64,000 bases of DNA. Origin: Promethearchaeota archaeon. Lineage in GTDB: Archaea > Asgardarchaeota > Lokiarchaeia > Sigyniarchaeales > SOKP01. Positions 1 to 64,000 of this stretch are shown here, in pieces. How positions within the stretch are numbered: position 1 is the stretch's first letter; each line of letters begins with the position of its first letter. Under the pieces are notes generated by a model. That model was not told the DNA's origin and ran no database searches. It worked only from the letters and a program-made list of their open reading frames with translations. Where the stretch lies: positions 1 through 64,000 of the forward strand of contig JAHPZE010000020.1 of NCBI GenBank assembly GCA_019058365.1. Reading direction: 5' to 3'. Both the position numbers and the translations under genes were made by a program.

Positions 1-82
1 TATAAAAAGTCAATGTTCAATAGGATTTAGAGATCTACTTCCTTTGGTACTGTATAATTTTATTTTTAAGTTCTATTCATAA

Positions 83-757
83 ATGATTAGAACAATAAGA
101 GAAAGCTCAATACATGCCACTTTAAAACGGATATATGAAGAACCTGGAGATCAAATTGAAAAATCAGTTGATAAATACGTAATTGATATTGTTCGTGGCA
201 AACTTCTAATTGAGATTCAAACCCAAAACTTTTCAACAATTAGAAAAAAGCTTGAGAACCTTATCCAGAATTATAGAGTTCTTTTAATTCACCCTATAAT
301 CCAAGATAAGTGGATCATAAATTTAGATTCTATACGTAAAAACATACTCAGAAAGAGATTATCACCGGAACATGGTTCAATTCTTAATATATTCAAAGAA
401 TTGATATATATCTCTGACTTAATCTCTAATCCAAATTTAATTTTAGAGATAATACTAATTCAAGCAGAAGAAATTAGAGTAAGCGATGGTTTTGGGTGCT
501 GGAAAAGAAAAGGTTGGAGTATTCATGACCGTAAATTATTAAAAATTTTGGATCATAAAATTTTCTCCAATCCAAAGCAATTTTTAGACTTTATTCCAGA
601 TGAGATTAAAATCCCCTTTTCAAATATAATTCTTGCTAATTGTTTAAATATTTCAATTAAACTAGCTCGAAAGATGACGTATTCACTAAGAAAAATGAAT
701 CTACTTAAAGTTAATCAGAAAGTTGGTAATTCATATCTTTTTAATTTAAAGTTTTAA
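83..757 (+). CDS. Conserved hypothetical protein, PD-(D/E)XK nuclease-like N-terminus with a winged-helix-like C-terminus
   Basis: VID-x8-IEIQT pattern resembles a restriction-endonuclease-like fold; C-terminal helix-turn-helix/wing-like segment (FSNIILANCLNISIKLARKMTYSLRKMNLL). Confidence 0.55.
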   Translation: MIRTIRESSIHATLKRIYEEPGDQIEKSVDKYVIDIVRGKLLIEIQTQNFSTIRKKLENLIQNYRVLLIHPIIQDKWIINLDSIRKNILRKRLSPEHGSILNIFKELIYISDLISNPNLILEIILIQAEEIRVSDGFGCWKRKGWSIHDRKLLKILDHKIFSNPKQFLDFIPDEIKIPFSNIILANCLNISIKLARKMTYSLRKMNLLKVNQKVGNSYLFNLKF

Positions 758-843
758 CATACAAATTCCAATCTTACATTAAAATTGATAGGATTAATTG
801 CTTTTTATTTCGGATAATTTAAAAAAAAAAATTAAATTTAATC

Positions 844-977
844 TCAAATTTTTATTTTTGATTTGGTTATGATATGTTCGCATTTTAGACAGATTTAAAA
901 TAGCGGTAATCTTGCATTGTGCTAAAAAGTATGAACCTAGGATATCTGCTGGTAAAAAAGAAGCGATACTCTAGGAA
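844..977 (-). pseudogene. Decayed remnant of the 3' end of the K+ channel gene (copy of ~7608-7744)
   Basis: Direct nucleotide similarity, e.g. aatagcggtaatcttgcattgtgctaaaaa here vs aatagcggtaatcttgcatagtgctaaaaa at ~7663, with indels. Confidence 0.9.
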
Positions 978-1073
978 ATTTTGTTTTTACTCTCTGTTTT
1001 TATAATTGGAACTATTTTAATCTTTACAGTCCCGTTTAGTGTTAAAAAAACTAATGGGCTTCTAATGCAAAGT
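978..1073 (+). pseudogene. Remnant of the 5' end of the membrane alpha/beta-hydrolase gene (copy of ~9626-9721)
   Basis: tctctgtttttataattggaactattttaatctttacagtcccgtttagtgttaaaa is nearly identical to 9639-9695. Confidence 0.9.
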
Positions 1074-1139
1074 AAATTTTAAGAATACATCTATCTGAAG
1101 CATAGAGATAAGGTTAAAAAGAAAAAAATTAAAATTTCT

Positions 1140-2987
1140 TTAAGTAGAATTTAACACTTCAAACTGGCTATTATATAAATCGGCATAATATCCATTTCTG
1201 GCTAGCAGTTCTTTATGGGTACCTTGCTCCACAATCTCCCCATCCCGAATTGCAAAGATCAAGTCAGCATTTCGAATAGTAGATAACCGGTGAGCAATGA
1301 CAAAGCTTGTTCTATTCTGCATTAAGGCATCCATAGCATTTTGAATCAATATCTCTGTATGTGTGTCTACAGAACTGGTAGCCTCGTCGAGGATTAGTAT
1401 TGGTGGATCAGAAAGAACAGCACGAGCGATTGTGAGCAATTGCATTTGACCTTGAGAGATATTTGTTATTTCTTCGTTAATTATCATGTTATATCCATCA
1501 GGTAAGGTTTTTACAAAGTGATCAACATTAGCTATACGTGCAGCAGCTCGTACTTCTTCATCAGTAGCATCTTGATTACTAAAGCGGATATTATTCATAA
1601 TGGAATCATTATAAAGCCATGTATCTTGAAGTACCATTCCAAACATTTGGCGCAAATCTTCGCGAGTCATCTCTCGAGTGTCATGACCATCTACTAAAAT
1701 TACTCCACTATTTAATTCATAGAAACGCATGAGCAATTTGACTAATGTGGTCTTACCCGCACCCGTTGGACCCACAATTGCAATTTTTTGTCCAGGTTGA
1801 GCTATTGCGGAGAAGTTATGAATGACTATCTTATCTTGACTATATCCAAAAGTCACATTACGGAATTCTACTAACCCATCAACTTGCTTTAACTTAATAG
1901 GCTCGGAGACTTCAACGACCTCTTCTTCTTCTTCAAGGAATTTAAATACACGTTCTGCTGCAGCAGCTGTTTGTTGGAGAACATTTGTAACATTAGCAAG
2001 TTGGCTGAGAGGCTGAGTGAATGAACGGATGTATTGGATAAATGCTTGAATATCCCCTATGGTTATAACATTCTGGATAACTAAATAAGCTCCAAGAATA
2101 GTAACAACAACATATCCTAAATTGCTGATGAAAAACGTGATTGGTATCATCAATCCCGAGACAAAATTAGCTTTCCAGGATCCTTTATACCATTGATTAT
2201 TTAATCCTTTAAATTTTTCAACACTTTTTTCCTCTCCACTGAAAGCTTTTACGACGATATGGCCACCATACATTTCTTCTACATGTCCATTAACGTGTCC
2301 TAAATAATCTTGTTGTTGTTTAAAGTACTTCTGTGATCGACCAATGATAACGCCTATTAGTAGCAATGTCAGGGGAAGCATCCCCAGTGCAACTAATGTC
2401 ATTATCCAATTTATACTTAACATCATAATTACGATACCAACAACCGTAACTACTGATGTAATAATTGATGTGAGACTCTGACTCAATGTTTGGTTTATTG
2501 TATCTATATCATTCGTAATACGAGATAGTACTTCTCCATAAGTTGTTTGATCATAATATTTAAGTGGCAAGTGGTTAATCTTTTCCGAAATATCTCGACG
2601 GAGTCGGTAAGCAACATTAGTGGAAATATTTGCCATAATCCAACCTTGGATAAAACCAAAAGCTGCTGAAACAATATAAATTATCAGCACTTCTAGTAGA
2701 ATTCCTCCAATTTTAACAAAATCAATTTCACCCGTGCCACTAACTTTAGCTATTATACCATTAACCAAAGTCGTGGTAGCAGTTCCTAAAATCTTTGGTC
2801 CTATAATGATTGCTGTAGTAGAAGCTGCTGCAAAAATAAACACTAATAAAACTAGCCATTTATATCTACCCATATACCGAAATAATTTTCCCATAGTTCC
2901 ACGAAAATCGGTTGCTTTTTCGCGCACTCCGAACATAGAACCCGGTGGACCAGGACCCCTCATGGGTCCTCCACGTCGTCCCATCAT
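1140..2987 (-). CDS. Heterodimeric ABC multidrug exporter, TMD-NBD subunit with consensus Walker B/H-switch (TM288/YfiC-like)
   Basis: GPTGAGKT Walker A, ILILDEAT, AHR switch, degenerate ISQGQ signature, 6 TM segments. Confidence 0.93.
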   Translation of the reverse strand: MMGRRGGPMRGPGPPGSMFGVREKATDFRGTMGKLFRYMGRYKWLVLLVFIFAAASTTAIIIGPKILGTATTTLVNGIIAKVSGTGEIDFVKIGGILLEVLIIYIVSAAFGFIQGWIMANISTNVAYRLRRDISEKINHLPLKYYDQTTYGEVLSRITNDIDTINQTLSQSLTSIITSVVTVVGIVIMMLSINWIMTLVALGMLPLTLLLIGVIIGRSQKYFKQQQDYLGHVNGHVEEMYGGHIVVKAFSGEEKSVEKFKGLNNQWYKGSWKANFVSGLMIPITFFISNLGYVVVTILGAYLVIQNVITIGDIQAFIQYIRSFTQPLSQLANVTNVLQQTAAAAERVFKFLEEEEEVVEVSEPIKLKQVDGLVEFRNVTFGYSQDKIVIHNFSAIAQPGQKIAIVGPTGAGKTTLVKLLMRFYELNSGVILVDGHDTREMTREDLRQMFGMVLQDTWLYNDSIMNNIRFSNQDATDEEVRAAARIANVDHFVKTLPDGYNMIINEEITNISQGQMQLLTIARAVLSDPPILILDEATSSVDTHTEILIQNAMDALMQNRTSFVIAHRLSTIRNADLIFAIRDGEIVEQGTHKELLARNGYYADLYNSQFEVLNST

Positions 2988-5215
2988 GATGATTCCTCCA
3001 ATTCAAGTTGTGAAATGGCTATATCCCTATATATAACACAATCTTCCATGAGCTCAGCATGCTTACCCTTCCCAACTATTTCTCCTTCATTGAGAACAAT
3101 AATCTGATCAGCATCTTTAATAGTAGAAACTCTTTGAGTTACTATGAGGACAGTACTTGCTGATATAGATTTTCGAAGGGCTTTTCTTAACGCAATATCG
3201 GTTTTAAAATCTAAATTAGAAAAACTATCATCTAAAATGTTAATTGGAGCTTTTTTGACTAATGCCCGAGCGATCGAAAGGCGCTGCTTTTGACCTCCAG
3301 ATACATTCTTACCACCTTGGGCTATTTCAGTAGCCATTCGCTCAGGTTTAGAATTTATGAACTCGGTAGCTTGAGCAGTCTCTATTGATGACTCAAGAAC
3401 ATCTTCACTCGCATTTTCATCTGCAAACAGGAGATTACTTTCAATAGTTCCGGAAAATAACACGCTTGTTTGAGGCACGTATCCAATTTTTTCATGAAGT
3501 TCTTGTTGACTAACATCACGCACATCAACGCCATCAATCAATATCGTTCCTGATGAAACCTCATATAAGCGAGGGATCAAATTTACAAGCGTAGATTTAC
3601 CAGACCCAGTGGGCCCAATAATAGCCGTAAATTGCCCTGCATAAGCCGTAAAAGAAATGTCGCATAAAGCATTCTCTGGTGCTCCAGCATAACGGAAAGA
3701 AACATCTTGAAATTCAATTTCTCCTTTAAATGGTTCATCAAAATGTTTTGGATTTTCGAGATCTTGGATCATTATATCAACTTTTAAAACCTCGGCAATA
3801 CGATTTACAGACACTAAAGCTCGAGGCAAGATGATAAACATTAATGACAGCATAAGGAAGGCAAAAGTCACTTGTATAGCGTATTGCATGAAAGCAATCA
3901 TATCACCGACTTGGATATTTGCATTAGCTACGCCGTGCGATCCCACCCATATGATAATAATTACAAGAACATTCATCAACATCATCATCACTGGCATCAT
4001 AATTACCATTACTCGGTTTATAAACAGTGAAACCCTAGTAAGATCAATATTAGCTTCATCAAATCGATCTTCTTCGAACTTTTGTTTATTAAAAGCTCTT
4101 ACAACCATTAAACCCGACAAACTCTCTCGAGCTACGAGATTAAGGCGATCTATTAATTTTTGGATGCTCTTAAATTTCGGTAAGGCTACGTAAAATACTA
4201 CCAGGATAAGGGCAAGTAATATTCCTACTGCCATTGCTAATATCCACCACATCGAGGGAGCTAAGTCAAGGGCGTGTATTACCCCACCTATCCCCAAAAT
4301 AGGAGCATAAAACACCAAACGGATGATCATCATTATTGCCATTTGGATTTGAGTTATATCATTTGTTGAGCGCGTAATCAATGATGCTGTGGAAAAGGTA
4401 TCAAATTCAGTACTCGAGAATTTTTCAACCTTCTCAAATATATCCTTTCGCATATCACGAGACATTCCAGTTGCAGTTTTAGCGGAAAAATATCCGACTC
4501 CAATTGTACATGCCATTGCAAGAATTGTAAGAAGAAGCATCAAACCACCATAGTAGAATATGTAATTAAGTTGCATTTGATCTACATTTATGCCAAGTTT
4601 TTCATACTCAACTCTTACAACTTGAATTGCTGCCTGTATTATAAAATTTTCTCCAAGAGCGCTAAATTGTGAGTTAACCAAAGCAGTTATCGATGCCACT
4701 GCTATAGGTTGTGTTTTAAGAAATGTAAATAAGTCTGTACCACCAGGGAGAGAAATATTTAATTGAAAATTTACAAACATGCGTAAGGTATCATTTGTCA
4801 TTAGTAATTCGACGAAGGATACCGTTAAAAGCCCACTGGCCATAATCGGGTTTAAATGTGCGATTGTCTTGCTATTAGAATCGTTCAATACATAAATAGA
4901 TTGGTTAAGTAGAGCGGGATATTTTTTAACATAATGACTAGCTTCTGTAGTGCCGTTTTGAATGAAAGTATAAGCATTAAGCACGTCTGTCTGGTTTTCT
5001 GGAGTAAGAAATAGCAAAGTATGGTTCATTTCAATCCCCCGCATTGCTTCGGGCACCGCATTCTTTATACCCTTTTGCTGAATGCCTACATTCACTATCT
5101 TTGCGAGATAATCAGGTAATGTTAGGTTAAAATTTGCTTGTCCAAATAACAACACAATAGAAACAGCAATCATTATGAGGTAAGGTTTTGAATACTTAAT
5201 CATTCTGACTTTCAT
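2984..5215 (-). CDS. Heterodimeric ABC multidrug exporter, TMD-NBD subunit with degenerate site and a large extracellular insertion (TM287/YfiB-like)
   Basis: GPTGSGKS, VSGGQKQR, non-canonical Walker B ILDDS and TQR switch; 4-nt overlap with the partner gene. Confidence 0.93.
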   Translation of the reverse strand: MKVRMIKYSKPYLIMIAVSIVLLFGQANFNLTLPDYLAKIVNVGIQQKGIKNAVPEAMRGIEMNHTLLFLTPENQTDVLNAYTFIQNGTTEASHYVKKYPALLNQSIYVLNDSNSKTIAHLNPIMASGLLTVSFVELLMTNDTLRMFVNFQLNISLPGGTDLFTFLKTQPIAVASITALVNSQFSALGENFIIQAAIQVVRVEYEKLGINVDQMQLNYIFYYGGLMLLLTILAMACTIGVGYFSAKTATGMSRDMRKDIFEKVEKFSSTEFDTFSTASLITRSTNDITQIQMAIMMIIRLVFYAPILGIGGVIHALDLAPSMWWILAMAVGILLALILVVFYVALPKFKSIQKLIDRLNLVARESLSGLMVVRAFNKQKFEEDRFDEANIDLTRVSLFINRVMVIMMPVMMMLMNVLVIIIIWVGSHGVANANIQVGDMIAFMQYAIQVTFAFLMLSLMFIILPRALVSVNRIAEVLKVDIMIQDLENPKHFDEPFKGEIEFQDVSFRYAGAPENALCDISFTAYAGQFTAIIGPTGSGKSTLVNLIPRLYEVSSGTILIDGVDVRDVSQQELHEKIGYVPQTSVLFSGTIESNLLFADENASEDVLESSIETAQATEFINSKPERMATEIAQGGKNVSGGQKQRLSIARALVKKAPINILDDSFSNLDFKTDIALRKALRKSISASTVLIVTQRVSTIKDADQIIVLNEGEIVGKGKHAELMEDCVIYRDIAISQLELEESS

Positions 5216-5233
5216 TTTAAAATCACCATTAGC

Positions 5234-5509
5234 TTATTTAGTTTCTATTTCATTGTCTTTAGGTTCTACGGAAAGAGGATTGTCCATTAGATATTTCTTT
5301 AACTCATTTTGCCCTTTTTCCATCTTATTGAGAAGATGAGTCAAGAAATCTGCTTTGAGCAAAAGAACTATACTTTCGCCTTCTGTACCCATAACAATTA
5401 ACTTTTCACCAGCTTCGAGTTGTATCTTTTTACGCAATTCAATTGGTAAAACGACTTGACCTCGTTCTCCAACTGTTGCGCTACCATAAAATTCTAGTTT
5501 TCCAAAAAT
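5234..5509 (-). CDS. AbrB/MazE/SpoVT-family transcription regulator (true start upstream of the ORF-track start, probably ATT)
   Basis: Reading upstream of 5437 in frame gives FGKLEFYGSATVGERGQVVLPIELRKK, the swapped-hairpin signature; no ATG/GTG/TTG before the upstream stop; AGGGGA lies 7 nt before ATT at 5509. Confidence 0.85.
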   Translation of the reverse strand: MFGKLEFYGSATVGERGQVVLPIELRKKIQLEAGEKLIVMGTEGESIVLLLKADFLTHLLNKMEKGQNELKKYLMDNPLSVEPKDNEIETK

Positions 5510-5568
5510 AATTTTTTCCCCTAAAATAACTAATTATATTGTAAAAATACATGTAACAAATAAAGTTT

Positions 5569-5592
5569 TTCATATATCTCATATTTTTCATA
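5569..5592. promoter_or_regulatory. Three direct repeats YTCATA with a 9-bp period upstream of the AbrB-ABC operon (candidate operator)
   Basis: ttcata-tat-ctcata-ttt-ttcata, directly upstream (minus strand) of a CTTTATTT TATA-like box. Confidence 0.45.
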
Positions 5593-5916
5593 CAAATCAG
5601 AAAAATTGCTATAAATAAAATTATAAATAATTTGAATATTGAGATTATGTTTGAGAGTATATGTTTAACGCTTATAATTTAATAATTTTTCTTTAATATT
5701 TCGGTATAAGGAGCCAAATACGACATTTTTTAATTCGCTCCTTACTTCTTTACTATTTTAATAACCTAAATATAATATTTTTTTAATCCTCTAATTGCGT
5801 TTAAAGTAATCCATTTGCTTTCAGTATTTAATTCCAAATTTAAGCTTTAAATTTAAAATCCTTAGTTAATTTTATATAATTAAATAGAAATCAAAACGAT
5901 AAGGAGAGAAGACCGC

Positions 5917-6249
5917 ATGAATATGAAAGAAATTATGGAAAAGTGCCAGTTAACTGAAGAAGAACTGAAGGAATATTTGCACTTAACCAAAAATATTGAC
6001 CATAAAGAAGATCATAGTCGTGCTTATAGAACTATGATGAATCAAACGAGGAGAGAAATTTTAAAATTCATAGGAATTAATATAAAAACGTTCGAACAAA
6101 TAAGAAATGAATTTCAAGAAGAGGATGATCTATTAAGATATCATCTATCAATGTTAGAGCAATTATTTTACATCATGAATACAGAAAGTGGTTGGAAAGC
6201 GACCCCAAGGGGAATAGGGTTTTTGAATAATGCAATAATGGGAGATTAA
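5917..6249 (+). CDS. Winged-helix (ArsR-like) protein
   Basis: RREILKFI...LRYHLSMLE...WKATPRG wHTH pattern; AGGAGA RBS upstream. Confidence 0.7.
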   Translation: MNMKEIMEKCQLTEEELKEYLHLTKNIDHKEDHSRAYRTMMNQTRREILKFIGINIKTFEQIRNEFQEEDDLLRYHLSMLEQLFYIMNTESGWKATPRGIGFLNNAIMGD

Positions 6250-6286
6250 GTTTTAATGTTGTTAAAGGTTTAAATAGACAATTTTT

Positions 6287-7293
6287 TTATAAAATATTAC
6301 TAATCTTATCGATAAGGAAATCTGCTTTTTTTTCTATTTCATCTTTACTACTTGTAATTCGAATTCCAAATGCAGAACCTAATCCCGCATCAGAAACACC
6401 TACACTTATATTTATAGCTCTACTTAACAAGTCATTCGTTTTAGGTAACATACCTTTGTTATATTTTATTTTTGATCCTTTGTAAAAAGAACATGAAAAA
6501 GGACAGTTTTCTTCAGTTACAGTTTTTTTTACCTAAGAAATGTTCCATATTATTATAAACATGTCAGCCTGATTCTGCAATAGTTGTGGTTCCTAATTCA
6601 TCAGCTAATTTTGTAGCTTTTTCAGATGAGGGCAAAAAGAAAGTCAATAAAGTGCCTACATCTCCATTCTTGTCTAGAATTTTCCTAAATTCTATTTCTT
6701 CTATTGTAGACAAACGTTTTTTTAAATATTCTTTATTTTAATGGAGCTTTTCCCTAATATGTGGGGTTTTTTTGAGTTGAGTTCTAGCGACAGCAGCAGT
6801 TAATTCATTCATCCTGAAATTTAACCCTAAAACAGTTCTTTTTCCTTGTTCTACTCCTTGTCTTAAAGGCAAATGCCCTTAATCATGGATGGCAAAAGCT
6901 CTTTTATATAGATTTACATCATCAGTAACTACTATCCCACCATCACCGGCGATTATTGTTTCATAAACATTTAAACTAAAAGCCCCCATTTTACCAAACG
7001 TGCCAACAGATTTACCTTTATACATAGCTCCAAAAGCTTGAGCACAGTCTTCTATTAAGATGAGGTCATTGTCGTCAGCAATTTTAGAAATCTTATCTAA
7101 ATGACCTGGATTTCCTAGCATATGAACAAGCATAATTGCTTTCGTACGAGGAGTGATTTTTTGTTCAATATTTTCCGGATCAAGAGTTAAAGTTTTATCT
7201 ATCTCGCCTAATATTGGTATTGCACGAGCAAATATGATAGAAGTTATACTTGCGATGAATGTGTAACCGGGGACGATTACTTCATCTCCTGGT
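6287..7293 (-). pseudogene. DegT/DnrJ/EryC1/StrS sugar aminotransferase pseudogene
   Basis: Frame PGDEVIVPGYTFIAS...IEDCAQAFG...GDGG...GLNFRMNEL. N-terminus missing; in-frame TAA at 6879, a second TAA near 6739, a TGA near 6565 (SG*HVY), a +1 shift in an A8 run at ~6523-6530; the PLP lysine reads E (NVYET). Confidence 0.9.
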
Positions 7294-7580
7294 CAGTTAT
7301 CCAAAATAAAATTAAAGATGGAATTAAGGGACAGATAATTTCGGGATTAATTACTTTTGGGGAACAGATTTTGTACATGATAGTATTTCTCCTTTTTTTT
7401 AGCTTTTTATTCGGAAGTTTTTTCAATTTTGGAGTCTATTTGCCCATTACTATACCTACCACTTTATTATCGAGTTTTGTTTATGTTGCTTTATATAGGA
7501 AAACAGGAAATATAATCTCAGGCACTCTTATAAGCGCTTTCATTGTAGCAATGATAATCATTACCGTATCAGTTATTTAA
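7294..7580 (+). pseudogene. Remnant of the 3' end of the membrane alpha/beta-hydrolase gene (copy of ~11004-11290)
   Basis: Nucleotide and protein near-identity with the last ~95 codons of 9578..11290; abuts the truncated DegT gene. Confidence 0.92.
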
Positions 7581-7600
7581 GTTTCTAAATTCTTTTTTTT

Positions 7601-9310
7601 TTAAATTCTAATTTTAATTTTTGGCTTGGTTATAATATATTTACATTTTGGACAGATTTTATAATAGCGGTAATCTTGCATAGTGCTAAAAAAGTTTGAT
7701 CCAAGGATACCTGCTGGTAAAATAAAAAGGGATACTCCAAGAAAGGCTAAAGCTATTGTACAAAAACGACCGCCTGTAGTTATAGGATATACATCACCAA
7801 ATCCTGTAGTTGTAAATGTGATAATTCCCATCCACAAGGCAGTAGGGATATCTGAAAATTTAGTTGGTTGAGCACTTCTCTCCAGATAATAAATTAATGT
7901 AGAAGCGAATATAACAAAAATCCCGCAAAGTATGACTGTGACAAAAAACTCTCGTTTTGTTTCCTTAAAAATTAATCCCGCAACCCTAAATACATCAACA
8001 AAATGTCCAATTTTAAATATAACTAACATCCTGAATATTTGGAGGTATAAAACTAAAATGCGAATATGATTAAAAACAACCATAAGATATAGAGCGACGA
8101 GGATGATGATGTCAATAATAGCTAAAGGGCTTAAAACATATTTTATTCTCCCTCTAAGAGGATATTTGTATTTGTCTTTTTTTGAGGCAACGATACACCA
8201 GACTCGTAATAAATATTCAACGGTAAATACAATGATTGTAAATATTAACAAAGAATTTAATAGAGATCTAAGCCCTAATGATAATTCTGGGTTAGTTCCA
8301 ATCATTATTGCCAAAATATTTAGAGTTATAATGCTTGCAAAGAAAATAAATACAATCTTTTGTCCTAATTTAGTTGGAAATCTAAATTGAATTAACTTAT
8401 ATATTTTCTTTTTATAGTTCCCCTTGAAAGTAGTTTTTATGACTTTTTTTTTATCTTTCCTCTTTCTTAATTTTCTTATAAACTCAGATTTTGGAATAAT
8501 TTCTTGACAGTTTGGGCAAACTTCTGAGGATGGTTTCCTTTCTTCAATTTCCTCGAGAAATCCCGATACAATAACACTAGCAGGTAATAAGAATAATGTT
8601 ATCCCTATAAAGGATATGACTCCTGATACAATTTTTCCAAGTAGAGTTAATGGTACAATATCCCCATAACCTATTGTAAAGAGATTTATTGCTGTAAACC
8701 ACATAGAGCTAAAGAGATTTGTTATTTTATCAGGTTGGGCTTCATGTTCAGCAATATATATAAAAATAGAACCAAAAAACATCAAAATTAAAGAGAGCAT
8801 TAACGTGATTAATAATTCTTCCTTCTTGCGTTTTATCACCCCTAATATAATTTTAAAAGATCTAGAATAGCGACTGAATTTTAAAAATACAAATAAACGC
8901 AACAATCGTGCAATGTCCATCACTTCATAAACAAAAAGACCTATCAAAAATATTATGAATGAAATAGCACTTAGAAAATCAATTATCCCTGTCATACTTG
9001 TAATGTAATTCCATCGTTTTGAAATTGAATCCCTATTTATTACTTTTTGATTATAAGTCCAAATGCGGAGAAAATATTCTAACACAAATGTTAACCCAGT
9101 AATACACGATAATATTACAAAAATCACGTGGAAATGTTGCTGTAAATTTATATTAGTTTCTAATATTGCAATAGTACCATATATTAGACTTGATAAAATC
9201 AGCCAGATTGCTATTAGTTTTGCTGAAATAGTTCTTATTATAGGAAAACTCAAACTTTTAAGGATTTGCTCTTTAAAAATATGGCCCTCAATATTTTTAT
9301 TTGTTTCCAT
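7601..9310 (-). CDS. Tandem two-domain (2 x 6TM) voltage-gated-type K+ channel, each module followed by a CxxC knuckle
   Basis: Two pore signatures (TIGYGD, TTGFGD), two S2 EY-LRxW motifs, S4 ARLLRLFVFLKFSR and a weaker second S4, S6 LPASVIVSGF / LPAGILGSNF, CPNC and CPKC. Confidence 0.9.
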   Translation of the reverse strand: METNKNIEGHIFKEQILKSLSFPIIRTISAKLIAIWLILSSLIYGTIAILETNINLQQHFHVIFVILSCITGLTFVLEYFLRIWTYNQKVINRDSISKRWNYITSMTGIIDFLSAISFIIFLIGLFVYEVMDIARLLRLFVFLKFSRYSRSFKIILGVIKRKKEELLITLMLSLILMFFGSIFIYIAEHEAQPDKITNLFSSMWFTAINLFTIGYGDIVPLTLLGKIVSGVISFIGITLFLLPASVIVSGFLEEIEERKPSSEVCPNCQEIIPKSEFIRKLRKRKDKKKVIKTTFKGNYKKKIYKLIQFRFPTKLGQKIVFIFFASIITLNILAIMIGTNPELSLGLRSLLNSLLIFTIIVFTVEYLLRVWCIVASKKDKYKYPLRGRIKYVLSPLAIIDIIILVALYLMVVFNHIRILVLYLQIFRMLVIFKIGHFVDVFRVAGLIFKETKREFFVTVILCGIFVIFASTLIYYLERSAQPTKFSDIPTALWMGIITFTTTGFGDVYPITTGGRFCTIALAFLGVSLFILPAGILGSNFFSTMQDYRYYKICPKCKYIITKPKIKIRI

Positions 9311-9577
9311 GATAAATCCAAAAATTTCAAAATTTTTTAAAAATATTATTAAATTTCATATTTTTATAGTTGTTAGCAGAAATTAATCTAAAATTGGAGT
9401 TAAAAAGAATATTGAGTTAATTAGATATTTAATCTAATATAAGATAAAATTTGTTCTTTTGTATTACGATTTGTAAGGGTAAAAATGATAAAAAATTACT
9501 CATGGTAGTTCATTAAATTTATAAAAGGAGAAATCAAAACAAAATATAACCTCTTTAATTTTTAACAAAAACTGAAT

Positions 9578-11290
9578 GTGAAATGTTATATGAGTAGAAT
9601 TATAACAAAAAAAAGAGTAATTTTGATTTTGTTTTTCCTCTCTGTTTTTATAATTGGAACCGTTTTAATCTTTACAGTCCCTTTTAGTGTTAAAAGCACT
9701 TATGGGCTTACAACGCAAACTTCAGATGGAGTAACGATTTCTTTCAACGTCTTCGAACCACAAGAAAGTCTTTATCAAAAGTATAATGACAACAATCCAA
9801 AAAAAGCCGTTATAATTGGGCATGGTATTATGGCAGACAAGGAAATAATGAAAGGATACGCTATTGAATTGGCTAATGCAGGTTTTATCGCAGTAGTGTT
9901 TGATTTCAGAGGACACGGACAAAGTCTCGGGGAAATCGATCGAGGAGCAATAATTGATGATGTTAGAGCCATTAAAGGTTATTTAAATTCTAGAGATGAT
10001 GTCGACATAAATAATCTTGGATATATAGGATATTCTATGGGGGGCTTCCCAGGAAATCAAATTATTTCAGAAGATACCGATTTTAAGTGTTTCATTGGAA
10101 TTGGAACGGGATTACCTACAGAAGATTATCACCCTGAATATTCAATAAAAGCCAGTTCTAATCGAAGTTTAAATATCCTCATGATTCAAGCTCGATTTGA
10201 CGAAGTGAATACTTTATCAAGCTTAAAAGACGGTATGGCATTAAGACTCAATATGACTCCCGAGGATATCGATGTAAATAAACTCTATGGAAGCTTCCAA
10301 GACGGTAACGCTTCAATGATCTTCCTAGACGATAACACTAATCATTTATTACTCGCTTGGGATCAAGATTTTATAAGAGAAGCTAGAAATTGGGTGATTA
10401 GTACATTTCCAGATGTAAGACAACCCGATGAGAATTTTTATGTTAATATAAGATGTATTATTTTGATAATTCAATTAATTGGTGGTATTGGTTTGTTTTT
10501 TTTAATTATTGATCCTCTTTATGAATTAATTTTGAAAACTAGAAAGGTAAATCGAGAAGACGAAGCAATTTTAAAAATAGATTTGCCTGATGTGTCAATA
10601 ACTAATTTAGCATTACGAACAGTTGCCTATTCTTTAATCCTTGGCTTACCAGGAATACTTATTTTTATGCCTTTATACTTCTTTCCTTTATTTACAGCTG
10701 GAAATGTTTTAATGCTTTTATGCGGTCAAATGTTTGCAATATTAATTTTACTTTGGAGAATTGGGAAAAAAGCTGACACTCCTTTAAAACACATTTTAAT
10801 TGGACCATTTAAGAGTAGAAAGAATTTCATTAACCAAATAATATTAGGAGTAATCTTAACAACCATTTTGTATATAATCATCTATTTATCAATAGGGCTA
10901 AACTATTTTGCTATACTACCATCTCTCACTAAAATAGTATTCATTCCAATTTGTTATGCGATATGTTTCTTTGTCTTTCTCATATATAGCTTACTAAATC
11001 AAACAGTTCTCCAAAATAAAATCAAAGATGGATTTAAAGGACAGATAATAGCGGGATTAATTACTTTTGGGGTACAGATTTTGTATATGATAGTATTTCT
11101 GCTACTTTTTAGCTTTTTATTAGGAAGTTTTTTCAATTTTGGAGTCTACTTGCCTATTACCATACCTACCACTTTATTATTGAGTTTTACCTATGTTGCT
11201 ATATATAAGAAAACAGGAAATATAATCTCAAGTACATTAGTAAACAGTTTTATCGTTACAATGATAATCATTACAGTATCAGTTATTTAA
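9578..11290 (+). CDS. Membrane-anchored alpha/beta hydrolase with a multi-TM C-terminal domain
   Basis: HG oxyanion motif, DFRGHG, GYSMG nucleophile elbow, N-terminal TM anchor, about 8 C-terminal TMs; real start may be ATG 9590. Confidence 0.85.
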   Translation: MKCYMSRIITKKRVILILFFLSVFIIGTVLIFTVPFSVKSTYGLTTQTSDGVTISFNVFEPQESLYQKYNDNNPKKAVIIGHGIMADKEIMKGYAIELANAGFIAVVFDFRGHGQSLGEIDRGAIIDDVRAIKGYLNSRDDVDINNLGYIGYSMGGFPGNQIISEDTDFKCFIGIGTGLPTEDYHPEYSIKASSNRSLNILMIQARFDEVNTLSSLKDGMALRLNMTPEDIDVNKLYGSFQDGNASMIFLDDNTNHLLLAWDQDFIREARNWVISTFPDVRQPDENFYVNIRCIILIIQLIGGIGLFFLIIDPLYELILKTRKVNREDEAILKIDLPDVSITNLALRTVAYSLILGLPGILIFMPLYFFPLFTAGNVLMLLCGQMFAILILLWRIGKKADTPLKHILIGPFKSRKNFINQIILGVILTTILYIIIYLSIGLNYFAILPSLTKIVFIPICYAICFFVFLIYSLLNQTVLQNKIKDGFKGQIIAGLITFGVQILYMIVFLLLFSFLLGSFFNFGVYLPITIPTTLLLSFTYVAIYKKTGNIISSTLVNSFIVTMIIITVSVI

Positions 11291-11358
11291 ATTTCAACTT
11301 CTTATTTTTTTTGCACCCATTATAGAGAATATTTAAAAATAGAAAAATAATAAGACAT

Positions 11359-11733
11359 ATGGAAAATAAAATAATTTTTATTAGATTTACATATTGGTAT
11401 GGTGCAATTCTTGATCTATTAGTTTTCCTTGATATGATCATTTCAGTAATATTTGAATTTTCGGTTTCACTGTCAAATGTAAGTTCAGATATTTCTTATA
11501 AATATCAAACGGGAACTGGATCATTTTTAATGTTAGGATGGACAATTCTCTTATTATGGGCTGATCGTAAACCAATTGAACGTAAAGATATTTTACTTAT
11601 CACAGCAATACCAGTTGTTATTGGTATTACCCTTATAAATATAATTTATACATTTTTTTGGTTTCTTTCCCTAATTACGTTTTTTTTTTTTATTATTGCT
11701 TATTTAATTGCTAGAAAAATCGATTTAAGCTAA
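11359..11733 (+). CDS. Hypothetical 4-TM membrane protein
   Basis: Hydrophobic ORF with MLGWTILLLWADRKPIER motif. Confidence 0.7.
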   Translation: MENKIIFIRFTYWYGAILDLLVFLDMIISVIFEFSVSLSNVSSDISYKYQTGTGSFLMLGWTILLLWADRKPIERKDILLITAIPVVIGITLINIIYTFFWFLSLITFFFFIIAYLIARKIDLS

Positions 11734-11879
11734 ATTTTAAATAATTCTTATGAAAAAATTTAATGAAATTAGACTTTATTTATTTCATCAAATAAGTATT
11801 GAATTAAATTTATATAATAGCTTCGTTTATTCATCCTTAACATTCAATTTATCTTATAAATTAAAAAGTTGAATTAAAA

Positions 11880-12308
11880 ATGAGTGAAAGCAAAAAAAAA
11901 GATTCAAATGAATTATTAAACATTCTGATGATAATTATCGGTATCCTTTTCGTCTTAGTGGGTATAATTAATATCTTAGGTTGGGCGGGGATTAGTGTAG
12001 GATTTGATCTATCGAATCCTGCTATTCAAGCAGCACTTACTATTCTCGGACCTTCAGGTTTAGTTTCTATCGTTCTTGGATTTTGGTGTTTAATCTCAGG
12101 TATTGGCATGTTTCGTGAAGAGGAATATGCTATGGGAATGGGTCTAGTCGTATTAAGTGTTATGGCTGTTCAGACGTTATCAGTAATGTTATCATGGGGC
12201 GGTATTGAATGGTGGTCAAATTGGATTAACTACATCATCTTAGTTGCTTTTATAATTGGAGTGTTAGGATTTTTCTGGTTACTGTTTACTTACAAGAGAT
12301 ATGATTAA
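11880..12308 (+). CDS. Hypothetical 4-TM membrane protein
   Basis: Hydrophobic ORF, upstream TATA-like TTTATATA, downstream T-tract. Confidence 0.7.
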   Translation: MSESKKKDSNELLNILMIIIGILFVLVGIINILGWAGISVGFDLSNPAIQAALTILGPSGLVSIVLGFWCLISGIGMFREEEYAMGMGLVVLSVMAVQTLSVMLSWGGIEWWSNWINYIILVAFIIGVLGFFWLLFTYKRYD

Positions 12309-12455
12309 ATGGGAGTTATTTCTATATTTATTTCTATATTTATAATTATTTACCCTTTTTTTTATTATTCTAACTCTTTTAAATTTTGTAAATAAAATTG
12401 ATAAAAGAGAATTTTTTATAATAACCAAATAATAAATTGTAATTCTTTAAATCCT

Positions 12456-12602
12456 ATGGCAAACTTTTCCAATCGTCAAGTTTTAGGAAGTGTGGGTAAT
12501 CCACGTCTTGGTGGCAACACTGAGATTTTAGTAGATGAAGTGTTATTAGGTGCAGAAAATGCTGGATGTGGACATAATCATGACCATGATCATGAGCACT
12601 AG
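12456..12602 (+). CDS. 48-aa ORF absent from the track: flavodoxin-like (iron-sulfur flavoprotein/FMN reductase) N-terminus joined to a His-rich tail; small protein or deletion remnant
   Basis: MANFSNRQVLGSVGNPRLGGNTEILVDEVLLGAENAGCGHNHDHDHEH*; the first part matches the GSPRxxGNT FMN-phosphate loop pattern. Confidence 0.65.
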   Translation: MANFSNRQVLGSVGNPRLGGNTEILVDEVLLGAENAGCGHNHDHDHEH

Positions 12603-12809
12603 TGCCTTGATAAGATAAAAATCATTAATACATTATTCTTTTTTTGAATTTTATCTTTATTAAAAAAAAAAGCTAAAAAGTAATTTTATTTTTTCATCTA
12701 ATTTTTTTGTGCGTGTTAAATCAAAAGAATAAACTTTTTCTCAATAAATTAAAATTTTAAATCTCATTTTACCAACCATCTTTGGAATAAATAATACAAA
12801 CTTAGGAAA

Positions 12810-14228
12810 ATGGCTAGGGGGATAAATACAAATTCAGAAAAATCATTCAATAGGGTATTTTGGCCCCTTTATATATTAAATGGATTTCAAAGTGTAGCAT
12901 ATGGGGCAATGATTGTACTTGTGGTTCCTCTTGCTCTAATTATTTGGCCAAATGATCCAGCAGATATTCATGCATTGGAAATGGGAATACTCTATACAAC
13001 CTTATCTTGGAGCGGTTCTTTTGCGGGTCTAATTTTTGGTAAACTTATTGATAAATACTCTCGAAAAAAAATTATCATCATTATTTCTCTGTTCAGAGGA
13101 GTTGCAATGTTTTTTTTAGGATTTGCTATTTATGGTGGTGAAGATAAGACATGGTGGTATTTTTTTACTTTCATTGCTCTTTTTGGCTTCTTCGCTGGAG
13201 GTTCATGGCCAGCTATTAATTCATTATCTAATGATGTCGTCCCCCGAGCTTACCGCTCTCGATTTTTTGGTGTATATCAAATTGTACTTAATACAACAAA
13301 TATAATAGGTTGGTTAATAGCTACATTCTTAGTCCAAATTGGGCTTTGGAGATTTTTTTTTTGGGGTATTGGAATATCTATTCTTCTCGGAGGTCTAATT
13401 TTTGCACTCAACAATGAAGAGCCTAAAAGAGGTGCTCAACAAGAAGAATTATTCGATTTACTTCAAGACGATTCCATTGAGTATGATTTTCAGATAGATA
13501 AAGAAATGATGCGGAAAACTATGCTTAGCAGAACTAATATTGTAGCTCTTGTTGAAGGAATTTTTACTTGTATTCTTATGAGTAGTCTCAATTTTTTAAT
13601 TTTAAATTATGTTCAGAATCCTCCTTATAATTTAGCCCCATTTTCAATAGGAGTTTTTATGGTTTTTTTTGGATTAACAGGTGGATTGGTGGGACAAATA
13701 TTTCTATCCAGAGTTAGTGATAAAATAGCCCTAAAAGACCCAGTAAGGAGATTACCAATTATAGTTATTGCTAAAATAGGAGGTTTAATTACTTTCGCTC
13801 TTTTCTTTTTCTTACCTTGGGTTCCATTAAGCCCAGAACTGGGTAAGAATATTGCCTACATTATGACAATACCTACTATGTGGCTGATGGGTGCGTTATT
13901 CTTCACCTCGAGAAGTATCTTTTCTCTTTATATTGTGAATCAAAGTCCGGTAATACAACAGATCAATCTACCTGAAGCACAAGGTCAAATAGTTTCTTGG
14001 AACCAATTCTTAGAACAATTTGGGCGCGGTATTGGCCCCTTATTATGCGGAATTATGTTAGCTTTTACAAGTACAAATTATCAAATAACTGTCTTAATAG
14101 TTTGTTTATGTATTCTGCCTGGAGTAATACTCTGGATTTTAGCAATGAAATGGTTTCCTATGGATAGAGAAAATATAAAAATTATTTTAGCTGATCGCGT
14201 AGAGATTCTAAACTCTAGAAAAAAGTAA
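12810..14228 (+). CDS. MFS transporter
   Basis: 12 TMs; motif A GKLIDKYSRK. Confidence 0.88.
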   Translation: MARGINTNSEKSFNRVFWPLYILNGFQSVAYGAMIVLVVPLALIIWPNDPADIHALEMGILYTTLSWSGSFAGLIFGKLIDKYSRKKIIIIISLFRGVAMFFLGFAIYGGEDKTWWYFFTFIALFGFFAGGSWPAINSLSNDVVPRAYRSRFFGVYQIVLNTTNIIGWLIATFLVQIGLWRFFFWGIGISILLGGLIFALNNEEPKRGAQQEELFDLLQDDSIEYDFQIDKEMMRKTMLSRTNIVALVEGIFTCILMSSLNFLILNYVQNPPYNLAPFSIGVFMVFFGLTGGLVGQIFLSRVSDKIALKDPVRRLPIIVIAKIGGLITFALFFFLPWVPLSPELGKNIAYIMTIPTMWLMGALFFTSRSIFSLYIVNQSPVIQQINLPEAQGQIVSWNQFLEQFGRGIGPLLCGIMLAFTSTNYQITVLIVCLCILPGVILWILAMKWFPMDRENIKIILADRVEILNSRKK

Positions 14229-14367
14229 TATCTTAATTTTAGATAAAAGAAGAAAGTTTATCACGGCTTATACTAGAATTTGAGTTAAAAAAACTGGTTG
14301 ATTTCCTTCCTTCTAAGATCTCAAGGAAGTGTAGTTTTTAAGCTCAAATAATCCATCTATTATAAGT

Positions 14368-14874
14368 TTAATCACTCAGAAAGAAATAATGCGTTTGTTC
14401 ATTTTTACAAGCTATCTGGATAGATTTATCGGAAACCATTTCAGTTAGGATTCTTTTTCCATTGTTCTTTACATATTTCTTGTAATATGAATTTTTAATA
14501 CTATCATCTAATTTATTTAACAAAGCTTCCGCTGTGTATGCTTTCCCTATATTTGTTTTTAAATATTTAGTTAACTTATTTTTAGTAGCTATGTATAATT
14601 CCTTAGTTTTCTCATTATATTTTTTACTGTTTCTTCTAGAATTATTATTTTTAACAAAAATGTAATAAATTAAAATGGTAATTAGTACTAATCCACCAAG
14701 AAATAGCCACCATTGAAGGGGAGGAAAGTATACTAGACTTATAGAAAATAAAGTTAAATCCATTATAATCACAATAATGGATATTAATCCATACGGAACC
14801 GAAACATCCGATTTTAAATATTGATAACTAGATCGCAGATATGGATCAAATCTGGACTTACTATCATCAGACAT
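14368..14874 (-). CDS. Hypothetical protein, two TMs plus a basic C-terminal wHTH-like domain
   Basis: Hydrophobic pair, then YLKTNIGKAYTAEALL...ILTEMV pattern. Confidence 0.6.
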   Translation of the reverse strand: MSDDSKSRFDPYLRSSYQYLKSDVSVPYGLISIIVIIMDLTLFSISLVYFPPLQWWLFLGGLVLITILIYYIFVKNNNSRRNSKKYNEKTKELYIATKNKLTKYLKTNIGKAYTAEALLNKLDDSIKNSYYKKYVKNNGKRILTEMVSDKSIQIACKNEQTHYFFLSD

Positions 14875-15007
14875 TATTTTTCACCTGAAAAAGATAATTA
14901 AATTTCAAAATTTGTATTTCTTTTACATACACAACTTCACATTGTTAATAGACTTCATATCTATAATATCCTATTGGGTTTATAAATATATTTACAATAG
15001 TATATGA

Positions 15008-15340
15008 TTAATTAAAAATGAGCAAATCTTGTTTCTATAAAATATGTGTCCCATTGGTTGAATATCTATTAAAATATATTCATATTAATAAAATGCTTTA
15101 TAAACACCTTCAATTGGAAAGAATCGATCATTTTTTCCGATACATACCACTAATGGATGAGAGAAAGGTGATGCAAATATTTCATACAACTTAATATGAT
15201 TTCTTAAATTCGACACATAATCAGATCCACAGTGCTATATAGCGAGTAAAATTTCTTCTCTTGTCTCAAAATACCCCGAAACTCCAGACATTTTAATTTT
15301 TCAATCTTTTTAGCAGATGATAGCTTTAAATGCTTGAGAT
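15008..15340 (-). pseudogene. Heavily decayed C-terminal fragment of a dienelactone-hydrolase/acetylxylan-esterase-like alpha/beta hydrolase
   Basis: Minus-strand pieces KIKMSGVSGYF...HCGSDYVSNL...HPLVVCIGKNDRFFPIEGVYKAFY...MGHIFY, broken by several stops. Confidence 0.6.
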
Positions 15341-15517
15341 AATATCACTCTAATAGGATATTATTCAAATTATTTGAATTAGGATATATATATTTCTATA
15401 GAGCTTCTAATAAATAATTACCAAAGTCTTAAAAATCTTAAAATTAAATAATTCATAAAATAAAACAAAATCTATTCAAAATCTATTTAAATAGAAAAAA
15501 AAGAGCGAAAAAAAATA

Positions 15518-16294
15518 ATGATATCATTTATTTTACTTGCAATTTTTGGAATTTGGGTTTTAATTAACAGATTTAGTGAAGGTGGTAAAGTTGAAGGACA
15601 TCCACTTGGAATGCCACGAGGGACTGTACGAGGTCTTAGCACTATTCTACTGGTAGCGTTTCCTTTTTGGTATATTTTAAGAGGTGAGGTGATCCCCGGT
15701 TTGATAGTAAATGTGATATTTGTTGTAGTTGCCTTCTATTTTGAGGCAAGAAGAAGTGAGCACGAAAAAATAAAAACTATTGTCGAAGAAATGAAAAAAC
15801 CTGATTTAATTATCCAAGATTCAACAAGAAAAAAGATGCCTTTATATTTGCCTAAATATTCTGTTAGATTTATTTTATTATCTATGTTGATCATAACTTT
15901 AATTGTTCATTATTCCATACGAAAGGTTACCTTTGAAGTTACAAACACTATATTTGATCTACTAATAATTATCATATTATTCATCATTGGTGCTTTTTTT
16001 AGATCTATTGCAAATTCTCGAGAAAAGAAAAGAATGAAAAATCAAATTGTTAATATGGATGCTTCTCTATCAGAAGCTGAAATTATCGAAAAACTATTGT
16101 TAGAAGAAACAAGCTGGTGGAAACGAAAAGGAAGAAATATCCTCTCAGTTGTTATGTTTCTAATAGTAGTAATTTCATTAATTTGTTTTTCCTATGAATG
16201 GGATTTAACAATATTTACCTTACCTGATTATACTTTGACTTTAGTAGGGTTTTTACTATTGCTTATCAACGCATATTACGGTTTCAGAGACTAA
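15518..16294 (+). CDS. Hypothetical membrane protein with internally repeated modules
   Basis: PLGMPRGTVR and PLYLPKYSVR each precede a TM hairpin ending in aromatic-F-x-x-R/S. Confidence 0.7.
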   Translation: MISFILLAIFGIWVLINRFSEGGKVEGHPLGMPRGTVRGLSTILLVAFPFWYILRGEVIPGLIVNVIFVVVAFYFEARRSEHEKIKTIVEEMKKPDLIIQDSTRKKMPLYLPKYSVRFILLSMLIITLIVHYSIRKVTFEVTNTIFDLLIIIILFIIGAFFRSIANSREKKRMKNQIVNMDASLSEAEIIEKLLLEETSWWKRKGRNILSVVMFLIVVISLICFSYEWDLTIFTLPDYTLTLVGFLLLLINAYYGFRD

Positions 16295-16409
16295 AATGTA
16301 TAAAAAATAATTAATAAATTTCTTTGTTTTTTAATTCTTGATTCTACTATTTTACAATCCAATAAAAATATACAAGTTTTATTAATACTATAACACTAAA
16401 GTAATTCAA

Positions 16410-16919
16410 ATGATAACTTTCAAAATAGATGGAAAAGTTTTTGTTTACAGGGTTGCTGGAGTAGCGATTTATGATAATAGATTACTTGTACATAGAAGTA
16501 TCATTGATGATTTCTGGTCATTACCTGGAGGACGATGTGAAATTTTAGAACTTTCTAAAGATGCTCTTATAAGAGAGATGAAAGAAGAAATTGGTATAGA
16601 TATAAAGGTAATTAGACCTCTTTATTTTGTAGAGAATTTCTTTTATTTTAAGGGTAATGATTTTCATGAGATATCTATTTTTTATCTCATGGAATTTCCC
16701 CCAGATTCAAAACTAGTGTTTGAAAATGATACTTTTTATGGAAGAGAAACTGGGTTGGGGTTTGAAAAAGATAAGCTCTATGGAAAAGAACTTGAACTAA
16801 CTTTTAAATGGGTTAACATAAATCAATTAGATGAACTGAGGTTATATCCTTTATTTCTACGTAAGTTTCTGAAAAATATTAAGCCATACCCAGAACATAT
16901 AATAAATCGAGATGATTAG
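16410..16919 (+). CDS. Nudix hydrolase
   Basis: Nudix box GGRCEILELSKDALIREMKEEIG. Confidence 0.9.
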   Translation: MITFKIDGKVFVYRVAGVAIYDNRLLVHRSIIDDFWSLPGGRCEILELSKDALIREMKEEIGIDIKVIRPLYFVENFFYFKGNDFHEISIFYLMEFPPDSKLVFENDTFYGRETGLGFEKDKLYGKELELTFKWVNINQLDELRLYPLFLRKFLKNIKPYPEHIINRDD

Positions 16920-17156
16920 ATTAGAAAATATTTAACAATCAATTTTTATTTCAGCAAATGAAAAATTGCAGATATACACAGTGTTAAGTACTTGTGAAAT
17001 GTGGATAAAATTAACTTAAATAGCGTGCTTGAAATTATGAGTACTTAATATTTCTAAAGTTCTTATTCTTTTATTTTGATTAAAAAAGAATTAATAAAAT
17101 GAAAATTAACTATAATAAGTAACAAATAATTCAACTAATATTGAGATGAATAACTT

Positions 17157-18272
17157 ATGGTCGATGTAAGTATTGTTGAAGATTCTGATATTTATAGAAA
17201 ATTACAAGAACACCTTGATCAAATGCCAATTGGATTCCCTTGCGCTAAATCTGGTTCAGATATTCGAGTTCTCAAGCACCTTTTTACACCTGAAGAAGCG
17301 AAAATTGCTACATTCTTAAGATTTGGGTGGAATAGAGATCTTGAACCATTAGAACATATTTTTGAACGAATAAAAAATACTGGAATTTCCCTAGAAGAAT
17401 TAGAAACCAATTTAGATAATTTAGTCAATAAAGGTTCCATTTTGTCGAAAAGAGAAGGAGATAAGAAATACTATGCTAATGCAATGTTAATTATTGGAAT
17501 GTATGAATTCCAAGTTAATAAACTTACAAAAGAATTTTTAAAAGACTTTAGTGAATACTTGGGTGAAATATGGGGTGCTGAAGCTAATAGAACTGATTAC
17601 CATCAGCTTCGAACAATACCCGTCGAAAAAAGTCTTGATCCAGAGCTTGTAATTGCCCCTTATGATAATATTAGAAAGATCATAGAAGAGTGCGAAGGAC
17701 CCTTCGCAAAAATTAATTGTGTCTGCCGTCAAGAAATGGATATGCACGGAAAAGCATGTAAAATGACTAAACATAGGGACAATTGTCTAGGATTTGGAGA
17801 TTTGATTCAATTGTATATAGATCAGGGATGGGGTACTCAAATTAGTAAAGAAGAAACTCTTAGAATTTTGCGAACAAATCAAGAAGAAGGTCTAATTCTC
17901 CGACCAAGTAATTCTCAAAATGTCGAATTTATTTGCAGCTGTTGCTATTGTTGTGATAGAGGGATCTCAGGATTGTTAAAAGTTCCTAATCCAGCCGATT
18001 TTGTTGTATCTAATTTTTATTCAGAAATAAATCCTGAACTATGTAATGGGTGTGGTTCCTGTGTTGAACGTTGTCAACTTAAAGCAATAACTCTTAATGA
18101 TGATGTATCTTCAATTGATAGAAAAAGATGTATAGGTTGTGGAAATTGTGTTGCTATATGTCCTTCTGATGCAATAATACTCCATAAAAAGGAAGAACAA
18201 TACATTCCTCCTCAAACTATGGATGATCTTTATGATATGATTCTTGAAGAAAAAACTAAACTTAAAGGTTAA
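17157..18272 (+). CDS. 4Fe-4S dicluster protein with an N-terminal wHTH-like region and an extra Cys cluster
   Basis: CNGCGSCVERC and CIGCGNCVAICP ferredoxin motifs, plus CVCR, C and CSCCYCC. Confidence 0.85.
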   Translation: MVDVSIVEDSDIYRKLQEHLDQMPIGFPCAKSGSDIRVLKHLFTPEEAKIATFLRFGWNRDLEPLEHIFERIKNTGISLEELETNLDNLVNKGSILSKREGDKKYYANAMLIIGMYEFQVNKLTKEFLKDFSEYLGEIWGAEANRTDYHQLRTIPVEKSLDPELVIAPYDNIRKIIEECEGPFAKINCVCRQEMDMHGKACKMTKHRDNCLGFGDLIQLYIDQGWGTQISKEETLRILRTNQEEGLILRPSNSQNVEFICSCCYCCDRGISGLLKVPNPADFVVSNFYSEINPELCNGCGSCVERCQLKAITLNDDVSSIDRKRCIGCGNCVAICPSDAIILHKKEEQYIPPQTMDDLYDMILEEKTKLKG

Positions 18273-18344
18273 AAAGAATTAATTCAGTTTATTTTTACTA
18301 TAATATATTATATATTTTAGATTTCTGACTATATATAGTTATTT

Positions 18345-19169
18345 TTATTGATTTACAAGCATTTCTTTCCAAATAAAATGTCGTAAACTTTTACCTTTTA
18401 TCCAATACCATTCAAATAACTCTTTAATCCAGTTTATAAATACTTCATGATTATCAATTAAACATTGACTATAATCAATTTCACCATCTTTATTTAAAAA
18501 GAGTATCGCTCCTTTATCAGAAACAATCAATGAGATTTTAATTTCATCCAAAATTCGAATATTCTCTAACATATCTCTAAAAAATATTTTTGGATCTTTA
18601 AATAATTTTGACCAGCCATCAGGTATATTATAGGATTTTAATAGATTCCTGTCTACTAAAGCTCTTATTTTAATTGATTGGTCTCTCATTTTTTTCTCAG
18701 CTTCCTTCAATAAAGATTTTTGATATTGATCTGTTATAGCATAAAGAAAATTTTCAGAATTTTTTACTAAATTTTCAAATATTTCCATGTTTTCCATAGT
18801 TTTATCCCCAAATTCTATATCTTTTAATTTTCCTAATTGAAATATAAGATGTACAGGAATTGACGTTATGTCATGACTATTTAAGAAATCTCTGTGGTTT
18901 AATGAAACCTCAAAGATATCCATCATTCGTAGGAAAATTTTCCCAACATTAGTTATCCTATACTCATTATTTATATCCTTAATAACTAGATTTTTTTCAT
19001 TTAATCTTTTTATATGGCGAGATACTTCAGATCCGGGAATATTTAAATCTCTTTGGATTTGTTTATGTCTTTTTCCTTCATAATATAAAAATTTGAGTAC
19101 GTTATATCTTTCTTTATTAGAAAATTCAAATAACAAATCATTTATATTCAAGATTAATCCTATTTTCAA
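18345..19169 (-). CDS. Archaeal wHTH transcription regulator (ArsR-type HTH plus effector domain, DUF1724-like)
   Basis: LLFEFSNKERYNVL...EVSRHIKRL...ITNVG, then W..ELFEWYW; divergent from the acyl-CoA operon. Confidence 0.8.
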   Translation of the reverse strand: MKIGLILNINDLLFEFSNKERYNVLKFLYYEGKRHKQIQRDLNIPGSEVSRHIKRLNEKNLVIKDINNEYRITNVGKIFLRMMDIFEVSLNHRDFLNSHDITSIPVHLIFQLGKLKDIEFGDKTMENMEIFENLVKNSENFLYAITDQYQKSLLKEAEKKMRDQSIKIRALVDRNLLKSYNIPDGWSKLFKDPKIFFRDMLENIRILDEIKISLIVSDKGAILFLNKDGEIDYSQCLIDNHEVFINWIKELFEWYWIKGKSLRHFIWKEMLVNQ

Positions 19170-19412
19170 ATTTTTACTTTCTACAATATTATTATTATAA
19201 TTAAAAAGATAATTTAAATCAATTTAAATAATTTAGAAAAAATTAAACTCATTTTAAAAAGGTTTAAAATAGTTATAGGGTTAATTTTTTAACGAATTTA
19301 TGATCAATGTATCAAAGAATTTATATATAATTTCAATAAAAAAATATATTGTCTTAAATCTAAATTTATTAAAAATTTATGGTCAAAAATAAAAAAAAGT
19401 AGGTGTTATGAT

Positions 19413-19712
19413 TTGTATGAAGAATTAGAATTACGAGCATTAAAATTATTAGCGAAAAGTTTCGAATATAATCAAGCTCTACATATGGAAGCCCCTCAAA
19501 TGGCTAAATTACTTGGAGTGAAAAATAAAGACATACAACCAGTATTAAGGGCTTTAGGAGATGCGAACCTCGCAAATCTCTATGAAGAGGGTGATAATAT
19601 CAAGCTAGCAAAAATTTCATGGCAAGGATTAAATGAAATCGGTGATGTAAACCTAAAATATGGAATGGGTAAAGATGCATATAAAAATTACAATGCGGAG
19701 GGATATCGATAA
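19413..19712 (+). CDS. Small winged-helix-like protein, first gene of the acyl-CoA operon
   Basis: AGGTG RBS before TTG; helix-turn-helix/wing pattern; stop abuts the ACAD ATG. Confidence 0.7.
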   Translation: MYEELELRALKLLAKSFEYNQALHMEAPQMAKLLGVKNKDIQPVLRALGDANLANLYEEGDNIKLAKISWQGLNEIGDVNLKYGMGKDAYKNYNAEGYR

Positions 19713-20960
19713 ATGCCTTTTGACTACATGCCTTGGTGGGATAAAGAAACTAAAGAATTTGCTGATGAGGTTGAAAATTTTTGTGATACTGAACTGGTTC
19801 CTCGAACAACAAAGCTGTTAGAACAAAATAAAGATCCAATGGAAATCCAATGGAGTGCTTCAAAACTGTGTGTAGAAAAGGGGTTCCATCCTTTAATGGT
19901 TTTAGCGGAGAAAGAATATGGTGGGCGCGACAAAGGTTATGCTGGATATACCATTCTCAATGAAGAAATTGGCCGATCAAACTTAAATGTCAATCCATTA
20001 CTAACGAGTGTTTTTGGTGCTGGTCCAGTACATTTATTTGGGACAAACGTTCAGAAGAAGAAATTTTTAGAACCAATTGTTAAGGGGGAGAAATGGGCTT
20101 CGATTACAGTAACTGAACCTGATGTTGGCAATGACGCTGCTGGGATTCAACTCCACGCTGAGGAAGATGGTGATGAATGGGTTTTAAATGGCTGGAAGCG
20201 TTACATTACTCTCGGTGCGATTTCTGATTATCATATGCTTTATGCTAATAGTGATCCCGAAATGAAGAGAATACACAGGCATCTCACAGCATTTCTAGTA
20301 CCAACAGATACTCCGGGTATTTCTGTAGAAAAAATTAATGATTTAATTGGAGATGTCGAAATGGCAAACTCTGTAATAAGATACCATAACGTGCGAGTAC
20401 CAAAAGAAAATATGATATTAGATCCCGGCGATGGATGGACAGTCATGACAAGTGCACTAAATATTGAAAGATTAGGAATTGCTGCTGTAGTGGGTTCATC
20501 TAAAAATTTATTAGAAACTGCTCGGGCTTATGGTCGTAGAAGAGTTCAGTTTGGGTCCCCTATTTCTCGCTATAATGGAGTTCAATTAAGAATGGCCAAT
20601 ATTAGTATGAAAATGCATCTTATTAGAGTGTATATATATTATTTAGCACATTTATTAGATACTGGCGAAGCTGATATGTTCTCTTTTGCTCTGAAATCTT
20701 CAACTGCAAAAATTTTTGGAACTCAATCATTAACAGAAATGGCTTTAGATGCTCTTTTTATTGTTGGTGGTGATGGATACCTTCAAGAAACGGGGATTGG
20801 TGGCATATTAAAAAATGGAGCATTAATGCAAATAGCAGGTGGGTCAAATGACATATTGAAATTATTTATTGGTAGACAAGAATTCAAACAAGATGTTGAT
20901 GAACGTATGCTAACTCCATCCGTTAGGGGTCCAACAAAAGAAGAAGCTGATAAATTATAA
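19713..20960 (+). CDS. Acyl-CoA dehydrogenase
   Basis: TEPDVGND, LNGWKRYIT, LNIERL, RVQFG, GGDGY, IAGGSNDI; catalytic Glu apparently at the isovaleryl-/long-chain ACAD position. Confidence 0.93.
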   Translation: MPFDYMPWWDKETKEFADEVENFCDTELVPRTTKLLEQNKDPMEIQWSASKLCVEKGFHPLMVLAEKEYGGRDKGYAGYTILNEEIGRSNLNVNPLLTSVFGAGPVHLFGTNVQKKKFLEPIVKGEKWASITVTEPDVGNDAAGIQLHAEEDGDEWVLNGWKRYITLGAISDYHMLYANSDPEMKRIHRHLTAFLVPTDTPGISVEKINDLIGDVEMANSVIRYHNVRVPKENMILDPGDGWTVMTSALNIERLGIAAVVGSSKNLLETARAYGRRRVQFGSPISRYNGVQLRMANISMKMHLIRVYIYYLAHLLDTGEADMFSFALKSSTAKIFGTQSLTEMALDALFIVGGDGYLQETGIGGILKNGALMQIAGGSNDILKLFIGRQEFKQDVDERMLTPSVRGPTKEEADKL

Positions 20961-20983
20961 ATAAATTATAGAGGTAAATTTGA

Positions 20984-21784
20984 ATGGCAAAATATAAAGA
21001 AATTAAGTATGAAGTGAAAGATGAGGTTGGAATAATAACTATAGATCGACCAGAAAGAAGAAATGCTTTATGTAGAGATGTTTGGGCAAGTATTGGGCAA
21101 GTATTATCAGATACTTGGGATGACATAAACGTAAGAGTTATTATATTGACAGGAAATGACGATGAATATAAGGGAGGTCGTGCTTTTTCAGCTGGCTTAG
21201 ATATAAAAGAGATGTCTTCTACAGGTTTTACGAATCTAGGAGATTTTCTTGGTATTTTACTCGATCCTTGTGAGTTAATGGCACGTTATCCAAAACCTAT
21301 AATAGCTGCTATAAATGGTTATGCATATGCTGGAGGGCTTGAACTTACATTATGGTGTGATTGTGCCATTGCTGCTGATGACGCAGTAATGGGTTTTTGG
21401 GAAAATCGAAGAGGTTTAGCGAGTGGTGTTGCATTCCTATTACTTCCCGAATTGATTGGAATGCGTTATACTAAGGAACTACTATTAACTGGTAAAATTA
21501 TTTCCTCAGATGAAGCCCATAGGATGGGTTTAGTTAATCAAGTAGTTCCCCATAATGAATTAATGAATACTGCGATGGAGATGGCAGAAGGAATGAAAAA
21601 AGTTGCCCCATTAAGCCACAAATGGACTAAAAAATGGTTTCAACAAGGATACCATTATACGAGAACTAGAGCGATTGGCAGTTTATGGGAACCATTCCAA
21701 GAATTATTCCATAGTGAAGATGTTATTGAAGGTTTTACGTCTTTCATGGAGGGGAATAGAGAACCAAAATGGAAGGGAAAATAA
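20984..21784 (+). CDS. Enoyl-CoA hydratase/isomerase (crotonase family)
   Basis: RPERRNAL, AFSAGLD, AINGYAYAGGLEL. Confidence 0.92.
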   Translation: MAKYKEIKYEVKDEVGIITIDRPERRNALCRDVWASIGQVLSDTWDDINVRVIILTGNDDEYKGGRAFSAGLDIKEMSSTGFTNLGDFLGILLDPCELMARYPKPIIAAINGYAYAGGLELTLWCDCAIAADDAVMGFWENRRGLASGVAFLLLPELIGMRYTKELLLTGKIISSDEAHRMGLVNQVVPHNELMNTAMEMAEGMKKVAPLSHKWTKKWFQQGYHYTRTRAIGSLWEPFQELFHSEDVIEGFTSFMEGNREPKWKGK

Positions 21785-21829
21785 TTAGATTTTTTTTTAA
21801 TAAAAGTAAAAAAGTAGGAGGTAAGAATA

Positions 21830-22159
21830 ATGGTAGATGAAGAATTAGTTGAAGGTATTAAAAAGATGGTTAGTAAGTTGGATGATCCTGCATATCAAGA
21901 AAGATTCGCAGATTTTAATAAAACTTTACAATTCAATTTTACTGATACAAACAATTACTATCTTGTTTTTAAGGATGCTAAATGTGAAATTAAAGAGGGT
22001 GAAATTGAAGAACCTGACATAACTATAACAACCCAAAGTGAAGTTATTATTGATATCATGGATGGCGAATTAAGTCCAACAAAAGCGTTTATGGGTGGTA
22101 AACTAAAGGCCAAGGGTCCTATGTCAGACATGCTTAAAATGCAAATGTTAATGAAATAG
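21830..22159 (+). CDS. SCP2 sterol/lipid-binding domain protein
   Basis: PDITI...GELSPTKAFMGGKLKAKG; strong AGGAGGT RBS. Confidence 0.9.
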   Translation: MVDEELVEGIKKMVSKLDDPAYQERFADFNKTLQFNFTDTNNYYLVFKDAKCEIKEGEIEEPDITITTQSEVIIDIMDGELSPTKAFMGGKLKAKGPMSDMLKMQMLMK

Positions 22160-22227
22160 AATCTTAAATATATTAAAATATTTTTTTTTCATTTTATATT
22201 AAAATAAAACTAAATAAGGTTTAAGAA

Positions 22228-23046
22228 ATGGAATTCAAATATATTTTATTTGAACTTAAAAATAATGTAAGTATTATCACTTTCAATAGAGAATATAAAT
22301 TAAATGCCATAAATGGCAAAATGTTTGATGAAATATATGATGCTTTAGACGAAATCACTAATAATAGAGAAATTCGAGCAGCAATTATTACTGGAAAAGG
22401 TCGTGCTTTTTCAACGGGAGGAGATTTTAATCAAGCAAGCCAAGGGATGGCAGGAGATGTAGATACTGTTGAAGATGGAGGAAAGATGCAATCAGGAGAA
22501 CTAGAAATTGATGTTTCTCAAAAAAGAACAGTGTTAAAGTTACAAAGAACACCTAAACCCATAATAGCTGCTATAAATGGATTAGCTTTAGGAGGCGGGT
22601 TAAATATTGCGCTAAATTGTGATTTAATATATGCTGCAGATAATGCTGAACTTGGCACTTTTTTTATGAAGAGAGCGATCATTCCTGAGATGTCTTCCAC
22701 CTACATTCTCCCCAGAATAGTAGGAATACATAAAGCGAAAGAATTGATCTTTTTCGGTGATAGATTTAGTGCTCAGGAAGCTTTAAACATAGGATTAATC
22801 AATGGAGTTTTTCCCGCTCAGGAATTTATGGATAGAGTAATAGAAGTTGCTGAAAGGTTAGCAAAGGGCCCTACTTATTCGATCGGATTAGCAAAGTTAA
22901 CTGTTAATAAACTCCTTGAAGATAAAACAATACAAGCACTTGATAATGAAGCTGATGCCTTGTTTAAAGCATTTGATTCAGAAGATTTTACTGAAGGATT
23001 ATTAGCATTTTTTGAAAAAAGAGATCCTAACTTTTTAGGTCGTTAA
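22228..23046 (+). CDS. Enoyl-CoA hydratase/isomerase (crotonase family)
   Basis: LNAI, AFSTGGD, AINGLALGGG, AFFEKRDPNF. Confidence 0.92.
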   Translation: MEFKYILFELKNNVSIITFNREYKLNAINGKMFDEIYDALDEITNNREIRAAIITGKGRAFSTGGDFNQASQGMAGDVDTVEDGGKMQSGELEIDVSQKRTVLKLQRTPKPIIAAINGLALGGGLNIALNCDLIYAADNAELGTFFMKRAIIPEMSSTYILPRIVGIHKAKELIFFGDRFSAQEALNIGLINGVFPAQEFMDRVIEVAERLAKGPTYSIGLAKLTVNKLLEDKTIQALDNEADALFKAFDSEDFTEGLLAFFEKRDPNFLGR

Positions 23047-23068
23047 TTAAATATCTTGTGATTTAAAA

Positions 23069-23491
23069 ATGGAAAAGGGAAAAGCAAAAAGATTATTGAA
23101 GATTTTCAGCTTGATTGGAGGGATCTATGAGGTTTTATTTGGAATATTAATGATATTTTTTATCATACCTTTATTAAATTTATTAGGATCAAATATTCTT
23201 CAATTAGAATATCCAATTTTTTCTCAAACTGGAGGGTTATTAGCAATAATTGTGGGTTTAATCTTGATTTTCTCATCTCTAAATATTGAAAAATATTTGT
23301 TAAATATCATTTTAATAACATTCTTACGTTTTGCAATTCAGGTTATAATTATACCTAATATGATATTGAATCCTGAGATTGCAATCGGTTTATTATTATT
23401 TGGATTAATGGATATTATATTTGCCCTAATTACTATTTATTTAATGAGAATAGCAAATTTATCATTTAATATCTTTAAAGTTGTACAATAA
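23069..23491 (+). CDS. Hypothetical 4-TM membrane protein within the acyl-CoA operon
   Basis: Hydrophobic ORF co-oriented with, and tightly spaced between, neighbours. Confidence 0.7.
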   Translation: MEKGKAKRLLKIFSLIGGIYEVLFGILMIFFIIPLLNLLGSNILQLEYPIFSQTGGLLAIIVGLILIFSSLNIEKYLLNIILITFLRFAIQVIIIPNMILNPEIAIGLLLFGLMDIIFALITIYLMRIANLSFNIFKVVQ

Positions 23492-24218
23492 GGAGGGCAT
23501 TAAAATTACACAATCAAATAAAATTTTAAACGATATTTTGGCAGAGAATAGACATTTTTTAATGGAACATGAAAGTAAGAATCTTCTTTCTGTATACGGT
23601 ATTCCGGTTGGAAAATATAAGAATACAAAAACATTAAGTGAAGCTATAGAATTTGCAAACGAAATTGGATATCCGGTTGTTGCTAAATTAATGAGTCCAG
23701 ATATAGTACACAAAACAGATGCTAAAGTTATTAGATTAAATATTAAATCTGAAGATGAGTTAATTCAAGCGTATGAGGAAGTAATTGCAAATGGAAAAGA
23801 TTACAAATCAGATGCTGAAGTTATTGGAGTAAATATCCAAAAAATGGCTAAAAAAGGTATTGCTGAGATTATTATAGGGGGTATACGAGATAAAAATTTC
23901 GGACCAGTTCTTATGTTCGGATTTGGAGGAATTTTTGTTGAGATTTTTAAAGATGTGTCATACAGAGTTTGTCCTATTACAAAGGAAGAAATAAATAGGA
24001 TGATTCGAAGTATTAAAGCTTTTCCCTTATTGAATGGATATCGTGGACAACCTAAGGGGGATATTAATGAACTTATTGATATTATGCTAAAATGCTGCGA
24101 TCTTTTAATGAAAAATCCTGAAATAATTGAACTTGATTTAAATCCTGTAATTGTATTTGAAGTTGGTAAAGGAATAATGGTTGTAGATGCTAGAATTATT
24201 CTAAAGGAGGTCAATTAG
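23481..24218 (+). CDS. acdB: ADP-forming acetate/acyl-CoA ligase beta (ATP-grasp) subunit
   Basis: IGYPVVAK...HKTD, FGPVLMFGFGG, ELDLNP, VDAR; the start may be ATT 23505 behind AGGAGG. Confidence 0.88.
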   Translation: MYNKEGIKITQSNKILNDILAENRHFLMEHESKNLLSVYGIPVGKYKNTKTLSEAIEFANEIGYPVVAKLMSPDIVHKTDAKVIRLNIKSEDELIQAYEEVIANGKDYKSDAEVIGVNIQKMAKKGIAEIIIGGIRDKNFGPVLMFGFGGIFVEIFKDVSYRVCPITKEEINRMIRSIKAFPLLNGYRGQPKGDINELIDIMLKCCDLLMKNPEIIELDLNPVIVFEVGKGIMVVDARIILKEVN

Positions 24219-24219
24219 A

Positions 24220-25680
24220 ATGTCTAAACTAGCAGAATTTGAAGGATTTTTTAATCCGAAATCAGTCGCATTCTACGGTGCTTCTAATATAATGCAAAAA
24301 TTTGGAAGTATTCATCTTACGAATTTATTATCTGCGGGATTTCAAGGTAAGGTGATTCCTATTCATCCAAAAGAGGAAGAAATTTTGGGCTTTAAAGCAT
24401 ATAAAAATATAAAAGACATTCCCGAGCAAGTAGATTTAGCAGTATTGGCAATTAATCCACAATTAATTAATATTATTCTTGAGGATTGTGGTCAAAAAGG
24501 AGTGAAGCACGTTATTATCTTATCTGGAGGGTTTCTCGAAGTAGGAAATAAAGAGGCTCAAGATAAAATGAAAAAGATTGCTGAAAAATATGATATTAAA
24601 ATCATGGGACCTAATTGTTCCGGTGAAGTAGTTACCCCTAATGTTAATATAACTCATGTACCATGGCCTCCAAGAAAAGGAGGTGTATCGATTGTCTCAC
24701 AATCGGGAACGTATGCTGTTCAACCATTAATCGCTATCAATTCAAAAATAGGATTAGGGATTTCAAAAATAATTTCTGTCGGTAATGAAGTTAATACCGA
24801 TCTAGTCGATTATTTAGAAGTTTTTGAAGAAGATGACGAAACTACAAGTATAGGAATTTACTTTGAGGCAGTTAGAAGAGGAAAAGAATTTATCGAATTA
24901 TTAGATAGGATTAACCAGAAAAAACCTATAGTAATAATACCAATTGGACAAACAGAAGCAGGAACACGATCAGCAAAATCTCATACAGCAGCAATTACAT
25001 CTCCTGGTTATGTTATAGATTCTGTATGTGAACAGACAGGAGTAATAAAAGTTAAAAATAGCATAGATATGTTAAATTTACTTAATGCATTCGATTCACT
25101 CCCTCTTCCTAAAGGAAATCGGGTGGCGATTCTTACAATGGGAGGAGGTCCAGGTACTTTAATGTCAGACCTATTTGAAAATAATGGAATGCAAGTTCCA
25201 ATGCTAAGTAAAGAATTACAAATGAAACTGAAACCATGGATGCCGGAAACCGCTTCAACAATAAACCCAATTGATCTAACATATTCAGATGATATGCAAA
25301 ATTTCTTAAATGTATTACCCGAAATTCTATTAAAAAGTGATGAAATTGATTCCCTTATTTTTTATGGCCTTATGGGAACAGAATATTTTAAGCGCTTAGT
25401 AAATGTACCAGATTTTATGAGAGAACATGAGAGTGTTGTTACCATGAAAAATTTTGGAGATATGATGGAAGATTTTTTTGTAGCTCTTTTTGATGAGATA
25501 ATTGAATATAAAGAAAAATATCAAAAACCTATTATATTAACTTGCTATAATACCAGAGAAGAAAAATTTGTAGCCTACTTACAAGATCATGGAATTCCTG
25601 TTTATTATCCTGAAGAAGGAGTATGGACTTTAATAAGAATGTGGCAATATGCTAAATTTTTAAAAACAAAAAATAAATAA
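24220..25680 (+). CDS. acdA: ADP-forming acetate/acyl-CoA ligase alpha (CoA-binding) subunit
   Basis: FNPKSVAFYGAS, GPNC, SQSG, SVGN, phospho-His SHT, NPID. Confidence 0.88.
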   Translation: MSKLAEFEGFFNPKSVAFYGASNIMQKFGSIHLTNLLSAGFQGKVIPIHPKEEEILGFKAYKNIKDIPEQVDLAVLAINPQLINIILEDCGQKGVKHVIILSGGFLEVGNKEAQDKMKKIAEKYDIKIMGPNCSGEVVTPNVNITHVPWPPRKGGVSIVSQSGTYAVQPLIAINSKIGLGISKIISVGNEVNTDLVDYLEVFEEDDETTSIGIYFEAVRRGKEFIELLDRINQKKPIVIIPIGQTEAGTRSAKSHTAAITSPGYVIDSVCEQTGVIKVKNSIDMLNLLNAFDSLPLPKGNRVAILTMGGGPGTLMSDLFENNGMQVPMLSKELQMKLKPWMPETASTINPIDLTYSDDMQNFLNVLPEILLKSDEIDSLIFYGLMGTEYFKRLVNVPDFMREHESVVTMKNFGDMMEDFFVALFDEIIEYKEKYQKPIILTCYNTREEKFVAYLQDHGIPVYYPEEGVWTLIRMWQYAKFLKTKNK

Positions 25681-25709
25681 TTTTTTTTTATGCTTTTTTC
25701 TGTATTGTA

Positions 25710-26516
25710 TCAGTTTAAACCTTTAACTTTCCTAAGCTTACGTGGAGCAGTACGATAAAACTTTACATCAGGATACCCGAGTGTAATTACACCAACTTTT
25801 TTACCACGTATCTTTGCTATTTTCATTATTTTTGGATTGAGTTCCATTGCAATCTGGGTCCAACCATTCCAACATGTTCCTAATCCAAGAGTTTGTGCCG
25901 CTAATCTTCCATATGTAATAAGATTTGCTATGTTATTAGACTCAAATTCTAAATCCAACGAAGAGTACACTAAAATAACATGAGGTGCATCATAAAAGAT
26001 TGGCGCATCAAACTCCTTTGCGAGATCTGAAAACCTTTGTCCATATGTTTCTTTTAATGAAGAATTTTTAAAAAATTCTTCTTGGACTGCATCAGAAAGC
26101 ATCTTGATTTCTTCTGGATTAGAGATAATTCTTATAGATTGGGTCTTCATATTACTAGCAGTAGGGGCATATGACATTGTTGCGACAACTTTTTCTAATA
26201 AATCTGTGGGAACTTTATCTTTTTTATAATGGCGAATGGATCGATGAGCTTGGACAAACTTTAAAAGATTTTGATAACTTAAAATATTTTCAGGATTATT
26301 CACATCTTCAAAAGTATAGGATTCTCCAATATCTTCATATAAAATAGCATCTTCAGGACATCTAGCAATGCAATGACCGCATAATATACATTGATTCTTA
26401 GGATCCTGAAATTCAATTTTCTCTTTCTCAAATTCCAGAAATAAAGCTCCTCCGCATGCTTTTATACAATTGTGACAAATTATACATGTTTCATAATCAA
26501 TTCCTAAAATAGGCAT
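25710..26516 (-). CDS. Nitroreductase family protein with an N-terminal 4Fe-4S domain
   Basis: CxxCxxCxxxC twice; RSIRHY, APTASN, LGLGTCW, LGYP. Confidence 0.9.
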   Translation of the reverse strand: MPILGIDYETCIICHNCIKACGGALFLEFEKEKIEFQDPKNQCILCGHCIARCPEDAILYEDIGESYTFEDVNNPENILSYQNLLKFVQAHRSIRHYKKDKVPTDLLEKVVATMSYAPTASNMKTQSIRIISNPEEIKMLSDAVQEEFFKNSSLKETYGQRFSDLAKEFDAPIFYDAPHVILVYSSLDLEFESNNIANLITYGRLAAQTLGLGTCWNGWTQIAMELNPKIMKIAKIRGKKVGVITLGYPDVKFYRTAPRKLRKVKGLN

Positions 26517-26687
26517 TATTTTTCCTCATTTTAGCATTTTATATTATAATATATCAAAAATGCATTTTTTATCAAATTATTTGTTTTCATCACAAACTTT
26601 CTGTTTTTAAATCCTAATAATAAATTCTGTAAATAGAACAACTCTATTTTGATATTATATTAAAGAAAGTGAGAATTATAATCAATT

Positions 26688-26825
26688 ATGCTGAAAAAGT
26701 GTTCTAATTGTGGTATGATTCGATCAACAAAAGACTTAGTACTAATGGAAGATGGATTTTACATTTGTTTCTCTTGTTGGAATAATTATAGCCGAGAAAA
26801 AAGCAAAGATATCAAGGAGGAGTGA
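26688..26825 (+). CDS. 45-aa zinc-finger microprotein (absent from the ORF track)
   Basis: MLKKCSNCGMIRSTKDLVLMEDGFYICFSCWNNYSREKSKDIKEE*: two CxxC pairs. Confidence 0.75.
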   Translation: MLKKCSNCGMIRSTKDLVLMEDGFYICFSCWNNYSREKSKDIKEE

Positions 26826-26850
26826 ACAATCTAAAATTCTTAATTATTTC

Positions 26851-27072
26851 CTAATCATAGGAAATAAGAAATGTGTATTTTTCAAGATTAAATTTTTTTA
26901 TTTTAATTTCATCTTTTAGTTCTTCTTTTGGAAGAAGAGGTATCTTGATTACTATTTTATAATTATCTAAGTAAAAATTATTATAAAAAACATTCTCAAA
27001 TTTATCCCAATCAATGAATTTTTGTAATGAAATCTGATTGTTTTTTATTGTTGGGAGTAAAGACATAGCCAT
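26851..27072 (-). CDS. Small hypothetical protein
   Basis: 73-aa ORF with ATG start, convergent with the zinc-finger ORF. Confidence 0.55.
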   Translation of the reverse strand: MAMSLLPTIKNNQISLQKFIDWDKFENVFYNNFYLDNYKIVIKIPLLPKEELKDEIKIKKFNLEKYTFLISYD

Positions 27073-27127
27073 TTTTCTAATTTTTACAGATTTTTATTCA
27101 ATTTTAATTTAATTACATAGATTTTAT

Positions 27128-27209
27128 GTGGTTCCTTTTAGAATGCTGAAAATATTCTGAAATAACAAATGGAGGGTTATTTCTGAATGATCGCGTAAAT
27201 TGGCACCAT
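27128..27209 (-). ncRNA. Candidate structured 5' leader or small RNA
   Basis: 13-bp stem with one mismatch (27154-27188) and loop CCUCCAUUU; outer UGGUGCC/GGAACCA pairing; TTTAAA box ~25 nt upstream on the minus strand. Confidence 0.3.
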
Positions 27210-27451
27210 TTATTATATAATAAATTGTATATTTAAATGTTTCTTTAATACTAATTAAAATATAATTTATCCCTTAACACTATCTATGAACTTATTATTA
27301 ATGAGACTTATATCTCTATGTGTTCTTTTTAATAAAAATAACTTTTAAACTGCATTTTATAATATGAATGACAAAATAGTATAAATTTAAAAGCATTATC
27401 AGATAAGTTTTTTAAATCTGATTTTATTAAAATTTAAAAGATATCTGAAAG

Positions 27452-29422
27452 TTGAATATGGGAACTGGTTTTTTTGGAAAAGTTTTATGGGTTAATCTTA
27501 CAGAAGAGAATTTTAAGGAAGAATTATTAACCGGAGATATTTATCGTCAATATCTTGGAGGATATGGATTAGGTGTAAAACTGATTTATGAAAATATGCC
27601 AGCTAATATTGATCCATTAAGTGCTAATTCTGTTTTTGGTTTTTTTCCGGGATTATTAACGGGAACCGCAGCACCATTTTCAGGAAGGTATATGGTAGCA
27701 GGCAAATCTCCTTTAACAAGGACTTGGGGGGATTCTAATAGTGGAGGGACATTTGGCCCTGAGATAAAGAGATGTGGATATGATGCAATTATGATTAAAG
27801 GTGTTGCTAATACACCTAAATATATTTCGATAATTGAGGATCAAAAGAAAATTTTAGATGCTTCAGAGATTTGGGGTTTAGATATAATCGAAACAGAATC
27901 TAAGATGAAGGAAAAACATGGTAAATTTATTAAGGTTGCAGGAATTGGACAAGCTGGTGAAAAATTGTCCTATCTTTCTGGAATTGCTAATGATAAGGGA
28001 AGAATTGCCGCTCGAGCAGGTTTAGGGGCAATATTGGGCTCTAAAAAATTAAAAGCTCTTGTTTTAAAGGGAAATAAGAAAATTTCAATCCATAATCGAG
28101 AAAATTTTTTAGAATTAGTGAAAATCTATAATGAAAGTGGAACAAATGGGGAGCCTAATAAATTAATAAGATCAATCCTTCAAAATGTCCCAAGATTAGC
28201 TAAAACAATTCGCAGATTTAGAATAAAGTTTGCCGGGCCTCCAAAAATGATAAGAGAAATTTATAAATCTTTTGGAACTAGTGTTGCAAATACTCTATCA
28301 GCAGAAACAAACGATTCTCCAATAAAGAACTGGACTGGAATAGGGATGTATGATTTTCCATTTAAAAAATCAAAAAATTTATCTGCAATTGAGATTCAAA
28401 AATATAAAATTAGAGAATATGGATGTTTTAGTTGCCCAGTTCAATGTGGTGGAATTTTAAAAGTTCCAGAAATAAAGCTAGATGAAACATTACTTCCAGA
28501 ATATGAAACATGTTGTTCTTTTGGAGCTCTTTTATTAAATCATGATTTATTTTCAATATTCGAGATAAATGATTTATGTAATAGAGCAGCAATAGATACA
28601 ATATCTACTGGTGCAACTATTGCGTTTGCGATGGAGTGCTTCGAAAATGGAATTTTAACTGAAGAAGATACTGATGGTTTAAAATTAACTTGGGGTAACT
28701 CAAAAGCTATTGTTGAAATGGTAAAAAAAATAATTAATAGGGAAGGAATTGGAGATGTTTTAGCTGATGGAAGTAGAATAGCTTCAGAAAAAATTGGAAA
28801 ACAGTCCGCAGAATATAGTATCACATCTCTAGGTTCAGAAATCGCAATGCATAATCCAAGAGTGTTTCCTTCCTTAGCATTCACTTATAATTATGATCCC
28901 ACACCAGGAAGACATACTGCAGCAAGTATTGATTTTGTTGATATAGGTCCTATTAATAAATTTCAGAAAGGTTTTAAACTACCAAAAGGATGGAGAAAGA
29001 GTGAGAAAAAAAAGCAAATAGGACAAATGTTAGATACTTCTATTCATCAGGTTATAAATAGTGCTGGGCTATGTATGTTTTCAACTTTATTTGGTCCCTA
29101 TCCATTTATCGATCTCATTAACAATTTTGCTGGTTGGAATGTATCTGTAGATGAATTGATAAAAATTGGAGTTAGGATTCAAACTCTTCGTCAAGCATTC
29201 AATTTACGTGAAGGTATAGACATTGTGGGCAATAAACTTCCTGGTAGAGTTACTGGCCACCCTCCAGATAAAAGAGGTCCAACAAAAGGTATATCCGTTG
29301 AGTATAAAGATTTCTATAAAGGATATTGCGGTGAAATGGGTTGGAATCCTGAGAATGGATATCCATTAAAAGAAACTCTTAAAGACCTTGATTTGGAATT
29401 TGTTATTAAGGATTTATATTGA
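27452..29422 (+). CDS. aor: Aldehyde:ferredoxin oxidoreductase family (tungstopterin) protein
   Basis: YLGGYG, KSPLT, GRIAARAGLGA, GSKKLKA, CFSCPVQC, PEYE, IDTIS, GLCMF. Confidence 0.9.
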   Translation: MNMGTGFFGKVLWVNLTEENFKEELLTGDIYRQYLGGYGLGVKLIYENMPANIDPLSANSVFGFFPGLLTGTAAPFSGRYMVAGKSPLTRTWGDSNSGGTFGPEIKRCGYDAIMIKGVANTPKYISIIEDQKKILDASEIWGLDIIETESKMKEKHGKFIKVAGIGQAGEKLSYLSGIANDKGRIAARAGLGAILGSKKLKALVLKGNKKISIHNRENFLELVKIYNESGTNGEPNKLIRSILQNVPRLAKTIRRFRIKFAGPPKMIREIYKSFGTSVANTLSAETNDSPIKNWTGIGMYDFPFKKSKNLSAIEIQKYKIREYGCFSCPVQCGGILKVPEIKLDETLLPEYETCCSFGALLLNHDLFSIFEINDLCNRAAIDTISTGATIAFAMECFENGILTEEDTDGLKLTWGNSKAIVEMVKKIINREGIGDVLADGSRIASEKIGKQSAEYSITSLGSEIAMHNPRVFPSLAFTYNYDPTPGRHTAASIDFVDIGPINKFQKGFKLPKGWRKSEKKKQIGQMLDTSIHQVINSAGLCMFSTLFGPYPFIDLINNFAGWNVSVDELIKIGVRIQTLRQAFNLREGIDIVGNKLPGRVTGHPPDKRGPTKGISVEYKDFYKGYCGEMGWNPENGYPLKETLKDLDLEFVIKDLY

Positions 29423-29494
29423 AGCTATAATTTTTACAAAGTATAATTATTTAGAATTAATAATTTATAAGTAGAAAGAACAACAATTTTAAAA

Positions 29495-29965
29495 ATGCAT
29501 AATTCAGCCCAAACAGACTTGAAATCCTTCATCCAAAATGATATTATTAAAAATATTAAGAAAGTAAGAGGGAAACATGCCCCAATTTCTGAGATTGTTA
29601 ATAATGCTCCTAAAACCTTAATAGTAGAGAAAATTTATGATTTAAGTGAAAATTATAAAAATTTTTTCTTTTTTATTATAAAAAATTATTCTAAAACACC
29701 AAAATTAAGGTATTTTTTAGCTCTTTCACTGGCACACACTAGTTCTGATTTGTTAGTTCAACTTGCAAAGGAATTTACCGTCAAAAATGACTTGAAATTA
29801 ATTCAATATTCAATCTTTCCAAAGACCTTTAGGATTAAATTATTATTACTAAAAGAAATTGAAAAAGTTGAAGATTATACTAATTTTATTGAAAAATTGA
29901 AATCTTTTAGGAGAGAATTTCGATATAAATTAGAACAAGTAAAGAATTTAGTAGAAAATGAATAA
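29495..29965 (+). CDS. Hypothetical protein
   Basis: 156-aa soluble ORF with upstream TTTATAA box; no recognised motif. Confidence 0.65.
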   Translation: MHNSAQTDLKSFIQNDIIKNIKKVRGKHAPISEIVNNAPKTLIVEKIYDLSENYKNFFFFIIKNYSKTPKLRYFLALSLAHTSSDLLVQLAKEFTVKNDLKLIQYSIFPKTFRIKLLLLKEIEKVEDYTNFIEKLKSFRREFRYKLEQVKNLVENE

Positions 29966-30059
29966 TTTTTAAGCTTAAACACAATAATTATATTAATCAA
30001 TATAACAGTTTTGATTTTAGATTCCAAATTAGTTTTAATATAAAGTATGGGTTAAAATA

Positions 30060-31529
30060 ATGTCATTTCGAGAAAATACGGTTAAGATTGTAAGTACTCT
30101 TGGTCCAGCTTCAAGTTCAGAAGAGATGCTTAAAAAATTAATTAAAACTGGAGTTGATATTTTTAGATTAAATTTCTCACACGGAACTCATGAAGAAAAA
30201 AAAGAATTATTCGAAAAAATAAGAGAAATAAGTGAATATACTAAAGATGTAGGAATTTTAGCAGACATTCAAGGACCAAAAATTAGAGTAGGAAAATTCA
30301 AAGAAGATCAAGTTTATAACTTAGGAGTTGGTCAAGAAGTAAAAGTATTTGAAAAAGAAATCGAAGGAGATCAAGAAAAATTTTCAATTCCATTGAAAGG
30401 ATTTCTTAACTCAATGAGTGTGGGTGAAATTTTTTTTGTTAATGATGGAATTATTAAAATTAAAATCATACGGAAAGAAGCTGATCATGTTGTTGGAGAG
30501 GTTTTAGCTGGAGGTTTGATTAGTAATAACAAAGGGGTTAATATCCCAGCTGGAGAATTGTCTCAAAAAGTCCCTACTGAAAAAGATATTAAGGATCTTG
30601 AATTCATAGCGAAGCTTGATCCCGAATATGTTGCGATCTCATTTGTATCGGGAGGAGATGATGTTTTACATGTTAAAAGAATACTTGAAAATTATGGAAA
30701 TTCCAAAATCAAATTAATTTCAAAAATTGAACGACCTATAGCGTTAACCAATTTTGATCAAATCTTAGATTTGAGTGACGGAATCATGGTTGCCAGAGGA
30801 GATTTAGGTGTTGAAATAGATCCGGATAAAGTACCTTTATGGCAAAAGGAAATGATCTATAAATGTAATCGAGAAGGCAAACCTGTTATCGTAGCGACTC
30901 AAATGCTTGAATCAATGGTCTCAAATCCCATACCTACAAGAGCAGAGGCAAATGATGTATATAATGCTGTTATGGATGGAACTGATGCTGTAATGCTTTC
31001 AGCAGAAACAGCGGTAGGAAAATATCCTCTTAATGCTGTTCAATATATGAACCAAATTGCAAAAACAGCGACTGAGAACATGCCTAAAAGAATTCCAGAT
31101 GAATACGATTCTGATAGATTAACTCACACGCAAACTCTAGGACATGCAATATATTCATTAGCCTCAGAAATGGAAGCATTAAATTTTAGAGGTAAAATTT
31201 TAGTGATCACAAGGAGAGGTTATGGAGTAAGAATGATCGCAAAGTATCGACCACCCTTACCCATTATTGCGATAACACCACATAAAAGAACAGCTAGAGA
31301 ATTAAATTTAGTATGGGCTGTCCAAGCAATGCAAATCGATAGTAACGATTTCTTCAATATGGATGCTGAAGAAATCATAGAGCAATCTGTTAAACATGCT
31401 GTTGAAAAAAAATTTTTAGATGAGAATGAACATGTTATAATTTTATTGGTTTCAAGAAAATTTGAACGAAGAGGAAATCTTGTAGGTCTTTATTATGTAG
31501 GGGAAATTCTCGAATCTGAATCTAACTAA
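30060..31529 (+). CDS. pyk: Pyruvate kinase
   Basis: KIVSTLGPAS, RLNFSHG, DIQGPKIR, MVARGDLG, ATQMLESM, PTRAE, VMLSAET. Confidence 0.97.
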   Translation: MSFRENTVKIVSTLGPASSSEEMLKKLIKTGVDIFRLNFSHGTHEEKKELFEKIREISEYTKDVGILADIQGPKIRVGKFKEDQVYNLGVGQEVKVFEKEIEGDQEKFSIPLKGFLNSMSVGEIFFVNDGIIKIKIIRKEADHVVGEVLAGGLISNNKGVNIPAGELSQKVPTEKDIKDLEFIAKLDPEYVAISFVSGGDDVLHVKRILENYGNSKIKLISKIERPIALTNFDQILDLSDGIMVARGDLGVEIDPDKVPLWQKEMIYKCNREGKPVIVATQMLESMVSNPIPTRAEANDVYNAVMDGTDAVMLSAETAVGKYPLNAVQYMNQIAKTATENMPKRIPDEYDSDRLTHTQTLGHAIYSLASEMEALNFRGKILVITRRGYGVRMIAKYRPPLPIIAITPHKRTARELNLVWAVQAMQIDSNDFFNMDAEEIIEQSVKHAVEKKFLDENEHVIILLVSRKFERRGNLVGLYYVGEILESESN

Positions 31530-31694
31530 AAGATTTTTGACAAATTTTTACAAATTTTCAAATATAAATAAACATATAAAATTTTTCCTAAATTCTATCA
31601 ATAAAATTCTAAATCTTAATAAGTTAAAGAATTTTTTTAACAATTAAAAAATTATAATTTTACTTCTTAAAAGTTAAGGATTGAGGAAAAAAAA

Positions 31695-32126
31695 ATGAGT
31701 GAAGAATGGAAACATGCATCTTGGGTATCAACTCTAGGGAAATGGGCTTGGTTAATAGGAATTGTAAGTGGAGTTATCGACATTTTAATAGTTCTTCCTA
31801 GTCTAATGCTCCTAGCATCTTTACCGTATGGTATTGGGATGGCTATAGGATATCCTATTTGGTGGATCATAGCTGGAATATTAGTAATATTAATCTCTTT
31901 TGTTATTATTAGGCCTAAATTCTCAAATAAATGTGCCAATAAAGATTGGGATGGTCTATGTAATTGGGTTATACCACTTGGAAGTATTAAATTCCCATGG
32001 ATGCTTTTTTGGGGAATAGTTGTAGAAGTGTTGGGATATGGATGGGGTGGATTTGCAATTATAATACCTGCATTGGTCTTAATATTTGCTGGTCCAAAAC
32101 CATATGAATGGAAAGCTGTAAAATAA
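31695..32126 (+). CDS. Hypothetical Trp/Gly-rich membrane protein
   Basis: 4 TMs; GAGG RBS; downstream T-tract. Confidence 0.7.
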   Translation: MSEEWKHASWVSTLGKWAWLIGIVSGVIDILIVLPSLMLLASLPYGIGMAIGYPIWWIIAGILVILISFVIIRPKFSNKCANKDWDGLCNWVIPLGSIKFPWMLFWGIVVEVLGYGWGGFAIIIPALVLIFAGPKPYEWKAVK

Positions 32127-32248
32127 TCAATGATCTCTTTTTCTATTTTTTTTTATTATCAATAAATCTTGAGACTTTTTTTATATTTATATAAACCTAT
32201 TTTTTTGATTCATAATACTTCACTAAATATTTTAAATTTGAAATAAAG

Positions 32249-32650
32249 ATGTACAATTCATATAAAATATATGATAAGAAAATTTATACAGGTATGAGAG
32301 TAGGGGGTTCTCACTCTTGGATTTATAATGATGGGAAATGGTTTGAAACTAAAAAAGCCCCTGATAAATGGAATTTTAAATTTGAGAGTCTAAAAACTAG
32401 ATTAACTCCCGCTCCTTTGAACACAGGAGCAAGTATTAATACAAAATTTCATTGGTATATAATAGCAGATCAAATTGCAACTAAAATAGATAGTAATTCA
32501 TACATGACTTCAATGAAAGGAGTGAAATTTAAAATTGGACATAAACGACCTTATTGGAAAAGTTTTAGTTATAATTATCCAAATCAACTTTCATACAAAG
32601 AAAGAATAATACAAATTTTAGAAGCAATTCTGACGAATTTAAAAAGTTGA
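32249..32650 (+). CDS. Conserved hypothetical protein, aromatic- and Lys-rich beta protein
   Basis: YTGMRVGGSHSWxYxDGKWxETK...HWYIIADQxAxK...GxKFKIGHKR pattern, which I recall from uncharacterised bacterial proteins. Confidence 0.7.
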   Translation: MYNSYKIYDKKIYTGMRVGGSHSWIYNDGKWFETKKAPDKWNFKFESLKTRLTPAPLNTGASINTKFHWYIIADQIATKIDSNSYMTSMKGVKFKIGHKRPYWKSFSYNYPNQLSYKERIIQILEAILTNLKS

Positions 32651-32862
32651 AACAATTATTATGTAAAAAATTTATTAAATATTTCGTTTTGAAACAATAG
32701 TAATGACTACAATAAAATTTAATATAATTGAAATTCCAAATTTTGGTTAAATATTCGATATTGTTAATTAATTACTTATTTTAAAAAAATATTCATATTC
32801 CAAATCTTTTGAACGTTTAAAACACTTTCTTACTCTTATTTTTCAATAAAATAAAAATTGAT

Positions 32863-33378
32863 TTAAAATTGTTCATAATGAACAATTTCATCAATAGACT
32901 TTCTTTCTTTAACTTCACCTTTAGGTTTAATTGGATAACCTAGTGGTGTTAATCCCATTACTTTATATTTTTTAGGGATTTTTAATACATTTTTAACCTC
33001 ATTCTCATTAAACCATCCTATCCAACAAGTCGCTAATCCTTCAGTTGCCGCAGCTAAAATTAAATGCTCAAAACAAATTCCAAAGTCTACACCATAATAT
33101 TTTTCACCACTTTTATTTATCCCTGACCCATCTGTGGAAATTATACCAATAATAAATACAGGGGCTTCAATAAACTTTGTTTCTTGTCCAATTGCTTTCC
33201 AAATAGCTTTAATATTATCTGGTTTTTGTACTATAATATAATGGACGCCTTGTAAGTTTGCCCATGTTGGTGCTAGACGCGCAGCTTCTAAAATCCTTTC
33301 GAGTTTTTCTTTTTCAGGCATTTCTGGTTTATATGCTCTATAACTTCTTCTCTTTTTTACTACATCGTAAAAATCCAT
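32863..33378 (-). CDS. Nitroreductase family protein
   Basis: RRSYRAY, ARLAPT, GLATCWIG, LGYP, RK. Confidence 0.92.
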   Translation of the reverse strand: MDFYDVVKKRRSYRAYKPEMPEKEKLERILEAARLAPTWANLQGVHYIIVQKPDNIKAIWKAIGQETKFIEAPVFIIGIISTDGSGINKSGEKYYGVDFGICFEHLILAAATEGLATCWIGWFNENEVKNVLKIPKKYKVMGLTPLGYPIKPKGEVKERKSIDEIVHYEQF

Positions 33379-33490
33379 ATTGTTACTCTCTAAATTATGT
33401 ATTATTTCATAATTTTAATGATAGTAAAATTTTTAATTTTTTCATTATAAAATAAAATTTAATTAAAAATTAGTGATTTCAAAGTTATAA

Positions 33491-34300
33491 TTAATCATCT
33501 ATCATTCTTTTATGTCCATTTGGGCATTCCCCATAAGTACAATCATAAAAACCATCATCAAATTCTTCTCTAGCATTATAATGTTCCCAACAATAGATTC
33601 TATCACATTCGGGACAGTAAGCATCTAATCCTTCAAATGAATGATGCTTTTTCATAAAATTATGGACCTCTAGTAAGTCCTTTTTTTGTAAAATTCTAAA
33701 TAAAGTATTTGCGAGATTAATATTCATTGATCTTTCATGTGTAATTCCTCTATAAACTAACGCTTCACTTTTATCAAATCTTCCATACCCAATTTTAAAT
33801 TCAACTGCATTCTTACTGCACACTGAACATGGTAAATGATACTCTAAGTCAGAGACTTTAATAACTCTTTCGGTAGGTTTCAAAATTTTTTTTTCATTTA
33901 ATAGATTCTGAAAGACAAACCAAAACGCATCCCAACACTCCTTAAAAGCTTCTTCAGCTTTTTTAATAAGTTTAGATGATTTAACATTTTGGAAAATTTT
34001 AAGTTCACTAACGATTTTGGATAAAATATTTCTCGCAACATATAAGAAACCCTTTGAATTATCAATATTCTTAAATTCTATTTTTGTGGTTGGTCTTAAC
34101 ATTTCCCACGCAGAAATAGTATTATAATAAAATTCTTTGACATCTGAAATCCACAAATTTCTATTTAAATCATCTAATTCTTTAAGATTATTTAAATAAT
34201 CAATGATTTCATCTTTGCCATCCTCGAGTTTTTGAATATAATTTCGAATATCCCAAATTTTTTCTTCTAATTTATCATTTTCACCATACATTTCATACAT
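33491..34300 (-). CDS. Hypothetical protein, helical N-domain plus Cys/His-rich C-domain
   Basis: CSVC, CPECDRIYCWEH, CPNGH. Confidence 0.7.
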   Translation of the reverse strand: MYEMYGENDKLEEKIWDIRNYIQKLEDGKDEIIDYLNNLKELDDLNRNLWISDVKEFYYNTISAWEMLRPTTKIEFKNIDNSKGFLYVARNILSKIVSELKIFQNVKSSKLIKKAEEAFKECWDAFWFVFQNLLNEKKILKPTERVIKVSDLEYHLPCSVCSKNAVEFKIGYGRFDKSEALVYRGITHERSMNINLANTLFRILQKKDLLEVHNFMKKHHSFEGLDAYCPECDRIYCWEHYNAREEFDDGFYDCTYGECPNGHKRMIDD

Positions 34301-34567
34301 ATAATTATGATTGCTTATTAATTTTTCAATATCAAATTAAAAAAAAAGAAATTAAGATTTCATAATTATACCTTAAACTGAAAATCTTCAGGTTAATTTA
34401 TAGTCTTTATTTTATAAATTAAGAGTAAGAGAATCTTATCTAATCTTTTTATTATTACAAATTCTTTAATAATTTACAAATATAATAGATAAATATTTTG
34501 TAGGGATTAAAATTATTAGATATTTCTTATTTATTTAAAAACTATTAAAAAAAGGTTTAATTATCAA

Positions 34568-35341
34568 ATGTTAAAAAAAGAATTACTACAGATTCTTAAT
34601 CTTATTGGATTCATTGCTACAGTGATTGTTAATTTTTTAGCAATTGCTTTACCAATTGGACTTGGTACTACTCAAGAGTTATCTGATGCGATACCAAACT
34701 TGTTCGTTCCAGCGGGAATTACTTTTTCAATTTGGAGTGTCATCTATATCTTTTTAGGACTATTCTCTATTTATCAAATGAGAGATATATTTAAAAATAA
34801 CAAGATTGAAATGAAATACTTAGATAGTATCGGATATTTCTTTATTATTGGGAGTTTAGCTAACGTATTATGGATAATTGTATGGCATTATAAATTGGTT
34901 CCTTTATCTCTAGTTTTTATGATAATTCTATTGATCTCTTTATTATTTATCTATACTAAACTAAATATCGGTAAATCAAATGCCTCTAAAATGGAAAAAG
35001 TTGCTGTACATATACCATTCAGTATATATCTAGGTTGGATAACAGTTGCAACAATAGCAAATGTAACTGCAGTTTTAGTCGTTCTTGGAGTGAGTAGTTT
35101 TGGATTATTAGCAGAAATCTTAACAATTATAGTAATAATTGTGGCTGTGTTCATAACTATTTCTATGCTTTTATTACGGAACGATTTCAATTACAGTTTT
35201 GTAATTGTCTGGGCGTTATTAGGGATTTTCATTAAGCAAATAACTAGTAACTTAACAATAGCAATAACTGCGTTGATCTCAGGTGTTTTAATCCTTGTGG
35301 GAATTGTATATATAATTATTCGAGAGAAAAAATTGCCTTAA
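34568..35341 (+). CDS. TspO-like (tryptophan-rich sensory) membrane protein
   Basis: FVPAGITFSIWSVIY, NVLWIIVW, PFSIYLGWITVATIAN. Confidence 0.8.
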   Translation: MLKKELLQILNLIGFIATVIVNFLAIALPIGLGTTQELSDAIPNLFVPAGITFSIWSVIYIFLGLFSIYQMRDIFKNNKIEMKYLDSIGYFFIIGSLANVLWIIVWHYKLVPLSLVFMIILLISLLFIYTKLNIGKSNASKMEKVAVHIPFSIYLGWITVATIANVTAVLVVLGVSSFGLLAEILTIIVIIVAVFITISMLLLRNDFNYSFVIVWALLGIFIKQITSNLTIAITALISGVLILVGIVYIIIREKKLP

Positions 35342-35501
35342 AACATATTTTTTTTCTATATTTTTTTTAAAGATAATCAGAAATTCGGATTGTTATTATC
35401 TCTTTAAATTCATAATTTTCATTAAATACTTTTTAGATCCCTTTTTAAAAAAACCACGATTCTTAGTTAATTATATGATAAATAGTGTAAATTATATCGT
35501 C

Positions 35502-36054
35502 CTATAAAATTACTATTTTTCCTTTTTTTTTTCAATTCGCTGACCATATTTAAAATTTTTGAATCGTTCTGAAGAGGATTTGTACTTAAATTAATTTTTT
35601 TTAGAGATGAAAGATTTTTCAAAAATTCTGGAAGAATTTTAATTTCATTTTCACTTAAATCTAAATCTTCGAGACGACGTAAATTTTCTAATCGTTCAAT
35701 TATTTTAATTTTATTTTTACTTAAATCTAATCTTATTAAATTAGAGAGTTTATCTAAACTTGTAATTTTTGAAATTTCATTACCTTTTAATTCTAATTCT
35801 TCTAATTTACTAAGAGAATCGAGACCTTAAATTTCAGAAATAAAATTTGCTTCTAAATGAAGTTTCCTTAAATTATTGAGATGATTTAATCTTTCAATTT
35901 TATGTATCTTATTTTTTTCTAAATAGAGACCTTGTAAGTCTGAATTTTTATTAAGCCTTTTTATATCACTTATCTTATTTAATTTGAAGCTTTCTAAATA
36001 TAGAGTTTTTTGATCAATGGCAACTTTTTTGCCATTAACCTTCACATAATTCAT
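35502..36054 (-). pseudogene. Leucine-rich-repeat (SDS22-like, 22-aa repeats) protein interrupted by an in-frame stop
   Basis: LxxLxLxxNxIxxIxxL repeats continue in frame past TAA 35827-35829 (ISEI*GLDSLSKLEELELKGNEISKI...LDLSENEI); possible slip in an A10 run near the end. Confidence 0.85.
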
Positions 36055-36294
36055 ATTATAATGATATCAAACCTTATTTTTTAATATCACCTCTAAAAAT
36101 TATAAAAGAAAAATTTCTTCGGGTTAAGTTATAAAATTTTTAAACAACGGATAGTGTTTAAGACCAGTTTTTTGATTATAAAAATATCTAAAGATTAATA
36201 ACGGTCTATAATGTTGCTATACCTTTTTTATTCAAATATGATTAATGGAAATTAATTTAAAGGAATAAAGCGATAACTATTTAGAGGTTTTATC

Positions 36295-37464
36295 ATGTAT
36301 GATGTAGTAATATCAGGAGCAGGGCCTTCAGGATCGCAATGTGCAGAAGTATTAGCTAAAGCCGGATATAAAGTTGCATTAGTTGAAAAAGATGCAAATT
36401 GGCGTAAGCCATGTGGAGGAGCAATCCATTCCAGTGTATTGAATCTTTATCCACAGTTGAAAAAATTAGATTATCCAAAAATAGTAGGTGTTGTCATGCA
36501 TTCAGCAGATTATCATAAATTGGAATTTAAAGGCGTTGGTGAAGAATATTCAATAATTATGGATAGATTGGAGCTCGATAATATAATGAAGGACGCGGCA
36601 GTTGATGCAGGAGCAGATTTTTATGATAAAAATTTATCTTTTGATTTTATATCTAAAAATCAGAAAAAAATTGGTATAAAAACAAAAACCCCTATTGGTA
36701 TTAAAGAATATCATGGAAACTTGATTATAATTGCTGATGGAATGAGTTCTAAATTGGCTATAAAATCGGGAATCCGATCAAAATGGAAAATAAACGAATT
36801 AGCAATTGGAAAATGTGCAATTATGAGAGGGGATAATCAATTAGATAACGAATTTGTATATGTATATTTTAAATCATATCAGGGATATGGATGGATTTTT
36901 CCATTAGGAAATAAAAAATTTAATATAGGGGTGTTCACATTTGGGATTGATAATACTAAATATAACATACATAACGTTTATCAAGAGTTTCTTGATAATC
37001 CAAACATTAAGAAATATATTCCAGACTTAAATTACAAGATAATGTGGTCAAGTGCTTATTCCTTTCCTGCAGAGGGAGTATTAGAAAAAAGTTTATATAG
37101 TGATAATTTAATGCTCGTTGGAGATGCAGGGGGTTTTGTTTCTCCTATAAGTGGTGAAGGAATTCAGACTGCTATTATCTCTGGTAAAGTTGCTGCAGAA
37201 ACAGCTATTAAAGCTTTACAAGAGGAAGATTATTCAATAACTTCTTTAAAAAAGTATAAAACTCATCTTGAAATCAAGAATATCATAAGGAATTTCAAAT
37301 TAAAACGTTCAATGATTAAATTCTTTTTCGAAAATAATGGTAAAAAATTTAATAAAATGCTTGAAGTATCAGAAAATGATTTAGACTTTAGGAAACAATT
37401 AGTTAACATGTTTAGTTTTGGAGAAATACCTTCAAGGGATTTTCTAACAAAAATCAGTGACTAA
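36295..37464 (+). CDS. Geranylgeranyl reductase family flavoprotein
   Basis: GAGPSG, KPCGG, GYGWIFP, GDAGGFVSPISGEGI. Confidence 0.9.
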   Translation: MYDVVISGAGPSGSQCAEVLAKAGYKVALVEKDANWRKPCGGAIHSSVLNLYPQLKKLDYPKIVGVVMHSADYHKLEFKGVGEEYSIIMDRLELDNIMKDAAVDAGADFYDKNLSFDFISKNQKKIGIKTKTPIGIKEYHGNLIIIADGMSSKLAIKSGIRSKWKINELAIGKCAIMRGDNQLDNEFVYVYFKSYQGYGWIFPLGNKKFNIGVFTFGIDNTKYNIHNVYQEFLDNPNIKKYIPDLNYKIMWSSAYSFPAEGVLEKSLYSDNLMLVGDAGGFVSPISGEGIQTAIISGKVAAETAIKALQEEDYSITSLKKYKTHLEIKNIIRNFKLKRSMIKFFFENNGKKFNKMLEVSENDLDFRKQLVNMFSFGEIPSRDFLTKISD

Positions 37465-37511
37465 ATAAAAGTATAAAGGAAAATTTAAAAAAATTTTTAA
37501 ATAAGTCTAAA

Positions 37512-37949
37512 ATGAAATCTGAGAAGTTAATTGTAAGAATAATTCAGAAAAAAAAAGAAGTTTATTATCCATTATTTACACTTTCAATAAGTTATTTTTT
37601 AAGCTGGCTTATTATCATATTTGTTAGTTTCATAAATAGTCAAGTAACTTTGCCTTTTTTCTTTTTGAGTATTTCGATTTTACTTTTTATATATTCTCTT
37701 GATATAAATCATTTTTCTAAAAAAAGTGAATATTCTGTTTCAAAAAAACTAATATTTTTCTTACCTTTTACTTCAATAATTATTAATTTCCTTGTTGGGT
37801 TAAGATTAGCATTGTTAATATTTATCAATCTTTATTATCTAATACCTATTTGTATCTATTTTCTTATTTCAGTTTTAATTTTTTTTATATTACGCAAAGA
37901 AGTAATAAAATATTATTTGAAAAAAAATAAAAAGATTATAAATAACTAA
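37512..37949 (+). CDS. Hypothetical 4-TM membrane protein
   Basis: Hydrophobic ORF between the GGR and GT87-like genes. Confidence 0.6.
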   Translation: MKSEKLIVRIIQKKKEVYYPLFTLSISYFLSWLIIIFVSFINSQVTLPFFFLSISILLFIYSLDINHFSKKSEYSVSKKLIFFLPFTSIIINFLVGLRLALLIFINLYYLIPICIYFLISVLIFFILRKEVIKYYLKKNKKIINN

Positions 37950-37988
37950 AAAACCACTATTTAAGAACAATAGATTTGAATATTAACC

Positions 37989-38939
37989 ATGAAATCAAAT
38001 GAATTGCTTTTAAGTAAAGAAAAAAGAGAGTCATACATTTTAATCTATATCCTTATCATCATCTTCATCACTGCAGTCCTAGTTGCTCTTAGAATTATCT
38101 TTTCATTTTTGCAAGAAGAATCTCCTGGATTGTTTATTTTTGATTTGTTAATGAGAAATAGAGATCTAAATTTTAAAACCAATTACGATTTAATGTATAA
38201 CGGGATCATTCATTATTATGAAAATGCTCCTTTAATTAATGAAAGAGCAATATATCTCTATTTTTGGTATTTTATTTTTTACCCCTTTTACATTATCCCT
38301 CAAGAAATTTCGCTCTATCTTTGGGATCTGTTAAGAATCATTGCTACGATTTATATCGCTATTAATATCAGCAAGATAATCAAAAACAAAAGAGACCTAC
38401 TCTTTTTCTTTCTCTTTTCTTGTATTGGATATTTTGCTGACATGTATTTAAATAATACGAATTGGATAATTCAACTATTCTTATATGAATCATATATTCA
38501 ATTAGAGAAGAATAATAAGCTTTTATCAGGAATTTTTTTTACTATTTGTACGTTTAAAATAACCCTGATTATAATTCCGTTTATTTTTATTCTTATAAAG
38601 AAAATTAAAGGAAGAGATTTGATTTTTTATTTTTTACCTTTTTTAGTAATCTGTATACCTTATATAATTTTTCCAGAGTATTTTGCAATGATGGTTTCTA
38701 ATTGGTTTCAAAGTATAGAAACAACATCTGGATTCTCAATTGTAAATATATTTTTAATATTTTGGCGTGTAATTCAACCTGCGCAATTAATGTTTTTGAG
38801 TGTTATAATAGTAATTATTCTTGTAAATATCAAAAAGGAAAATGAAAAAACAAGAATTGGTTCTGTGATCTACGTATTTGTATCTTTTTTATGGGTGTTA
38901 ATTTGGTTAATTTTTTTAGGATTAGCTCTATTAATTTGA
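37989..38939 (+). CDS. GT-C fold, GT87/DUF2029-like polyprenyl-phosphate-sugar glycosyltransferase
   Basis: TM1, then loop RDLNF..Y, YLYFWYFIFYPF..P......W, LNNTN, SG......FK: spacing typical of GT87-like proteins. Confidence 0.65.
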   Translation: MKSNELLLSKEKRESYILIYILIIIFITAVLVALRIIFSFLQEESPGLFIFDLLMRNRDLNFKTNYDLMYNGIIHYYENAPLINERAIYLYFWYFIFYPFYIIPQEISLYLWDLLRIIATIYIAINISKIIKNKRDLLFFFLFSCIGYFADMYLNNTNWIIQLFLYESYIQLEKNNKLLSGIFFTICTFKITLIIIPFIFILIKKIKGRDLIFYFLPFLVICIPYIIFPEYFAMMVSNWFQSIETTSGFSIVNIFLIFWRVIQPAQLMFLSVIIVIILVNIKKENEKTRIGSVIYVFVSFLWVLIWLIFLGLALLI

Positions 38940-38941
38940 TT

Positions 38942-39355
38942 TTATAAGATTTTTTCATGATTTTGAATGATAATCAACGTAAACGAAATATAAATAAATA
39001 TCATACATGAGAAACTATATACTGGAGCAAAACAAGCAAAACCATAAAACCTAATTAAAAAAATTATATTAAAACCAATTCCAAAAAGCAAGGCTGTTAT
39101 TATTGGGACTTTCAATTTTCTATCAATTATTTTACTCCTTAAAGTAATTATTCCAGATATGAACATTATAAACGTTCTTATAGGCTCAAACAACGCTAAA
39201 AATAAATATAAAACCATTAAAACTATTTGATTTAGAGATAGTAATTGTTTTATCCATGAGATTAGAATAAGACTAATTATAAATGATATTATTGTTATTA
39301 AGACATTTAAAATAACTAATCCTACTAATAATTTATATCTCTTTCTAGTATTCAT
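38942..39355 (-). CDS. Hypothetical 4-TM membrane protein
   Basis: Hydrophobic ORF, AGGT RBS-like upstream. Confidence 0.6.
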   Translation of the reverse strand: MNTRKRYKLLVGLVILNVLITIISFIISLILISWIKQLLSLNQIVLMVLYLFLALFEPIRTFIMFISGIITLRSKIIDRKLKVPIITALLFGIGFNIIFLIRFYGFACFAPVYSFSCMIFIYISFTLIIIQNHEKIL

Positions 39356-39384
39356 TAACCTGTTTTGCTTTAATCTAATTATAA

Positions 39385-39402
39385 TAGATATCCAGATATC
39401 TA
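39385..39402. promoter_or_regulatory. Inverted repeat TAGATATC-N2-GATATCTA in a divergent promoter region
   Basis: Perfect 8-bp arms read directly from the sequence. Confidence 0.45.
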
Positions 39403-39559
39403 AAACCTATATCTTTAAACTTAGAATAAATATTAATAAAATTTGGATTCAACATAAATATTTTTATATTTAATTAAATTAATAAAGATTGGTTTATCCT
39501 TAAATGAAAATAGAATTGAAATCCTTAATATTTGAAAAAAATAGTTGATGTGATTATTT

Positions 39560-40312
39560 ATGTCTGAAGATGAAGTAATTTGCAATAATTGCAGAAAGCT
39601 GACTAAAAAAAGTCATAAATACTGTATGCATTGTGGTAATTTACTAACACCATACTCACCATTCTCATCGCAAGAAACTCAAGAAAATTTGAGAGATCCT
39701 TTCGAGACCCAATCTATACCCTCAGATAAAATAGGTAAATTTCGCTTAAGAGACCTTAGTCCTGCCTATAAAGTATTAGCATTTTTTATTATCGTTGCCT
39801 TAGTTGATTTTGTAGCATCATTTATATTCATGTTTGGCTACCATTTACCATTAAATACTTATTTTATGTTGTTTGTAGGATTTTATATTTTATTTATGAT
39901 AATTGTTGGGTTAATATGGGCTGTAGCTGCAGGGTCAGATTTTACGAATGCAGCTTTGAAGGGTTGTGCCGCTCTTTTTGGTATTATCCTCCTCCTAGCA
40001 ATTATTATTATACCGATCTACGTTATATATGCTTTACCAGGTATTGTTGGTTCATTTTCTTTTTCTTCACCTGCACTTGAAGAATTAGGGCAAAAAATAA
40101 CAGATGCCATTAGCAATGCGTTAAATAATTTTATTGGATCAATATTTCGAGAAATTAGCAATAATATTAAAACTTCTTGGGAAAATGCATTTGCAGATGT
40201 CGAAGTTCCTGGTTTCGAGCCATTCTTATTTCTTGGTTTATTTATTTCACTTTCTATATTTATTATATATAAGTACCATTTAGCTATAAAAAAAAATAGG
40301 ATTAATAAATAA
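39560..40312 (+). CDS. Zinc-ribbon multi-pass membrane protein with a C-terminal PGF-type sorting signal (PGF-CTERM/Loki-CTERM-like)
   Basis: CNNC...CMHCG N-terminus, three TMs, then VPGF + TM helix + basic tail (KKNRINK). Confidence 0.7.
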   Translation: MSEDEVICNNCRKLTKKSHKYCMHCGNLLTPYSPFSSQETQENLRDPFETQSIPSDKIGKFRLRDLSPAYKVLAFFIIVALVDFVASFIFMFGYHLPLNTYFMLFVGFYILFMIIVGLIWAVAAGSDFTNAALKGCAALFGIILLLAIIIIPIYVIYALPGIVGSFSFSSPALEELGQKITDAISNALNNFIGSIFREISNNIKTSWENAFADVEVPGFEPFLFLGLFISLSIFIIYKYHLAIKKNRINK

Positions 40313-40383
40313 GATTATTTTTATTTCCTTTTTTTTAAATGACAGTAATTTAAACTGAATTTCAATATGCTATATGACGAAAA

Positions 40384-41043
40384 ATGAAAGAAAACCAAAA
40401 TAAACAGTTGTACGATTCTAGACCAACACTCCAATTGAATGAAAACACATACAAATTTTCAAATCTTCAACTTATTTATTTAATTATTGGTAGTCCATTA
40501 TTGTCTATTTTCATTTATTATTTTCTAAGACTTAGTCTTAATTATTGGATATATGAACTTACATCTATACAGATATCATTTTTCCTAAATTTATTTTTTA
40601 ATCTGAATTCAAAAGTAATTATATATGCAGATCACAATATATTTCCTACAATTTATATACCTAACCACCCTTTTGAGGGAAGCTATGCTATTACTACAAA
40701 TTGTATCGCAGCTCATATTTTTAGCTTTATGATTGGAATCATTATGTTTATACCATCATCAAAAGAGTCTTATAGTAAAAAGAGTTTTATGTGGAGAAAA
40801 ATAAAAACATTAACAGTTTCAGTTGTGGGTATTTATCTATTAAACATCTTTCGAATTGTATTTCTGCTATTTTTTAATTTTAAAGGAATACCGTTTGAAT
40901 TCATCCATGAATCCTTATTTTTCTTATCTGCTGTAATCGGAGCTTTATTTGTTGTTATCGTTCTTAAAAATTGGTTACCGGAATTGTTTATATCAATCTA
41001 TTACATATTTTGCTTAATTTCTCAAAAAAGAACAAATGAATAA
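40384..41043 (+). CDS. Exosortase/archaeosortase family protein
   Basis: Catalytic triad pattern: ITTNC (Cys), LNIFRI (Arg), FIHE (His) in a multi-TM protein. Confidence 0.85.
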   Translation: MKENQNKQLYDSRPTLQLNENTYKFSNLQLIYLIIGSPLLSIFIYYFLRLSLNYWIYELTSIQISFFLNLFFNLNSKVIIYADHNIFPTIYIPNHPFEGSYAITTNCIAAHIFSFMIGIIMFIPSSKESYSKKSFMWRKIKTLTVSVVGIYLLNIFRIVFLLFFNFKGIPFEFIHESLFFLSAVIGALFVVIVLKNWLPELFISIYYIFCLISQKRTNE

Positions 41044-41241
41044 TATGATTCCATATCAACAATTTTGAAGACTCTTATATACTTTCATAATGTATAAACT
41101 TCAAAAAATTAGTTATAATTTGTTTATTTTTAAAAAAATAGAATCCCCATTTTAACCCTTTTCACCGTACTTCCAGCCTGGTTTTATTTATTTTTCAAAA
41201 ACGTAACCTTTAAATAGGCAAATTAATATTGTTATATTAAA

Positions 41242-41279
41242 GTATGTAAAGTTTCCATTGACAACGAAACATTACATAC
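41242..41279. promoter_or_regulatory. Inverted repeat at the start of the grpE-dnaK operon
   Basis: GTATGTAA-A-GTTTC-N10-GAAAC-A-TTACATAC, ~25 nt downstream of TTTAAATA (41209-41216). Confidence 0.65.
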
Positions 41280-41316
41280 GGGGAAAAAAGGGGTTTAAAC
41301 CTCAAAAAATAAAAAA

Positions 41317-42045
41317 ATGATGTATATGTTTGAAAATGAAATGGGAGATGTGAGATCTATGGCATTTGAAGAATATTTTGATAGATTTATGAAAAACCGT
41401 GATATTTCAGGTAGTGGATCGAATCAGATTTCGATTACACGAAGCAATTATAAGGCTCTTAAAGCGAAAGCAGAAAAATATGAAGCGTTAGTGGAAGAAC
41501 ATAAAAAGATTAAAACTCAAAACGACCGTTTACTAAAAGAACTTGATGATATGAAAGATGATGGTCGTAAATTTAAGGAATTAGTGGAAGAAAAGGAAAA
41601 GTATTTGAATTCACTTTTACGAGTACGCGCTGATTTTGAAAACTATAAGAAGCGTTCAGAACAAGAGAACAATAGATATAAGTCATATGTTATGGATGCA
41701 ATGTTAAAGAAGTTAATTGATCATTATGATGATTTAGTGCGAGCTTTGAACTTGCTTAACACGCTTGAAAACATGGATGGCATTAAGAATGGATTTGAAC
41801 TGATAATTAAGAATTTTGAAAAGCTATTAGCGGAGGAGGGAGTGAAACCGATGAATTCTGAAGGTGAGAAATTTGATCCATATAAGCATGAAGCTATAAT
41901 AATTGAAGAAGGTAGAGATGATCTCCCAGAAAATACGATATTAGAAGAAATAACTAAAGGTTATTATATAAAAGAAAAGATTTTAAGACCTGCAAAGGTC
42001 AAAATCTCAAAAAAATCAAAATTAAAAAATTTAAATGAAAATTAA
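41317..42045 (+). CDS. grpE: Nucleotide exchange factor GrpE
   Basis: RADFENYKKR, FDPYKHEA, KGY...LRPAKV; long N-terminal coiled coil; start uncertain (41317-41359). Confidence 0.95.
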   Translation: MMYMFENEMGDVRSMAFEEYFDRFMKNRDISGSGSNQISITRSNYKALKAKAEKYEALVEEHKKIKTQNDRLLKELDDMKDDGRKFKELVEEKEKYLNSLLRVRADFENYKKRSEQENNRYKSYVMDAMLKKLIDHYDDLVRALNLLNTLENMDGIKNGFELIIKNFEKLLAEEGVKPMNSEGEKFDPYKHEAIIIEEGRDDLPENTILEEITKGYYIKEKILRPAKVKISKKSKLKNLNEN

Positions 42046-42087
42046 AAAAAAAAAATGCAAATAAATATAAAAATGGAGTGATGAAAA

Positions 42088-44001
42088 ATGGGAAAAATAA
42101 TAGGAATTGATTTAGGAACGTCAAATTCAGCAGCAGCGGTATTAATTGGTGGTAAACCAACGATTATTCCAAGTGCTGAGGGTTTAACCTTGGGTGGAAA
42201 GGCATTTCCCTCTGTAGTTGCTTTTACGAAGGATGGCCAGAGATTAGTAGGAGAACCTGCTAGAAGACAAGCAATCTCAAATCCAGATCGTACAATTACA
42301 GCCATTAAAAGGAAGATGGGTACCTCTTACAAGGTAACAATTGATGGTAAAGATTATTCACCTCAAGAAATTTCCGCAATGATTCTGAGGAAAATTAAAG
42401 AAGATGCCAGTGCTTATTTAGGGGAAGAAGTAAATGATGTAATTATTACTGTACCAGCATATTTTAACGATAATCAAAGACAAGCTACCAAAGACGCGGG
42501 AAAGATTGCAGGATTGAATGTGAAGCGTTTAATTAACGAACCGACTGCCGCAGCAGTAGCTTATGGATTAGATAAGAAAAATGCAAGGTTAAAAATCGCG
42601 GTACTGGATCTTGGTGGTGGTACTTTTGATGTCACAATAATGGAGATGGACAATCAAGTTTTTGAAGTGATTTCTACAGCAGGGGATACTCAGTTAGGAG
42701 GTACAGATATGGATAAAATTCTTGTTGATTATATAGTTTCTGAGTTTCAGAAAGATCAAGGTGTAGATTTAAGAGGAGATTCTATGGCAATTCAACGAGT
42801 TAGAGAAGCAGCAGAAAAAGCTAAAATTGAATTATCTACATCGATTACAACTGATATTAATTTACCTTATATTACCGCAACTAAAGAAGGTCCAAAGCAT
42901 CTTAATATGTCTCTGACAAGGGCCAAATTGGAGCAACTCATTGAACCCGTATTAAAGAGATTAGATATTTCAATCTTAAAAGCTTTACAAGACGCTGGAA
43001 TGGCAAGAGGAGAAATTGATAAGATTATTTTAGTTGGTGGACCAACAAGAATGCCCGTTATACAGAAGAAATTCGAAGATTTACTAGGTAAAACTCCAGA
43101 GCGTAGTATCGATCCGATGGAATGTGTTGCAATGGGTGCTTCAGTTCAAGGTGGAGTATTAACTGGTGAGGTTGAGGATTTATTATTACTCGATGTGACA
43201 CCTTTATCATTAGGTGTTGAGACTTTAGGTGGAGTTTTTACGAAATTAATTGAAAGAAATACCACAATTCCTACAAAAAAGGCTGAAACATTCTCAACTG
43301 CATCTGATAATCAACCTGCGGTAGAAATTCATGTGCTACAAGGTGAAAGACCAAGAGCAGTAGATAACATAACATTAGGAAGATTTCATTTGAATGGTAT
43401 TCCACCAGCTCCAAGGGGTATGCCACAGATCGAAGTAACATTTGATATTGATCAGAATGGAATTCTTAATGTGTCCGCGAAAGATAAAGGCACTGGAAAA
43501 AGTCAGTCCATAACAATTACTGCCTCTACTAAGATGTCTGATGATGATATTGAGCAAAAAATTCGAGAAGCAGAGCGAAATGCCGAAGAAGATAGAAAAT
43601 TCCAAGAATTAACTGAAGCAAAAAACCATGGAGAATCATTAATATACCAAACTGAAAAACTAATGAAAGAAAATGAAGCTGTTATTGGAGATTTAAAATC
43701 AACAATACTTAACAAGATCTCTGATTTAAGAAGTGCAATGGAATCTGAGGACGTAAGTCGAATTAAAAATGCTACAGAAGCTTTACAGAATTCATTACAT
43801 GAAGTTTCATCTCGAATATATGGACAACAGCAAGGTCCCAATCAAGGGGCTTATCAAGGTGCACCACCTGGAGGTATGGGAGGTGTCCCACCAGGTGCAA
43901 CATATGGATCTCAAGGAAAGACTCAAGATGAAATCGAAGAAGAGCAATTCAGAAGAGCAACGGGCCAAGATGACAATGTAGTAGATGCTGAGTATGACTA
44001 A
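42088..44001 (+). CDS. dnaK: Chaperone DnaK (Hsp70)
   Basis: [37 protein letters not shown]; lacks the ~24-aa diderm insert. Confidence 0.98.
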
Positions 44002-44006
44002 TTTAG

Positions 44007-44031
44007 TTTTTTTTTTTATTTTTTTATTTTT
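44007..44031 (+). terminator. Oligo-T archaeal terminator after dnaK
   Basis: Long T-tracts directly after the stop; a separate TTTATAAA box precedes dnaJ. Confidence 0.55.
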
Positions 44032-44086
44032 ACAAATTCATATTTATAAAATTATTATTCATGTATATAAGAAGAGGTTGTAGAAT

Positions 44087-45097
44087 ATGGCAAAAGATTA
44101 TTATAAATTATTAGAATTAGATAAAGGTGCTTCAAAAGAAGAAATTAAAAGAGCATTTCGTAAAATGGCTCGTAAATATCATCCTGATGTTAATCCAGAT
44201 GAACCAAAGTCAGGAGAGAAATTTAAGGAGATCAACGAGGCCTATACAATTTTAAGTGATGATAAAAAAAGGGATATGTATGATAAATTTGGTGTTGTAG
44301 AAGGTGATACTTCTACATATCAGAATTGGGGTGGACCTCCCGGAAGTGATAGAGTTCATCAAAGTCCAGACGGTACAACCTATTATTATTCTACATCGGG
44401 TTCACCTGGAGGATTTGATTTTAGTGAAATTTTCGGAAATCACAATAATTCAGGGAGTAGGAGTGGTGGATTCGATTTTTTTAATGATCTAGGTGACATT
44501 TTTGATGTTTTTAATAGAAGGGGTCAGGGGAGTACAAGAGCAAGATCTTCAAATTATAATAATACTCCAAGAGAAGGAGATGACTTGAGATACGATATGG
44601 AAATAGATTTTATGGATGCTTTTAATGGAGGAAAGAAGAAGGTTCAATACAATGATCCTACTACTGGTCAAATGCAATCGTTAAATGTAAACATTCCAAG
44701 AGGTATTAAAGATGATCAAAAATTACGTCTAAAAGGAAAAGGTATGCAGGGAGAAAATGGTGGTTCTCCAGGGGATCTCTATATTGCTATACATATTAGA
44801 AATCATCCAAAATTCGAAAGAAAGGGGGATGATATTTATGTTGAACAAGAAGTTCCCTTTACTACAGCTGCACTTGGAGGAAAAATTCAAGTTTTAGGAG
44901 TAGAAAATACTTTAAATGTAACAGTACCTCCAGGTACTTCAGATAGATCGATTTTAAGATTAAAAAGTCAAGGATTTTATAAAACGGGTTCAGAAGAAAG
45001 AGGAAGTGAATTAGTTAAAATAAGTATAAAAGTCCCTACAAAATTAAATAAATCTCAAAAAGAATTATTGAAAAAATTAAAAGAAGCTGGATTATAG
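44087..45097 (+). CDS. dnaJ: DnaJ-class J-domain co-chaperone lacking the zinc finger (type II, CbpA-like)
   Basis: HPD motif, G/F region, no CxxCxGxG repeats, DnaJ_C (GDLY, HPKFER). Confidence 0.92.
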   Translation: MAKDYYKLLELDKGASKEEIKRAFRKMARKYHPDVNPDEPKSGEKFKEINEAYTILSDDKKRDMYDKFGVVEGDTSTYQNWGGPPGSDRVHQSPDGTTYYYSTSGSPGGFDFSEIFGNHNNSGSRSGGFDFFNDLGDIFDVFNRRGQGSTRARSSNYNNTPREGDDLRYDMEIDFMDAFNGGKKKVQYNDPTTGQMQSLNVNIPRGIKDDQKLRLKGKGMQGENGGSPGDLYIAIHIRNHPKFERKGDDIYVEQEVPFTTAALGGKIQVLGVENTLNVTVPPGTSDRSILRLKSQGFYKTGSEERGSELVKISIKVPTKLNKSQKELLKKLKEAGL

Positions 45098-45112
45098 GAG
45101 TGATTACATAAA

Positions 45113-47725
45113 ATGATGAAATTTGATAAATTTACCATTAAAGTTCAAGAAGCCTTAATGGCTGCAAGATCTCTAGCTCAAGAACGAGATCATCAACAAA
45201 TAGAGCCAGTTCATTTATTAGTCGCTTTAATAGACCAACAGGAAGGAATTACGACACCATTATTACAGAAATTAGGAATAAATATAAAAAGTTTATTGAG
45301 TGATTTATATAATGAGATGGGGAGGATTCCAAAGGTAACTGGTGCAGGAGTAATTGATGTAGTATTATCACGTGAATCAGGAACATTATTTGATGTCGCT
45401 TGGAAAGAAGCTGATATTTTAAGAGATCAATACTTAAGTACTGAACATATATTATTAGCTATGAGTACTAAAGATTCATTATCTATATTTCCAATTTTGA
45501 ATAAATCTGGAATAACTAAAGATAGGATTCTACAAGCATTAAAAACAATTAGAGGTCATCAAACAGTTACAGATCAAGATCCGGAAGGGAAATATCAAGC
45601 AATTGAAAAATATAGTCGAAATTTAACGGATTTAGCAAGAAGAGGTAAGTTAGATCCTGTCATAGGGAGAGATGATGAAATTAGAAGAGTAATGCACATT
45701 TTATCACGAAGAACAAAAAATAATCCTGTTTTAATTGGAGAAGCTGGAGTAGGTAAAACAGCTATAGTAGAAGGTTTAGCGCAAAGGATAGCTACTGGAG
45801 ATGTTCCAGAATCTTTGAAAGAAAAGGACATTTTAGCAATGGATCTGGCAGCAATGGTTGCAGGTGCTAAATATCGAGGTGAATTTGAGGACCGGCTTAA
45901 AGCTTTTATAAAGGAAATTGAAAAAGGTTCAGGAAAATTTATCCTATTTATTGATGAGCTACATACTTTAGTCGGTGCAGGTGCTGCACAAGGAGCAATT
46001 GATGCTTCTAATATGTTAAAACCTGCATTAGCGCGGGGTGAATTAAGAGCTGTGGGAGCAACCACTCTAGATGAATATAGGAAATATATTGAGAAAGATG
46101 CTGCATTAACAAGAAGATTCCAAACAGTCTATGTTGATGAGCCTACATTAGAGGATTCAATAGCAATTCTTAGAGGGTTAAAAGAAAAATACGAGCTTCA
46201 CCATGGAGTAAGAATTACAGATTCTGCTATAATTGCAGCAGTTACGTTATCACATAGATACATTTCTGATCGGTTCTTACCTGATAAAGCTATTGATTTA
46301 ATGGATGAAGCTGCTTCGAGATTAAGAATTGAAATCGATTCAATGCCAATTGAGATTGATGAGATTGAACGAAGAATTATTCAATTAGAGATTCAAAAGG
46401 AAGCCCTTAAAAAAGAGGATGATAAATCAAGTAGAGAGCATATGAAGAAACTTGAGGAGGAATTACAGAATCTCAGAGAAGAAAATAATAAATTAAAACT
46501 TCAATGGAACAATGAAAAAAACCTAATTGTAAAAATTAATCAGATAAAGAGAAAAATGGAAGAAACTAAAATTGAAGCCGAGAAAGCTGAAAAACGTGGA
46601 GATCTTGGAAAAGCTGCTGAATTATCGTATGGGGTACTTAATGATTTGAAAAAAAAGTTAGAAAAATTTAATAACGAACTTGGAGAAGTTCAGAAAAATA
46701 AAATCATGCTAAAACAAGAAGTAGATGATGAAGATATTGCTAAAATAATTTCACAATGGACTGGGATACCAGTGTCCAGAATGTTAGAAGGTGAAAGGGA
46801 GAAATTATTAAAGATGGAGCAACGATTAAAAGAAAGAATTATCGGACAAGATGAGGCATTAAACAAAATATCTAATGCAATTAGAAGAGCAAGAGCAGGA
46901 ATACAAGATCCGAATAGACCCATTGGATCCTTTATCTTCATGGGTCCAACAGGTGTAGGAAAAACAGAAACTGCAAAAGCTTTAGCAGAGTTTCTTTTTG
47001 ATGATGAAAATGCTATGGTAAGAATTGATATGTCAGAATTTATGGAAAAGCATAGCGTAGCAAGGTTAATAGGCGCTCCTCCAGGTTATGTTGGTTATGA
47101 TGAAGGAGGATATTTGACGGAAGCAGTTAGAAGAAAGCCTTATTCCGTTATTTTATTTGATGAGATCGAAAAAGCTCACCTTGAAGTTTTCAATATTCTC
47201 TTACAAATTTTGGATGATGGAAGATTAACTGATGGTCATGGTCGCACCGTTGACTTTAAAAATACAATTATTATTATGACTAGTAATGTCGGAAGTCAAT
47301 ACATTCTTGATTCTCGAAATGAAGATTCTAATAAAAATAGAGAAATTATTTTGAAAACTCTTAAAAATTATTTCAAACCTGAATTTCTTAATCGGATTGA
47401 TGAATTTATTATTTTTGATTTCTTAAATGAAAATCAATTAAAAGAAATTATTGATATTCAAATTAGAAATTTAAATAAAATTTTAACTTCTCATAAAATC
47501 CAAATAATACTTACAGAAACTGCAAAAAAATTCTTAAGTAAGAAAGGTTTTGACCCAGATTATGGTGCAAGACCCTTGAAACGTACTATCCAAAATTATA
47601 TACAAAATCCTTTATCTTTAAAATTATTAGAAGGAGAATTTGTTGAAGGCGACATCATTAAAATTGATGCAAATAAGACTGAGTCATTAGTATTTGAAAA
47701 AATTGGAATAATGGAGGGAACTTAA
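45113..47725 (+). CDS. clpB: AAA+ disaggregase ClpB
   Basis: Two Walker A motifs (GVGKT), LDPVIGRD, M-domain coiled coil, [17 protein letters not shown]. Confidence 0.97.
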
Positions 47726-47784
47726 TAATTGGTCTACAATTGTTTTATAATTTTAATTAAAATTAGTATATTGAGGTTATTAAA

Positions 47785-48678
47785 ATGGGGTTAAATACTA
47801 AAAATAACGTTTTGTTAAATGTTTGTCCCGAATGTGGGGGATCAATAATTCCATTGATGAATACTGGAGATATTGTATGTAACCAGTGTGGATTAGTTAT
47901 TAATGAAAAAAGTGTTGATTTTTCAAATAAAGGGAGGAGAGCATATACTAATCAAGAAAAAAATAATAGAGAACAAACTGGTGCTCCAATTTCAATACTA
48001 TTACCAGATATGGGATTAAGTACTGTTATAGACAGAAGTAAAATAAATAATCCTGATTTAAAAAGAGCTGCTAAATGGAATACGCGCATAACCTGGCAAA
48101 AGAGAAATTTATTAATAGCATCTACAGAATTAAAAAGAATTAGCACTAATTTGAATTTACCCAATTATGTAAGAGAGGATGGAATGCGCTTATATAAGGA
48201 AGCTTTTAAAAAAAAATTGTTACGAGGAAGATCCATCAATGCAATGGTTGCTGCGTGCTTATATTTAGCATGTAGAAGAAAACAAATTCCAAGAACACTT
48301 CAAGAAATAACAAATGAAGCATCAGCAAATGCTAAAGATGTAAGGAGAAGTTATACCACATTAATTAGGGAATTTAATTTAAAATCTCCATCAACCGATC
48401 CCGTATCTCTTATACCGAGATATATAAACGAGTTAGGATTAGATTCAGAAATTGAGCAATTAACCACTAAAATTTTAAACGCCTATAATTCTAAATTTTC
48501 AATTAGTGGAAAAGACCCAAAGGGATTATGTGCTGGTGCCTTATATTTAGCTTGCAGAATTAAAAATAAAGACATTACACAACAACAAATTGTAGAATCA
48601 GTCGCGGTAACAGAAGTAACTCTTCGTTCAAGATATAAAGAACTGAAAAATAAATTAAAAATTACCGTACCCACATAA
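47785..48678 (+). CDS. tfb: Transcription initiation factor IIB (TFB) paralogue
   Basis: CPEC/CNQC Zn ribbon, LLRGRS, PRTL, GKDPKG, VTEVTLRSRYKEL. Confidence 0.95.
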   Translation: MGLNTKNNVLLNVCPECGGSIIPLMNTGDIVCNQCGLVINEKSVDFSNKGRRAYTNQEKNNREQTGAPISILLPDMGLSTVIDRSKINNPDLKRAAKWNTRITWQKRNLLIASTELKRISTNLNLPNYVREDGMRLYKEAFKKKLLRGRSINAMVAACLYLACRRKQIPRTLQEITNEASANAKDVRRSYTTLIREFNLKSPSTDPVSLIPRYINELGLDSEIEQLTTKILNAYNSKFSISGKDPKGLCAGALYLACRIKNKDITQQQIVESVAVTEVTLRSRYKELKNKLKITVPT

Positions 48679-48724
48679 AATTAAAAAGATTTTTTTTCCT
48701 TTTATCTGTTAATTTTAAAGTATT

Positions 48725-49107
48725 TTATAATTTAGTAAAAATTCAATAAATAAACACGCAAATAGAATATCTAATCCTCCCAATATAACTACCGGGAAGT
48801 TCTTTTCTCCTAAAATAAAGTAAATTAATGAAATTATAAAGAATCAAGTTTTTGCAATGATACCAATCTTTATGATACCATGATTCTTTGAAATATCTAG
48901 ACTTACAAAGATATACCCAATTCAAAAAGTAAAGATTAAAAACAGATAATTATGAAGCCATATTATACCATCTGATATTGTTGTCCTAAACAAAGAAAAT
49001 ATTATATTTTTCATGAAAATCGAAGTTAAAAAAAGTACTAATGTATTAATGAAGGGATATATTGCTGCAACGATGAACATATATTTACAATAAGCTCTTT
49101 TTTTCAA
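48725..49107 (-). pseudogene. Small 4-TM membrane protein pseudogene
   Basis: One hydrophobic frame continues through stops: ...LIFTF*IGYIFVSLDISKNHGIIKIGIIAKT*FFIISLIYF... Confidence 0.65.
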
Positions 49108-49183
49108 TTTCTTCTCACAATATCTTTTTAATGCTAATTTCAATATAATTTTAAATTATATTTTAGTATCAATATTTATATGA

Positions 49184-49207
49184 GTACTGATATTTCAATA
49201 TCAATAC
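49184..49207. promoter_or_regulatory. Inverted repeat upstream of fba
   Basis: GTACTGATAT-N4-ATATCAATAC (one mismatch) immediately 3' of TTTATA. Confidence 0.5.
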
Positions 49208-49245
49208 AAAATTTGATTTTTAATTAAACTCAATTTTATGTAAAA

Positions 49246-50226
49246 ATGGTGTCATATAAAGAATTGGGATTGTCAAATACAAAAAGAATGTTTGAAGTCG
49301 CCCTAGAGAGAAAATTTGCAGTTCCTGGATATAATTTTAGCAATTTAGAACAATTGCAGGCTATTATTATAGGTTGTGGCGAAACAAACTCTCCAGTAAT
49401 ACTTCAAAACAGTCCAGACGCAGGAGAATATGCAAATCGGGTAATGGTTAGATATTTAGTGGAGGGGGCAGTAGCGATGGCAAAGGATTTGGGTTATAAT
49501 ATCCCAATTACATTACATTTGGATCATGGAAATTCATTTGAGTTAGCAAAAATCTGCATTGATACTGGTTTTTCAAGTGTCATGTTTGATGGAAGCCACT
49601 TAGAATATGAAGAAAACATTAATATTACTAAAAAAGTCGTTTCCTATGCTCACGAAAGAGAAGTAAGTGTAGAATCAGAATTGGGAGTTATTGCGGGTAT
49701 TGAAGGACATGTAAAAGCGACTGAACATTTCTATACTGACCCCGATCAAGTAGAAGATTTTGTAAATAGTACTGGTTGTGATTCATTAGCAATCGCTATT
49801 GGGACTTCTCATGGTGCCTATAAATTTAAAGTAGAAAGAGAGGAAGATATCCCAGAATTACGGTTTGACATACTTCAAGAAGTTAGAAAACGTTTAGGAA
49901 AGTTTCCAATCGTTTTGCATGGTTCATCATCTATTCCCCAAAAATATGCTAACATAATTAATGAATATGGAGGTACTCTATCAAAAACATTTGGAATACC
50001 TGAAGCTCAATTAAGGAAAGCAACTCAATATGGAGTCTGTAAAATCAATATTGCCACAGATAGTCGAATGGTTTTTACAGCAATGATAAGAAAATATTTA
50101 GCAGAATATCCAGATCAAATTGGTCCAAGAAAATATTTAGGTTTAGCTCGTCAAGAGCTTGTTGAAATGATAAAACAAAGAAATAAAGATACACTAGGAT
50201 CAGCAGATCAAGCAAAATATATATAA
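49246..50226 (+). CDS. fba: Class II fructose-bisphosphate aldolase (bacterial type)
   Basis: LHLDHG, SSVMFDGS, SVESELG, AIGTSHGAYK, VLHGSS, KINIATD. Confidence 0.93.
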   Translation: MVSYKELGLSNTKRMFEVALERKFAVPGYNFSNLEQLQAIIIGCGETNSPVILQNSPDAGEYANRVMVRYLVEGAVAMAKDLGYNIPITLHLDHGNSFELAKICIDTGFSSVMFDGSHLEYEENINITKKVVSYAHEREVSVESELGVIAGIEGHVKATEHFYTDPDQVEDFVNSTGCDSLAIAIGTSHGAYKFKVEREEDIPELRFDILQEVRKRLGKFPIVLHGSSSIPQKYANIINEYGGTLSKTFGIPEAQLRKATQYGVCKINIATDSRMVFTAMIRKYLAEYPDQIGPRKYLGLARQELVEMIKQRNKDTLGSADQAKYI

Positions 50227-50237
50227 TAATAAGAAAT

Positions 50238-50507
50238 TTACCCTTTTTCAATGACTATTCCTGTACCACCTTTAGGATATTGAAATCTGATTGCACCAGC
50301 ATCACATATTTGATAACAAGCAGCACATTCTAAACATTTCGATTGATAGTCCTCTATAATATAGATTTTCCCTTCTCTTTTTCGCCATAAATTCATAACA
50401 CATATAATTAAACAACGTTCACAGTGATTACATTTATTATAATCTATCGAAATGAAGTTACCTGTGCCTGAAATTCGTTTAGTTAAGCCTTCTATTTCTA
50501 TATTCAT
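50238..50507 (-). CDS. FixX-like ferredoxin
   Basis: CNHCERCLIIC, CLECAACYQIC, FQYPKGGTGI. Confidence 0.85.
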   Translation of the reverse strand: MNIEIEGLTKRISGTGNFISIDYNKCNHCERCLIICVMNLWRKREGKIYIIEDYQSKCLECAACYQICDAGAIRFQYPKGGTGIVIEKG

Positions 50508-50512
50508 TTTTA

Positions 50513-51913
50513 CTAATCACCTCTTTTCTTCTTTTTCTGTGGTAACATATCCAAAAGTTTAGGTAAAACTTTTAAAATTTTCTTAGGATCCATTAGTTTA
50601 TCTAAATCATCCTCAAAAACCTTGGATAATAGAGGAAGTACATATGCCATTATAAATGGCGTCGCTTTAGGTATATATGATCTTACATGACTTATTATTT
50701 GACGCACCCTTAAAGCATGAGGTTGAGACCAATCAAAGATTCCTCCAAGAATTTCCATTATCATAGGAACAAACCATGACATTGTTTCTTTTGGACTAAA
50801 TGGTAAAGCTTTCCATATATTCCATAACTCATGTCCCGCCTTAAACTCTTTTCCAATACTAGTTTTTTGCCATTTCTCATCAAATTCTTTAAGTATTGCT
50901 TTAGACACATCTCCAGATGGTATTACTTCAGAAGCTACTTCTGCTGCTACTTTTCCTGTTACCATAGCAGGATATATCCCCTCAGCCTCCAGAGGACATG
51001 GAAACCCCCCAGCATCCCCAATTAATATAACACCATCAGCATGAGTATTATTAGGAAAATCTAACCAAGGAAGCAGGTGAGCTTGAAGTTCGCGTGGCTT
51101 AGCATCGAGTATTTTTAACAATCTTTGATAATATTTTAAATTAATAACACGATTTAAATAATATAATGGATTGCTATCCCACCAATTCATCCAGTTTCCT
51201 AATCCTTGATGAAAACCATCATTAAAAAAAACTTGATATGAAGCTGGAAAGTTTGAACCCCACCATACACCTAATGTTTCATCACCCATAATATCATCAA
51301 TTTTATCCGAAGGTGCTTGAAAATCGTATTGCGGTACTAATGTAACTTGATTTTGAGCCCACTTATTTCTCAATCCAGACTTTTGTGCCACAATTGATAA
51401 GACTCCATCTGCACCAATAACAAGTGGAGCCCTGTATTTCTCTCCTTTTTCATCAATCACACCACATACTTTTCCATCTTTCCTCAATAAATCTACAATT
51501 AATGTTGAAATCTTTAATTCAGCACCAGCATCAATAGCAAATTTAGCAATCCATGGATCAAACTCACTACGATAAACATTCATAGTAATCCATGATTTTG
51601 CGGGTTCATATGAAACGGATTCTGTCGGTCGAGCCATAATATAACCTGCCACATTATCATCATTATTTACAAAATAATTACGCGAGGCAGCTCCTGCTCT
51701 CATTGAAGGACACTTATCAGGTGTTAAATCCTTCATCATTTCAGGGAAATCTCTAAACATGCGTGGTCCTAACCCACAACCAGAAGAATTCTTTTCACCC
51801 GGTTTACGGCCACGTTCAAAAAATATTACTTTTAACCCTTCTTCCGCAGCAACTTTCGCTGCCATAGAGCCTCCTGGTCCAGCACCGACTATAATTAAGT
51901 CAAAAACTTTCAT
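50513..51913 (-). CDS. FixC/geranylgeranyl-reductase-like flavoprotein
   Basis: GAGPGG, ERGRKPGEKNSSG (FixC-like), GADG, GDAGG...EGI. Confidence 0.85.
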   Translation of the reverse strand: MKVFDLIIVGAGPGGSMAAKVAAEEGLKVIFFERGRKPGEKNSSGCGLGPRMFRDFPEMMKDLTPDKCPSMRAGAASRNYFVNNDDNVAGYIMARPTESVSYEPAKSWITMNVYRSEFDPWIAKFAIDAGAELKISTLIVDLLRKDGKVCGVIDEKGEKYRAPLVIGADGVLSIVAQKSGLRNKWAQNQVTLVPQYDFQAPSDKIDDIMGDETLGVWWGSNFPASYQVFFNDGFHQGLGNWMNWWDSNPLYYLNRVINLKYYQRLLKILDAKPRELQAHLLPWLDFPNNTHADGVILIGDAGGFPCPLEAEGIYPAMVTGKVAAEVASEVIPSGDVSKAILKEFDEKWQKTSIGKEFKAGHELWNIWKALPFSPKETMSWFVPMIMEILGGIFDWSQPHALRVRQIISHVRSYIPKATPFIMAYVLPLLSKVFEDDLDKLMDPKKILKVLPKLLDMLPQKKKKRGD

Positions 51914-52060
51914 TTGAATTTCCTATTTAAATTTTATTTAAAAATAATATTTATTTAATAATGCTCATCTGATATTTAAAAATTTAGTTTTCTAGATGAT
52001 AATATCTTAATAGAGAGAAATATTTTAAGTAGAAAGGATTTACTTTCTTGCTTTATAAAT

Positions 52061-53524
52061 ATGAGTGAAGAAGAGATTTATCGGAAATTAGTGAAAATCT
52101 CCGGATCGAAGTTTATTTCTAAAGATCCAAAGTTATTAGAAGACTTTTCTACTGATTTGAGTTTCGTTAAAGGGAAAAAACCAAAGTATGTAGTATGGCT
52201 AAATAAAGCAAAACAAATTGAAGATATCATAAAATTAGCAAACTCTTCAGGATTTTCAATCATTCCAGTAAGCTCTAGTTCCCCTATACGTTATCATGGA
52301 GATACAATTCCACAAAAAGACAATTGTATTATTGTTGATTTATCTAGAATGAATAAAATCCTCAATATTGACAGAAAAAATAGAGTAATAATGGTTGAAC
52401 CTGGAGTAGTATTTGGTCAATTACTTCCAATCCTTCAAAAAAAAGGTTTAAGGTTAATTCAACCTCTCTTTCCAAGAGAAGGTAAATCTGTACTAACAAC
52501 TGCTCTTGAAAGAGTACCAACCACAATTCCTCGTTATCAATGGGATAGTTCAGATCCTTTATTATGTACTGAGGTCATTTTCGGAACTGGTGACCTTTTT
52601 AGAACTGGTACTGCCGCAGGTCCTGGATCTATTAAGGAACAAAAAAAGTCGGGTCAAGCTCAAATAAATCCAATGGGTCCAACACAATTCAGTCCTTACA
52701 GATTAATACAAGGTGCCCAAGGAAGCTTTGGGATAGTCACATGGGCTACTCTAAAATTAGAATTAAGACCCACAATTCAAAAATTGTTTCATCTCCAATC
52801 GGATAATCTTCAAGATTTATTAAATCTTCAACATCAATTGTTAAAATACCGATTAGGTGATGAAATATTAATTATAAATAATATTAATTTAGCATGTTTA
52901 GTTAAACAGGAATTGGAAGATATTAAAGAGTTAAGTACCTCATTAGCCGAATGGAATTTAATCTTTATTTTAGCAGGTCGTGGTAAATTAGCAAGTGATA
53001 AAATATCTTATCAAGAGGGAGATATACAAAAAATTATTGAAGATCTAAAACTTGATCATTTGAAAAGAGTAAGTTCTATTACCGATAGTGAAATGATTTA
53101 TGCTTTAAATGAATCAACTTCATACTCTTGGCGAAAGAGATTAAAGGGTAACTTTCAAGATATTTTCTTTATCACTAGTTATGAAAAAATTCATGAATTT
53201 ATCAATATTGTTCAGAATGAAATTTCTGAAGATCTTGGTATATATATTCAGGCTATAAATCAAGGAACCTCTTATCATTGTGAATTTGATCTTTATTACA
53301 ATCCAAATAATAAAGTAGAGTCAAGTTTGATAAAAGAAAAGTTTTTAAAAATTAGCTTAGAATTAATGGAATCAGGAGCATTTTTCAGTCGTCCCTATGG
53401 TGTTTGGGCAAAAGAAGTTTTTAAGAGACATGAAGTCTCTACTCGAATTGCCTTAAAAAAAGTAAAAAGAATTTTTGATCCTAATAATATTTTAAATCCT
53501 GGAGTTTTATGTTTTGATGAGTAA
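52061..53524 (+). CDS. FAD-binding oxidoreductase (PCMH/GlcD/VAO family)
   Basis: VDLSRMNKI, VEPGV, GAQGSFGIVT, FDPNNILNPG. Confidence 0.88.
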   Translation: MSEEEIYRKLVKISGSKFISKDPKLLEDFSTDLSFVKGKKPKYVVWLNKAKQIEDIIKLANSSGFSIIPVSSSSPIRYHGDTIPQKDNCIIVDLSRMNKILNIDRKNRVIMVEPGVVFGQLLPILQKKGLRLIQPLFPREGKSVLTTALERVPTTIPRYQWDSSDPLLCTEVIFGTGDLFRTGTAAGPGSIKEQKKSGQAQINPMGPTQFSPYRLIQGAQGSFGIVTWATLKLELRPTIQKLFHLQSDNLQDLLNLQHQLLKYRLGDEILIINNINLACLVKQELEDIKELSTSLAEWNLIFILAGRGKLASDKISYQEGDIQKIIEDLKLDHLKRVSSITDSEMIYALNESTSYSWRKRLKGNFQDIFFITSYEKIHEFINIVQNEISEDLGIYIQAINQGTSYHCEFDLYYNPNNKVESSLIKEKFLKISLELMESGAFFSRPYGVWAKEVFKRHEVSTRIALKKVKRIFDPNNILNPGVLCFDE

Positions 53525-53609
53525 TAGAACTAATATAAAAAAAAATTAAATTCAATTTAAGGAAGCTTTAAATAAGAAAAATGAAATAAAAAGAGGAGTT
53601 TAAAGATTT

Positions 53610-54914
53610 TTGAATGAACAAGAATATAAACTGATGATAAAACGATGTCTTCGGTGCTCGATATGTAAATGGATACCACAGCTACAAATAAAAAGTCAAA
53701 AATATTCTACTATTTGTCCTTCAATAGATATGTTTAATTTTCATGCATATAGCGCTGGAGGACGTATAATTATAGCTTTAGCATTGGAAATGGGAAGAAT
53801 TAAACCCTCCAAAGAATTAATGGATATCGTTTATAAATGTACTGAATGTGGAGGTTGTGCTGTCGCTTGTAAGTTTTTAAATACTTTAGAACCCCTTGAA
53901 ATCATAGTTAAACTTAGAGAAAAATTGGTTTCTTTAGGATATGGACCAATGCCAAAACAGCAACAATATATCGAATCTATTAAAAATTGTAATAATCCTT
54001 ATAATGAACCTCATGAAAAGAGGTTAGATTGGTTACCAAATGATATCAAGATTGATCCTAATGCAAAAACCTTATATTTTGTAGGATGTACCTCATCGTA
54101 CAGGAGAAAAGAAATAGCGATTGCTACTGCTCGTGTAATGAATGCTGCGAACTATCCATTTAAAATTCTTGGTGAGAATGAATATTGCTGTGGAAGTCCA
54201 ATCTTGAGAACTGGAGATAAAAAGTCGTTTAATGATCAAGTACACAAAAATATTGATATTATTAAAAAAGAAGGAATAGACACTATCGTTTTTAGCTGTG
54301 CTGGCTGTTATGATACCTTTAAACTTGAATATACTTTAGAAAAGGAGTATAATTTTAAAGTATTACATACAACGGAATTATTTAATGAATTAATAGATAC
54401 TGGAAAATTAAATCTAACAAAAGAACTACCTTTAATAGTAACCTATCATGATCCATGTCATTTAGGACGAAACTCCGAACCCCTTGTAGAATGGGACGGT
54501 GATGCATTACAAATGATGCCTCTTATATCTATCAATATGCCTGAAAAACCAAAGAGATGTGGGGCATTTGGAATTTATGACGCTCCAAGATATTTGCTAG
54601 AAAAAATGCCTGGGCTCAAATTAATAGAAATGGAAAGAATTAGAGAATATTCCTATTGTTGTGGTGCTGGAGGAGGTGTTAAATCGGCATTTCCAGAGTT
54701 TGCTCTTAAAACTGCTATAACTCGGATTGAAGAAGCTGAAGAAACCGGAGCAGAAATAATTGCTTCTGCATGCCCTTTTTGCTCTACAAATTTGAATGAT
54801 GGAATTGTTGAAAAAGGCTCTAATCTAAAGTTTTATGATATAAGTGAGTTATTATTAATAGCAATAGGATCACCAAATAAATCTATTAAAGAATCTTCGA
54901 TGGAGGTTGCTTAA
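53610..54914 (+). CDS. Fe-S oxidoreductase with two CCG domains (GlcF/GlpC/HdrD family)
   Basis: CLRCSIC, CTECGGCAVAC, YFVGC, CCG, YHDPCHLGR, CCGAGGG, ACPFC. Confidence 0.9.
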   Translation: MNEQEYKLMIKRCLRCSICKWIPQLQIKSQKYSTICPSIDMFNFHAYSAGGRIIIALALEMGRIKPSKELMDIVYKCTECGGCAVACKFLNTLEPLEIIVKLREKLVSLGYGPMPKQQQYIESIKNCNNPYNEPHEKRLDWLPNDIKIDPNAKTLYFVGCTSSYRRKEIAIATARVMNAANYPFKILGENEYCCGSPILRTGDKKSFNDQVHKNIDIIKKEGIDTIVFSCAGCYDTFKLEYTLEKEYNFKVLHTTELFNELIDTGKLNLTKELPLIVTYHDPCHLGRNSEPLVEWDGDALQMMPLISINMPEKPKRCGAFGIYDAPRYLLEKMPGLKLIEMERIREYSYCCGAGGGVKSAFPEFALKTAITRIEEAEETGAEIIASACPFCSTNLNDGIVEKGSNLKFYDISELLLIAIGSPNKSIKESSMEVA

Positions 54915-56474
54915 TTGGTTTTAGAGAAAGACGCATTTAAAGAATTTCAGGACGTAGTTGGTGTAGGAAATGTCGATGATGGTGATGTTATAACTAATGT
55001 ATATGCTTATAACTGGTGTATGGAAATTTTTAATTATATGGAAAGTAAAGATCCAATTCCCTTTTCTCCAATTCCTAAAGCGGTTGTTTTACCATCAACT
55101 ACCGAAGAAGTTCAACAAATAGTAAAATTATGTAATAAATACGGAATTGTATTCAAAGCTCAAAGTACGGGACTTGGTCCTTGGAATCAACCCTCTGTGG
55201 ATAATTCAATAATTATAGATCTTCGTAGAATGAATAATATTGTGAAAATTGATGAGAAAAACCTATATGCTGTAATTGAACCATATGTGAGTGGATCACA
55301 GTTACAAGTTGAAATAATGAAATACGGACTCAATTGTCACATGCCCGGTGCAGGCCCAATGGTCTCTCCATTAGCTAGTGCAACATCTATGAATGGTCCG
55401 GGTTTTACATCTCCTTCTACAGGGCATAGTGCTAGAAACGTTTTAGCAGTTGAATGGGTATTGCCCGATGGAGAAATTATGAGATTAGGGACTTATGGTC
55501 AAAAAAACAATCCTGATTTTTTTTATGGAGATGGCCCAGGACCGAGTTTACGTGGCATTATGAGAGGTTGGGCTGGCACAAAATCAGGACTTGGAGTTTT
55601 TACTAAGGTTGCAGTAAAGTTATTTCCCTATCCATGTAGTACAGATTTTATTATTAAAGGTAATTCTCCCAATTATGATTTTGATATCCCTGATTTTATG
55701 AAATTATATGTTATGGATTGCGGTAATTTCAAGAAACTAGAAAAAGTTATATTGAGGGTAGAAGAGGAAGAAATATCATTTATGTGCAGTTATTTATCTG
55801 GTTTTGCGGTGATGGCTATTTTTTCTAATTCAATTGAAAGTTTAATGGATAAAATACCAATAGGTCAGATGAAAGCTCCGTTGGTTGTAATAATAACTGC
55901 TCGTACAAAGCAAGAGTTTACGTATAAACAAAAAGTAATGGACTTCTTAATTAAAAAATTCAAAATAGAAAATATTATTGGAAAAATATATACTCCTAAA
56001 CCTATCTTTTATGCTGAGGCTCTCCGTTCGAATTTAGGCTTACATGGTTTTATAGCTACTGGAGGTTTTCAATCTTCTAAAGGAGTAGCAGATACAGCAG
56101 CAGTTTGTCTTCGAAGCACTAAATCAAATATTCCTTTAAAGCAGGAGTTTATCAAGAAGAAGGCAATTGCTAACGATTTTGGAGAGGGTACATGGATGAC
56201 TTCTTATGAATCAGGGCATTATTTTCATATGGAATCCCCAACGATGTTTGATCAAACTGAAGAGAGTAGTGTGAAAGGAATGGCTGAATATATGGATAAG
56301 AGCAATCAATTAGATTTATTAAAACACCTTGGTGCTCCATTCTTTGTAGAAGGCACACGCATGCATGAATTATTTGGACCTTTTATGTCTAACTATCATC
56401 TATGGCTAAGAAAAATTAAAGAAACTTTTGACCCAAATAATATATCTGATTCTGGATTTTACATTTCACCGTAA
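54915..56474 (+). CDS. FAD-binding oxidoreductase (PCMH/VAO family), second paralogue
   Basis: VVLPSTTEEV, IDLRRMN, IEPYV, VEWVLPDG, GVFTK, FDPNN; abuts the upstream gene. Confidence 0.88.
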   Translation: MVLEKDAFKEFQDVVGVGNVDDGDVITNVYAYNWCMEIFNYMESKDPIPFSPIPKAVVLPSTTEEVQQIVKLCNKYGIVFKAQSTGLGPWNQPSVDNSIIIDLRRMNNIVKIDEKNLYAVIEPYVSGSQLQVEIMKYGLNCHMPGAGPMVSPLASATSMNGPGFTSPSTGHSARNVLAVEWVLPDGEIMRLGTYGQKNNPDFFYGDGPGPSLRGIMRGWAGTKSGLGVFTKVAVKLFPYPCSTDFIIKGNSPNYDFDIPDFMKLYVMDCGNFKKLEKVILRVEEEEISFMCSYLSGFAVMAIFSNSIESLMDKIPIGQMKAPLVVIITARTKQEFTYKQKVMDFLIKKFKIENIIGKIYTPKPIFYAEALRSNLGLHGFIATGGFQSSKGVADTAAVCLRSTKSNIPLKQEFIKKKAIANDFGEGTWMTSYESGHYFHMESPTMFDQTEESSVKGMAEYMDKSNQLDLLKHLGAPFFVEGTRMHELFGPFMSNYHLWLRKIKETFDPNNISDSGFYISP

Positions 56475-56508
56475 AAGAAATAAAAAATATTAGTTTAAGT
56501 CACACATC

Positions 56509-56919
56509 ATGGCAGCAGAATCAAATGAAGAAAATAATGAAATAAGGGGTTTTGCACTTTTAATTAATAGTATTCTTTCACCTTTAAATGAAAACAAAAA
56601 ATTTCAAGAAAAATTTAGTAAAATTGATACGAGAGTTCTTTTAAATGCCACGAATTTAAATTATGCGGCTTTAATCATTATTGATCATGGATTTGTGAGA
56701 ATTGAGAGCATTCCTAATAAACCAAAAGAAAATTTGAAAAAGAAAAAGGTAGGTTGGAATGGCTTTTTAGAGATGGATACACAAACTTTCCTTGCTATTG
56801 CCATGAGTCGAATTTCAATTCCGGGAATGATAAAAAAATGGTTATCCGGTAAAATAAAAATGCGCGGAATTAGAAAATTACTTATTTTATTAAAAGTCTT
56901 TAAATTTTTAACAAGTTAA
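56509..56919 (+). CDS. SCP2-like domain protein
   Basis: C-terminal KWLSGKIKMRGIRKL resembles the SCP2 GKLKxxG motif; size and secondary-structure pattern fit. Confidence 0.6.
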   Translation: MAAESNEENNEIRGFALLINSILSPLNENKKFQEKFSKIDTRVLLNATNLNYAALIIIDHGFVRIESIPNKPKENLKKKKVGWNGFLEMDTQTFLAIAMSRISIPGMIKKWLSGKIKMRGIRKLLILLKVFKFLTS

Positions 56920-56968
56920 AACAATTAGATTTTATATATATCAAGATGAAATATTAAGGAGAAGATTT

Positions 56969-58018
56969 ATGATGAGTACAAAAATTAAGGAAGCCTGGTT
57001 AGGACCTGGTAGAAAGGATGGTCAAATTAATCCAATCAAACCAAAAGATGATGCATTACACATCGATATGAAAAAGAAAGGAACAAGAGAATGGTGGTAC
57101 TTTGATGCTCGTTTTGATAATGGATATACAGTAGTAGGATTCTTTCGAGCAAAACATGAACGAACTGGTAAAACTGGTGTAGAAATTACGATTTATAAAC
57201 CAAATGGAGAAAAAATACAGAAAGTAATAGAGTATCTTCATTCAGATCTTATAGCTTCCCAAGAAGTACCAGATGTGCAAATTGGTAAAAATTATATTAA
57301 TGTTGATTATTCTAACAAAGAATTACCAAAATACGAAATTTTCTTAGATGAAGCTGAATATGGGTTTCACTTAAAATATACTGCCCAAGTTCATGGTTGG
57401 AAGCCCGGAAAAGGATATATTGAGTTTGGAAAGTCAAATGAATTCGGTTGGGTTATAGCTCTACCTCGAGCAGACGTTGTAGGAACTATTAAGGTTAATA
57501 ATGAAACAATTCAAGTAAATGGAATTGGATATCATGATCATAATTGGTTAAATTTCAATTTTGCGATGATAATTGACTATTGGTACTGGGGTAGGATTTA
57601 TTCTGAGAATTTTACTGTGGTTTTTGCTTATATCAAATGTAACAAGAAAATAGATAATTATCCAATTCAAGTTTTAATGCTCGCGAAAAATGAGAATGTA
57701 TTTCTCAGTACAGGTGAATATAAATTAATTCAAGAAAATTTTGAACATAATAATAAAGCTGGAAATAAATTTCCGAAAATTCTAAAGTTTATTATTGGAA
57801 ATCAGCATGAAATTCTTCTCGAAGTTCAAGAGATCATTGATGCTGATAATTTACTTCAAGAATTAGGACCCATCACACGTTTCCTAGCGAAAAATCTTTT
57901 AAAATTAAAACCAGGTTATTTTCGATTAAATTCTCAATTTCAACTCAATATATCTTATGAAGGGAAATCATTTATAGAAAAAGGAAGTACGCTTCACGAG
58001 ATGGTAATTACTAAGTAA
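56969..58018 (+). CDS. CrtC (hydroxyneurosporene synthase)/tocopherol-cyclase/AttH-like double beta-barrel protein
   Basis: EWWYFD, GIGYHDHNW, WYWGR motifs. Confidence 0.75.
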   Translation: MMSTKIKEAWLGPGRKDGQINPIKPKDDALHIDMKKKGTREWWYFDARFDNGYTVVGFFRAKHERTGKTGVEITIYKPNGEKIQKVIEYLHSDLIASQEVPDVQIGKNYINVDYSNKELPKYEIFLDEAEYGFHLKYTAQVHGWKPGKGYIEFGKSNEFGWVIALPRADVVGTIKVNNETIQVNGIGYHDHNWLNFNFAMIIDYWYWGRIYSENFTVVFAYIKCNKKIDNYPIQVLMLAKNENVFLSTGEYKLIQENFEHNNKAGNKFPKILKFIIGNQHEILLEVQEIIDADNLLQELGPITRFLAKNLLKLKPGYFRLNSQFQLNISYEGKSFIEKGSTLHEMVITK

Positions 58019-58042
58019 GAAGAAATCAATTTATCAGAACTT

Positions 58043-58738
58043 TTATTTTTTTTCATCCAATGCTCTTTTTGGAAATAGGCGTTTTTTTAATTTTACCTTG
58101 CTTGTGTCCATGTCATATTCAACTAAGCCAGCTTTTGCTAATTCTTGAACTGAATGTAATACAAAGGCTCCTTCAATACCAGTTGTAGTTTTTATTTGAT
58201 CTCTCGTCATTTCTTCCTTTTCTCCATGTAAAGTCATTAAAATTCGATAATGTGGTTGACCTTGCCATATTTCTGACACTAAGACAGTATAAATTGACAA
58301 TAATGCACGAACTCTCTCAAAGTTATATTCTGCTTCTTCTGCTTCTGATGCTACTTGCATAAATTTCTCTAACTCAACCTTAACTTTCTGATACTCATCT
58401 AGTAATTTCATTTGATCTTCTGTTAATGATCCTATTTTTTGGTCTTTTTCTCGTTTTTCAAGCTCTAGCTTTTTTGTTTCCTCTTCTAATTTCTTTTTAT
58501 CTATCTCTAACTGTTGTTTCTCAGTTTCTAACTTAGACTTTGCTTCTTCTAATCGTATTTTTTCATTTTCGAGTTTTTCTTTTTCTTTACTAAGTTCCAT
58601 TTTATCATTCTCAAGATTTAATAAAGCAGTTCTTGAAGTCTCTAATACATCAATAAATTCCTTAAAACTTGATTCAGCAGCTTGAATTGTTTCATCAATA
58701 ACATTTAACGTTTTTTCTTTATCTGACATTGGAATCAC
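58043..58738 (-). CDS. Coiled-coil protein with a C-terminal winged helix
   Basis: About eight LExEKxx heptads; C-terminal RILMTLHG...TRDQIKTTTGI...VQELAKAGLVEY...VKL wHTH. Confidence 0.75.
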   Translation of the reverse strand: MIPMSDKEKTLNVIDETIQAAESSFKEFIDVLETSRTALLNLENDKMELSKEKEKLENEKIRLEEAKSKLETEKQQLEIDKKKLEEETKKLELEKREKDQKIGSLTEDQMKLLDEYQKVKVELEKFMQVASEAEEAEYNFERVRALLSIYTVLVSEIWQGQPHYRILMTLHGEKEEMTRDQIKTTTGIEGAFVLHSVQELAKAGLVEYDMDTSKVKLKKRLFPKRALDEKK

Positions 58739-58958
58739 AGTAAAACTAATTATTTTATATTAATAAAGATTTATTAGAAATTTTTAAAGTTTTATAAAAA
58801 TTCAAGGAAATAAATCAAAATAATGAATTTTATTTTATTCATTATATTTTAGTGTAAGGTTATCAATTTTATTTAAAATTAGAGATATAACACTACATAT
58901 AATCCCTTAAAAAGCATTGTATTTTGTTATTTGACTTTCTTTATAATTTTTTCCCATT

Positions 58959-59276
58959 TTATCTTCCATTAATTACTTCATCATATAATATTTTGAGATA
59001 TTCTTTAATTTTTTCAAAATGATTTGTACCTCCTTCTGTAATGGAATAATATTTTCGAATTTTTCCCTTCACATTTTTTTTTTCTAAAGATAATAAACCA
59101 GAATAAGTTAACCTATTTAACCATGGATATAAAGTCCCATCCGAAATATCATATCCATGCTCAGCCAACTCATTCTTTAACCAGGAACCATAAAAAGGTT
59201 CTTTACTAGCATGATATAATATATGTAGCAAAATCGAACCTTTTTGAAATCTTCTTAAAGGATTTATGGATTTCAT
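58959..59276 (-). CDS. PadR family transcription regulator
   Basis: HILYHA..PFYG, GTLYP, RKYYSITEGG. Confidence 0.93.
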   Translation of the reverse strand: MKSINPLRRFQKGSILLHILYHASKEPFYGSWLKNELAEHGYDISDGTLYPWLNRLTYSGLLSLEKKNVKGKIRKYYSITEGGTNHFEKIKEYLKILYDEVINGR

Positions 59277-59366
59277 GTTAGATCCATATTATATTGGTTT
59301 CAAATAATTAAGATCAAGAATTCAATAATATTAAAAAGGAATAATTTATATTTAATATTATCGCGA

Positions 59367-59390
59367 ATCGATATCGATAATCGATATCAA
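59367..59390. promoter_or_regulatory. Tandem palindromic operator between PadR and MFS
   Basis: Perfect ATCGATATCGAT (59367-59378) followed by ATCGATATCAA (59380-59390), just downstream of TTTATATT. Confidence 0.7.
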
Positions 59391-59434
59391 AAAAAGTAAA
59401 ATAATAACTTAATAATAGCAATACTGATTGATTT

Positions 59435-60679
59435 ATGTCAGGAAATAATGATTCAAATCAAAAGTATACTCAAAAGATAAGACTAATTTTGGGAGTTTCA
59501 GTGCCTGTTTTTATAATGGGACTTGTATCATTTTTCACTGATATCTCAAGTGAAATGATCCAAAGCATTTTACCTTTATTTATTATAGATCTAGTAGAAA
59601 CGAATCCTATATTTATTTTAGGTTTAATCGCAGGAATTACGACGGCTCTAGCCAACATATTAAAAGGAGTATCAGGTTGGATAAGTGATAAAATCAACAA
59701 AAGAAGACCTTTTGTCGTAGCAGGGTATACTATTTCAAATCTTTCTAAACCATTTATAGGTTTTAGTCCATCATGGCAATTTGTTTTAGGATTAAAAGCA
59801 ACAGATAGATTTGGCAAAGGTCTCAGAACATCTTCCAGAGATACACTTATATCTTATTATGCAGTTGAGCAAGGAAAATCTTTTGGAATTCATCGCGCAA
59901 TGGATACTTTAGGTGCAGTAGTTGGGTCTCTTCTTGCTTTTCTATTTTTATTTTGGGCATGGAGTTATTCTGAAATTATATTTTTCTCTATTTTTCCAGG
60001 ACTCTGTGCAATTGTATTAATCCTTTTCATCAAGGATGTTGATCCTACTAAATTAGATGAAACAAAACTGAAATATCATGATGTACCAAAAGTAGATAAA
60101 ATTGATAGAAACTTTATTAAACTTATAATTATCCTTGGAGTAATTGAATTTGCTAGCTTAGATATAGCATTCCTCCAAGTTAGATCAAGAGATTATATTT
60201 TTTCTGGATTAATCTTTTTAATACCTGTTTTTTATTTACTAACAAACATAGTTTATATGGTTTTATCACCTATAATGGGATCTTTATCAGACAAAGTCGG
60301 ACGCAAACCTATTATCGTAAGTGGGTTATCAATTCTTTTAGTTTCTACAATATTTTTAGCATTTCCAATTGAATCTTCAGTATTTTCATTAATATCAATA
60401 GTAATTATTTATGCATTTTATGGATTTTATTTGGCATCAGTTGATCCCATCTCAAGGGCGTATATTGCTGACTTAGCAGGTAAAAATAAAAGAGGTAGAG
60501 CATATGGTTATTATTATCTTTCTGTAGGGATAATTACCTTAGGTGAATCACTGCTTTTTGGATATATTTATGATATATTCTCTTTTTTTTGGGCTTTTCT
60601 CTATGTATCAATTCTTTTATTTATTTGTATTATAGTATTTATTATCACTGATTTCTCCAAGATTCTACACAAGGAGTAA
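59435..60679 (+). CDS. MFS transporter
   Basis: VSFFTDISSEM, GWISDKINKRR, DRFGKGLR, FGIHRAMD, GSLSDKVGRK. Confidence 0.9.
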   Translation: MSGNNDSNQKYTQKIRLILGVSVPVFIMGLVSFFTDISSEMIQSILPLFIIDLVETNPIFILGLIAGITTALANILKGVSGWISDKINKRRPFVVAGYTISNLSKPFIGFSPSWQFVLGLKATDRFGKGLRTSSRDTLISYYAVEQGKSFGIHRAMDTLGAVVGSLLAFLFLFWAWSYSEIIFFSIFPGLCAIVLILFIKDVDPTKLDETKLKYHDVPKVDKIDRNFIKLIIILGVIEFASLDIAFLQVRSRDYIFSGLIFLIPVFYLLTNIVYMVLSPIMGSLSDKVGRKPIIVSGLSILLVSTIFLAFPIESSVFSLISIVIIYAFYGFYLASVDPISRAYIADLAGKNKRGRAYGYYYLSVGIITLGESLLFGYIYDIFSFFWAFLYVSILLFICIIVFIITDFSKILHKE

Positions 60680-60764
60680 TTATTCGTTAAATTATGAATC
60701 GATGTAGAGTATACCTAAACAATTAAATAAATTAGATTATAGGTTATTTTCGGTGATATAACAC

Positions 60765-61547
60765 ATGAAAAAAGATTATTGTCTTACTTCAAAGGATGTG
60801 GTTCTAGCAGCTATACAATCATCTAATAAAAATATGGAAGATTTTAAAGTCGATCCTAATGTTATGATTATTTTCTCTGGAGCTTTATTAAATTATTTAA
60901 AACAGAAAGCTAATTTAGAACAATCAGATTGGTTATTACCGTTTCACCCATATGGCTCTGAAAGATTGCATCGAGGTAAATATGAACACCTTCCTTTAAC
61001 AGTAATTGTTCCACCTATGGGAGCATCAACAATGGCTTCAGTAGCAGAAGATTTAATCTTTTGTGGTGCAAAAGTAATTCTTCTTGTTTGTGGTTCATGG
61101 GGGATTGGTGAAAAAGTAGAATTATTTGATTATATTATACCTACTCATGGTTTAGGACCAGATGGAACAAGTATACATTATGGAAGAAAACTAAATGAAG
61201 AAATTGAATTAAATAAAGAGATTGTAAACATTTTTATAGAAGAAACAAAAAATAGAACTAAAAATTACCATATAGGGAAAAACTATTGTAAAGAAGCATT
61301 CTATAAGATTAATAAAACAGAAATTCTTGAAATGCAACAGAAAGGGTGTATTTCAATGGAAAATGGAGAGATTAATGTTCTCTCAACAATATGTAAACAA
61401 AATCAGATAAAATTTGGTGTAATTTTTTATAGCTATTATAATCCTCTTGAGGGGTGGAATATTTCATGGAAACAAGACCATTATAAAGATTGTGTAGAAC
61501 TTGAAGGAGATATTGCATTAGCTACAATGTTAAGAATAAATAGATGA
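60765..61547 (+). CDS. Nucleoside phosphorylase-like protein (PNP/UDP family), divergent
   Basis: PMGAS...EDL...G, DGTSIHY, SMEN (cf. VEME). Confidence 0.7.
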   Translation: MKKDYCLTSKDVVLAAIQSSNKNMEDFKVDPNVMIIFSGALLNYLKQKANLEQSDWLLPFHPYGSERLHRGKYEHLPLTVIVPPMGASTMASVAEDLIFCGAKVILLVCGSWGIGEKVELFDYIIPTHGLGPDGTSIHYGRKLNEEIELNKEIVNIFIEETKNRTKNYHIGKNYCKEAFYKINKTEILEMQQKGCISMENGEINVLSTICKQNQIKFGVIFYSYYNPLEGWNISWKQDHYKDCVELEGDIALATMLRINR

Positions 61548-61564
61548 TAATAGAGTTATTTTTT

Positions 61565-62827
61565 CTACTTAGATTGAATCCATAAGTTAGCTAAATATAT
61601 CAAAACTTCAGTAGCTTTTTGAAGAGCCAAAGTTGGGATGTATTCTTTTCTAGAATGAAATAATAAACCTCCAGCAAAAATATTTGGCGTTGGAATTCCT
61701 TTCGCACTTAACCGAGCTCCATCTGTACCTCCCCTTATAGGATGAATTTTCAATTCTAAACCCGACTTTTCGATTGCTTGTTTAGCTAAATCGATAACTT
61801 TTGGCGTTTTTTCTAGGTAAATAAACATGTTTTGATATTGATGTTTAAAATTTATTTCAATTTTTAATCCCGGATAACGAATTTCATATGCTTTCTTTAG
61901 ATTTTTTAAATAATCCATCCGTCTATGGTTATTTTCTTCTGAAAAATCTCTGATAAACATTCTTGAGTTAGCTTCTTCTGCATTACCTTGTAATTTTGTT
62001 AAATGAAAAAATCCTTCACGTTCCTCAGTATGTTCAGGTGCCTCAGATTCAGGAAGCTCACTAAAAAACCTACTCGCAATCTCTATAGCATTAATCATTT
62101 TATTCTTAGCTTCTCCCGGATGAACATTTAAACCTATAAATTTAGTTTGAGCTAACCATGCATCAAAACATTCAAATTCTAATTCACCCATTTCACCACC
62201 ATCTACTGTATAGCATACTTTAGGAAGCTTTTTCATATCAACTTTATCAATTCCTGAACCAATTTCTTCATCTGTACTAAAACAAACAAATATTGGCCCG
62301 TGCTTTAATTCATCAAACTCTTTCCAAGCAGCACATGCAGCCATTATTTCGGCAATACCTGCTTTATCGTCTGCCCCCAACAGTGTATCTCCCTCAGATG
62401 TGATTATATCGAGACCTATATATTCTTCTAAATTAGGAGAATCTTCAATGCTTAAAACTAAACCTTTATTTTGAGTGAATTTTATCTCTTTTCCATCATA
62501 CTTTCTATGAATTACAGGTTTTACATTCTTTCCACTAACTGCTGGTGAAGTATCCATATGAGCTAATAATCCAATAGGAGTTACTTTTTCAAGGCCTTTA
62601 CTTGGTGGAAGATATGCATAAACAAAACCGTATTCATCATGAATGATATTTTCAAGATTTAATTTTTTTAATTCTTCTACTAGCAACTTTCCAAGATCTA
62701 ATTGGATTTTTGTTGAGGGAACCGTTTCTACACTCTCATCTGAAACAGTCCAAACTTTCACATACCTCAAAAATCGTTCTAATGCTTCATTTAACAAAAA
62801 TTCTTGTATGTCTTTTGTAAGATCCAT
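61565..62827 (-). CDS. pepT: Peptidase T (M20B tripeptidase)
   Basis: ERFLRYV, AHMDT, LLGADDKAG, DEEIG, HPGxAK, IRGGTDG, PNIFAGG..FHS. Confidence 0.95.
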   Translation of the reverse strand: MDLTKDIQEFLLNEALERFLRYVKVWTVSDESVETVPSTKIQLDLGKLLVEELKKLNLENIIHDEYGFVYAYLPPSKGLEKVTPIGLLAHMDTSPAVSGKNVKPVIHRKYDGKEIKFTQNKGLVLSIEDSPNLEEYIGLDIITSEGDTLLGADDKAGIAEIMAACAAWKEFDELKHGPIFVCFSTDEEIGSGIDKVDMKKLPKVCYTVDGGEMGELEFECFDAWLAQTKFIGLNVHPGEAKNKMINAIEIASRFFSELPESEAPEHTEEREGFFHLTKLQGNAEEANSRMFIRDFSEENNHRRMDYLKNLKKAYEIRYPGLKIEINFKHQYQNMFIYLEKTPKVIDLAKQAIEKSGLELKIHPIRGGTDGARLSAKGIPTPNIFAGGLLFHSRKEYIPTLALQKATEVLIYLANLWIQSK

Positions 62828-62887
62828 ATCAATGAAAATTAATCTTAAATTTTAAAGGTAGATATTCTATTAAAATAATCTAAAACT

Positions 62888-63685
62888 TTATCGTCCTTTG
62901 AATTTTGGTTCTCTTTTTTTTATAAAAGATTTCATTCCTTCTCCAAAATCATAAGTTCTTATATTTTTACAATATAATCGAAATTCATTTTGTAAAGATG
63001 GAAACAGTTCATTAAATTGAGAAAAATTCAACATAGCTTTATTATATCCAAGGCATTTTGTAGGCATCTGTGCGATTTTTCGAACAAATTCTAATGATTT
63101 TTCTTTAAATTCGTCTAACGGGTAAACTTTAGTAATTAAACCAATATCCAAAGCTTCTTTTGCTTCAAGATGACGCCCAGTCAAAATTATCTCTGTTGCT
63201 CTTCCAAAACCAACAATTCTGGGCAGAAACCAACTTGCTCCGCTTAAAATACAATGGGCTCTTCTTGTACGATGATCACCAATTTTCAAATTATCTGCTG
63301 CTAATCTAAAATCACATGCAAGAGCTATGTCAAATCCTGCTCCTAAACAATATCCTTTCAATAAAACTATCACAGGTTTTTGAATACCTCGTATCAAATT
63401 GACAACTTTATGATGGGGCATTTTAGAACCATCTTCTAACGGTGTGAATTTAACCCCTTCTGGACTCATACTTTTCATATCATCACCAGAACAGAAATTC
63501 TTACCAGCTCCTTCAATAATAACAGCACGAACCAACTTATCTTTCATGATAGACTCGAATACTTCTACTATTTCCATTAATAATGGGTACTGTAAAGCAT
63601 TCAACTTATATGGACGATTTATAGTAATTTTACTAATACTATTTTTAAATTCATATATTATATATTCAAAGTTAGTACTTAAAAT
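62888..63685 (-). CDS. Enoyl-CoA hydratase/isomerase (N-terminus extends upstream of the track start, probably ATT/CTG start)
   Basis: Upstream frame FEYIIYEFKNSISKITINRPYKLNAL matches the other crotonase N-termini; FCSGDD, GYCLGAG, KREPKFKGR. Confidence 0.88.
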   Translation of the reverse strand: MLSTNFEYIIYEFKNSISKITINRPYKLNALQYPLLMEIVEVFESIMKDKLVRAVIIEGAGKNFCSGDDMKSMSPEGVKFTPLEDGSKMPHHKVVNLIRGIQKPVIVLLKGYCLGAGFDIALACDFRLAADNLKIGDHRTRRAHCILSGASWFLPRIVGFGRATEIILTGRHLEAKEALDIGLITKVYPLDEFKEKSLEFVRKIAQMPTKCLGYNKAMLNFSQFNELFPSLQNEFRLYCKNIRTYDFGEGMKSFIKKREPKFKGR

Positions 63686-63801
63686 CAGAATCCTCTCTAA
63701 TTTAAATAATTAAGATAAATAAAATATAGATCTTTAGAAAAATAATATTTACTTATAGATTAATCAATACTATTTTTTAAAATATTGAATAAGTATTTTT
63801 A

Positions 63802-63900
63802 ATGAATTTATCTGAGGAGGAGACATCAACAACAACCAAACCGATTTATGAAAGACGCTACGATATAGATTTGTTGAGAATAGTTATATTAACTAAATAG
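63802..63900 (+). pseudogene. Truncated N-terminus of an acyltransferase-3 (OpgC/MdoC-like) gene
   Basis: MNLSEEETSTTTKPIYERRYDIDLLRIVILTK*; RxxxxDxLR is the AT3 N-terminal motif. Confidence 0.6.
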
Positions 63901-64000
63901 AAGAAAAAATATAATTTAATTACCAAATTTCAAATTTCTCATCTAATCTAGTTACAAACACTATAAAATAAGGAATGACTAGATCTAAAACGCCTGAATA

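Follow-up and report, generated by a model that had tools for sequence, protein, structure and literature searches.

A two-module channel gene at positions 7601-9310

The window analyzed here is a stretch of 64,000 nucleotides from an archaeal contig. On its reverse strand, positions 7601-9310 form a single ORF of 569 aa that is free of stops and frameshifts (Table 1). A Pfam scan of the protein found two Ion_trans and two Ion_trans_2 stretches, and a Kv-like 6TM module (VIC superfamily, PF00520) of S1-S6 with a pore helix is present twice, the two copies sharing 28% identity over 275 residues (E 2e-33). The tail after S6 comprises ~25 residues including the CPxC motif. The initial annotation, made from the letters alone, had proposed two complete 6-TM K+ modules in one polypeptide, and this holds; the motifs that it had named (TIGYGD, TTGFGD, CPNC, CPKC and LPAGILGS) are all where it had placed them.

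Table 1. Coordinates of the channel gene, its elements and a nearby remnant in the window
Feature	Position	Strand	Basis or remark
Two-module (2x6TM) K+-channel subunit, 569 aa	7601..9310	-	ORF, Pfam, conservation, model
Module I, aa ~9-275: S1-S4, pore, CPxC knuckle	8486..9286	-	Profile match; model helices; Kv4.2 superposition
S4 of module I: R135, R138, K144, R147	8867..8917	-	Other canonical positions acidic or neutral; all 35 sequences have K144 and R147
Pore helix and filter I, aa 202-217	8660..8707	-	F205, N209, F211 at KcsA W68, T72, T74, then TIGYGD (aa 212-217)
S6 hinge of module I: LPAS instead of PAG	8561..8587	-	Alignment
CPNC knuckle I, aa 265-268	8507..8518	-	C265 and C268 invariant; beta-hairpin in model; probable half metal site
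Inter-module linker, aa 276-302	8405..8485	-	52% Lys/Arg; low model confidence; bridged by independent contigs
Module II, aa ~295-563: S1-S4, pore, CPxC knuckle	7622..8428	-	Pfam, sequence matches, model, profile match
S4 of module II: R427 and K433 only; invariant H436 in place of last Arg	8000..8068	-	Alignment
Pore helix and filter II, aa 491-506	7793..7840	-	T498 kept; T502 at KcsA V76 (TWIK1 T118-like); F504 for Tyr; TTGFGD aa 501-506
S6 hinge of module II: LPAGILGS, aa 531-538	7697..7720	-	Ancestral motif of prokaryotic single-module family
CPKC knuckle II, aa 553-556	7643..7654	-	C553 and C556 invariant
Remnant of second channel copy	838..978	-	83% identical to last 144 bases of channel gene

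A repeat comparison showed that, next to the channel remnant, 978-1071 matches the start of the hydrolase gene adjacent to the channel (89% identity), and that 7294-7601 matches the end of that gene (87%). From their sequence, these pieces are a hollowed-out tandem duplicate of the unit formed by channel and hydrolase, 83-89% identical to it and split by ~6.2 kb that holds other genes. The hydrolase gene adjoins the channel only in close congeners, and no conserved gene neighborhood of the channel was found beyond them. At 6879-7133 (reverse strand) lies an 84-aa DegT/DnrJ aminotransferase fragment, probably a pseudogene.

Two-module relatives and contigs from other samples

A first protein search retrieved 35 full-length two-module relatives with 41-93% identity, and a profile search together with a search using a divergent member added ~10 further, more divergent doubles, for ~45 distinct sequences overall. 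The length of the inter-module linker differs among them. A contig from a second sample covers positions 8195-8761, across the linker, with zero differences, and a contig of another study matches 8334-8525 without gaps, differing by 9 substitutions. A sequencing run that may itself be the source of this DNA (X1) was left out of this count. Stops reported within some genome matches fall outside ORFs of 550-590 aa, and no stop between the halves was seen, either in the ORF itself or among the ~45 two-module relatives.

Methanothrix (L006) does have two distinct genes of the single-module family in tandem, and the channel locus contains repeats, both of which might invite the idea of an assembly chimera or of a read-through of two neighboring single genes. 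Against this stand the ~45 intact doubles in independent assemblies, the mirrored trees of the two modules (see below) and the other-sample contigs over the linker; a conserved fusion refutes a chimera, and we give this explanation practically no weight. Because of the relatives and the bridging contigs, the two-module fusion is real and not an assembly error.

Structure model

In the AlphaFold monomer model (pLDDT 78.6, pTM 0.69), S1-S6 and a pore helix occur two times over, each CPxC motif forms a beta-hairpin and the linker is disordered at residues 280-297. When the whole chain was compared with solved structures by VIA-align, five TPC chains came top (Z 19-21, 444-472 residues, r.m.s.d. 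7-11 Å, 10-14% identity), and by module Kv4, KCNQ and Kv2 came next (r.m.s.d. 2.5-3.6 Å). Kv4.2 superposes on residues 7-259 with 2.5 Å over 241 residues, a fit covering sensor and pore that suggests a domain-swapped layout, and the K2P channel TWIK-2 fits across both pores (141 residues within residues 195-541, r.m.s.d. 2.6 Å). The whole-chain TPC fit and the TWIK-2 fit place the two pores side by side, an arrangement that comes from a monomer model and may copy known channels. A two-copy complex prediction (residues 146-565 with Zn) scored 0.15 and was used neither for nor against a dimer.

Selectivity filters and the interface between modules

Both modules carry the TxG(Y/F)G signature (TIGYG and TTGFG), and the filter threonine, the filter glycines and the S6 proline are invariant in both modules of the doubles. 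Among congeners the pores gave dN/dS values of 0.03-0.28 (module I) and 0.04-0.14 (module II). With these motifs the channel is likely to conduct K+, although selectivity is not readable from filter sequence (PMC11513965, PMC7576140), and the same dimer could instead be a cation channel with poor selectivity, or one that passes Na+ under certain conditions, with TWIK1-like dynamic selectivity, suited to marine sediment. A threonine precedes GFG in module II of 30/36 doubles versus 1/116 singles, and the residues supporting the filter from behind differ as well (F/M for W68, N for T72, F for T74, and E for D80 in 20/36). In TWIK1, Thr118 underlies Na+ permeability at low K+ or acid pH, and this property is transferable to TASK3 (PMC11513965, PMC11079055). 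The same threonine, however, leaves the selectivity of THIK1 unchanged, the filter threonine and both glycines are invariant, and a second-loop GFG is normal in K+-selective K2P channels. By analogy with these channels Na+ leak is the main rival to K+ permeation, with the equivalent of Thr502 not always sufficient for Na+ flux; we consider it improbable and prefer a K+ channel.

In Shaker, T439 and Y445 form an inter-subunit hydrogen bond (PMC3852034). Asn209 of module I and Phe504 of module II replace these Thr-Tyr bond partners, on the same branch, while Tyr215 of module I lies opposite Thr498 of module II and both are kept in 36/36 doubles. The Asn-I and Phe-II states co-occur (32 N/F, none N/Y), whereas same-module pairs are mismatched. 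A cross-module match of bond partners is what would be expected of a ring of alternating modules, I-II-I-II. An independent-pairs test of the N209/F504 covariation had two pairs only (p 0.5), as there are about two independent events and significance is out of reach. When the pore-helix columns were left out of a tree of the doubles, the earliest of these changes on it were Phe in module I (KcsA position 74) and Thr in module II (position 76); in a next step, on a single branch, module I gained Asn (position 72) together with Phe in module II (position 78).

Two chains would thus form one two-fold-symmetric pore with modules alternating I-II-I-II, its filter made up, in the way of K2P channels, of two TIGYG loops and two TTGFG loops, and the voltage-sensor domains would be attached in the domain-swapped Kv manner. 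We infer with high confidence that the channel is such a dimer. The dimeric pseudo-tetramer with asymmetric filters and sensors that had been predicted from the sequence therefore gains support from the comparison of S4 segments and filters, from the structural superposition and from the covariation.

Loss of charge in the voltage sensors

The initial annotation had described a charged first S4 and a less charged second S4. The inequality is real (Table 1), but the first S4 is depleted as well. At the every-third-residue positions of S4, module I has Arg or Lys at 4 of 7 and module II at 2, plus His; single-module relatives average 6.65 S4 charges, against 4.0 for module I and 2.0 for module II of the core family. 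The early-branching double P0271 has 6 and 5 S4 charges, and early-branching doubles in general retain 5-8 in at least one module. Across the doubles R135 and R138 are mostly conserved, and the S2 Glu and S3 Asp counter-charges are retained in both modules. A stepwise loss of S4 charge (from 6.7 to 4 and 2), together with remodeling of the filters, thus followed one origin.

Sensor I is the less conserved sensor, with a column identity of 0.54 versus 0.63 for sensor II and dN/dS among congeners of 0.19-0.46 versus 0.14-0.29; purifying selection acts on both pores and both sensors. That sensor II is nearly uncharged yet more conserved than sensor I points to a structural or chemical role that is kept. 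Having lost most of its gating charge, sensor II may serve as a scaffold or, through the invariant His436, a candidate pH-sensitive site, as an internal pH-sensitive element. Sensor I would confer at most shallow voltage dependence, and this combined with the charge loss of sensor II would make the protein a regulated background K+ conductance.

Few S4 charges are compatible with steep gating, since KvLm gates steeply with three (PMC2151563), and the protein might be a conventional depolarization-activated Kv channel in which the two module-I sensors suffice, a mirror image of plant TPC1 with its single active sensor. The invariance of K144 and R147, the conservation of R135 and R138 and the retained counter-charges agree with this possibility, but S4-I has acidic or neutral residues at its outer positions and Val or Ala in place of its central Arg, and the sensor in question is the one under weaker constraint. 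Conventional gating is accordingly judged a poor prospect, and weak voltage dependence with a background conductance is somewhat favored.

S6 hinges, CPxC motifs and linker

As had been noted from the sequence, a CxxC follows each module (CPNC 265-268 and CPKC 553-556). Among the shorter, single-module matches, 104/120 have a CxxC tail, and at the S6 hinge the singles have Pro in 116/116, Ala in 86 and Gly in 108. Module II carries the full family signature, LP(A/T)GI plus CPxC, and module I carries LPAS plus CPxC. Sequence comparison indicates that CPxC is inherited from the prokaryotic singles. The PAG hinge of module II had been likened to that of KCNQ-type channels; LPAGILGS is present, but the link to KCNQ is unsupported, as PAG is usual in singles, module I has PAS and no KCNQ tail domain was found. 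Since the LP(A/T)GI hinge and CxxC both occur already in singles, neither motif points to KCNQ. The two CPxC knuckles would probably come together around Zn2+, and the linker, 52% of it basic, is a probable contact site for anionic lipid.

In the relatives P0024, P0027, P0032 and P0034, module I is preceded by an additional N-terminal motif of the C2H2 zinc-finger type (CxxC followed by two His).

Origin of the two modules

Each half is closest to a widespread family of bacterial and archaeal single modules of ~265 aa, at 37-39% identity. These singles score higher (164 and 201 bits) than the other half of the same protein (111), Kv2.1 (89) or the modules of four-domain channels (49-60). In a mixture-model tree, modules I are monophyletic (98/96), modules II are monophyletic (97/92) and the branching of the two groups is mirrored: the modules were joined a single time, and from then on the halves evolved together. 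The sister grouping of I and II (support 46/77) is neither shown nor rejected; FastTree separated the two groups, a split that was absent under the mixture model. In the early-branching P0271 the S4 of each half ends in a His, which slightly favors duplication. The best explanation is a single origin from the common 6TM-CPxC channel of prokaryotes, either through duplication or through two paralogues fusing. The proposal of an independent duplication therefore holds in that an origin separate from TPCs is likely, given the filters and the 10-14% identity.

Methanothrix sp. carries the two adjoining but separate genes of the single-module family mentioned above (L006:4983-5789 and 5836-6675), the sole long contig match among the matches listed. 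The first encodes a charged S4 and a broken filter (TTVGDN, no GYG), and the pair is a candidate heteromer, or includes a candidate silent subunit, that could model the pre-fusion state.

Given the Asgard host, we considered whether the gene might be a relic that came down from the Asgard ancestor, either of the duplication that led to multi-domain channels of eukaryotes (TPC, Nav/Cav) or of the KCNQ lineage. The top matches among solved structures are KCNQ by sequence and TPC by whole-chain fold, and a tree joining the modules to eukaryotic Kv channels was not rejected by an AU test (p 0.39). KCNQ ranks first among solved structures, however, because the prokaryotic family has no solved structure, and although the AU test does not reject a link to eukaryotic Kv channels, nothing supports it. 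The trees contain no TPC or KCNQ sequence and no identified dinoflagellate or oomycete sequence, and the eukaryote-type tandems in them form no supported grouping with the Asgard modules. The scores of prokaryotic singles are roughly double that of Kv2.1, the 10-14% identity to TPCs and the GYG/GFG filters speak against a TPC connection, and the gene is confined to one Lokiarchaeia order, with 0/239 genomes of other classes carrying it. We regard a relic as very improbable; the gene is probably a parallel case and not an ancestor of eukaryotic channels.

Comparison with known channels

The prokaryotic singles (~265 aa, annotated as "ion transporter" or "voltage-gated potassium channel", PF00520) share the S6 motif, the CPxC tail and the acidic residues of S2 and S3. 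They differ in having one module, 6-7 S4 charges and a canonical TTVGYGD filter, compared with two modules, 4 + 2 charges and two altered filters in the Asgard gene. TPC1-3 share the 2x6TM chain, the expected dimer and unequal sensors, and are the best whole-chain structural match (Z 19-21), but the GYG and GFG filters and the low identity exclude the Asgard gene from membership. TPC filters are of the Na+/Ca2+ type of the Nav/Cav lineage and not GYG. KCNQ (Kv7) channels share PAG with the second S6 and are the best sequence match among solved structures; they are single-module homotetramers with a long cytosolic tail of calmodulin-binding and assembly helices, which the Asgard gene lacks, and the KCNQ tail family was not found in the Pfam scan of its protein.

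The 2x6TM architecture had been called a hallmark of eukaryotic TPCs, which is incomplete: GYG-type tandem Kv-like channels with unequal S4 charge occur in dinoflagellates, oomycetes and a chlorarachniophyte (PMC7576140). These resemble the Asgard gene in their 2x6TM chain, GYG-type filters, ~30% identity between repeats, unequal S4 segments and separate repeat clades, but they were eukaryotic only in the 2020 survey and have canonical TVGYG filters and no reported CPxC (PMC7576140). Shared ancestry with them is unlikely.

K2P channels (TWIK1, TWIK-2, TASK) and the viral channel Kpov (PMC13715775) share the two pore loops per chain and the GYG + GFG asymmetry. TWIK1 has a Thr before Gly as in Asgard module II, and the TWIK-2 pores superpose. 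K2P channels have four helices and no voltage sensors, however, while the Asgard channel has twelve helices, two S1-S4 domains and no cap. A shorter tandem form without voltage sensors is known from a giant virus (Kpov), and the same 2026 paper describes tandem K+ channels as absent from bacteria and K2P types as unknown from prokaryotes (PMC13715775). A literature search for two-repeat channels in Asgard archaea, Lokiarchaeota or prokaryotes, with most subscription journals outside it, found no report; the parts of an Asgard transporter survey available to us list other VIC homologues and no two-repeat form (PMC7997004). An ESM Atlas search returned single-module clusters only, which shows neither novelty nor absence.

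Host, distribution and cellular role

An Asgard host had been suspected, and the host genome has gelsolin and Snf7 matches over the cut-off and a weak profilin match. The named relatives belong to Promethearchaeota; three are labeled Hodarchaeota, Thorarchaeota or Hermodarchaeota at NCBI, labels that the genome search fails to confirm. The gene is present in 17/400 Asgard genomes, all of one order of Lokiarchaeia (Promethearchaeia): the host genome, 15/134 others of its family and 1/14 of a second family. Within the genus the distribution is patchy, with 7/53 congeners carrying the gene and 46/53 without it. The two-module channel was not found in 239 genomes of other Asgard classes, nor were single-module members of the CPxC family found in the 400 Asgard genomes with the queries used. 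A related-locus search of genome contigs gave no Asgard locus among the matches listed, which were single-module bacterial genes, and a search of sequencing runs listed no RNA run as carrying the gene. The other Ion_trans matches inspected in Asgard genomes were 2TM-RCK channels and one bacterial-Nav-like gene. In another Asgard family, L126 (G173:C96:1997-2659, reverse strand) is a single 6TM channel with a TVEGW filter like those of bacterial Nav/Cav channels.

The divergent doubles P0274 and P0269 have neighboring genes with homologues in the host genome. The earliest-branching double, P0275 (L106:749-2458), lies on a contig of 56% GC and has both filters destroyed, charged S4 segments and no CPxC.

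The channel gene is the only PF07885 locus of the host genome (completeness 100%), in which TrkH, Kup and KdpA were not found, and no TrkH/KtrB match was found in any of the 54 genomes of the genus (Kup and KdpA were searched in the host genome). With 46/53 congeners lacking the channel and no TrkH in the 54, another K+ route exists, and a role in uptake is weakly indicated. Its function may lie in membrane potential or K+ homeostasis, and would be accessory because most congeners lack the gene.

Implications for the evolution of multi-domain channels

Taken as a whole, the protein is reasonably probably a two-module, Kv-type K+ channel subunit of one Lokiarchaeia order, dimeric, weakly voltage-dependent and, given its TWIK1-like Thr502, perhaps leaky to Na+. 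A conserved archaeal family of this kind means that internal oligomerization of a 6TM channel occurred in a prokaryote also. Its members range from near-symmetric (P0271, P0269) to strongly asymmetric (the gene at 7601-9310), and the step from homotetramer to pseudo-tetramer, inferred but unobservable for TPC and Nav/Cav channels, is testable here on natural intermediates; the protein is small and lends itself to expression in E. coli and to cryo-EM. More tentatively, this may be the first two-pore-loop K+ channel from a prokaryote: a 2x6TM dimer derived from Kv channels, which converged on a K2P-like leak with K+/Na+ selectivity that can switch as in TWIK1, under the control of pH or Zn/redox and not of voltage. 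Its relatives would document stepwise symmetry breaking. Symmetry would then have been broken by unequal loss of sensor charge and by co-substitution of filter partners across the module interface.

Other multi-domain channels among the matches

Long bacterial matches of 520-860 aa were considered as doubles and ruled out, as each has a single pore with one to three additional sensors. Channels with one, two or three extra N-terminal S1-S4 domains and one pore (the P0053-P0104 group, P0284, P0417, P0421, P0291 and P0426) number many hundreds of sequences, are bacterial where named (including Betaproteobacteria) and often have an ASVGYG filter. P0268 (L109:160-4641; ENA ERZ17499354), like P0273 and P0283, is an intron-free ORF, of 1493 aa, with four complete 6TM modules. 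The filters are all TIGYG, the sequence is prokaryote-like Kv with no CNBD, and the contig is gene-sparse with ~59% GC; the host is probably eukaryotic. In the tree these modules fall near the Asgard modules, without support. P0340, P0411 (Diphylleia rotans), P0276 and P0348 are Kv-like proteins of eukaryotic type that contain two to four 6TM repeats, and Diphylleia rotans, with its multi-repeat Kv-like proteins, lies outside the SAR groups of the 2020 survey.
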